A stretch of DNA of 49,560 nt from Klebsormidium nitens (lineage: Eukaryota; Plantae; Klebsormidiophyceae), in the NCBI GenBank assembly GCA_000708835.1, contig DF237577.1, forward strand, positions 1 through 49,560, read 5' to 3'. Below are positions 1 to 49,560 of the stretch, piece by piece. A program made the translations under genes and the position numbers. The notes beneath the pieces are model-generated. The model searched no databases. It was given only the letters and a program-made list of their open reading frames with translations, and was not told the DNA's origin. How positions within the stretch are numbered: position 1 is the first letter of the stretch; every line of letters begins with the position of its first letter.

Positions 1-63
1 ATGTGAAGTAGACAGGCAGCGTGTGACCCTGTCCAACCAACACAGATTCTCGACACTAAAAGG

Positions 64-1170
64 ATGGTGTCTACCGCTCAGGTGGTGGCAATCCTCCCGG
101 ACTTGTTGTTCGATCTTGCAGTGTCTGATCCAGAGCTCTTGATGAGAATGACACCAATATCAAGTGCCTTTCGTCAAGTTGCTCAAGAATGTTGGGATAA
201 GAGGAAGAAAGCATATGAGGACGGTTTGGAACCCAAACAACCAGGCATCAAGGTCCAACGGTTGACAGCCTCTTCAAAATCGTGCGAAGGATGCAAACGG
301 CCAACGACTGTCGTCTTCCCGTTCGACGATAGGTTCAGAGCCTGTCACGACTGCACAAAACAAGGGCTACGTAACCTCAGGCTGTCGAGCCACTCTGCCT
401 GTAAAGACGCGCTCGTTGGTGACAAAGACCTGCACTGCTGTCCAGTCCTACATACACTACACCGGGCCGACAGGACAGAGATCCGAGTGTACAAGTGGCA
501 GGACGTGCTGGCCGTCGCTCTCGACAAGCATGATGGTCCTCAGGGTCTTAATGCCGCCCTAGACGGGCGTGAATTGAAGCGCAAGAAACGGGGCCACCCA
601 AGGGAACATTGGGCAAACATTGCTGAGCATCTCATGAACGAGTCAAGTCCCCACAAGAGACACAACCGGGAGACCCTGTTTGCTGTATGCTGTGCAGGCT
701 ACGTGCGGAACGGGGCCGGTGGATAGAAGGGGTTGAAGAAACGAATCGGTCGTTTCAAAACGTTCGAGATGGTGTCTCCGCAGTGCAGTGGGGAGCTAGT
801 GCAATCTTTGGCCAACGCGAGGCGCGACTACGTGCACTCCGGTGAAGACCACTACTCAGAAGTGACAACGAAGGCGTCCGAGCTCTGCGAGAGCTTGGGC
901 GACCTTGCGGTCGTTGCACGCCGGCGAGACTTCGAACCGTTCCTGTACGGTCAGGACTCTTTGGAGTACGTACGGGGCCAGATAGTCGCACCGGCCTCTC
1001 GGACGAAGGAGCTCACTCAGGCTCTTGGTTTGCGTAGGCTGGAGCTCCGAGACGACTCACGGCTCTGCAACGATTACATAGAGTTTGGCGTCGGCGACAT
1101 CGACGAGATCGTAGATATCATGGACGAAATGCGCCTCTACTACGCCCACACGACTACCCAAACGAAGTAG
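64..1170 (+). pseudogene. Degraded gene of an algal/giant-virus family (XPA-C-like 'YKWQDV..AL.KHG' segment plus 'ELxxAL..R.LELRxDSRLCxxYI' segment)
   Basis: ORFs 64..726 and 733..1170 share a frame, separated by a single TAG (724-726). A 1-bp shift near 1150 restores HTDYPNE. Confidence 0.55.
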
Positions 1171-1344
1171 GATACACGTCTTCTCAGGAAGCAAATGGGG
1201 GGCGCCTGGACGACCCAAGGCTTCCGTTCTCGCTGAAAAGGGACGGTTAGCAAGCGGATCAACAAGCACCGGCGCCGCGTGTCATGATTCTCGGAGTGCT
1301 TTGCAGTCCGCTAGGAGTTCCAGCCACCAATTCACTTGACAGTG

Positions 1345-1614
1345 ATGGACCCGTTTGGCATGAGGGACGGTCCCACCATGTATCATCCATTCATTGTCGG
1401 CCACGATCAAACGCAGCATGCGGCCAGAACTCGCCAGCCCTGTGAGATCGAGCTCTCGGTTGCCAAACATGAAGCCGACACAAGAGTCGCAATGGTCCAC
1501 GATTTCGACTCTCACGACAAAGTCTTGCTTCACCCTTTCAAAGATAAAGTACGGTATGAAACTCACGATGTTCGAGTCCAGCAAGAAGCTAGGAAAGATG
1601 TCGCATGGTCCTAA
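1345..1614 (+). CDS. Hypothetical protein
   Basis: Open frame from ATG 1345 in a gene-dense region; no recognised domain. Confidence 0.3.
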   Translation: MDPFGMRDGPTMYHPFIVGHDQTQHAARTRQPCEIELSVAKHEADTRVAMVHDFDSHDKVLLHPFKDKVRYETHDVRVQQEARKDVAWS

Positions 1615-2038
1615 TCTTTTATACAACAGTACTCTCTTACTGCGGCGATAAGCTTCTAAACCTGAAGAACCAATACATACGCTGTACGCTTTTGTTAGCT
1701 GACGAGTATCTCCCTTTCGGACAATTTGTGACGTTCATCAAAGTTCTGAAAAGCTTAGGTCATACCATTGTGAGCACGGGCGGCTTCAAGATAGACTTCC
1801 AGACCGACACGGTTAAGATAAAGCAAAACCATGACTTCCACTACATAGATGGTGCACAGGCGAGGGGATTTCTAATCCGTGACTTGGCAAACAAAGAATA
1901 TAGAGCGAATGAGCTCCTAAAGAAGAGGGACAAGGCGGCGGCTAGGATTCAGCAAGCCTTCAAAGAGGCAAACTCGAATCCAACTACGAGATGTGCCGTT
2001 GCCGCTTGGTGAGAGAATTCGTAAAACTAAGCAGCTAA
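1605..2038 (+). pseudogene. Virus-type hypothetical protein with C-terminal AARIQQAFKEANSNP-YEMCRCRLVREF motif
   Basis: A 1-bp frameshift at ~1980 restores the IQ-like 'AA..IQ..(W/F)...DP.Y..C..RL.REF' terminal motif I recognise from giant-virus proteins; stop at 2036-2038. Confidence 0.5.
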
Positions 2039-2071
2039 GAAGCGTTCAGATATCATTCATGCTTTCACTGG

Positions 2072-2974
2072 TTGCATTATGCTTCGATGGACCTCACCGT
2101 TCTGCTATCTGGTGACGGGAGAACCCTCAAAACGATCGGTCAGTACACGGCCCTCTTACACCGCCTGCACAAGCGGACGACCGGCTCAGGGATAATGGAA
2201 CACCTGCTCTGGCTGAATGATATTGACGCAGTGAACCGTTCCCTCGAAAATTAAAAACTGGTATCTAAGAAAATCTACCTCATCACCATTCTGATTATCT
2301 TGAGAAGGGGACAGCATCACGAACTGACTGAAAAATACTATGCGCTCTTTGTTGAAGCAATGCACGAGCTGACTGCGGAGCACAAGGGCGTACATCCAGA
2401 TGAGACTGTCGTGGAGACAGAGATCACGGTGGATGACATTCTAAAGAAGAAGCGGCAGATCGGGGTTCAAGCAAGAGAGCTGCTGAGCAAGGCACCGGGT
2501 ACTTTGGCACCTGTCGCCAAACGCCTGCTCATGCAGTTCCTCATGCTAACTCTCTACACGGGGATCCAAGCCCTCCCGTCCGATCTTTCTGCGGTCGAGA
2601 TCGCGCGCCTCGGAGAAAAGATCTCAGAGATCACCACGGACTGCTTGGCCGAAGAACGTATCGAGGAATTCACATTCTATCCAAAACGGACGAGTGTTGC
2701 ATCGATGAGGAAGGCAGGGGCGAATAGAGGCAAGTTCTCCTTGCCGCCATCGATAAACAGGGTCGTCGCAGGGTCTCTGAAGGTTTTCCCCCGAGCTTAC
2801 CTCCTTTCGAATGAAGCAGGGACGTCGAAGATGCCACCCGGGAACCTGCGCCGCATCTTCTCCAGCATGTTTCTGAACGAAGGGAGCCTCATGAATTCCG
2901 AGTCCGTCAAGCAGACCCTTTGCTGCAGGCGAGAAAACTTAGAAACATGCGACCGTGCATCTGAGGTTATGTGA
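2072..2974 (+). pseudogene. Degenerate tyrosine-recombinase/integrase-like protein (NCLDV/polinton-like-virus type)
   Basis: 2072..2254 and 2300..2974 are one frame with one TAA (2252-2254). Motifs WLNDIDAV, MLTLYTGIQALPSD (cf. L.LYT..PP.R.D), FSLPPSINRVVAGSLKVFPRAYLL, NLRRIFSSMF. The catalytic R and H-x-x-R/Y are not clearly retained. Confidence 0.45.
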
Positions 2975-2983
2975 GTGACCAGG

Positions 2984-3322
2984 ATGGACGAGCCGTGCGG
3001 AACTTCGACCTTCTTCGACTTCAGCCCGCGTAAGGGGAAATGGAAGACAGCTATGCGGGAACAAATTTTGGTCAAGGGAAATGAGGTGGCCTGTCTGAGA
3101 GGACTCGTTTACGAGTTCAACGCCTTTCGGCTGGAAGGAAGGAATGGGAAGTTCTTGATAGACTACCTTCCGTTCAAAACTTTTTATAGAACGTTTATTA
3201 CCGACTCGATCCGAATCGTGGCGACAGATGGTATCACGATGAGGCAATTCCTGGAGATGCTGAAGGTGGTAGAGATTTGCGGGCACGTCATACTAGCGGT
3301 CATGACACGACAGGGGACCTGA
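2984..3322 (+). CDS. Hypothetical protein (possibly a further recombinase-like fragment)
   Basis: Open frame directly after, and in frame with, the previous gene; GKWKTA..QILV is weakly reminiscent of a recombinase core. Confidence 0.3.
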   Translation: MDEPCGTSTFFDFSPRKGKWKTAMREQILVKGNEVACLRGLVYEFNAFRLEGRNGKFLIDYLPFKTFYRTFITDSIRIVATDGITMRQFLEMLKVVEICGHVILAVMTRQGT

Positions 3323-3559
3323 AGGTGCCTGGAAGGTACCGCCACTGCGTCAGCTACGGATGAAGCGCCCAGCTCCCCCGGCACATCAACAACGACTATG
3401 CGGACTGTGACTGCTGCTGCGTACACGACTCGTGGATGGATTAGGAGACGAGTGTATTTCACGAACAAGGACATTTTTCGTTAAGATAATCTGCTGGTGC
3501 AAGGAACTGGCAACCGTGAAGACTTTTGAAAAGAGGGTATTCGAGATTAGAGAGTGATG

Positions 3560-3900
3560 ATCAGGATGTGATGATGGCGGTCGTACGCACAAAGTGGTTA
3601 GAATGACGCTTGTGTGGCGTTGAAGCGACTCCTTCCCGAACACAAAGGTGTGGAACAGCACATTAGCATGCTCCGGATAAACGAATCAGGTAAAGTCACG
3701 CCAGTAGCTGATGCAATAACTTTGATCGAGATTGCATATGTCATGCCCGGAGCACGATAAAAGGAAATCCAAAGAGCCACAGCAGACCCCGTACGGAGAC
3801 TCTTGGTTGGTAATAATCTCTGATCGACGAGATTGCATGTAAGGCATTTGGCACACAACAGCTGAGGCGTTCTTTTGGAGCCCGGCATCGACGAAACAGC
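3560..3900 (+). pseudogene. NCLDV-type DNA-binding protein remnant ('RING.G..TPVAD..TLIEI..V.PG' family)
   Basis: Plus-strand reading across stops: ALKRLLPEHKGVEQHISMLRINESGKVTPVADAITLIEIAYVMPGAR*KEIQRATADPVRRLLVGN. Not present in the ORF track because of the stops. Confidence 0.5.
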
Positions 3901-4262
3901 TGAGCGGAACCGGTGACTTCGATTCACTAGTACTGGATCAAAGGGTTCATGGAGAGATGCTTCAGCCTTGTTCGTCGACCAGCAAGAGGCTTTGAACTGA
4001 AGTGCCGAAATTGGGGGTGCAAACTACGCCTAAAGTTCTTTCTCTCGCAACTGAACAATTTCTTACAAGCAAATTTACCAGACTTTTGATATATCGTGCT
4101 CGACTGTCAAGAGGGAATAAGCTCGACCCCTTTGACTCTTGCAGAGGATTGCCTTGACGTGCTACTGCTTACAAGAGTCAACGTTCTCGGAACAGTTGCA
4201 AGTCCCGTCCAACGCCTGTATCTTACAGATGTAGGTCCTAGTGAATTATACGAGTAGGCAGT

Positions 4263-4528
4263 CTACTCACGGAGAACGACTCGATGGAAACCACACGTAG
4301 CAACCACACGGATATGGATTGGGTCAGGCATCATCACTCCGTCCCACCGCCTCTGGCCCGATCCCACCGCCCGACTTGAAATCCAGACATTCGCCATTCG
4401 CCAAAGCTGCACGCCATGTAGGGTGTTGTCTGCAACGACCAAAGTGCCCCCGCTCTCCAGGCTCTTGAACCGGCTCCAGCTGGAGGAGAAGTCCCTATCA
4501 AACTCGGACATGCCCGCCAGCTCCGACG
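4263..4528 (-). pseudogene. Displaced 3' end of the last exon of the host EsV-1-7-repeat gene at 27.8-29.9 kb
   Basis: 4476-4528 is the exact reverse complement of 29815-29867 (53 bp). The reading ELAGMSEFDRDFSSSW continues here to a stop at 4263. Confidence 0.7.
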
Positions 4529-4530
4529 GG

Positions 4531-4669
4531 ACGTTATAATTGATGGCTCCGAACGATACACAGAGAAGATGGAATTTCGAGGCCGTTGCTATAGGAGATA
4601 TCTCGACATCTCAAGTTTGAAATAGGCTTGAAAAACTGGCTTTTATCTGTGTATCTGCGCAAGGCTCAG
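4531..4669 (+). repeat. Dispersed repeat family B, near full-length copy
   Basis: Aligns over ~140 bp with the reverse complement of 18598-18737; internal 10-bp inverted repeat GATACACAGA (4555-4564) / TCTGTGTATC (4646-4655). Confidence 0.85.
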
Positions 4670-4699
4670 TCATGGCACGGACAAGCGACCTCGGTGCAG

Positions 4700-4838
4700 C
4701 TACTCTTGCACATGCCGTAGGGGCTTCAGGGGTGTGAGTTCTTTGAAAATGAGCTCGGCCTTGGTGCCTCCGAGGATGATGCGAAGCGCCCTGGCGGCCT
4801 GTTTGAGCTCCTCCGAAGCGCGGGCGACTCCGAAGACT
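4700..4838 (-). pseudogene. SAP-like DNA-binding domain remnant
   Basis: ELKQAARALRIILGGTKAELI matches the SAP pattern LK..LR...L...G.K.ELI; no start codon, truncated by repeat array A. Confidence 0.4.
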
Positions 4839-4840
4839 TC

Positions 4841-5108
4841 TGTACAATAATCTGTTATTTTTTCTTTCTTCTGTCCCGAAGAAACATATAACAGATAAGC
4901 AGTACGAGGTTTCCCCCTTTGGTACCATGTTGATAGTATGTATGTACTAAGGCCATACCAACGAAGATAACAGAATCTTATACTTGACTTTTCGGAAGAA
5001 AAATATAACAGATAAGTAGTACGAAGTTTCCCCTTTGGGACCATGTTGAGAATATGTACGTACTAAGGCCATACAACGAAGATAGCAGAATATTATACTT
5101 GACCTTTG
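4841..5108. repeat. Repeat family A array, left: short inverted arm, TGTCCC core, two ~117-bp tandem units
   Basis: Units start at 4878 and 4995 (GAAGAAA.ATATAACAGATAAG.AGTACGA.GTTTCCCC...TACTAAGGCCATAC...TATACTTGAC). 4841-4871 is an imperfect inverted copy of the unit start. Confidence 0.9.
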
Positions 5109-5206
5109 GGGTTTGGACCGGCCTGCAGGGTCGTGGGCAAAAGGGCACCTGCGTCGATGAAGGACACGTCTTCGAAACTATTCTTTCTTTGTCAAGCTTA
5201 GGATTG

Positions 5207-6372
5207 ATGTCAAAGGAGTTTGATCAGCAGCTGAAGCAGCTCGTCGAACGGTTCTACAAGCAGCATCCGGCCTCAGTGCCCCTGAAGAAGCTTCGGATGC
5301 TTGTCAAGAGTGCCTCGCGCAAGTCGCCCGGCCTCATGTTCAATCGATTCAGAGAAACCCTTCTGATCGAGGGCGTAGCCGATCAATCAGTCGCCGCGAC
5401 GCAGCCTTCTTCACGGAGCGAGAAGCACTACTGTCGCCCGTGCCTGGGTTGTTTGCACAATACCGTATGCTCGGTCAGGGAGAGGTCGAGAAGCTCTGGG
5501 CCGGTGCGGACCTCCTGGTCGAATGCACTTCGACCGATGACGTGCACTATGCCCCGGTGACCGACGAGAGTGGCTGGTCGGAGCTTCTGAGCGAGGTGCT
5601 GTCTCAGCACGTGCTCCTGCCGGCCTGCCTCAGGGAGAAGGTGAGCGGCTTCTTAGGCCTTATCGTGCAGTTTCTGGAGGGGCAGACGCACAATGAGCTC
5701 ACATCGGACTTAGACAGCCTCCTCGATGGTGTAGACCTGAGTGCGGTGCTCCCGAGTTTTTCGGGGCATCGCCCCGAAGATTCGGTGGAGCACAAGAACA
5801 CGGCTATCAACGGCGGCCTGCTCAAGGACCTCCTGCCGCATCTCAAGAGCCTTCAAACGGCGACCGAGGACCGTGCCATGGAGACGGCCCGCAATTTCCT
5901 GAGGTCCGAGTCCATGAAAGGGGTTGTGAGGGTGCTCAGAAGGGCCTTCCGATGCGTCGATTCCGGGATGCTAGTCCGTCTCCTCTCCGACGCCGTCGAA
6001 AAGCTGGACGTGGGTAGCGTCCCCGCCTTGATCGCGTCCGTTCAGGCCTTACAGGATGATCCGAACATGGTGCGGGGGGTCGCCATGCTCACACGGACCG
6101 CGAACGTGCCCGCACTGCAGGCCCTGGTACAGGACGCGGCACAGCTCGTGGATCCGAGCGTGATGCAGAAGGTGATCGGAGGGGGTACGGGTGGTAGCAA
6201 CGTGCTGTCCAACCTTCTCAGCGCCAGCGCCACGCCAGATATCGTGAGCCGTCTGCCGTCCATGATCAACCCAGACGGAAGCATAGACATAACGGCGGTG
6301 CCTGGGTTGATGCGAGGCCAGCGTAGGAAGCCTCCGAAGCCCCAGCTGACCGCATCCCGGCTGGCGAATTGA
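5207..6372 (+). pseudogene. NCLDV-type hypothetical protein (one frameshift)
   Basis: ATG 5207 (MSKEFDQQLKQLVERF). A 1-bp shift at ~5398 joins it to the 5440..6372 frame and restores VA(R)DAAFFTE; helical C-terminal region. Confidence 0.6.
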
Positions 6373-6430
6373 GGGGCGAGCCGCAGTTCCTCGAGACAAA
6401 TAATTGCAGCGCTTGTAGTACAAGGGTTTC

Positions 6431-6992
6431 ATGGCTTCTGAACCCGTTTTCTTCCAAGACCCGGGAGTCCTCTTCCGCGGCGGCAAGGCGTTCGATATCG
6501 CCCCCTTTTCGGGCGGGAGTTATGCCGCGCAGATCAATTCTTCAGCCAGATTCATTGCGTACGTGGTCACTTGCGTGCTGGCGTACGCGATCGATCCGTT
6601 CCTGCTCGGATTGGTCGTGTGTGCCGGCATATTCATGTACGTCAAGTACCAACGGGAGCCCGAGGACGTGCCGCCTGTTTTCGTGGACTCTGCGGTCTGT
6701 TTGTCAGGGCCCGACGGCGCAAAACCCCATGGGCAACTTTCTTATGAACGAGTACGAGGAGAGACCGGACAGGCCCTCCGGCTGCGACCCGGCCGACGTG
6801 CGGGACGAGATCGATGCGCAGTTTTATCAAGGGCTGTACAGAGACCAGACGGACATCTACGAGAATGCCAATGCGCAGAGGCAGTTCTATCAGACGCCCG
6901 TGACCACCGTCTGCAACGACCAGCGGGCGTTCGGAGAGTTTTGTTTCGGCGAAGTCGGGGCTCGAAAGGCGAAGGGGACGCCATTCACTTGA
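6431..6992 (+). pseudogene. Minor capsid protein P9-like (chlorovirus P9 family, N-terminal transmembrane helices)
   Basis: FFQDPGVLF...QINSSARF plus hydrophobic helices. After a frameshift at ~6700: PTAQNPMGNFLMNEY..RPDRP..C...AQRQFYQTPVTTVCNDQRAFGEFCFG, the conserved P9-family C-terminus. Confidence 0.8.
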
Positions 6993-7024
6993 ACTCCGTT
7001 CACTTCAAGGATTCGGTCACCCTT

Positions 7025-7450
7025 TCATTGCCTCGATACATTCTGTCTGAACGCGTTTGCATCATTGATGTTGCCGGGCGGATATAATTTCAAAACATAC
7101 AAAAATGCGCCATTATCCATACGGGCCACTCCCGCACCAACTTTCTTCGTACTTTTCCAGGCGATGGCTGTTCCATGTCCAGTCGCGTTGTTGAATCCAG
7201 TCGGTTGTAATCATATAGATCCATCCTCCTTTGCCCACATGTCGATAGCATTGCACATGTCGGCTTCGAAAGACCAAGTCTTCGCCAGATTCTCGCCATA
7301 CTGCCGGTCGGTCGAGTGGACGAACACCTTCCAGTTGGCCCACTCCTGCGCCGCTCTCGCGAGCTGATCATCCCATGTAACTGCTGGGGCACCATGCCGC
7401 CTGCGAAAGTCGTTGATCTTTGCTAGGACTTGTGCTTGGTTGAGCGACAT
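7025..7450 (-). pseudogene. CAP/SCP (PR-1/GAPR-1-like) domain protein, two frameshifts
   Basis: INDFRRRHGAPAVTWDDQLARAAQEWA...GENLA...AIDMWAKE / YDYNR / GFNNATGHGTAIAWKSTKKVGAGVA...YVLKLYPPGNI..AFRQNV*; stop at 7025-7027. Confidence 0.85.
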
Positions 7451-7509
7451 GCTTCCGGTAGTATTGACACAAGGTTTTGTTGAGCTCGTACGCCTACTCG
7501 CACTTGCAA

Positions 7510-8226
7510 CTAGTCACACTTGCAAGTACAGGTCTTCAATTCGTAAGAATTGTAGCAGAATTGCAGGGGGTCTTCTGTGGGGAAGGGAGCGGGAGCCGGT
7601 GAGATCATGGTTGGCTGCGGCGTGCTTGGGGGGTCGGTATCGCAGGGCACAGAAGCCGGACCAGGAGCCACCGGAACGTCGATCGGCAATACGTCAGGAG
7701 GCGGTGAGGGTACATCTGTGCGTGAAGGAGCAACTGGCTGAGGCGCAATGGGAACGGGTTCGGGGGCGGGTGCGATCTGAGGTGCCGGAGCGAGCGGGGC
7801 CGGTGCTGGTTCATCACAGGGAGCTTCTGGGGTCGGAGTCGGGGTCTGGGTCTCAGTCGGAATCGGGGTTGGCGCTTCTGTGGGTGGTGGAGTCGGCGTC
7901 TCAGTGGGAGGCGGAGGTGGGGGGTCGGTCGGAGGTGGAGGCGGACTGGGTGTTTCGGTTGGAGGGGGGCTTGGAGGTAAAGTCAAGGGCGGAGGAGGTG
8001 GTGGATCTGTCGGAGCTGGCGTGACCGTCTCTGTTGCCGTTGGAGGAGGAGGGCTATTCGATGAGACCGGAAGAACTTCCGGTGTGGGTGTTGGAGTTTG
8101 CGTCATGTTGTGGCACGTGTGATTCATGCACAGCAGCGACCTCCTTGCCAAGCTTGCAGAGGACACGGAGCATGTGACCCCGAGAAGCAAGACACAGATC
8201 AGAAACGCATTCATAGCAGTTACCAT
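7510..8226 (-). CDS. Secreted Pro/Thr-rich (extensin/mucin-like) protein with Cys-rich tail
   Basis: Signal-peptide-like MNAFLICVLLLGVTCSVSSA, then PPPPTET/PTP repeats, C-terminal CYNSYELKTCTCKCD. Intact and intronless. Confidence 0.75.
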   Translation of the reverse strand: MVTAMNAFLICVLLLGVTCSVSSASLARRSLLCMNHTCHNMTQTPTPTPEVLPVSSNSPPPPTATETVTPAPTDPPPPPPLTLPPSPPPTETPSPPPPPTDPPPPPPTETPTPPPTEAPTPIPTETQTPTPTPEAPCDEPAPAPLAPAPQIAPAPEPVPIAPQPVAPSRTDVPSPPPDVLPIDVPVAPGPASVPCDTDPPSTPQPTMISPAPAPFPTEDPLQFCYNSYELKTCTCKCD

Positions 8227-8295
8227 GGAGAATGGAAAATAATCAACGAAACCAACCGAGCCAGTCTTCTTTTTATTTACACAGTACATACGGGG

Positions 8296-8484
8296 ATGTT
8301 TGTCTGGTACTGCCTCATTGCTCTGCTGATCCTAGGCCTCCTCGTTGACTTCAAATCTGTCGAGCGCTTTACACCTTGGGCTGAGGTGAATCCAAGGCTA
8401 TATCAGAGGTACATCTCTTCTCCTGGAGTTTATTACCATTTTCGCCCAAAGTGTCGCCCCTGTTATGTCACGGGGGTAACATGA
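8296..8484 (+). CDS. Small single-TM virus-type membrane protein (62 aa)
   Basis: ATG 8296; MFVWYCLIALLILGLLV hydrophobic anchor followed by VERF, a pattern common in small NCLDV membrane proteins. Confidence 0.55.
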   Translation: MFVWYCLIALLILGLLVDFKSVERFTPWAEVNPRLYQRYISSPGVYYHFRPKCRPCYVTGVT

Positions 8485-8979
8485 AAAGGTGATAAATAGC
8501 AATAATACCAGAGTTAACTGGCTATCCCTCAGTCGCCCAGCGTCCTTGGTAGGCAGAGCCTGACCAGAGTAACTGGGTACTGAAGAATACTGTTCCTTTT
8601 TGTGGACAAGTACTAATACTCCTATGCCATGCCGTAGACCTCCAACCCAAATCCAAGCGACGCTGGTACATTGCACAGAGTGCAATCGCGCTTCAGGGAA
8701 GCTCAAAGATGGGCCTTTTGATGGAGGTCTCATACCGTATGTTGACGGGGCACGCTTAGGACAGCACTAGCCACTCTTCCAGTCGGTAACAAGTGATTCT
8801 CATAATTAGAACATACAGTACCCCCTGACAATTTTGAGGGGGATTTGAACGCACTTTCCAGGTCTTCAAGCGTTACACACCACAAGCGACACTTTCGAGG
8901 AAACTGGTAATAACGAGCAGACCTCCTGTTCGTAAACTACCTGACCATACAAGTCCTTCATCGTGCATCACCTAAGCCT

Positions 8980-9650
8980 TCATTTTTGTACCTGTACGCT
9001 CTCTGTCGTAGTCACTAGTGCTGTCCCGTAAGACTGTGTGGTCACGGAGGCTTCAAAAGTGTCGTCATACGAGCTGTGAACATAGACAGCAGGCAGCCCA
9101 TCAGGGGGATTCGCCATGCGGTTGATCATAAAGCCTAGCATCACCGCCAGCCGGTACACCTCCTCTGGCTTCTTCATGCAGCAGTCATGCTTTGCCAGCT
9201 CCTCGCGAGGTCCAGACCAAGTGCACCCCACCTTCCGTCCACAGACATCAAAGCTGTGCTCGCAGCTCACGCTGGAGCAGACGAGCTCATGAAACCATTT
9301 TGTCTCCGGCAGGTAGCTGCACACATTCACCACCCCGCTTCAGCACATAATCTGCGCTTGGAGAGCTGACACACTATGTGTGACGAGCTGCACACCTCAC
9401 GACTAGTAAGAGCTTCGCAACTTCACCACTACACTCACGTGCCTCCGACAAGCAACCCGGATTGCAAATTCACCTTCCGTTGCAGCCATCCCTCGCGCAT
9501 TTCACACCGGCGTCCTTCTTGAAGATGGGTTTGTAATCCAGCACCGAAAGCACAGTGGGGGCGGGCGGGCTTGAAAATCTGCCTGAAGGCAAGTACGATT
9601 CAAATTCGGGACCTGAGGCACTGTTGCAAGACTCCATATCGTTGGCAAAG
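8980..9650 (-). pseudogene. Degraded Cys-rich RING/TRAF-type zinc-finger protein
   Basis: VSCEHSFDVCGRKVGCTWSGPREELAKHDC resembles a TRAF/Sina zinc finger; upstream Cys/His-rich fragments are broken by stops and frameshifts. Confidence 0.4.
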
Positions 9651-10235
9651 GGTCTTCGATAACAACGATTGGGTTTTACGTTTTCGAGCCTGCTCTACTG
9701 CCTCTCAAACATTTTAGGAAACGTGGCGTCGATTGGCCGCCGATCGACCTAGGCCGCCACGACCTGCCACATCATGCCAATCCACGCACGAACACCAGGT
9801 CACGCACGTCAAACTGAAAGATCGTAGCACCTATGCGCGTACGCGCGCGTTACGGCGGTCGGTAGTTACGCGCGCGCCGGCCTCAATGTCAGTTTCGCAA
9901 ATAAGTGATTTCGGCAGCGCTCGTCGGCCTGCTCTTGCTGGCAACACGCCTCAACGTCGCTCGCATAGCACCAACCAAAGTTATAAGCCCATGATACGAA
10001 TCAACTCAAGACCGCGCCCCTCCGAATAGCTTGAGGGTTGCTGCACGATCGTCTCCTGAGCTCCGTGCCGCAGCAGGGACATGTCGCTGTGCATGTAGCC
10101 CAGGTGGTACAAGAGAGGCGTAAAAGCGGGATTGGGGCAGGTGTCCCTAGTGTTGCTTTTGTCGACGTACTCGACCAGGGTGTAAACGCAGGGGGGAAGA
10201 CATCTTAGCTTCTGAATAGGATTAACACAAACGCG

Positions 10236-10904
10236 TCAGATTGTCTCAATCGTAAAGAGTATGCCTAGATTTCTGCAAACACGCTCTACCTTCTCCAACA
10301 ACGTGGGTTTAGGGTCAGACTTGTAACTGTATACATGTATACGCATTGTCTTTTCTGGGAAAGACAATCCATATACCATGACCTGGCCTATGGCTTCCTT
10401 GAAACCCTCAACCTTCTTGACCTCAATTATATGATCAGGGGTCACTATATCTACAAAACCCGTTTCACACTTTACTTCGATCTGTGACCCGGGTATTGAA
10501 GCTGCTAAGCGATCACGCACAACTTCTTCACGGCGTTGCTTCACACCTTCCTTCTTACAATCCGCCAGACCTGTTAGATACTTCTGCCACGCTTCCGTTT
10601 GATGCCTTTTAGAATCTTCTAACTTTGATTCTAAAATGGTTCCTTGCAGATGGCGGAAGGGAAGGCGAGACACAAGCATGTAAACACCCTCTTCGTTGAT
10701 GTACCTCGTGTGCAAAGTATTGTAATCAAGCGTGGCTTCTTGCCCGAGTGATATCAGAGCCTTATATGTTGTGCAACCATGACCGTTCTTAAATATTTTA
10801 TGGATGGCAGCAGCAGGTTGCGTGTATCCAAGAAGCAGTGCAACATCATTTGCCCTGAAGTACGGTGCTTTGTCTGGTCCCACAAATAGAATGTTGAGAT
10901 CCAT
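10236..10904 (-). CDS. Bro-N domain protein with C-terminal PD-(D/E)XK-like nuclease domain
   Basis: PYFRANDVALLLGY..P..AI...YINEEGVYMLV (Bro-N); EVKCETGFVDIVTPDHIIEVKK...AIGQVMVYG...P...RIHVY (nuclease-like). Intact 222-aa ORF. Confidence 0.85.
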   Translation of the reverse strand: MDLNILFVGPDKAPYFRANDVALLLGYTQPAAAIHKIFKNGHGCTTYKALISLGQEATLDYNTLHTRYINEEGVYMLVSRLPFRHLQGTILESKLEDSKRHQTEAWQKYLTGLADCKKEGVKQRREEVVRDRLAASIPGSQIEVKCETGFVDIVTPDHIIEVKKVEGFKEAIGQVMVYGLSFPEKTMRIHVYSYKSDPKPTLLEKVERVCRNLGILFTIETI

Positions 10905-10997
10905 CTATTGACTTAAACCTCTCCTTGCCAATCCCCTAAGTGACGAGGTTTCAAACGCACCTGGACGCAAAACTTGCCCTAAGGCAGCTGCTCATCT

Positions 10998-11113
10998 CCC
11001 CGCGCAGATACACGGATAACAACCGATTTACCAAAACTATTTCAAACTTGAGATGTCGTGTTAGCTTCATAAGGAGACGGCCTGGAATCCCCGTGTGTTC
11101 TGTGTTTCGTGTG
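10998..11113 (-). repeat. Dispersed repeat family B copy
   Basis: Reverse complement contains GACATCTCAAGTTTGAAATAG (identical to the 4531 copy) and ends TGTATCTGCGC; most similar to 17796-17912. Confidence 0.8.
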
Positions 11114-11311
11114 GTGCTATCGTCTACAACATTCACATTCTTACCGCCTGGCTTCACATCTGAATCTTCATCCCATGTGCTGACTGATATTGCTTTTTTC
11201 TACTCATTGCAAGAACGAAAGCACAGGGCCTTTTCCTCTGAAGCCACGTTTGTGACCTCGTGTGCCCAGACTGTGGCTGGTCGGAATTCTTCACAAATGG
11301 GACGCGAAGAA

Positions 11312-11881
11312 TCAGCTTCTCTCAAGTTGGATGGCAAAACTCATGTATCCGTCCTCTGCAATGTGCGACACCTCCAGACCGTTCTCCGCACAGAACTCGT
11401 CCACTGCTCGTTGCACGCCAAATGTATATTCGAAAGAACACTTCTTTGGATTCGACCCGTAATCGTGTCCACATATGTATCCCCCCACTTTAACCCTCGT
11501 CAGTGCTGCTGCAAGATCCCGCTTGGCACCTTCGTATGTATGGTTCCCGTCGATATAGATTAGATCGAAATACCCCATGTAGAATTGCAAGATCTCTTGC
11601 GGGGACCATGTCCTGTGAATGAAAACCCGGTCGTCATCTTCGAAGCGCCCCCGTACGTAATCAAATGCAGCGTCCCCGGGACATGTGCGGATAGAATTCC
11701 CATCACGATCACCGCTCATTAGCTGTCCCTCGAATGGATCTATGAGGTGCAATTCCGAGGGCTCCAGTGACAGCATGAACGCAGAAAAATCACCCAGAAA
11801 CACTCCCATTTCTGCCAACTTCCAGCCTGGCTCTATGATCACTCGAAGCATGTCCTCTCTGCACTCGTGATGGATAGCCAT
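11312..11881 (-). CDS. Class I SAM-dependent methyltransferase (Methyltransf_24-like)
   Basis: AEMGVFLGDFS, LHLIDPF, FDLIYIDGNHTYEGAKRDL, VKVGGYICGHDY, GVQRAVDEF. Intact 189 aa. Confidence 0.9.
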   Translation of the reverse strand: MAIHHECREDMLRVIIEPGWKLAEMGVFLGDFSAFMLSLEPSELHLIDPFEGQLMSGDRDGNSIRTCPGDAAFDYVRGRFEDDDRVFIHRTWSPQEILQFYMGYFDLIYIDGNHTYEGAKRDLAAALTRVKVGGYICGHDYGSNPKKCSFEYTFGVQRAVDEFCAENGLEVSHIAEDGYMSFAIQLERS

Positions 11882-11984
11882 GCAGTTGCCTACTAATCAG
11901 TAAGCTAAATGTAGAACGTCACTGGGCCGCACGAAGAAGCCACCAACCATTATCTTACACCGGCAGCGTCCGACTCCTTATGGC

Positions 11985-12212
11985 CTAAGTGAACCCTAAG
12001 ATGCGGTTCACTTGCACTTGCTTGAACACTGTGATGATGGTGGGCCCTCCCGAAACGGCGCAAGCTCCCCAAAGGAATACGAAAGCGTCCCAATAGTCTA
12101 TGCGACCAAAGTGGAACATCTTGGGTTCTACATAATTGTATGACAGCAGGAAGATAGCTGGCGCTGCGAATACGTCAGCCAGGCCCGAAAAGAGCAGGCT
12201 GACAGCATCCAT
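11985..12212 (-). CDS. Small hydrophobic hypothetical protein
   Basis: ATG-started 75-aa ORF with two hydrophobic segments; fits the dense gene packing. Confidence 0.5.
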   Translation of the reverse strand: MDAVSLLFSGLADVFAAPAIFLLSYNYVEPKMFHFGRIDYWDAFVFLWGACAVSGGPTIITVFKQVQVNRILGFT

Positions 12213-12297
12213 TTGATCCTAAGATTTCTGCAATGCTCGTTCCCCTAAGTGTTGCGTTAGTGGAAGGAAGGAGAACTACTTTTCTCAGCATTCTTAA

Positions 12298-12636
12298 ATG
12301 GCGACGGCAGCCTACTCACAAAAGGTCTTTGCACTGCACAATAGCACCATCTCCCCTCCAACCATCCCCAGGCAGCAGCGCCATGTTGGCCGCTTTTGTG
12401 TCAAGGTGACAACGGACGTCGTCGACGGGAACGGAATGAGACGCATGACGTTCAAGGGATATGGCCCCGACGAAGACGTGATCGTCAGAAAGACGATTGC
12501 AGCTCGCAACAAGCACAAACGAGAGGAAGATTGGGTGACGGAGCCGTTGGTCACAACGGTGGGCATCTGCGACTTGTGCGACAACAGAATTGAAGTCTAC
12601 AACATGCGATCCCAGTCTTGCTACCACTTGCTATAA
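12298..12636 (+). CDS. Hypothetical protein
   Basis: ATG-started 112-aa ORF converging on the next gene with a 7-bp gap. Confidence 0.5.
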   Translation: MATAAYSQKVFALHNSTISPPTIPRQQRHVGRFCVKVTTDVVDGNGMRRMTFKGYGPDEDVIVRKTIAARNKHKREEDWVTEPLVTTVGICDLCDNRIEVYNMRSQSCYHLL

Positions 12637-12643
12637 CAGCTGA

Positions 12644-12961
12644 CTACTCATACTCTTCTCCGACTACGTCGCTGGCCGCACCGTAACGACCCAAGAAGTC
12701 GTTCTTCATGCTTCGCCAATTTCGCCAACCGACATAGCCCCCTCTGACGCGCCGCTTCTTCAGGATCTTCTGCAACACCAGATTCTCCATCGCGACCTTT
12801 TCTCTCTGATTCGAAGGCACCTCCTCGGCCCGCAGCCCCATCGCCGTCGGGTCCGCAGAGATCTCACTGACCTCTGCAGTAATCATTCGCTCGACCGCAA
12901 TGCACGTCATGATCCTCTCTTTGCGTGCTTCTTGCATAGCCTCCCAGAGAGCCTGTGCCAT
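12644..12961 (-). CDS. Hypothetical protein
   Basis: ATG-started 105-aa helical, charged ORF. Confidence 0.5.
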   Translation of the reverse strand: MAQALWEAMQEARKERIMTCIAVERMITAEVSEISADPTAMGLRAEEVPSNQREKVAMENLVLQKILKKRRVRGGYVGWRNWRSMKNDFLGRYGAASDVVGEEYE

Positions 12962-13072
12962 CTCCAGTTCGAGCAGCTGCTGTGGAGGGCTGAGGTCCTA
13001 TGTAGTCGGGAACTCCGAGTCCATTCCGTACCTACATGCCCGAAAAAATGATCATCCATCACAGCGCACGCC

Positions 13073-14247
13073 ATGCAACACTATAGCAAGAGCGACGAAA
13101 TTTTGGGGTCGAGCGAATTTAAGACAGTCTACTCTGGCTTCGATCACAAGCAGGGGGTGGCGATCGCTTGGTCGGTGATAGACCTGAAGTCAGGTGAGTG
13201 CACGGACCAGCTGGTGCGGACGCTCCAGCTCATTCAACGTGTGGAGCACGACCATATAGTGTGCATCCACGACTGGTTTTTGGACACCGACGCAGGAAAG
13301 ATGCACGTGGTCACTGACCCGGCAATCTCCAAGACCTCCTGAAAGCTGCCGGCTAGATGGACGAGATCGTCTTGAGAAGGTGGGGATTCGACCTGCTGAC
13401 GGCCATCTCCTACGTTCACAGCCTCAACGGCCCCCTCCTGATCCGGAACCTGCGCATGGGGAACGTGCTCATCCATCAGGACGTGGGAATCATCAAGCTC
13501 GACCTGCTCAGCGTCTCGTTCATATTCACCTCCCACGGGCACGCGAGAGAGAAGGTGGAGCAGATTCGGATCATGGCCCCCGAATGCGTCCTCGGCCCGA
13601 CGGACGAGAGGGTGGACGTCTACGGTTTCGGAATGGTCATGCTGGAGGCAGCCACCAGGGTGCAGCCCTACAAGGAGTGCAGCACGTTCGCGAGCCTCTT
13701 CGACAAGGTCACCCACTTCCAGCCGCCCACTGCTCTCGCCCAGGTGCAGAACAGCGGCCTCCGCGACATCATAAGAAAGACATTCCTGAGAGCAGCCGAC
13801 CGGCCCTCTGCCCAAGAATTACTCCAGCTCCCCTATTTCCGATTCGAGCCCAGCCTGTGGGGCATGCACGTCGTGGTGATCGACGACGACCCAGTGAATC
13901 TCAAGGTGTGCTCCAGACTGCTGGAGAAGGAGGGTGTCACGGTCGTCCCTTGCAGCACCTTTGGTGAAGTGGTCACCTTGCTATCCACGAGGGCCTTTTC
14001 GGCCGTCATCACGGACATCATCATGCCCCAGATGAACGGCCTCGAGCTGACCAAGAAGCTGCGGCAGCTGAGGTACAACTCCCTCATGATCATCGGAGTG
14101 AGCGCAGTAAAGAGAGACGACATGGACGAACGCATGGGGGAGAGCGGCATGGATGCGTTTCTCCAGAAGCCGTTCAACTTTGAGAACCTCAGGGTCGCTT
14201 TCACGCGGGCCCGCCTGAAGAGGACCTCGAGCGCAAAGGACCTTTGA
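13073..14247 (+). pseudogene. WNK-like pseudokinase fused to a C-terminal response-regulator receiver (REC) domain
   Basis: ILGSSEFKTVY..FD...G.AIAW (WNK signature), MAPE, DVYGFGMVMLE, PYKEC, RPSAQELLQLPYF. Then VVVIDDD, ITDIIMP.MNGLEL, GVSA, FLQKPF (REC). One frameshift at ~13330 and a TAG at 13354-13356. No introns. Confidence 0.85.
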
Positions 14248-14262
14248 GCCCCGGGAAACTTA

Positions 14263-14668
14263 CCGGTATGGCCTTACTACATACATATTCCCAACTGAGG
14301 CCCAAGGGGGAAACTCCCTACTGCTTATTTGTTATATTTTTCTTCTGAAAAGTCGAATATAATATCTCGTGACTTTTTGCCCGGTGTGGCCTTACTACAT
14401 ACATATTCGTACTCGAGGCCCAAGGGGGAAACTCCCTACTGCTTATTTGTTATATTTTTCTTCTGAAAAGTCGAATATAATATTTGGTCTCTTTTCCGGT
14501 ATGGTCTTAGTTACATACATATTCCCATAAAGGTCCCAAAGGAGAACCCTCGCACTGCTTATTTGTTATAAAAATTTTCCTCTGTCCAGAAGAAAAACTT
14601 TATAACAAATTACAGTACGAGAGTTCCGAAGCCCCCTGGCCGTTGCTGATATGTATGTATGTAAGCCC
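14263..14668. repeat. Repeat family A array, right: three reverse-oriented units, TGTCCA core, one partial forward unit
   Basis: Units start at 14263, 14381 and 14496 and are reverse-complement homologues of the 4878/4995 units. Core at 14583-14588; forward arm to ~14668. Confidence 0.9.
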
Positions 14669-14707
14669 ACCCCAATCGAAATCTGAAAGGAAGGGGACGG
14701 GACTCAC

Positions 14708-14927
14708 CTCTCTGCCCCGGTGCTGCCGCCCTCTCCCGCGTCTCCCGCAAGTCCCTAAGTGCCCGTTGCGCCGCCCACCACCTCTGGAAGGTGCTGGCGA
14801 TAGGAGCGTTCGGGTCCAGCGCTCGGAAGGGCTCCCGCTCCGGCTCGTTCCGGAAGTAGAGGTGGCGGTGCTGCTGGTGGAGGCCGTCTGGAGGTGTGTT
14901 CCCGAGCACGAGGATCGTCGCAGCCAT
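14708..14927 (-). CDS. Orphan host-type exon; its following intron runs into repeat array A
   Basis: GC-rich frame MAATILVLGN...APGQR ends at a GTGAGT donor (14707-14702); no continuation found. Confidence 0.45.
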
Positions 14928-15211
14928 CTCTTGGAATGAGGATTCTGGAGAAAGAAGAAAGCCTTAAGTAAGGGTTGCTGATGGCGAGCTGTGGCGTGAT
15001 CTGTGGCGCACCCTGGCAAGTTCGTGGCAGGTTGTGGCCTGCCGCGACACTCCACGGCACTTCGCTCCACCAAACATCAATTGTCACCTCAAACTCTAAT
15101 ACACCTTCCCGGGCAATTTGTCGAATGTATATTGAATTCTCGGCCCGTCAGCACAGACTTTCACAATGTATGAGACAAAGCCTCACCTACATCCTTCAGC
15201 AGTGAAGCTTC

Positions 15212-16226
15212 TCATGACCCTTGAACATCCGGTAGCATGGGTCGCACATGAGCACCTCCTTCCCGTACCAACGGTCCTGGAATACCCCGCCTCTTCAGCA
15301 GCCTGCTCTTTCCCGGAACATGTTCCGGGTGCGTGCAGGACTCATCTCTCTTTGAGCGTTTGTGCAAAGAAAATGAGGCCTTCTGCTTCCTCTTCCCCCT
15401 CCCTTTTCTAGGTGCATGCAGGAGCTGATATGGCCTGCTCGCCTCTGTTGCTGAGCTGCTCTTACCCGCGGCCACTGCCTCTGAGACCACGACTGCCTCC
15501 CGTTGTGAAAGCTGCCGCAGGCTGACACCCAGAACCTCTGCTATGCCCCTACGCTGCCGACCAATCTCCACCCTCGCATCGCTCGAGGACAAGCCTTGAG
15601 CTTGCACATCAGCTCTAAGCGACGCACCCAACCCCACCAAACTTTGCTCTGAAACAAAGAGGGAACCTCCGAATCCAAAGGAGTGTTTGGTGGTGCTTAC
15701 AGCATGTCCACACCCAGCAGGTATGAAAACCAGGTCCCCCCCGTTTGCTACAAAAGTGATGTCAGGTTCCGGCATACCTTTGCCACTTTTGAGCCCTGCC
15801 AAGAAAGCCCTCTTTGACGGTCCGTGAGGATTCCAGAAGCTCCACACCTTCTGACCTCTGACGAGTGCCATCCAACCCAGAGTACCAGCAAAGTCGACAT
15901 GGGCCCGAGTGTAGAAACCCTCATCAGATGCTACAATACTGAGAGAGGAGTGCGTGGGATCCTCGAGGAGATCAGGCAGCACATCCTTACCAACAGAGAA
16001 AGGCTGGATGAGGTCTAATATGGGAGAGGTCTTTGGCAGGTAATGCTCAAATACAGCCCTCGGTCTTCCGCTCTCCTTAGGATGCTCCAGGAATGTTTCC
16101 AGGGGGCAGGGCCGCTTGATGATGGCCTGCTCTGCAGTTTCAAGGTTCTGGAAGAATGCTTTTTCAACGAGGTCTTTGCCATGGTATTGGACTACAGCAG
16201 CCTCCGAAGTGGGACTACATATCTGC
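15212..16226 (-). pseudogene. JmjC/cupin-domain protein, 5' end broken
   Basis: YTRAHVDFAG...GQKVWSF...GDLVFIPAGCGHAVST...GFGG (HxD...H triad intact). The frame stays open upstream to a TAG at ~16227 with no ATG. Confidence 0.75.
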
Positions 16227-16760
16227 TAGGCACCTCCTCGGACAATCTGGGGAAGGTGGAGCGCCTCCCCGGCGAACCCAAAATCCATACAACCGACCCG
16301 AAAGAAAACGTCCTGGTGTCAGTGAGGAACAAGAGGGCTCAAAGCCTAGGACCAAATGGAACGCAATTTCAAATCTGAGCATTTCCCCCAAATGCTAATA
16401 TCAAAGTGATGGACAAATGCTGTTCCCGCAGCTTAAGAAGCAGTAGCGCGTCTTGAACTAACTCCGCCGCCATGAAAAGAACACCAATCGGGTTCTACTG
16501 TTGCTGTGGAGCAGAAAGTGCGTCCTTTTCGGCACCTGAGGAAGCCAACCTCACACATGTATGTTACCTTGCAGTTCGGACCAGATCACGATCACGAATA
16601 TTATCGACGGTCACAATTTGCTTAAAGGAGCTCGCGTTCACGTGAATAACATTCAAGGCGGGTACCGGTCTGGGACAAATAAGAGAGAAAGCATTGAATT
16701 CGGGACACGAAGCAAGCGAGCCGAACAAAAGGGCGCCTTCTCCAGCTCGGGGATGGGATT

Positions 16761-17672
16761 TTGGAAGGCGCGCAACAGTACATGCAGCTACGGAATACTG
16801 CCTTAGTGCATGGGGTGGGTTGGCGGGAGAAGCGTCTTGTGGCTGACGTCATAGAGATTGCCCACCTGCTGCGGCACCTCAGGCTTTCCAGCAAGCTCGC
16901 CCGTTGCTATCTCTGCGTTCTTCACCCAGCTGGCAGCTACATCATGCTGCAGGTGGAAGAGTCCGCATCACAGTATACCGACGCAAAAGAAAAGGAAGGA
17001 AACGATGATACTTCAGGAGGTTTTCTTAAAAGCCCTCCAGGGCGCCAACTCAGAATTGTCGCATGTGACGCTGTTGAAATTTGAACAAGGGAACAAATTA
17101 GAAACCTTGCTTTACTTTATGGACTCTTGCGAGCAGCTCATGCAGGATGGAACGTGTGACTATCAGGAGCTTCCAAGAATCATTGCCAAAAGGGCAAAGT
17201 GTGCTGGGCAGTCCGCAAGCAGGCGGGATTTCCATGTAGCATCAATGTCCCTTGTGATTGTGAGCCCCTTGTAGACGAGCTACTAGTGATCTCGGATGGA
17301 AAGAAGCCTGGGGCTGAAGTTGTAGAGCGTTTTTGGGAGCAGAGGAGCCTTCCCACGACAAAGGAAGCGGTTGAAGGTTTGGTGGATAGGTGCATCGTGA
17401 CCTTATCCAGAAGAGTTACAGAGGACGCTCGAGGATCTGCTTCGCCGATCTGCCAAAATCCTCCATGCGATAAGTCGAAGAGGCACAGCTGCGGCAAGTG
17501 TCTGCGTGCTTCTTACTGTAGCAGGGAGTGCCAGAAGGCGGATTGGAGTCGCCACAGGACTTGCTGTGCAGCTGGGGCCACAGCAATCTTCTCGACGAGA
17601 GACCTCCAGAGGGACTTGGTTGAGTTTCAGGAAGCTTACAAGAAGGAGCCCGTTTTTGCTAAGCATAGATAA
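16761..17672 (+). pseudogene. MYND zinc-finger protein, frameshifted
   Basis: CQNPPC...CGKCLRASYCSRECQKADWSRHRTCC; upstream coding sequence is spread over three overlapping frames. Confidence 0.7.
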
Positions 17673-17795
17673 GTCAAGACCCTGCGTTTTTAATCGCACA
17701 AAAGTCCGAGCAGATAAGGAAAGTGACTCCGAACGTGAACTGCAATCCACGGTAGCATAAGTAGTGTATAGTAAACTTAATAGCAGATTGCGCCA

Positions 17796-17912
17796 CACGA
17801 AACACAGAGCACACATGGTTTTTCAGGCCGCTCCCATATGAGCTAACACGACATTCCAAGTTTGAAATACTTTTGGAAACATATGTGTTATCGTTGTATC
17901 TGCGCAGGACTT
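17796..17912 (+). repeat. Dispersed repeat family B copy
   Basis: ACACGAAACACAGAGCACAC...AGGCCG...GCTAACACGACATTCCAAGTTTGAAATAC...TGTATCTGCGCAGG; homologous to 10998-11113 (reverse complement). Confidence 0.8.
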
Positions 17913-17989
17913 GACTTCGTTGTAGCTGTCAACTCCAATGTTCTCTCAAGACAATGTTCTCTCAAGGACAGTGTATCATGTCATCCCAT

Positions 17990-18241
17990 ACGGGATATTT
18001 CCAATTGCATACCACGTGCAGGGGAGGGAGTTTTGTCAGCTGAAAGATGAGTTTGGAGGTCGGACTATCAGCACCTTTGATTGGTGCTTGGGTGTGGCTG
18101 GAGTACGCACGGAAGCCTCCAACACCAATGCGTGTGAATGGGGAAGCTGACAGTTGCGGAGGTCTAAGCCAGGATATTAGCAGGGACAGCGTTTATCATT
18201 TCCTTATAAGACGCAGTACTCTCTGCAACAGTAACGCATGA
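17990..18241 (+). pseudogene. MSV199-like domain remnant
   Basis: AWVWLEYARK resembles the MSV199 motif (W.W.GY.RK); heavily degraded. Confidence 0.35.
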
Positions 18242-18475
18242 GGTATCTGTGATATCATCAGGTGTCATCGGGATCCAGCCTTTGTCGTTGAAGTAATCTT
18301 TGTATGCTCGAAGACCCTCAACGAAAGACTTTGGGTGACGTATGAAATCCATGTGATCTTGAAAAACCGCCGTGACTCTTATGTTCCCCCCTGCTTCGAC
18401 ATGATCAAAAGCCCCAGCCCAACTCCCTTGGTTTGTGCCAGGTTTTCCACAACCAAAGGCAATTGAAGCAGCCAT
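18164..18475 (-). CDS. Virus-type hypothetical protein
   Basis: ATG 18475, MAASIAFGCGKPG...IRHPKSFVEGLRAYKDYFNDKGWIPMTPDDI; intronless. Confidence 0.5.
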   Translation of the reverse strand: MAASIAFGCGKPGTNQGSWAGAFDHVEAGGNIRVTAVFQDHMDFIRHPKSFVEGLRAYKDYFNDKGWIPMTPDDITDTSCVTVAESTASYKEMINAVPANILA

Positions 18476-18597
18476 CCTACTACTATTGCAATTGAAAACA
18501 AAGATTTGTTGTACGCATGTCGCGTTTATTGTCAATGCCTTTCAACAATGCTGCCAATAGCCTCGAACCGACTTGTTGACAAACTTGGTGGTTGCTT

Positions 18598-19015
18598 GCA
18601 TGAGTCTTGCGCAGATACACAGATGACAGCCACTTTGCCGAAAGTATTTCAAACTCCAGGTGTCTAGTTATCTCATATAGCAACAGCTTGACTTCTCATC
18701 TGCTCTGTGTATCGTTCAGAGCTGTCACTCATAACATACCCTGGGCAAACTCGATGAAGAACGAAAAAATCCCTGCTTTGCATGACATGTAAGTCTTGCA
18801 CATATACACAGATGGCAGTTGGATTCCCAAAGGTACTTCATAGACTTGATATTATCGAGAGTTGGTCCCTTGAAGACAATTGAAGAATCCCCCATTAGCC
18901 TAGTTTATCGCTCGGGTCGTAAACTCAAAAAATGCCTCGAACTTGAAATTAGATCCGTGTGCAGATACGCAGATGACAGTTGGATTTTAAAGCAACGGCC
19001 TGGAGTTTCCATCTT
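18598..19015 (-). repeat. Cluster of three family B copies (18598-18737 near full; 18791-18860 and 18957-19015 partial or internally deleted)
   Basis: Recurrent (GAGTCTT)G(C/T)GCA(G/T)ATAC(A/G)CAGATG(A/G)CAG on the plus strand, plus AGGCCGTTGCT segments. Confidence 0.8.
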
Positions 19016-19161
19016 AGAAATCGACCCTGCCAACAGAGCCGCCAACACGAGCCGTTACTCAAACGGCTGTCGCCAAGAGGTGCCACATCGCCATGAGGTG
19101 CCACAGCCGCAAACGTACTTAGGGCAACGTTGTGGGGCCAGAGGAGCACTTTCAATCGGAG

Positions 19162-20040
19162 ATGAAGACAGCTCTCATTAGCCGCGTGTGTGCACACCCC
19201 AGCGTCCAGGCGAGCCAGTTGGAGGGCTGGCAGGACCTCGGGAAGGTGTTTGTTAAGGCGTTTAATGACAGGGGTCAGAAGGTCCCAATTGATTTTGATG
19301 ACGCTTGGGGCTGCAGTATGGCCGAAAGGACAGTGCTCTACGTACGCTGAAGGCTAAGTCGTGCTTGACACGGATTACACACTCATATCTGGCCAGGCCC
19401 ACAGAGATGAGGAGACGGGTACACTGAGAGGATGGAGCCCTGACAAGTACTACATGACATCGGATGCCTTCGAGAACTTTGCGATGGCGGCACGTACGAA
19501 GGTGGGCAACACCGTCAGAGCTTTCTTCGGGGCGATCCGCGACCCGTATGTGGATCTCACCAGAAACCCTCCGTCTGCATTCAACCGCGAGGAAGCCCTT
19601 CTGATGGCGTTTCACAGGAAGAATGTCCTCTACATCGGTGAGATTCAAGGCAACGGAGAGCGAACTCAGCGTATTTGCAAGGTGGGCCACAACGCGGACA
19701 TTGCGAAGCGTTGTGAAACGCACAAGGAGTATTTAAGGAGCTCGCTCTACTTCCAGCTCATGCAAGTAGGTGGATGAGAGGTCGCGGTCGGAAGGCGTGT
19801 TCAAGGATCTGCCAGAGATACGGCCGAGCCTCTGCCGCGTCAACGTCTCAGGATCGGCAAGAAAGAAACATCTACATTTCCAAATAGCTTTACGAGCAGG
19901 AAGCTGAAGCTCTGGATGCGGAAGGCTGCTCGTCTCGCCATCCCCAGCGATGGGCAGATGGCTGATGCACCTAGCATAGCCCTCATGCTGGAACGAGAGC
20001 AGACTGCACAGGCCAGGCGTTTCGTCTGGAGATGATTGAT
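19162..20040 (+). pseudogene. MSV199-domain + T5orf172/GIY-YIG-like protein
   Basis: VPIDFDDAWG...DTDY...DKYYMTSDAFENFAMAARTKVGNTVRAFF (MSV199); VLYIGE...CKVGHNADIAKRCETHK (T5orf172-like). Several frameshifts; 3' end approximate. Confidence 0.75.
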
Positions 20041-20228
20041 GGCACGGCGACGACGTTCCGTGCGACTGAACCTGGTCACTTTGCAATGATACGAACGGAT
20101 TCTCAACAACGCGTGCTTCTCGAAGAAGGGAATACTTTGATTGAGGTACCAGCGTTGGCTTCTTCTACAACGCTAATGCTATCACGAGCATGACTGTGGT
20201 CCAAAGCGATCTGCCCAGGCGCATCAAC

Positions 20229-20476
20229 ATGGCAAGAGTGCGCAACGGGCGTCTTAATACCATACCCAACAACACAGAGTTCATCAATGCAGATTTATTG
20301 CCATTGAATCGGCGACCGGCATACACACCGAAGTATATATACATAGAAAGCGAGTGAGGAATGGGAAAGCAGTGCGGGCATTTCTGAAGGATGGCATACA
20401 GGCATTGAGTGCGCAGGCAACAAACCCTTTCACTCGAAGGGCTCTGAACCGATCAAACTTCAGAAAGGTAGAATAA
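20229..20476 (+). pseudogene. Small phycodnavirus-type protein ending NPFTRRALNRSNFRKVE
   Basis: ATG 20229, one frameshift at ~20350, stop 20474-20476; C-terminal NPFTR motif. Confidence 0.45.
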
Positions 20477-20498
20477 GACTCCTATTCCCAAAAGTATT

Positions 20499-21297
20499 TT
20501 AAAGCTGGGATGACGAGTTATCTCCTATAGCAACGGCTTTGCCTTCCCATTTGACGTTATCGTTCTGTATGTTGTGTAATCCGCTGTACAAACTCCAAGC
20601 GGCAACCGGTGGATTTGGTGCCTTGGTCGCATCACGGTAAACCCGGTGCCATGACAAGTCGTTATTTTCTGCGGCCTCAGCAATTGTGTCATATGTCTTA
20701 TAGCAACGGCTTTGAAATCCGATCTGCTCTGTGTATCTTTCGGGGCCGTCAACTATAATATCTGACAACATCTTTACATGCAATGGGTTTACTACTCTGC
20801 AAGAGGCTTCAGCGAGATGCCCCCCAAAGCCCCTGCATCGCTTGAATTCAAGCTCCAATTCCCACACCTTGAAGCCGACTGTATGCATAATCTGTCCAAC
20901 CAGCCTTTGGCCGAGCATTACTCCCTGGCTCTTGCCACAGGTGGCCAAAAGGCGCGTTCGAAAGTCCTTAAATGTCATCTGCTCTGATGGACCGACAGTG
21001 CAATGCTCGTTAATGAACCGCCTGACCTGCTTCTCCGCATGTGCCACCGAATAGCCGGTACATGGGGGGGCCTTAGACGTCCATCGGAGAAGCATCTTCA
21101 GTGTGCTGCTCGACGTTCTTTGCGATGCCGGTCGGCTCGTCCGTACGTGACTGCTCGTTGACCTCCTCGGAATCGAGCGTAGGTCCAAGTCTGCCAATTT
21201 CCACACAGTTATCCTCCGCGTGCCACTCGGCTTCAATGACCATCAAGTCGTCGATGGCGACCAACTCGAACGTAAGATAGATATCGCTTTTTTGCAC
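20499..21297 (-). pseudogene. Degraded virus-type DNA-binding protein fragment; overlaps two family B repeat pieces (20487-20550, 20694-20766)
   Basis: VRRFINEHCTVGPSEQMTFKDF resembles C-terminal helical domains of NCLDV KilA/T5orf172-type proteins; the 3' part of the ORF is repeat-derived. Confidence 0.35.
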
Positions 21298-21327
21298 GGA
21301 GTTGGGTGAATACGACCAGGTTGCCTG

Positions 21328-21720
21328 TCAGGACTTGAGCTCGAGGCGCATCTCCTCGAAGTCGCTGTCGGTCGTGAAGTCGGAGATGTTCTCGAACCCG
21401 TCACCCTTCATGCGTTTGAGGGTCAACAGGATGTAGAGCTTATTTCACGGATGGAGGAGAAGCCTGGGCTCGGCTTGACCTCGGGGGCGCTCTTTTCGTT
21501 GTCTAGGTGGTCACGTGGCATATGATTTGGAATCTGGACGGACCGAGAAGCGAGACCTAGAGTGTGATCGCCTGGATTGCTGCCGGGATGGAGATGGGTC
21601 TCGGAAAGAGCGCCGCATCCTATGAGGGTTTGCAAGGCCGCTGACATCAAAAGAGGGGCTTGCCGCGATGGTACCTTGGGGGCAGGAACCCTTCGTCCGA
21701 TCTTTACATCTTGGAAGCAT
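21328..21720 (-). pseudogene. Truncated NCLDV conserved protein (DUF5767-like)
   Basis: FDVSGLANPHRM ... KPSPGFSSIRE / LYILLTLKRMKGDGFENISDFTTDSDFEEMRLELKS* (cf. P..GY.SI.DEK..LL.KL.RL..KG...Y...S...EM..E). The expected C-terminal half is absent. Confidence 0.6.
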
Positions 21721-22060
21721 AGGATCGCTGCCTAGGGGGTGGTGAACGTGGGGCAGCCTTTGGGGTACTTGGGCATTTCTTTAAAAGCTTCTTGCCGGGG
21801 GCTTGAGGTCGAGCTGTATCACCCCTTCGCCCGTCTGGCGTTTGGGCAGTGTTTGCCTCGGTGGTCACTGCAGATTGCAGGTTCTCGCCCTTGGGGACTT
21901 TTGGCCCCTCTTGTTAATGCCATCAGACTGCTCCGGGATTACCACGAGTTTGTGTGCCGTCTCATCCATGGTATACGGGTGCAAATGAAATATAACGGGC
22001 ATCGTCGCGTGCTTTCGTTTGCTCCCCTAGAAACTTCCAGGACAGGACAGCATTGACAGC

Positions 22061-22600
22061 ATGGCACCCAGAGCCGCATCGAGGAGGCCACAGAGGCCTG
22101 AGACCACGGAGGCGACCAATGCGGCCATCGCAACTACTGCCGTCGTACAGACAAGTGACTCCGTTGCACCGGTTCCAAAGGTGGAGAATACGTCGAATGA
22201 ATCAGGGGCCGAGATCCTCAAGGCTGTTGCCAAATTGCAGAGGTCCGTGAACAAGACCCAGCGTGCAATGCAATTACTGCAGGCTCACGGGGTGATCAGA
22301 CTGCTCCGGTGCAGAAAGCAACGCGTGACCCAAGTGGCTTTGCTCGGCCGAGTCGCATCTCCCCTGAACTGAGCAGCTTTTTAGGCGTGCCTCCAGCATC
22401 CAGGTTGGCCCGGACCCAGGTGACTAAATTGCTGACGGAATATATTATGAAGCGTGACTTGCAGTGTGAGGACAACAAGCATAATATCAAGCTCGACGAC
22501 AGTTGAAGCAGCTCCTAAACGTCCCCGAATCCTGCCTGCCTCAACCTGACAGCTACTTCCAAGTCGCTGACAATTTCTTCTGGCCGACTTCCTCCAGCAA
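22061..22600 (+). pseudogene. SWIB/MDM2-domain protein, NCLDV type
   Basis: RDPSGFARPSRISPELSSFLG...ARTQVTKLLTEYIMKRDLQCEDNKHNIKLDDS/LKQLLN...YFQ. Frameshifts at ~22280 and 22503; intronless. Confidence 0.85.
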
Positions 22601-22835
22601 CACTTTCTTCATATGTATACTCCTCTACTGTTTGATGGACCCTCTCCAATTCCAATGTCTGCGTTCAAAATACACGGATTACGAGTCCCCAAGTGGCTCA
22701 TTGTACATACATCTTCGACAACTACGTTACAAGGAAATGTTATCGTCTGAAGCTGGCCATACTATCATTGGACGTAGTTCATTCTCTTCCAGTAGTGACG
22801 TACTTGGGACGCTGATGACGTAAGCATACATGTGA

Positions 22836-25095
22836 TCATGCCTTGATGATGTCACTCTTCTTCATCAAAAGGGTGGCGGCAGTCTTGGGGTTTGGGACGA
22901 CAAGCACTGGGACGGGGCAGTGGCTCACGAGGTAACTGCTCACACTGCCCAAGAACAGACTGCAGAAATCGTCGGACAAATGTTTGTGCAAGTCACGGAA
23001 AATTGACGTTGAGACTCTCCTGAGATTCTTTCAAGACTTGTTTGAATCCACCTCAAGCTCGACTATCATATGATCTGACCCGCTTTTCATACTTGCTCGA
23101 CCTTTGTGGGACACCCAAGATTTTTGAACATTGGGTTTCCTCAGGTCTTTGGTGGACAGTTGACAGCAGAAGAAAACACATGAAAGATTGCCTCACCCTC
23201 GTTTTTGAGCTTATCAGGCACAATGTGAAAGAAGCTGTTTCAGGGAGGGCCCCAACGAAAAAGAGCTTCATCCTTGCTTCTGTCAACACGTTGAGAGCTG
23301 GTCAGCACTGATCGAGTCCTTGAATTGTGCGAGAGTGTTCCGAAGTGTTCGAAGTGCCAAAGTCAAACGTTGTTTCTCTTGAGCCCTGGCCACAATATCA
23401 AGGCATTCGAGATGTGCAGGATCTGCCAAAGCGTCCAGGATCTGCAGAATCTGCATTCATAATTCGAGATGGAGAAAAGGTAAAGTTGCGTGCATTCAAA
23501 AGGACGGAATCACAGCTGCCATGTCCTGGAAAGAAGCAGCAAAACACAACTCAGATTGTTCTGCGTTGCGTCTCTTCCCCTTGCGTCTCTTCCCCTCGTG
23601 AAAATCGTGTTGTAAATGCCATTGACACAATAGCTTTCAAAGCGGTTACTTTACAGAGGAGAGGATATTGATTGAGCATCAACCTTTGGGGGGGAACAAC
23701 AAGTATCGAGAGAAGCATGTTCAAGTAAGAATACCAGGGAAGGGTCTTGGAAGTGTGAACTTCATCCATCCATAAGGAAGCGCCCACCTTTTGAACTTGC
23801 CCTGTCCACGCGTCCCGACCACCACCATGTCCACAGGGTGCTGCATGACGTAGTCGAGGATCAGCTGCCGGGGATCTCCGGGAAGAGCCACCAATTCAGC
23901 ATCTACCTGTGAAAAAGGCCAGAGCAATCATTACACACCAATGTGGGCCAATCAAGACCCAGTTTGCAAAAGCAACTCTGCAGAAGATCCTTGCTGGAAT
24001 TCCGCTCCTGCCTACTAGAGAGATTGGTGGCTGGTCTGTCCACATTACAGGAGGGGGACTGATCCAAGCAACGTTCTCATGCTGAAGGGTTGAAGGACCA
24101 ACTGCACAGGATGAGCCGGCTTCTCAGACGACCTTGAAATCGCGACAAGATTAACAGGTTTCTGTTTCTGTGGCCATTGCGTGTTGCTTACAGACGCGTT
24201 GCTTTCTTCAACCAGCAGAGACTCTTAATGCTTGGAATTCATTGCATACAAGCACTCCCTAGAAATCTAGTATGACCGGGTTGCTGCAAGTATACCAGAG
24301 CGCAACCTGCTCTCACTACACTTCTCTTACAACAGGGCAAGGAAGTGAGAGACTTTTGCAATGTGACACTTGGCTTCTTACCTGGATCCCTGCCTTGATA
24401 CTCTTCAAGTTGGACAAGCATAGCTGCACAAGGCGCTCCTGGGCAGCAGCAATTTGGTCGTCTGCTATAAAACCTAGTTCCGCATCATCGTACACTGCAA
24501 ATAGAACAACAATGTACCAAAGAGGTCTGCCTGGGAGTTGGTCCACAAGCTATCATATACAAGCACAACTTTGTTGTGACATGTGGACAGGGCCTGACAC
24601 CAGTATGGAAAGAGAAGGGTGACCCTGCTGATTCTAGGTTGTTTTCTAATAATCGTATATCTACGACATTTTTTAAATGCTGGTAGAATGATCCCAGAAA
24701 TGTCACAGGTCCCCTTCAGATCCTGACTTTGGCGCAAGACTTTTGGAAAACAAAAAGCATGGAGGCTTTGCCATAGAGCCTACGGTTGTTGAGTTCCTGA
24801 GAAGCCTAGCTTTCGTTTTACCCCTCAAATCAAAGGTTCATAGAAGACACATGAAGTAAGTCACCAATCTTAGGTATGACATCACCACTGTTTTGAGAAT
24901 TTCGGACTTACTGTCAACAGCCCTTGTCGCCTGAAAGAGAATGAGCTTGTCGCCATTTTCCGGCTTGACCAACTCATCCAGCACGAACTGCAGCGCCAAG
25001 GCGGAATTATCCGAGTTGTCCAAAGCGCAGAGCACACGCTTTCCAGTGGTAGCCTTCAGTTGCTCTTTAGCTTGCGCAACCTCGGTAGCAGCCAT
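22836..25095 (-). CDS. Universal stress protein A (USP) family, intact 4-exon host gene, 179 aa
   Basis: Exons 25095-24912, 24494-24382, 23906-23788, 22959-22836 with GT-AG introns and consistent phases (540 nt). RVLCALDNS, GDPRQLI, DMVVVGTRGQG, LFLGSVSSYLVSHCPVPVLVV. Confidence 0.93.
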
Positions 25096-27772
25096 GGCCT
25101 GAATGTTAAGGCTGCTGACATAAACGACGATTGCAAAGATGTTGAATGTTGAACTTAGCAGATTGTGCGCATAGAGCTGTGCCCTACTTGGAATGTTTAC
25201 GCGTGATTATCGTGGTTACCGTGGTTACCGCTTCAATCCTAGCGGCTTCTAAAAAGTATAATTTTGTATCATATAACGCTGATAAATAAATGACATAGAA
25301 ACTATGTTAAAAGATTATATTTCAGGTCGAAAAGGGAGCGCTGTCGATTGTTCGCGTCGGAAGTTAGAAAAAGCACTCACGAATATTTGGTCTTATGTTG
25401 GATCACTTAACGACAATTCTGGAAGAAATAACAGAAATGTATGCGCTAACTCTGGTCCTGAAGGGACTATCAAGCCAACTGCCGGGAATATCATTTCGGC
25501 TAGAAGTAAAGCAACTCAAAAAGGGCAGTGGTGTGGAATATGCAGATTTCGCGCGAAGTCGTGTCGTGAATAAGGTGTAGATTGGGTGACATTTTGGTTG
25601 ATAACCCCTGTGAAAAGGCGGTAACCGCCTGCCACCAACCCGACTTACCAATTTTATCGAAACTGGAGCTTTTCTCACTTTCGCAGCAATACCCTTTCAC
25701 TTTTTCCCGAAAGATCCTGCATTGTGCGAATTGACAGTGGCGGTACGGTCGGTATTAGGTACGGTATTTGATTAAGCGTCAGATTCGGCAGCAATTCGGA
25801 GATTCGCCACGTGGCTCGGCCAAAGATTCTGTTTCGTTTGCTGGCCCCGGAATTCGAAAGCCGCGATAGGCCGAGAGCAAACGACACATGGTGCGACGAT
25901 TCGATTTCTCTGACTCCACAGGAGGCGCACGATTGGTCGCAAGGGGAAATGACTCATGGAGAGACTGCGATTGGTCGGCATCCGAATGGACCCATGGGTC
26001 AAATATTGTTTGAACTTTGTTCTGGGCCTAACAACTGGTAGGCAATCTCAAAAGATTGCTACGATCTCATGGACACACGAAGACCGTCGACCTAGATCCT
26101 TTCAGATTCTTTCAGGGAGCGGATCAGGCCGAAGTTGCCTCCGTGTCTCTCGCTGTGCTCAACCCTCTTTCTGATCCCCGATTTCTTACTTAAGATCCCA
26201 AGACTGTGTTAAATCGTAATCAACCGTCTCGGAACATCCTCGATTAAGCAACGCTCACTGAAGCCAGAGGGCGTTCGTACTCCGTAATTACATTCTTCTC
26301 CTTCTACTATGCTGTTTGAAAAGCCCGGAATCATTGTTCTTTGCTTGGAAGCTCATGTGACTACTACAGCAGAAGAATCTGCCAGGACTTGATTGCGATC
26401 GAATTTTCTTTCGAACTTTACGTTAAGCTTACAGCCTGGCGCAGTCAACTTCCAATGCCACGGGATTATCAGAAGAGAGGAAAGGAAAGATCCATTCCTA
26501 CACCCAGGTGCGCCTACACTTGGTCTGCTGCAGTGGTCCTATACCTGGGGCGGAACCACCGTTCTCTTCGACCCACAAAAATCTGAAGGTGAGGCCACAA
26601 TGCGACAGACCTTCTTTGATTCTGATTTCATGTGATGCTTTAGGTGGCCCCAGAAGGCAAAGCCTGCGTTGGATGTATTCACAGCAGGCTTCTACTTTGT
26701 ACACTATCTTGTCACAGCGTTGAGGAAATGAGATGCAAAACAATGGGCCCTTGCTCTCATCTGACCACTCGTTAGAATGTGGTCTCTGCTTAGCAAGCGT
26801 TTTAGTATCTTGACTGCACTTCCAGATGCGTTCTCGCACACCACCCAGTCTTTCAGTGCTTCAAGAAAGAAGCGGGGCATTTCACATCAAGGCAGACCAT
26901 AAGATCAGAAAACCCCTGGATGTCGCTGTATGGGGGCAAGACAGGCGACCAGCCTCAGACCAGCACCTCAGGAACTGGAACTGTGTGCTACAGGAACAGG
27001 AAATACGGGCATCCCTAAAGTAACACATGTTGCAAAAGACCCAACAAGGTTCCCTGTTTGCAGGGATCAAAAATGATGGGCTTACTTTATTGCTCCATGT
27101 CAGGAGCTGACCTTGAAATTTCGTATCAGGGTCATCTCTTCCACCTAGCGTGATCTTCCAATGTTGCATCCCCTCATCTCTCTGTAGGCACCAGCTGCCT
27201 CTCGTGCTGCTCTTCTGGAATTGCATTGACTACTGTCCCCTCTGCGAGCTTTCTGAATCTGCAATTCACTTTGTCCGGAGCCGTCTGCGCGGTCCCCGCA
27301 CAACATGAACAGCAGGTGCAGCCCCGCAGCGACACCTGCGCTTGAGGCGGTAAAGCACGCGCGGGGCGGAGGGGACAAGAGGGTCACACCCAAGTTGCTG
27401 GAGGTTTGGTTCCAGAAGGATTGTAAGGAAAGGTTGTGTTTGTAGGAGAGCTTTCAAATTTTGCAACTTTTGTTTGCTTTGCCTGGGATTAGGAGTGCTC
27501 ATTGGAGCCAAGTGACAGTGTTGGATCTACAAATATTTGCTGTAAGTTTGCAGACCCTGCACGCAATTGCAACTTTTATGCTGGCAGCCTCTGTAAGAAA
27601 CCTTTTGCCTAGTTTCCATGCCCATCAATGTCGTTATTTCTTGGCTACTCTTATCTACCCTTTCACGCCTTTGTCTTTCAGTTGAAAATTCTTAACTGCA
27701 AACCGTCATTCGCTGCCTGGGCACTGAAGACACAGCGTTGCAGCACCTGACTTCTTTCCCTGCACCCCACAG

Positions 27773-29867
27773 AGAGAGGCGCTGTCCTCCACCCATCCAC
27801 AGGTGGGGCGACGCACCGCTGCAGGTCCCCCGGCTGCATCCGGTGGACATCATATGGGTTTATCACCAAAAAGGTGGGCGCGCGCTGGTGCCATGCCCAC
27901 GCCACGGACGGCATGGAAGACCTGCGCATCCTGAAGTGCTCCAGTGTCGCCCGAGGGGGAGGGCCCTGCCGTGCCCAGCCGTCACATGGCTTTGAGGGGG
28001 ACAAGCGCCCCATGCGGTGTCGGAAGCACGCAGAGGATGGCATGGAGAACGTCAGGATGCCAGGGTACGCTGCCAGGGGATCCCCTTGTTTTTTCCTGGG
28101 GAGTGAAGGCAGCCGGTAGGGCCGTCAGGACGGGGTCTGCTTTGCTGCATGATTGATTGCTCTAGTCTACACAGGTCTGGCCCAGGTTTGCATTCTCGCA
28201 GTGCTGTTTCACATCCGCGCTGCAGATTGCGTACTTTACCAAGTGGCAAGGCACTGATCTTTCCCACCCTTTTCTTTCAGGTGCCAACATCAAGGCTGCA
28301 AGCGACAGCCGCTGTACAGGGAGCCGGGCCTGGACAAGAAGCCGACCCGCTGCCGCAATCACGCTCTCCCCAGTATGAAGGATCTCGGGGGGGCCATGTG
28401 CTGGGGGGGCGACGGCTCCTGCACCAAGCGCCCCTCGTATGGTTTCCGGAAGAATACCCGGCCGATGCGCTGCGGCTCACACAAGGAGCTGGGCATGGAG
28501 GACCTCATCAGCACGAGGTGAGGGGCTGGAACGGGTTCTTTGGCAACAGAAGAGTAAGAATGTAGTTCTGGCGTGGAACAATACCTGCTTGTGGTGGTGC
28601 TGGCAGCTGGTGTGTTGTGTCTTGAAGGCTTCGATGCTGAACTTCTCAATTGAATGTTTTGCACGATTGCTCGAGCTCCCTTGGGGCAGGCCCTGGAGTT
28701 GTCGAGGTGCAAGGACTTAAAGTTATGTTCCTTGCTTCTTAATTTACCCTTGTCCCAGGATCCACTTCCCAAAAAGACGTTCTTAGTACCTCTACATTCC
28801 TACACGCGGTTTGCCCATTTGCACCCTTTCTGAATTCTCTTCTACCTCCCTCGCAGGTGCAACTTCCAGGGCTGTCGGACAATCGCCTCGTACGGCGTCC
28901 GAGCCCCCAACAGCCATGTGATCCGGCGGATGCGCTGTAAGGCGCACTGCACCCTTGAGATGACGTGCGGGACCAAAGGCCCCGCATGCACGGCCCCGGG
29001 GGGGTGCCAGACGCGCCCCTCCTATGGCTTGCCCGACAAGTTTGACGGGGAGCACCACCCCTTCCCCAAGCGTTGCAAGAAGCACTCGCTGCAGGGGATG
29101 GAGTACACCAGATTGGCGGCGCGGGCCAAGAAAAAGCGTGCTCTCGAGATGGCGAAGCAGGTGAGGGTCAGAGCTGTGGCTTTTCTTGGCCACGAGCGTC
29201 GCTGGAATGATGCTAGCAAAGCCGTAAACTTAAAGCAACTCCGTGAACGGGCTTTGTAATGACACCGATGTCGAACCTGCTTTTCTCTGCCAATCTCCAA
29301 GGAGTTAAGCCTCACAGGACTCTCCCTGGGGCTCAGACAGACTTGCTCTTAGTCCGAGCTGCGATTTTCTACAATTCTACACCTGCTCTTGACCGACCTA
29401 GATTCCTTGCGATATTTGCTGACCAACAACCTCTTTCACATCAGGAGCCCGCTTCAGTCGTGTCTCGACCACCGATCACCGCCCGCAGTGCGGCCAAGCC
29501 GCTCTCACTGGCTCCCACCCCGCGGCTTCGCTCCACCCTTAAGTGCGCCATGGCCACAGCCCCAATCGTCGAGCCCAACGAAGACGAGGACTTGGACGAG
29601 GACTTGGACGCCAATGAAGCGCAAGCCGAAGACCTGACCCGGACGTGGCCCCGCGAGAGCTGCATGCAGGGCTCCCCCGAGGAGCAGATCGCGGTGGTGC
29701 AGCAAAGGGAGCAGAAGGCCTTCGAGAACTTGGGCGATCTGGTGACGCTGCAGGAGCTGGAGGAGATTGAGGACCAGAAGAACGATCAGATGTGGGGCCG
29801 CGACGGGCCGAGCTCGTCGGAGCTGGCGGGCATGTCCGAGTTTGATAGGGACTTCTCCTCCAGCTGG
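27773..29867 (+). CDS. Intron-containing EsV-1-7 cysteine-rich repeat protein; last exon cut at the inversion breakpoint
   Basis: Phase-consistent exons 27773-28064, 28281-28517, 28857-29160, 29445-(29867). Six C...GC...(P/S)YG...RC..H...GM repeats. 5' exons (probably within 26.1-27.4 kb) not resolved. Confidence 0.75.
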
Positions 29868-31197
29868 GGCCGCGTCGTTATGATGCCGCCCTCGTCCACG
29901 TTCAGCTCGTCCTTGATGGTGCGACAGAGGTGAAGAGGCCGTGAAGGGGATTCTCGGAGGTTCCTAGGTCGCCCGTGCACGACAGGCTGTTGCTCCCGAG
30001 GTCCAGGTCCCCAGAAAGGGTCAGGTCTCCGGTAAGCGTCATGTCCCCCGAAAAGGTGGCTCCTGCAGCGCTCAAGTCTCCGGTGAGCTCTGCACCGTCG
30101 GCGTAGAGCGTCCTCCACGTGTTCGAACTGGATCCCAGATCAAAGTTTCCATTGCTGCCCGGTTCTACGTGTGATGAAAAAGAAGCATTGCTAGCCACAT
30201 TCAGGGACGTTGCAAACACACTGCCCAAGCGGGCGCCGGATGAGCCGAGGTCACCTGTGCTTGCGACCGAGTTACTTCCGAGGTCGAGTCTTCCCCCAAT
30301 CGTGGCACCGCCCGAGGTTGTCAGCTGTCCCAGCCGCCCACTGCGGACATAGAGGGTCTCCCATAAATTCGAAGCCGCACCCAGATCATTTGAGCCAGCA
30401 GGCACTAGAGACATGTCAAAGGGCACGATCCCCGAATCTCGATTCAGGATGGAGAACCCACCGTCTTCATTCCCAATCAGTCTGACAATATTGCTCCCAG
30501 CCTCCAGTCCGACGTCACCACCTCGGACCAGCCATAGGCCCCCATTCGAGTGTTGCCAAGTGAACGAGATGGCGTCCGGGCTACTCGAATAATCATCACC
30601 CATGACGTGAATGCCGGCGCCATCAGCATTCGAATCGGAGGGCGCATCGGAATGGGCTAAAGTTATAGTTCGGTCCTCCACCAGAAGGTCCGTGCTACTT
30701 ATGTAATTGATGGGTCCATTCACATCCAGTTTGCCATTGATCCTCACATTGCTATCAAACAGTGCATCCCCGCTGGCAACATGCAATGCAGCAAGCGGAT
30801 CAGACGCCCCAATGCCAATCGTATCACTCGTCAGAGTGCTGGAATAGATCGCCTCCCATGGAGCTTCTGAACTCCCGAGATCGAAGCTTCCCACAGGTAC
30901 CACATTTGTTGCAAAGAAACCGACGCTATAGGTGCCGAGTTCTATATCCGAAGCGGACGCACTCGTTGCCAAACGCTTCAATGGCGCCCCTCCCTGGTAG
31001 AGGGTCGTCGCATATACACCCTTGTATTGCAGATTGGATGAGCCTAGACTGATGCTGTTATTAGTTGCGGGTAACAGATTCGAACTGGGAGCGGCACTTC
31101 CACCACTGGTTTCGAGGGGCACGGTGCCCTTGTAAAATTCATTCGCATATACCTTCCCAAAGCGGACGGTACCCGAGTAAGACTTTGCCGTGTACAT
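29868..31197 (-). pseudogene. Virus-type fibre/tail-like repeat protein, 3'-truncated
   Basis: 431-aa intronless ORF with repeated (L/V).P....DLGSS...W..LY motifs and VEDRTITLA...ADGAGI. A 1-bp shift at ~29925 extends it (TIKDELNVDEGGIITT) to the breakpoint at 29868. Confidence 0.7.
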
Positions 31198-31952
31198 GAC
31201 ACACGCCTATCATGATGGAAGAAAAGAGACATGAGGCGCAACATGAATGATATGAACTGTCAGGCTTTAGATCTATTTTGGAGCCACGTTTCTGTTTCCT
31301 GTGAGCTGCAGCACCACTGGTTACGAGCTTTCAAATGGACAAGGCAACTGCAACTTTGTGCAAAGACTTGCAGCCTCGTTCCCTGCAGGACCAAGCGTAT
31401 CAGAACATTCAGCAGGTGCACTGTCGATGCCAGGACTTGAGTGCTCTGGTAAAGTCACAAAGCACCCATCCCTGATGCTGCTACACTGGTTGAGGTTGCA
31501 TTTTTCTCGGTTGCAAGAAACCACACGAGTTTCGGAGGGCCTGTGCAGACAAGGTGCAAGGGCCTATGATTATTGCTTATTACATGTACGACAGATAGGA
31601 GAGGCCCCGAAGATGAGGATTGATCTCAAAGGAAAGCTGGGGCTTCTCGAATGGCGCGTGTCCTAGAATTCGGACACGCCTTACCCCGTTTCCTTCGCGC
31701 GTGGTGGCCGCTCAGCAAGCTTTCCCACGTGCGGCGTACTTTTCGGTCAGGTGGGCAGTCCCTCTCATCCAAAGTACACAAGTCCCAACTCTCTCCACAC
31801 CTGTCACTTGTAACATTGAAAGTTGAAGCTTTATAATAGAAATTCGCCGCTGTTAGACAACAAAACAAGAAAAAGGCACCACAATGGCCTAGATCGGCTT
31901 GACGTAGGCGCAGCTGACCCTCTACGTCCAGCGAACTAAAGTCGAGCAGCAG

Positions 31953-32663
31953 GTGCGAGGGCATGTCTTCAATGAGCTGCAAAGGAAGGCAACAGCACAC
32001 GCAGAGAGCGGCATAGTCAAGGTCCTGCTAGTTGACCCTTATCCAAAGTCCCACAAGCTGCTAGATGCAACTGTAGCCCAGGATACAGATGAGGGGGTTG
32101 AAGGCTTGCGTTTTCGTGTAGACGCAACCTTCTTGGATGAGGCACTAAGCTTGCCAGAGGCTCGTAGGACTTTTGGTGAGCTCATTATCGTCAACGACCA
32201 TGAGATACTCACCTCAGTAGAAGGGAAACTGGCTACTTCATGGCGACCTGGCAGATTGCAGACCCAGACAATGCAGCCACCCTTCAGGCTCCAGGCTTCT
32301 CTCTGAAGTTGGGAGAGTTCAGTACTGGGACCATCCTCGGCAAGGCGATCCTCATTCAGCACAGGGTGCGCCAGGAACGGGGGCGATTGTGTGGAGATCG
32401 TAGAAGACATTGCAGTTCCAGATGACATACACTATTATTGTAAGTCGGATGCATTCAGACGAGTTTTTAGAGAGCTGAGAGAGCCAGATGAAAGCGGCTT
32501 AAAAAGGAGATAGTGCCAGGACAGGACAATTGCTCCAGAGTGCTCAGTCGGTGGCGCAGGAGGTACTTTGTAGCGCTGTGCTCAGTGTAGGTCAGTCTAT
32601 TACTGCTCAAAGGAGCATCAGGCTAGCGATTGGGGACAGCATAAGCAGTGTCGAACCATCTGA
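31953..32663 (+). pseudogene. MYND zinc-finger protein, degraded
   Basis: CSVGGAGGTL*RCAQCRSVYYCSKEHQASDWGQHKQC at 32540-32663 (in-frame TAG; one Cys replaced by Gly). Confidence 0.7.
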
Positions 32664-32792
32664 AGTATCGTGTGAACCTTGGGTTTGCCACGATTATGTT
32701 TGCATTGCAATGAGTTACAGCAGCCTGCACTTTTACCTCGCGTTAATTCACGGGTGTTCATCTTTCATTCGACCCTGGGTACCCATTCTTGA

Positions 32793-33188
32793 TTGCGTAC
32801 ATTCCAAGTACATCATCTGAGGGTTCCGTGGAGCAGTCTAGTGTTGCAATATCACACGGATGACATGGAGCTAGTGGTTCCCAACATTGGGAGTGGGCAC
32901 CTGAGGGTTCTGTATGAGGAATTATTTGGCAATGAACGAAAGCTGATGTGGTGGTCCATTCCGCGGTCTTTGACGCCTGCAGCAAGTGCTCCCCATCCCC
33001 AGTCAGAGACTAGAGGTATCAGATGTGACGCCAGAGCAGACCTCCATGTTTCAGAAAACTTGTGCAAAGTGTGGGTCCACTGCAAGAACAATGTGCTCCA
33101 ATGCGAGCTCTGTAGATATTGCAGTGCAGATTGCCAAAGGGCGGACTGGGTTAGACACAAGGAGTGCTGTAAGTTGCATAGGAGGTAG
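32793..33188 (+). pseudogene. MYND zinc-finger protein, frameshifted
   Basis: TCAKCGSTARTMCS / CRYCSADCQRADWVRHKECC across a frameshift. Confidence 0.7.
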
Positions 33189-33979
33189 GACTATTCTAGA
33201 CAGCATGCCTTGATGCTTGCGTGAGTCTTGTGCAGATACCACAGATGACAGGAGCATAATGTTGCTGTCTGACGTAGCAGCTGCATTAGATGAAGCAGAT
33301 TTCAAAGGCAAAGACCAGCTCAGCTCCCCTGGACCCATGCCCACACAGGACCAGCAATATCACTTGCGTCTGCCATGCCTCCTCCTTCAGGGACTGTAGC
33401 ACCTTTCCCCTGGTGACACCCGTCTCAGTCTGCGCAGTCCTCTGTCTTTGCCCAATCAGTGGTGGAAGCACCCACTCAGACACCGGGTACACCGCCAGGC
33501 GGCAGACCTAAAGCATTGCAGGTGTCAGGCTCCTCGATGTCCACCGGAACACACGTGTCACAAAAACATTCTGGTGGCTGCCCTACCATGTCTGCTTGTA
33601 CTACGCTCGCTTTTTCGAAGCACCCATCTTGACGCAGAAGAAAGTATCGAGCCAAGGCTTCTCTCCTCGTTCGAGTCAAAAGCCCACTCATGGATGAAGT
33701 GATTGGCAATAGCCCCGGGGGATATCACGGGCCAAACAGTGCCCGGGTAGTAACATTCGCGCAACACCATCCATATAATTATGTGAGGTGTCATGGATAT
33801 CTCAAAATCTCTACATGCGATCTGCGTACCCCCCCTTTCCCGCACAGCACCGTCGATATTCTCACGTGACGTGTCCGAAGGATCGCCGAATCTCGAACTG
33901 GTATCTTATTGGACAGGTCACGGCCATTGTCGTCCATTCCTGATTCGGAGATTCGGAGCACTGAAAGACATCTGGTTCG

Positions 33980-34690
33980 ATGAGGTATGCGTGGAGAAGT
34001 CTGGGCGGATCAGACTCCGTGTGCTCGTTTTCTCAGCAGAATGGGAGCATGGTGGCGCCTGAGCCTTGTAGGCTTCTTCTCGTCTATGGTGATGGTCATG
34101 CGTTCCGTAAGGCCAGGTTTGCGGCGTGGTTTCTGGCTTTGAAGGACCTGGACAGGCTGTTTGAGGATCCTGGCAGCAACAGAAATGTGATGCTCTTGAA
34201 GATGCGGGTGTGGGAGGAGTTGGTGTTGGCAACGCTGAGCCCCGGATTCCAGCGCGATCGTAACAGGTCTATTTATTGGGTTGTTGTGGACGAGGACTAT
34301 GGACAAAGGGCTGGGGCAGACTCGGTTGATTGGCATTCTGGGCTGCCGGAACAGGAGGCCAATGACTTTCTCCTGAAGATCATGGTAGCCCTTTTTCCAG
34401 ATTCAGAGGACGGCAATCCGGCATACCTCACGTTGTGGCTGTCCTTCCCACTCTCTCGCTCGCAACGCGAGGGGACTCTATTCAACGATATCAAGGAAGT
34501 CAGCGACAGGAAAGCGCGGAGGGATTATTCACACCATTGCCTGACCTGCAAAAAGAAGGGCGCAGTTTTACAGTGCTCCGAGTGCAAGGTCGCCTGGTTT
34601 TGTGGGAGAGAATGCGAGTGGGTTGGGTTTGACAGGCACGCAGGGGCGTGCTCTGCTTATGCAAGCTTCTTGAAGGCAGAGGCGTCCTAG
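33980..34690 (+). CDS. Intronless MYND zinc-finger protein
   Basis: Open 236-aa frame ending CLTCKKKGAVLQCSECKVAWFCGRECEWVGFDRHAGAC; true start uncertain. Confidence 0.7.
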   Translation: MRYAWRSLGGSDSVCSFSQQNGSMVAPEPCRLLLVYGDGHAFRKARFAAWFLALKDLDRLFEDPGSNRNVMLLKMRVWEELVLATLSPGFQRDRNRSIYWVVVDEDYGQRAGADSVDWHSGLPEQEANDFLLKIMVALFPDSEDGNPAYLTLWLSFPLSRSQREGTLFNDIKEVSDRKARRDYSHHCLTCKKKGAVLQCSECKVAWFCGRECEWVGFDRHAGACSAYASFLKAEAS

Positions 34691-34707
34691 ATATTCCCCT
34701 GCTCACT

Positions 34708-34944
34708 TTAAATATTTTGAAAGCACTCTGGTAGCTTGACCATCTCGGTAGTCCGAGAACCACTAACTTGTAACATTACTTTGTGTACTAATCCAGTTCC
34801 TTTCAAGATAGCAATTGTTTCAAACGCTCTGGTGATATCAGCTTGGATTTCTCCCATGGATACTGCCCAATTTACACGGCGGACGTCGAACCATATGTAT
34901 GCCACTTTTTCTGTTTCGTCAATGGTGAACGATATGCGCGACAT
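34708..34944 (-). CDS. Small hypothetical protein
   Basis: ATG 34944, MSRISFTIDETEKVAYIWFDV...; AT-richer, intronless, converging on the MYND gene. Confidence 0.4.
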   Translation of the reverse strand: MSRISFTIDETEKVAYIWFDVRRVNWAVSMGEIQADITRAFETIAILKGTGLVHKVMLQVSGSRTTEMVKLPECFQNI

Positions 34945-36023
34945 ATGTTCAATTTTGTTTGGAATAATAATGTGCCGTGAATGCAAGGATGGCAGATGTA
35001 TTGAGAACAAATGCCCAGACCCGGGTCCGCTAAGATGATGACTTCATCAATGCGCATTAGTTGACATTTTTAAACTTTCTCCTGCTTCTCCGAGTAGATA
35101 GTCCACTGGCATTACATTGTTGACACCTGAAGGCAACAGGCACATTTCAAGGCCTCATTGTGCAGTGTCTCCTGCTCTGCTTATGCCATTTTGGGTTGCT
35201 CCAAGGTTGCAACTTACTCGACAGGGCATTTCAAAATAGCCGTCGAATTAAGATTGAATTGAGGTGTATTCGCTAAGGTTTCAAACTCCTTCCATGCAGA
35301 GGGGCGTCGATTGCAAACGTAAGCGCATGGAGAAGCACGAGGAGTCGCAAGGGGGCAGGGAGCGGATGGTGTTTGTCAATCATGGGACAATCGAGGGCTC
35401 AAGATTTGTAAATCATGGATCCATGGAGGGGTGCAGTAACTGGAGGCAGGTCTTAATATCTCATTGTGGAATTTCTGGAGAATGTTTTCACTGGAGTTTG
35501 ATGGGCAGATAATACGTATGCAACTCTTGGAGCTTTGTTGTTATTATTCCTCCCAAGTGCATCTAGATCCTGCTTTGGCAACCCTCGTGATGGTTTTAAT
35601 TTCTGTCGCAAGCAGGGATGCCAAAAGATACTGTTTATGAGATAGCCCTTTCGAGCAATCCAATGGATGATGGGAATGGTGGGGCCAAGCCTTAATCAAA
35701 CATGTTGATTGATTCTTGCCTTCGTTCTTAAACAACTGCTGTAATCCCTACACTCAAGATGTCTTCAGCACTTCTGCAGTTGGCCATCCAAAGATGTGGC
35801 CCCTGGCACGAAGAGAGGATTGCAAGAGGAATCCACTGTTAAGGGGGCCACATGAACTGTCGTGTGCCAGAACACTCAACATACCCATTGATAACCTTAA
35901 CTGCGTCGTTGGCCAAACAATCTGTTTCAGAGATATCCATTCTCGAAGAAGTATGTTGCGCATCCAAGGAAAATACAGGGTCTCTGCCAAACCTTAAACA
36001 ACGGTGTCATCCATGTTTTGCAG

Positions 36024-37961
36024 GACCGCACCAAACTCGTATTTCCACTCGGCGTCACCCCAGTCATCCAACTCTGCTGCCGCTCGACGAGCAGGGGTCT
36101 ACGAAGATGAGGAGACCGCCGCTGCGCCGCCCAAGCGAGCCCGCACGCACAGCCAGGTGAGCGGAAGTAGGACTTTAAGAGCAGCTTCTTGCTCGATGGC
36201 CAAGTTCTGGCAGGCGATGCCACTGCTTTTGCACCTCGTCGTTGAAGTCTTCAGGCACCCTCGAGTTCCCTGGTCTTTCCTGGCACACACTTATCTTTGA
36301 ATGGACTGTTAAAGGAGCAGCCTTATGCTCGGAAATGTCCTGTTTGTGTAGCACATTATGGCTGATGGCTGATGTCCGGACTCATCGGAAGCCCTTCCAG
36401 ACATACGTTTACAATTGGTAGGAATCATCTCCTTTATGCACTTTACCAAGACTTACGCTTGCTCGGATCTGCGGCTTTGAAGGAGTCTAGAAGGTTCTTC
36501 TGAACTTTCAGTACCTGACTGGAGAACGTTGCAACTATTGAGCACTGGACCAAGTCGAAGCCAGTGCAATCTGGAAGTGTCGACCTGTTAGCCTGACACC
36601 TTTCAACTTTACTAGCATTACTTAGGGTTAACAAATTTTCTTTGGCAAGTCCGTGAGCTCTCCTGGCCTTTCAAGCACCGCAGAGGCCACTCCGAAACCT
36701 GCTCATTTTATCGGGCCCCTCTCAGACACGTGGCACATCTGACACCCTTCACAACTTCCTCTTTCAGGACGCCTCAAACCCAAGTGAGGCCCAGCCCAAC
36801 CCCTCCCTCAGATCTGTCGCAAAGGACAAGCCGGCCATGCAGGCGCCTCGCGTCTCCTCAGACCCCCGGGGCATCCTCACCGAGTGCTCCCCCAACCTCA
36901 GTAACCCCAATAGCCACGCGCCAGCAAACGAGAAAGATGCGTTAGCCGCAGCGCTCGAGGCTGCAAAGCGCGCAGCTGACGCCGCCGATGACCGCATGAC
37001 GGCTGCCGAAGCGGAGGCAAAGAAGTGGGAGGAGGCAGAGCGGCAAGCGGCAAAAGGGGGGAATAGCGGAAGGCCGCGAGGGAGGCCAAGCGGGAGGCGT
37101 GGGAGAAGAGTAATTGCGCGGAAGCCGAGTACGTTGAAGCTGAGGCGCAGGTCAAGGAGCTGATGAGAAAGGTGAGCACAGCAAGCAGTGGGTGTGGCAG
37201 GACTTGTGTGTCAAATTTAGCCGCAATGATTGGAAGACTGGTTCTAAAAGGTGCTTTGTAAGTTATCTTCTTAGTGTACAAGGCCATACGCAACCTTATA
37301 ACTTGCTTGGCTTGTCGGAAGATGATGGTTGAGGTCTGCAGAAGACGCTGCGTGATACCAGGTTTTGGTGAACCGAGGTTTGCAATGGGATGTTTGCTGG
37401 ACGAGGACAAAACCCTTAAAGTAATCTCTGCTTTTTAATTTTGCTACTTTATGAGAATCGCTATATAAATGGTTTGTTGGAAACATATGAGTCTGGCATA
37501 ATTGGAAAACGACTACCAGAGTAAGTGCTTCGTTGAGTGCATTGCATCACCCCCAGGCATCCTCAATTGCTCTGAATCTGCCAACCTATGTCTTCCTCTC
37601 TGCTTTTATCAATAAACTATTGGCGTATTGCGATGGACCTGATTCGAAAGCGGAGATTTTTTGGACGGTGACAAGAAGACCGAAATCAATCAGTTGTCGT
37701 GCCATCCAAATTTCCGTTTAGCGACTTCTGCTTAGCCCCTGCATCCGGCGCACGGAAGTAACCCTGTCCCTGCTTATGTCCCACAGGTCCACGGACGCCG
37801 TGGCTCAAGCACTGTCGGTGGCGCTTCGTCTCTCCCAATCGGCGCGTCGCCACAGCAGGGCGCACCCGCCTATGGGGCCGCCAGCACTGCGCAGCAGTCC
37901 GCAGGGTCAACGAGCGTTCGCGGCGAGAGCTTGGGGGCAGACAGGGACGTGGCTGGTCCGG
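36024..37961 (+). pseudogene. Host-type exons (about 36024-36156, 36769-37170, 37788-37961) encoding low-complexity/coiled-coil sequence; probably damaged
   Basis: GC-rich segments with AG acceptors and GTGAG donors. The coiled-coil exon needs a frameshift at the G6 run (~37047) and has a TAG. Confidence 0.4.
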
Positions 37962-38724
37962 TGAGAGACGCAGTCCAGGCTTTCTCCTCAGGCTTTGCTT
38001 CGCATCTTCGGCCAGCGCTTCTTTTACGGCTGCTTCTTTCCCAGATATTGTTGACTTGCGTTCCAGGGTTTTTTGTCAAGGCGTTACCCGTGCAAAAGGC
38101 AGTTATCTGTCTGTCGAGCTTAAAAGTCTACTTGATGCGCAGCGTGTGCGATTGACGAAGGTCTGACTTTCCGAACCTGGCAAAACCTTCAGCATGTGTC
38201 TGTTTTCAGCCGAAATATTCATTAGAAAGTTCTGACATGGAAGTAAAAGGTGTTGAGTTCGAAGAGGAACTTTCAGTATGAGCAAGGTGCTTGTCTGAAG
38301 GCCTGATCGGCCAAAGGGAACGACCTCTAGTCAATTCAAGGGGTGAGTACTCTTAGAGTAATTCAGAGGTGGAACCGACAGAGCTCATGTTCAGGGTGCG
38401 TAGTTTGTTTTGCAGCCATCTCCTCAGCCGCTAGTTGTGTCAGCATAACTGCTTATCTTGGGCGTCGCTACCTAAAACCGTAATCTTCTTTTCTGCAAAT
38501 TGCTTGGGACGATACCCAAAAGTCTGCAGTGCGTCAGGCATCCCGCCCCAATCGCTACACCTTGCAACTGCATGTCAAAAATTCTGAAAATCGCTCGTCT
38601 ACATCATCGATACTTGCAAGGACCAGTTCTTTGTGCTGCCAGCTCTCCCCACGAAACGACGAGCGTGAAGCCCCGAGTGTACGCGGTTTGTCAGCTCTTG
38701 ACGGACGGTCTTCCTTCTGTTCAG

Positions 38725-41700
38725 GTGGACGTTCCTCCAACCTCCCGCCCAGAGCCCAGTCAACCAGCGCAGCCGCACACCAGCTATTCCCATCTTGAAG
38801 GCCGCCGCCCCCTGAAGCCTCGGACGAGCTCTCTGGCAGCGGAGCCGTCCACCGCTCTCCCGACCAAGAAGAGCCACAGCGCCGATGTCCCACCACATCT
38901 GTGGAATCCTCACCCCCCGAGCGCGCCTCTCGCTTCTTCCGACCTCCAAAGAGAGATGGTTCCCGTTGAAGACGTGCCGTCGTGGTCAGTTATGCACCCC
39001 GGGCGCCCCGTCTCAAACCCCCAGGCACCATCGCTGACCACTTCGTCCGGAAGCTTTTCCCTGAAAAACGTCGACTGCGGCCCCGACGTGCATCCCCTCA
39101 TCTGCAACCCTGACGCGCCCAGCCCCGGTCACTCTCTCGGCTCGGAAGGAAGCGACGCCAGCATGCAAAAGCCCCCGCTCCTCCTAGAGCATCGCCTGAC
39201 GTCACCTCAGTCTGACAGCAGCACCGAGAAGGGGCGGGCGAGCGCTTGGCGCAAGAGCGGGGGCGGCGCCTGCGACGTGGAGTTGCAACTCGCGCGGTAC
39301 GTCAAACCTCTCCAAAACGACCGGCAATGGTACAACAGGAGCAGCAGTGACATGGACCCCACGCCGTTGCCCGCGAACGACGGCCGCTCGATGAGCCACG
39401 TGGCAGCGTGGGGAGCGCCGGAGCACCTGGGGCGCAAGCGGCGCCGGAGCTCGGTGAGTCGGCCGCTGGAGCCGGTGGCAGAGGAGGAACTAGAGGAGGG
39501 GGAAATCCGCGACGACGGCGTGGAAGGAGGGGCCGATGTGCTGGCAGCGACTGCAGGGAGCGTGGGATCCATCGAGACGCACGCCAAGGTAAGGGGAACC
39601 GCGCTGAACGATGCTTGAAATGCGTTGAGGCTGAAAATCGAGTAAAAGGGATGTAAAGTGCGGCTCTGATGTGAATGAGGCGCCGTCATGTCTGAATGCA
39701 AGTGGCTAAGTTGCACACGGGGCCACCTCTGCTGCCTCGGCCCCAGCCTTTGCCTCAATCAAAATAGGTCGGGCTCTTTGTCAGTAAAAGCTGATTGGCT
39801 GCGAAACAGAAAGTGGCCGTGGCTGCGCTTCGCAATGGACTCAAAACCCCTAGCGAACAAATCTTATGATGCGTTTTATGCCCCTGATTCGTTTTATGCT
39901 CCTGACAATCAGCGACGCGATCCCTACTTATATCAAATGCCTCGTTATGTCTGTTCAGGCTGCCGTCTGAAAAGACGCCCCCGGTGAAGCCAAAGTAAAC
40001 TCTTCGCAAGTGGTAATGCCTGTTTTACAGCCAACACTTCTTTCTAATAACTTGCACTTGTATTTCAGTTGGGCGCCGGCTTCATCATCCCGGGACAACG
40101 ATTTAGGCCCGAGGACGTCCCCGTGCAGAACCGCCGCGCGCCACGCGCCCCCCTGCCCCATCAACCGCTTGTCCTTGGATCGCCGCTCCCCAAGTCCTCC
40201 CCCCTGAAGCCCAGCGCAACATCTCTCAACCAACCCCTTCTCCTCACTTACGCGAGTGAGGCACAAGGCGCGCCCGCACTAAGTCTCCTGGGCGGGGGCG
40301 GCATCGGATCCTGGAAGAGTACGACCGATTGGGCACAGCCGATGACGGGACGTACAGCGGGGTTCGGCAGGAAGCGGGAGGAGTCGGCTGGTGACCCCGG
40401 GAGCATTGGGGAAGCGGTCGGCGGGGCGGCAAAGATCACCTACTCAAGCTTCAGCCTGGCGCAAGTGCAACGAGAGCAAGTGGAAAGCGACGATTTACCG
40501 TCCGAGCTGCACCTGCGACGCCGGAACGCAATTGAGTGGTGGGCCGAGAATCCGCTGGCGGACGAACCGGAGGAGGGGGAGTTTCAGGCTGGCAAGGTGG
40601 ACGAGCGCATTTTCCCGCTGACTGTGGTGGCTGCCCAAGCGGAGCAGAGCGTGGTCCAGACAAAGGTAAGCGGAACGAACGACGATTCCGCTTGCTCCGA
40701 TGACGAATACACGGAAAAAGATGCTTCCGACACGAACAGCAGCCTAAGCAGAGAATCCTCTCAACGTTACGTCGGGAAAGGACCCCAAGGAAAAAGACGC
40801 TTTTGTACGCCTGCAATTTGGGGGTGTGGGCAGAGAGTCTCAAAAAGCTGGCGAATCTTGAGCTAAGTGTGATCTGCACGGAGCTGGCAGCTGCAATCAG
40901 GACTGTTTTCGCTCCGGCTGTCTCTCTGAGGTACATCTTGCTCGCTGTGTCTCTCTCTGTCCGGCTCTGTCGCTAGGCTGGCGGTGTGGATCTTGTAGTA
41001 GTCCGAAGGATGACGTCTTTATTTACGATTCTCGCGGTCCTTAAACTCATTGTCATTTGATTGGACAGTATTGATGCGGTCGGGGACACCGTATACGCAA
41101 ATCCGGACATCCCGTCCACCAATCTTCATCTGGTGAGGTTCTGAAAGGCTCCATACCAGAAGCGCGCTTCACGGACTCTGCTTTCGCAAATCTGAACTCG
41201 CTCAGCATCGGTTCTTCTGTGCTCAAATATGTTGGGGATATCTGGTGGCAATCATCTGAGTTGCATTGTACCTCTGATCAACGCCTCCGCTTGTCGCGCT
41301 GGTTCTCAACATCCTGATGAAGTTGCGGTCGCAAAAACATGAGCCCGCTCTGCCGCATCTCTCTTTGCAGATGCACCGCGGTAACGACGTCGTCCAGAGC
41401 TTTGCCGGGCGTGGGCTAGCGGCAGCCTCAGATATCTTGACGCCCTTCACCTACAAGGTAAGCTTGTAAAGCGAGAAAGACGAACTGCTCATTCACAGAA
41501 TTGTCTATTTACCGCAGGTATAGAAACACTCAAAAGTCTCCTTCTGTGCCTTTGCTGTTCTCAGTCCCGGTTGCAACAAGAAAGCGGTCGCTTCGTATCG
41601 AAGCTTCTCTCGGTGTCTGCTCTTGTTGTGCGCTATCGGTAGATCGCTGGCCTTCATCTCGGCCACTGCCAAAACGTCTGTACTTCTCGAATTCAGAATC

Positions 41701-44700
41701 CTTCGTCGAAGTCGGGGTATGCAATGGAAGGCTAGCACGAAGTTGACCGTCGCTTGGCGAATTATGGTGTTGGAGAGCATTTTAGGAGACATGATCCCAA
41801 AAGCAATTGTCGTCTTTTGGCCCGCTCAACCTCTAGGGGAATCTAACTAAGATGAGTACTGTGGCGCAGACTCCAGACGTTCTCGACGCGCCCATCATCC
41901 GCCAGTACACTGGCAATGGACTCACCTCTGCAGCCGCAAGGTTAGCGATCTGACTCCAAAAATTCTGCGCACAAAGAAAGACATGTTGCAATCGGAAACA
42001 GTGTCTCTCGCCAGGGAAGTGCGAGAATGGTCTGCCCAATGTCTCAATGACCGGGTTTGGTCTTGAAGATGAAGGGTCACACTCATGGTTTGTTGGTTAG
42101 CGATCTTTTCTTGGATCAATGTAACGGGACTTTGGTTTCCACTCCAGTACCGTATGGAATTTAGAGTCCTGCCACCCGACACCAACTCGGCGACCGCTCT
42201 GCAAGAACCGTGCATCACTCGCTTGATTGCTTTCTAACTCACACATTATCTGACTCTTTGCTGTTCCACAGTGCTCCGCGTGGCCAGCATACTACCGCTC
42301 TGGAGAAGCCCGTGGACAGTGGAGACTTGCTCGCCTTCAACCCCGCTTCCACCCCAACGCAGCCGCCAAAGGCCGATCCAGTCGCCGAGAAAGCGCCAGA
42401 GGATGCTTCAAAGGTACGTTTTGGGCGCAACGAAAATCGGACTGCGTCAGCAGCTGACGTCAGCTTATGCTGGACCACATTGTGGTGACGTCAGCTCTGT
42501 TTTGGGCGCCAAGAAGATTGGACTGCGTCAGCAGCTGACGTCAGCTTATGCTGGAACACATTGTGTTGACGTCAGCTCTTGAAGGCCGGCATCACAGCCG
42601 TCGCTGACGTCACGTAGTTGGCGATGCGCGTGACTGAAACAGCTGCTGATCGCCGTGCGATGACTAGCTAGTTTGTATGCCTTGCACTGCCGCTGCTCTG
42701 GATTGAAACCTGAAGCAATTGTCGACCCGCTCCTTTATCTTTAAATCACACCTGCGTCGCCAGCTTTCGCTCGTACAAACAAGTGATTCTGCTGTTTCGC
42801 GTCTTGCTCGCGAGACTCGTACTATTTCGAAAGCCTAAACTGAGTCTCGTTTCTTGTGCCCCAGGTTCCGTCGCAGCCAATCCCTCCGAAGCGAGTTTCT
42901 TCCCTCATCGACCGCGGCGCATTGTCCCGGAGCCGCCTCCTCTACGCATCTCAGAAGCTGAAGGGCGACACGGCCGCCATCATGACGTCAGAGAGTGCTA
43001 CAGTGGTATGTTCCGAAAGCTCCGGACTCGATGACGTCACGAGCTGACGCCATCTGTGGTCGTTTGTTGGACCTTTCTGACGTCTCCTTGCGGCAGAATG
43101 GAAATTAGTCGGTTGCTGACGTCAGGATGAGACCGCAAGGGCCAGCGTTTTGCCACGAGTTGGTCCGATCTGTTCGCCGACACCGACAGTTGGACGGACA
43201 AGCCTCACCTGAATTTAAGGAATCTCTGGACCTTTATGGCGCTCTTCGGCCGTAACACGATTGTTCCCTGTCTGGCTGTGGTTTATCCTTCCAAGCAGCT
43301 CATGACTTCTTCGAGAAAATATTCGACCACAAACGCTGGTCAGCTTGACTATGCAACCCTGGTCGGGTGCCTGAAAAGTTGAAGGGCGGCACTTATCCAA
43401 TGGTCTGATTTTGCGTAGCAATCAGTACTGTATCACCTGTATTTTTCTCAGCAGCGTCTTTTGATTCCGACCAATCACTCGAATCTAATCGTGTTGATGC
43501 AGGCTCAGCACTCCACGGCCAAGGATGGAAAGCAGAAAACGGAGAGCAAGCTCAAAGCCAGCGGTTTCCTCCACAAACTCAACTTTGACAAGTGAGTAAG
43601 AGAGGAGCCAGCGGTAGCGCGCGCCTCACAGCCCTGACAGCTCTTCGAACCGATCAACTTGGTTGACGCCCATTCCAGCCTTAGTGCGTCACAAAAGAAG
43701 GCGCAGAGCAAAGTCCACCCTCTGCTCTGCCTTGCGGCCTCCACTTTTCTTGCAGGCAAAATGAATTCAGCTGCAGTGGTGTCTTTCCTAACCTGCCAAC
43801 CTTCCAACTGGCGGAAGGCCGTGGTGTCGCTTTGCATCTCACTCGCAATTCTTGCTTTTCGTCTTTGTAGGGGCGACCACGGCCAGAAGAATCCGTCCAT
43901 CGCAGCACCCCTCCCCAAGCAACGTGCACGGCCCCGCCAGGCTGCTTCCCTATTCGCCAAGTTCCAGGAAGGGCCGGAGAAGGCGGCTCAGGACGCTGCT
44001 GAGGTGGGTTTGGCAGATTAGTAGGGGACAACAAGCTTGATTGCCAGTTTGCTTCCCTTTAGATAAATGAGGGCATACTTTCGTGATAGCTCTGGGTTCG
44101 TCGAGTTTCATGTCTGGGCGAGTGCAGGTATAGTAATGTTCCTTTACAATAGGCATGTTCTGCTTGTGAAGGCAAGTGACAATTTCCGGTTCGTTCGACC
44201 GGACCAGACCTTGTGTGAGAACCCGTAATTTCATGACACGTGGCCTGTCTGAGCGTGACTTTCATTCCGATTGCTGGTCTTACAATCCGTGCGCAGCTGC
44301 CAAGTCTGAAACGCCCCTGCAAAAAGCACATTGACAACCAGGCTGGCAGAGAACCCTTGAAAGTGAAACATTGAGCATCAGCCGTCGTCTCTATCCAGTA
44401 TCTGATCTTACTCGATCGACAATCGTAAGTGCGAGATACATTTGACGAGATCTTGATCCACTCGCATGTTCTCGCAGGAGACCTCGCCGACCAAAGCCTC
44501 CGCACCGGTTTCCAGTTCCGTCGCAGTCTCTGCTGGCTCAGGTGTCGCTGTACTTGCCGCGTACGGAATTCTGGGTGCTAAGCACGAGAAGGTGAGCGCA
44601 GGCGTTTAATATTTAGTTCCTCGGGCACAACGCTTCCAGAGTTAGCTCGTTTCGCCTTCACGGCCTCTCCTGCTGCAAGTTTCTGTTTTCTTTTGAACCC

Positions 44701-47700
44701 TCGCTTCGACTTCCTCCGCACCTCAATTCAGCGAAAACAAGGCCCAACGCGTGCAAAACCCCTTGTAGGAGCACCTGTGCCTGCAGAATGACCTTGAGGT
44801 GTTTTGCAGGATCATTCGTTTTGCCTCTCCTTGCTGTGGTCCTATGCATTCTCCGTCATGATTCCCACCCGATTCATTCCGGCTCCCAGGGGGTTTCTAA
44901 ATGTATCGTTGCTCTGCCGCAGGGTCTTTTCATCAACAATGTCAACGCGCCTCTCGCGCACTCGGTGCAAAATGGTCCTTCGCTGAAGCCCTTCATGGAC
45001 AATGAGTGAGTATGTCAAACATCTCTGACATGTCTCGTTTTGGTTTTCCGTAGTCAGATTGCATTTCAACATTGGAAGGCCACTTGAGGTAAGTTTGGGC
45101 GCCTCAGGCTTTTCAGGGCACTCCAGCCGAACAACTGAGGAGGAAGCTCACTGTTCATATATGGGACCACCCCATCTGCAAAACTTTCTTTGGGAGATTG
45201 TCCCAATCACTAGCACTCTCCCATTACGCACTCTCGATTGTAGTACAGTACCTCAAAGCGCACTTTTCCTCTCTGGTATCTCAAAAGTGCACGCATCAGC
45301 CAGAAAAGTGACACAGAATCCAGTTCTGATACATCAATAAGCAGCAGCTGTCCCTTCCAAGCAGGAAACTGATATTTTTTCTGCATCCTCTTTTGCAGCC
45401 CGGTTTCAGAGAAGAACAAGCCCGTTGTGAAGGACGTAGAGTCCCTCTCGAAGCAGCCATCCACGGACGCAACGCCACGCAAGTACCAAGATCGCGAACT
45501 GAAGTCCAACGCATCCGCCGCAACCCGCCAGATGGAGGACGCCGGGCCGGCGCCAGTGCTTCCTGTCGCTAAGGTAGGCGTCCCCTTTCGCGACTATGAT
45601 GTGACATCAGCGGATGACCTCAGCCACTCCGAGCCATTGAACTTGTCGACTCCGAGATATGAATATCGTCCTAAGTTCGCGTTTGTGAGTATAGCTCTTA
45701 CTGACTGCCCTCTTTTGCTTAGACTGATTCCTTTCTGGTCGTTCGCACCTTACGCAAGCCAGGTCTGCTTCCTGAAGTGCCTTGTTTCATGGCAACCTTC
45801 ACTTAAGAACATCAATCGTGGAGCTTCCTTCTCCTTTTTAGCTTTAGCGAGCTTTCTCCTTGATAGGAAAACAAAGCTGAGCGACTAGCCTCTTAAAACG
45901 CACCCTTTCTTCCGCAGGAGGTACAACCCGCGGAGACCCCTGCGGAAGAAATGGAGCGAGTCACGGCGATTGCGAAAGGGGGCGGGGATGCGGCGGCAAA
46001 TACAGCCAGCAACTCCCTACAAACGCCGAAAGTAAGCACGTTCATCACCTCTTTTCACTGCGGCAGTAGTCAGATCCTCGATGACGGTGACAATCACTGC
46101 TCCTGTCTGCTTCATTGATGTTTCCAATGAAAACGAGGACGAAGATCGACGACTGGCTTGATAAAACGTAGTAGTCAGATCCTCGATAATTGTGACAACC
46201 ACTGCTCCTGTCTGCTTCGTTGATACTTTTCTGAAAAGGAGGACGAAGATTGACGACCGGCTTGCTTAAAGTCGCCTGTTCTTCCGCAGGAGGCACAGCC
46301 GGGGAAGGCGTCTCCGCGCAAGAAGGAGTCGGTCGTCGACGATGAGGGGGTGGAAGGGGCTGATATCGTGGCAAATGGAGCCATTAACGTGATGCAGGCA
46401 GAGGAGGTAAGCATTCTATTGGGCTCTTAACCTACTGATTTCCGCTCCTCTGAAACCGAAGCCGTACATCCCGCCTGTGCTCAAATCTAGACTGGAGTAG
46501 ACGAGAATCAGTGAACATCTGCATTGGAAAGGCAAACCGGAAAATGTTTTTATCCAGAAACAAGTGCCGCAGACTCTCATCTTAAGCGCCAAACTGCAAC
46601 GAAGCTCTTTCCTGCCCCTGGGCCTTGTGTTTCGGATGCTCTTGAAGCGACTTGAAACACGGACTCCTTCTATCTTCAGACCCTTGTAAGCCGCTGTACC
46701 TTCCCGCATAGTTTCGGAATGTCGACATCTCTCGTAGCAATTCCCGCTCCAATCTTCGGCCGGTAACCCGATCACAGCCACGGCCGTCCGACACAAGCGC
46801 TCTGAAACGAAACACTATCCATCCTAACCCAATCCTAACCCAATCCTAACCCAATCCTAACCCTGATTGCAGATCTTCCCCACCGGCGACGGGTCGGACG
46901 TCTTTGCGCCCCGCCAGAAGCTGGCGCGGAGCCCGCCCGGCGCCGCAAAGACCGGGCAGACCACATGCGCCGAGAAGCGCCCGGCGGAGCCCTTCTCGGC
47001 CGACTGGTGGGAGCAGGACAGGCTCGAGCGGAGTTTGCGCGGAGAGAAGCGGCGGAAGAGCGGGTCGAGCCAGACGCTGGACCGCCCGAACTTCATCGAG
47101 ATTGCCGCGATGGGCGCCCACCCCCGATCCGCTGCCAAACCCTCCAAGGTGCGTCCTCTCTACTCTCTGTTCTTGGTATCGTCTGTACGCTCCAAAGTTA
47201 CCTCTGCATACTGCATGCTTTTCGTTTCATCGAAACCACGCGTAAAGTCAGACGGAATGTCGAGCCGACCTCGCAAGCTTGCTGAAAGCCTTCTGTCGAG
47301 TGCAGTGGGGAAAGAAGGGTGGGGGTGTTAATTCTCTGGTTGACGGAGGAGTTATCTCTCGCCGCTTGAGGATATATTGCGCCGATCCCATTTACAGGAT
47401 GGTTACCGGAAAAGATCGAGCAATTTCTGACTTGCAGAGGTGTATCGACACTGCTTTCAGCCACGTCTCTGGCCACATGCAGAGAGTGCTTTTGCAGGCA
47501 CAATCACATCCGGAGTCTAGCTATTTGCGGTCCGGAAAATTCGTTGCTCGTTACGTCACCATATGCTCTCGAGAGTAAATGTCCGACAGTCCACAACTCA
47601 ATCGAACCGTTCGCTTGAGCCAGTTCCTTCATTCGCTTGGAATCTGTGTTCTGTTTCCTTCGGGTTTGCAGCTTGCTTCCAGGAAACGTTGAATCGCAGT

Positions 47701-48138
47701 CTGCTCCTGTTCAAAAAAAACAAAACACAAAAACAACAAAACCAAGAAAACGCTGACCGCATGGCGGGCTTTTCAAGTGGACAGTGAATTTCTTTGGAGA
47801 CCTTTTCTTAACTTTGGTTTCTTCGCGCTTCGCAGGCCCCGAGAGATGCGGAGACGGACCCCATGCAGCTGCCACCTCCCCCGGCGAACTCGGACAGCAC
47901 GCGCGGCGCGGACAGTGGCTCGGACTCGACGGCAGAGAAGGACGAGGCAGCGGCGAGAAGTGCGAGTGGTGGCCTCGCTGAAACGAGGGCCGCTATTGGG
48001 GGAATGGCCACGAGGAAGCTGTCCGGCTTTGGAGCAAAGGTGGAAATTGGGCAGCCCCTTGTGAGTGAGGGAACGGCAGAAGACGGCTGGGCACGCACGT
48101 CGGGTGATCGTAGGCGCAGCAAGCGCTGGATGATGTAA
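38725..48138 (+). CDS. Large multi-exon host gene encoding an intrinsically disordered protein of unknown function; 5' end unresolved
   Basis: Phase-consistent GT-AG exons: 38725-39588, 40069-40665, 41870-41940, 42272-42413, 42865-43005, 43503-43591, 43871-44003, 44478-44591, one small exon in 44.9-45.1 kb, 45399-45573, 45918-46031, 46290-46406, 46873-47148, 47836-48138 (stop). No domain recognised. Confidence 0.75.
42419..42580 (+). repeat. Intronic 81-bp tandem duplication, two TGACGTCA palindromes per unit
   Basis: Units start at 42419 and 42500; period 81. Confidence 0.9.
42455..43124. promoter_or_regulatory. Cluster of eight perfect TGACGTCA (CRE/C-box) palindromes
   Basis: At 42455, 42486, 42536, 42567, 42605, 42983, 43032, 43117. 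Regulatory function is inferred only. Confidence 0.4.
46065..46270 (+). repeat. Intronic ~105-bp tandem duplication
   Basis: AGTAGTCAGATCCTCGAT...CACTGCTCCTGTCTGCTTC...GAGGACGAAGAT.GACGAC.GGCTTG starts at 46065 and 46170. Confidence 0.9.
46820..46863 (+). repeat. (A/C)ATCCTAACCC x4 minisatellite just upstream of a 3' splice site
   Basis: Four 11-bp units followed by TGATTGCAG|ATC (acceptor AG at 46871-46872). Confidence 0.9.
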
Positions 48139-49560
48139 CTGGCAGGCGGGATGAAGCAGGCTCAGTAGGGACGACATTGTCACGCAGTGATTTGTTAATT
48201 ACGTAGTCTAATTTGAGGAAGAAAGTCAAAACTGCGGGCCCTACCATATGTTGATATTTTGTGAGGAGTAACGTTGTAGAGCGTCGAACCGGATGGGTGA
48301 GACAGCGCTTGAAATGAGTGAGCCGCCGTCACTGTGTGGTACCCTGCGACAGTTCTGGAGACTGCGATACGAGAGAGTACAAAAAGGAGCACTGAAGAGG
48401 ATTAGCCGAACGCTTGAACGTTTTCTGTTGGGTTGATTTGGAGCGCCAGCGGCAGATTGCTGTTCCTACGTAGGACTATCGTCAAAGAGTAGAGGGGGCC
48501 AAGTACACACAGAAGAGAGATCAAGAGCGCGCCCTCATAAGATCATTGGATGAGGCAGGGAGTCAGTTTTCTACTACTGTAGATACGTAAAACAGCTTTT
48601 TAAACTAAGAATCTAAGTTTGGCGCTGGCTTAGAACGATCAGGCGATAGGTTCAATCATTGATAGTGAGAAGTTACCGGTAGAATACAATCGGCAGAAGA
48701 ACAGGTTTTGGTTTCTGTTCTGGATATGATCTGCTATCAGATGTGTTTCGGACTTATATTTGATTTAAAGATTTTACCCGGCATCGAACCTGACTCACGG
48801 CCACATCCAACTGTATCCGCAGAAACAAGGCCCGGTCCTGCTCGTTAAAGTCTAAGCACGTTGTTTATTGCACGCCCGGCCGGGCAGCGCTGTCATGTCG
48901 CTGCCATATGATCCACGTACATGGTCCAAACAACTGGTCATATGAATATATGTTAACTCGACGTACAAATCCTACGAGTGACGGTTGGACACAGGGGTCG
49001 CAAGCTGCCAGCTTGAGGGCTGGGAAAGCAGAAACCGAACAGATGGCAATTATGCAATGAACTTGTCGCGCGTATAGCAAAATCTACGGCGAAATTTGAC
49101 CACTACGGTTGGATCCCTCTATGTGGTTATGACATTCAGAATATAGTATCATGAAAGTGTAATCTTACCAGGTAAATAGCTTTTTTTAATAAGCTCACAA
49201 AATCAGGACGGCTTGGTCCACCGCTTATGCCCCCCCAGAAAAATGTTGGTTTTGTAGAACAAGGTGTCCTGAAGTCACATGCAAAAATCCAGATAGGCAC
49301 TCGCGCTGGACCTCCGGGTTTTCTGCTTCCCAACCATTTTGCCTGGCAGCTTGCGACCCCTGGTTGGACATGCGGCATGCATGCTGCACATGTGTGCATG
49401 TCGAAACGTCGTCCACCTCGTTTCTTCAAGTTGAGCTTGTGCGCTCATAACGCATCGCGGCGCACGAATGGTCAAACCTGCCTCGTTTGCCGCGCGAACA
49501 AGGGGGGATCAGATTGTGTGGATTCAAAGTAGGGAGATCAATGGTGATGTCACGATGTAT

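Follow-up and report, generated by a model that had tools for sequence, protein, structure and literature searches.

A damaged copy of a WNK-pseudokinase–receiver gene in likely giant-virus DNA of Klebsormidium nitens

A gene at positions 13073-14247 of a Klebsormidium nitens contig (DF237577.1, assembly GCA_000708835.1) joins a WNK-like kinase fold to a two-component receiver domain, and its reading frame is broken. What the intact protein would do, to which family it belongs and whether it came to this genome with a virus are the questions raised by this locus. We addressed them in the whole stretch of DNA available, 49,560 nucleotides long and henceforth termed the window, and in homologues from sequence collections. 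Our answer is that the gene appears to be a broken copy of a WNK-pseudokinase–receiver family lying in likely giant-virus DNA. Judging from sequences, predicted models and analogy, the intact protein would likely serve as a phosphorylation-controlled adaptor or decoy, and we consider the chances of this reading as a whole to be evenly balanced.

Two forward-strand open reading frames (ORFs), 13073-13342 and 13357-14247, cover the locus in different frames. Pfam profiles detect Pkinase on both (E 2.5e-5 and 1.3e-10) and Response_reg on the second, 13357-14247 (E 3.8e-23), in each case well past chance. The motifs named in a preliminary description of this DNA were all found in place on the forward strand: FKTVY starts at 13118, IAW at 13163, IRNLRMGN at 13441 and DLL at 13501, followed by APE at 13576, DVYGFG at 13615, IDDD at 13879, ITDIIMP at 14008, GVSA at 14095 and QKPF at 14164. 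The locus is composed of the following parts:

13073..13342, forward strand: N-lobe of the predicted WNK-derived pseudokinase, with Gly loop GSS, the beta-2 Lys in FKTVY and no alphaC Glu; out of frame near its end
13317..13326, forward strand: 10-nt gap (frameshift) relative to near-identical copies in other runs; exact position ambiguous
13354..13356, forward strand: premature in-frame TAG, real in the source run; no stop in run X5
13357..13839, forward strand: C-lobe of the predicted pseudokinase, with IRN for HRD, LLS for DLG and no GTP activation-segment motif; APE Glu, alphaF Asp and alphaH Arg retained
13840..13869, forward strand: short linker, constant in length in 14 of 14 members compared
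13870..14247, forward strand: receiver of hybrid-histidine-kinase type, with DD pocket, phosphoacceptor Asp, Ser, Lys-Pro and basic C-terminal helix
14263..14584, no strand assigned: 118-nt repeat in 2.6 copies directly after the gene, represented by many source-run contigs at deep coverage

Both lesions, the gap and the TAG, are covered by one contig of the probable source run X1 with 0 differences, which rules out assembly error as their cause and upholds the earlier view that this copy was inactivated by a frameshift and a stop. Run X1 also contains a paralogous copy that has the 10 nt and differs at 38 positions. A contig of run X5 with 3 differences shows neither gap nor stop, and a 1,153-nt contig of run X8, covering 13193-14335 with 12 differences, has the 10 nt as well. 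DNA from these other runs (X5, X8) is 95-99% identical to the surrounding block, and the gap is absent there. The indels that break the P9_TM, CAP and other neighbouring genes are likewise missing from X5 and X8, and those of a JmjC-like gene from X5. Near-identical DNA without the gap, combined with similarly broken neighbours, indicates that the block has evidently decayed recently in this strain and that copies of the element, 95-99% identical to it, still exist in other material. Runs X6 and X10 hold a deeply covered copy over 12541-13451 from which 284 nt of the kinase N-lobe are deleted; it retains a minus-strand ORF (12644-12961) and diverges from the window past 13451.

The deposited model GAQ90330.1 (P0001), 100% identical to the second ORF, jumps both lesions by means of a gap of ~161 nt. 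As the skip removes conserved kinase sequence, this gap looks like an annotation patch. A real intron across the lesion is ruled out, the skipped stretch being conserved coding sequence in all intact members, and the gene can still be called intronless. Two other K. nitens models also look patched: in GAQ93352.1 (P0007) the receiver runs on into a PF08719 domain, and in GAQ91173.1 (P0003) five residues are missing after the catalytic loop. Folds and searches were performed with intact natural homologues, and the broken gene was not read through its lesions.

Homology searches and one exhaustive profile search delineated a narrow family of 15 full-length kinase–receiver clusters, with identities down to 40%, that splits into two subclades. 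Among 43 matches at E<=1e-20, 17 are members (the 15 full-length clusters and two halves of one split copy); the remaining 26 comprise 14 ordinary WNKs and 12 receiver-bearing proteins. At the 50% level the family is just as narrow, with four clusters among 1.84 billion representatives and ordinary WNKs following from E 5e-53. Both domains occur together in 23 of 352 collected proteins, all 23 of them family members. The clusters derive from K. nitens (3 models), JGI (4), Logan (6) and ENA (2). Intact members reside on assembly contigs of up to 93 kb and, judging from the data sources, are probably single-exon gene calls. The contig encoding P0008 is 93 kb long, and those encoding P0323, P0004 and P0167 measure 67, 63 and 34 kb. 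The preliminary description had named an intron-bearing host gene of the same architecture as a case that would speak against it. No long, intron-bearing host WNK–receiver parent was found among 120 listed of 534 longer matches, a weak test with 7,993 candidates scored, or in the top 150 representatives of the profile search. A metagenome-contig scan yielded 10 loci, all of them receiver matches and none a family member. We reject a prokaryotic origin, since the 15 matching loci in GTDB prokaryote genomes match the receiver only, with 0 kinase matches.

The kinase domain is, by sequence and predicted fold, WNK-derived, as had been proposed. WNK3 and WNK1 lead a PDB sequence search at 1.9e-43, versus 2e-22 for the next kinase, and WNK1/WNK3 are also the best PDB matches when the predicted model of the intact homologue P0008 is searched with Foldseek. 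A VIA structure search with this model gave a WNK Z score of 28.9 (rmsd 2.2, 237 residues aligned), compared with 26.9 for the next non-WNK. The P0008 model reaches a pLDDT of 88.8 and a pTM of 0.83 across both domains with an input alignment padded with WNKs and unrelated receivers; the fold predicted from family rows alone (13 sequences) is poor, with a pLDDT of 60. A fold search of BFVD returned only generic viral kinases at 14-23% identity.

The pattern of retained and lost residues is uniform. The beta-2 Lys is kept in 17/17 family kinase domains, the beta-3 position being S or C. None of the 17 domains has the alphaC Glu, either the His or the Asp of HRD, or either the Asp or the Gly of DLG, and all 17 lack the second Gly of the Gly loop and the activation-segment Gly-Thr. 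For comparison, 171 of 174 other kinases keep the catalytic Asp, and a family member misfiled among them accounts for one of the three exceptions. Two positions in the catalytic region persist, the catalytic-loop Asn and an Asp one position before the DLG site (16/17 each). HMMER, MAFFT and hhalign all align the WNK DLG without gaps to LLS, one residue after DLL, which suggests that the Mg-binding Asp is replaced and that 'DLL' has its Asp at the position just before that site. The preliminary description was thus right that DLG is replaced and mistaken in taking DLL for the replacement. In total, 21 of 55 WNK-invariant positions are changed, mainly in the catalytic and activation segments; structural residues of the C-lobe shared with WNKs are kept (E195/T198/Y203/E205/C206/P222/R247). 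Since catalytic residues are missing in all 17 domains, the pseudokinase state goes back to the ancestor of the family. The call of a pseudokinase, made originally on one damaged copy, now describes a family trait, and loss of HRD and DLG by decay after insertion is ruled out, as none of the 17 domains retains them. We regard this as almost certainly a pseudokinase family. Databases label the K. nitens copies by their two domains only, as kinases; given the missing catalytic residues and at least one model patched over a lesion, these annotations are likely wrong.

The receiver presents the opposite picture of preservation, and its canonical residues, reported as complete for the copy in the window, are intact across the family. 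The phospho-Asp, the Ser/Thr and the Lys-Pro pair are kept in 15/15 receivers and both pocket Asp residues in 14, a count that leaves out P0007, whose model continues into another domain. In P0008 numbering, Asp275, Asp318, S/T347, K369 and P370 are each present in 15/15. A basic C-terminal helix is also kept. In NCBIfam it scores best against the BarA, RcsC and TorS receivers, and the closest non-family proteins compared are terminal receivers of hybrid kinases. Within this comparison it lies nearer to hybrid receivers of bacterial type, a weak sign in a set that lacked plant receivers. The residue two positions after the phospho-Asp (D+2) varies among I/V/K/R/Q/C, so that a fast-phosphatase signature is not conserved. 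The linker between the two domains shows no length change in 14 members and is 81% identical within the larger subclade. We consider it likely that the receiver is phosphorylated.

To place the kinase domain among its relatives, we used a mixture-model tree of 59 sequences, comprising 10 family members, 4 short WNKs and 45 other WNKs picked from ~170, with no outgroup and no NRBP. The family and the four short stand-alone WNKs (P0176, P0180, P0280, P0233) split from the 45 other WNKs with support of 100/97; long branches are joined in this tree, and the kinship to the short WNKs may accordingly be an artefact. A wider set of short (276-364 aa) stand-alone WNK-like kinases groups with the family (P0176, P0316, P0180, P0318, P0319, P0280, P0233), and their catalytic motifs are mostly intact. 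We would guess that they are candidates for virus-encoded active WNKs. P0176 had no match in IMG/VR, and a short-WNK profile retrieved eight loci there, none of them a WNK, the best being an ordinary kinase with a beta-3 Lys.

Comparison with known systems shows which features are shared and which set the family apart. With WNK1/WNK3 and plant WNKs it has in common the fold, the beta-2 catalytic Lys and ~28-35% kinase-domain identity; unlike them, it lacks the HRD Asp, DLG, alphaC Glu and activation-segment motif, and the receiver follows the kinase directly in place of a long regulatory tail or CCT. NRBP1 and NRBP2 similarly combine a WNK-related kinase fold with missing HRD, DFG and VAIK motifs, and the accessible text of PMC12266122 describes NRBP1 as a pseudokinase without HRD/DFG/VAIK that binds and activates WNK. 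The NRBP1 tail, however, consists of a BC-box and a CCT, whereas the family ends in a receiver throughout, and Pfam identifies only Pkinase, PK_Tyr_Ser-Thr and Response_reg. The label 'NRBP-style' is therefore apt as an analogy, based on the missing motifs, and inapt as a statement of membership, the CCT tail being absent. Because the WNK Lys is kept and no top non-family match shows the NRBP pattern, this pseudokinase likely arose independently of NRBP.

On the receiver side, the family resembles the CKI1 receiver, ARR22 and BarA/RcsC/TorS in receiver type and in all residues of the phospho-chemistry. It differs from hybrid histidine kinases in having no histidine kinase core and in placing its receiver behind an ePK-fold domain, and from the type-C protein ARR22, which is a receiver only, in the fusion to a 260-aa kinase fold, found in 15 clusters. 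Pkinase and Response_reg are also united in one chain in fungal Rim15-like proteins, in myxobacterial and planctomycete STK-REC proteins and in chlorophyte cNMP-kinase-REC proteins, and generic kinase–receiver clusters are common in Myxococcota, Planctomycetota, Chlorophyta and Ascomycota (Atlas clusters). These fusions differ from the family in size and additional domains, and none ranks with it in the profile searches. To our knowledge, they are built on different, active kinase families. Rim15 is counted as a response regulator in the portion of PMC4344368 available to us. The hybrid histidine kinases of EsV-1 likewise represent two-component parts in algal large DNA viruses and their inserts; they are sensor histidine kinases, whereas the family pairs a receiver with a pseudokinase output. 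Kinase–receiver proteins, WNK-like pseudokinases (NRBP) and algal-virus histidine kinases are thus already known. What appears to be new is the combination of a WNK-derived pseudokinase with a hybrid-type receiver: together with a viral setting, it was not found in the literature searched, which had subscription papers mostly, and supplements, outside its scope. The preliminary description had also named an already widespread and described architecture as counter-evidence; that holds for kinase–receiver fusions in general and does not extend to the WNK-pseudokinase version. The gene is evidently dead in this strain, and the family is intact and conserved elsewhere.

The case for a viral origin is made by the neighbourhood. 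Dense unspliced ORFs, many of them broken, occupy two blocks at 1-21 kb and 27.7-35 kb, with P9_TM, CAP, Bro-N, methyltransferase, weak JmjC, MYND-finger and EsV-1-7 (x3) domains. The annotated genes in and between these blocks are:

6431..7087, forward strand: P9_TM minor-capsid-type gene (giant-virus virion family), E 1.7e-6; frameshifted near 6696 relative to other runs
7090..7513, reverse strand: CAP-domain gene, broken near 7199-7225
10236..10904, reverse strand: Bro-N protein gene, E 8.4e-9
11312..11881, reverse strand: Methyltransf_24 gene (Pfam)
15212..16225, reverse strand: JmjC-like gene, weak Pfam match; indels near 15065 and 15273 relative to run X5
22839..25095, reverse strand: universal-stress-protein gene, in pieces in different frames, between the two virus-like blocks
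27751..29259, forward strand: three EsV-1-7 cysteine-rich motif fragments (second virus-like block), EsV_1_7_cys down to 8e-21

The P9_TM, Bro-N and EsV-1-7 neighbours point to an endogenous giant virus; the universal-stress-protein gene is likely an intron-containing host gene. Several distinct Phycodnaviridae-like (NCLDV) inserts in the K. nitens genome are described by Gallot-Lavallee and Blanc in the accessible part of their paper (PMC5294986). MCP/capsid, PolB, A32 packaging ATPase and VLTF3 had no match among 88 window ORFs scanned (36 + 27 + 25), which are a part of the ORFs of the window, where genes are broken. ORF 5440-6372 had no usable Atlas match, and the neighbouring genes and repeats of the window had none in IMG/VR scans. 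Pattern scans of IMG/VR also retrieved no family member. As these scans yielded no member on a contig of a free virus, the case for viral origin is drawn from the neighbourhood; the 'viral cassette' of the preliminary description is borne out by the virus-type neighbours and goes without a counterpart in IMG/VR. Overall, we find it quite probable that the family is virus-borne. The second block also contains a 431-aa Gly/Ser/Asn-rich ORF (29902-31197, reverse strand) with weak matches to unnamed PHROG families, which presumably resembles a virion fibre protein. JmjC, the domain of the gene at 15212-16225, is the most enriched domain in giant-virus inserts of Amoebidium according to the text of PMC11244446 that is accessible.

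How might the intact protein function? We propose large DNA viruses of Klebsormidium-like algae as the carriers of the family and a single origin for it, in which a short stand-alone WNK would have decayed and fused to a hybrid-histidine-kinase receiver. The receiver Asp would take phosphate from a histidine phosphotransfer (HPt) protein, as do hybrid-kinase receivers and ARR22, and the protein would in this way both sense and drain the host phosphorelay. The fixed-length linker would transmit the state of the receiver to the dead kinase. There, the conserved surface of the C-lobe may dock another protein, and the analogy with NRBP1 makes a host WNK, or a protein that interacts with WNK, the most plausible candidate. 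It is the conjunction of a conserved dead kinase, a competent receiver and a fixed linker that suggests a phosphorylation-controlled adaptor; ATP binding without catalysis is possible and would fit this explanation. That the binding partner belongs to the WNK pathway is a tentative and somewhat doubtful part of the proposal, which draws on the NRBP1 analogy. A complex prediction for P0008 with a plant WNK kinase domain, run without alignments and with a stand-in WNK, scored 0.01, which counts neither for nor against such binding. The boldest version holds that giant viruses of terrestrial streptophyte algae independently invented an NRBP-like WNK pseudokinase as a single-chain converter from His-Asp phosphorelay to WNK salt/water signalling, and we consider it decidedly unlikely. 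If true, it would represent viral hijacking of two stress-signalling systems, leading from cytokinin, ethylene, osmotic or light sensors to WNK, and would hint that phosphorelay and WNK signalling were connected in the algae from which land plants arose.

The most serious competing explanation, unlikely in our view, is a pure phosphate sink. Here the receiver would withdraw phosphate from host HPt proteins, as ARR22 does, and the dead kinase would act only as a scaffold for stability or localisation, unconnected to WNK signalling. Such a role would suit a hybrid-kinase receiver, a type known to dock on HPt proteins, and the receiver is indeed the best conserved part between the subclades, at 42% versus 36-38% for the kinase lobes. 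As far as the accessible sections of PMC7402358 go, ARR22 and the isolated CKI1 receiver dephosphorylate AHPs, and ARR22 overexpression dampens cytokinin responses; histidine kinases are moreover numerous in the host, with an unusually high 67 in K. nitens, as given in the part of PMC6324907 at hand. A sink, however, has no need of a 260-residue kinase fold, yet members as distant as 40% identity share the fusion, the linker length and the beta-2 Lys, and the D+2 position varies.

Alternatively, the input might not be the host relay at all: the protein could serve as response regulator in a phosphorelay encoded by the virus, running from a viral histidine kinase to this receiver, through which environmental cues would set the timing of latency, reactivation or lysis. 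We rate this as very unlikely. The same portion of PMC6324907 records histidine kinases in Ectocarpus viral inserts, which, along with the 67 of K. nitens and the likeness to bacterial-type hybrid receivers, would be in keeping with a viral relay. That likeness is the weak one discussed above, however, and neither a histidine kinase nor an HPt protein was matched among the 88 window ORFs scanned.

Still another possibility, highly improbable in our estimation, is that the family is a Klebsormidium host orphan or mobile-element family, such as a retrocopy or transposon cargo, that happens to lie beside viral debris. K. nitens is the only named organism with members, IMG/VR gave no match, and repeat arrays flank the block. 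The gene also has a GC3 of 0.84, compared with 0.44-0.73 in 10 neighbours measured, which could point to a host-adapted gene. Against this, each of the three K. nitens models shows apparent damage or patching, the matches listed include no intron-bearing parent, and intact members are single ORFs on their long contigs; in addition, the gene has decayed jointly with the neighbouring P9_TM and CAP genes, and run X8 shows this block in colinear form. An atypical active kinase or ATP sensor using the invariant beta-2 Lys and the shifted Asp is scarcely credible, since, for all the conservation of the Lys (17/17), catalytic-loop Asn and Asp before the DLG site (16/17 each), the catalytic base is absent in 17/17 and the alphaC Glu and activation-segment GT motif are gone as well.

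Returning to the adaptor or decoy reading, a viral family would mean that a large DNA virus carries a response regulator whose output is a pseudokinase, and that this virus belongs to a group for which inserts in a sister lineage of land plants are the main source of knowledge. The family would also show WNKs becoming pseudokinases by a second route, likely an independent one, and so provide a test of whether NRBP-style WNK regulation is a repeatable solution. The intact natural homologues, at ~400 aa and with a confident in silico fold, are directly assayable.

The repeats around the gene deserve separate description. Besides the array directly after the gene, the 118-nt repeat recurs as a pair at 4878-5074, inverted relative to that array, and the arrays bracket 9.2 kb ending with the gene. 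The source run and X5 cover this repeat with many divergent contigs at a depth far above that of the gene, which indicates a high-copy family, possibly a viral homologous region or an element end. No exact match to it was found in IMG/VR. A second dispersed repeat of ~120 nt, with 71-84% identity, occurs in both orientations in the left block, at the following positions:

4533-4668: ~120-nt repeat copy
11002-11121: ~120-nt repeat copy
17786-17911: ~120-nt repeat copy
18601-18735: ~120-nt repeat copy
20495-20553: ~120-nt repeat copy
20691-20758: ~120-nt repeat copy

This repeat likewise has no exact match in IMG/VR, and joints between its copies in run X5 hint at rearrangement. The 480 nt at 8431-8910 are missing from the colinear X8 contig and are likely an insertion in this strain. 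A 58-nt inverted repeat (4471-4528 and 29815-29872), 98% complementary across 25 kb, links the virus-like blocks. Finally, CpG observed/expected falls to 0.74 at 15001-37500, with an excess of TpG/CpA, compared with 0.94-0.96 on either side, which suggests that methylation has driven an older phase of decay in this central part of the window.
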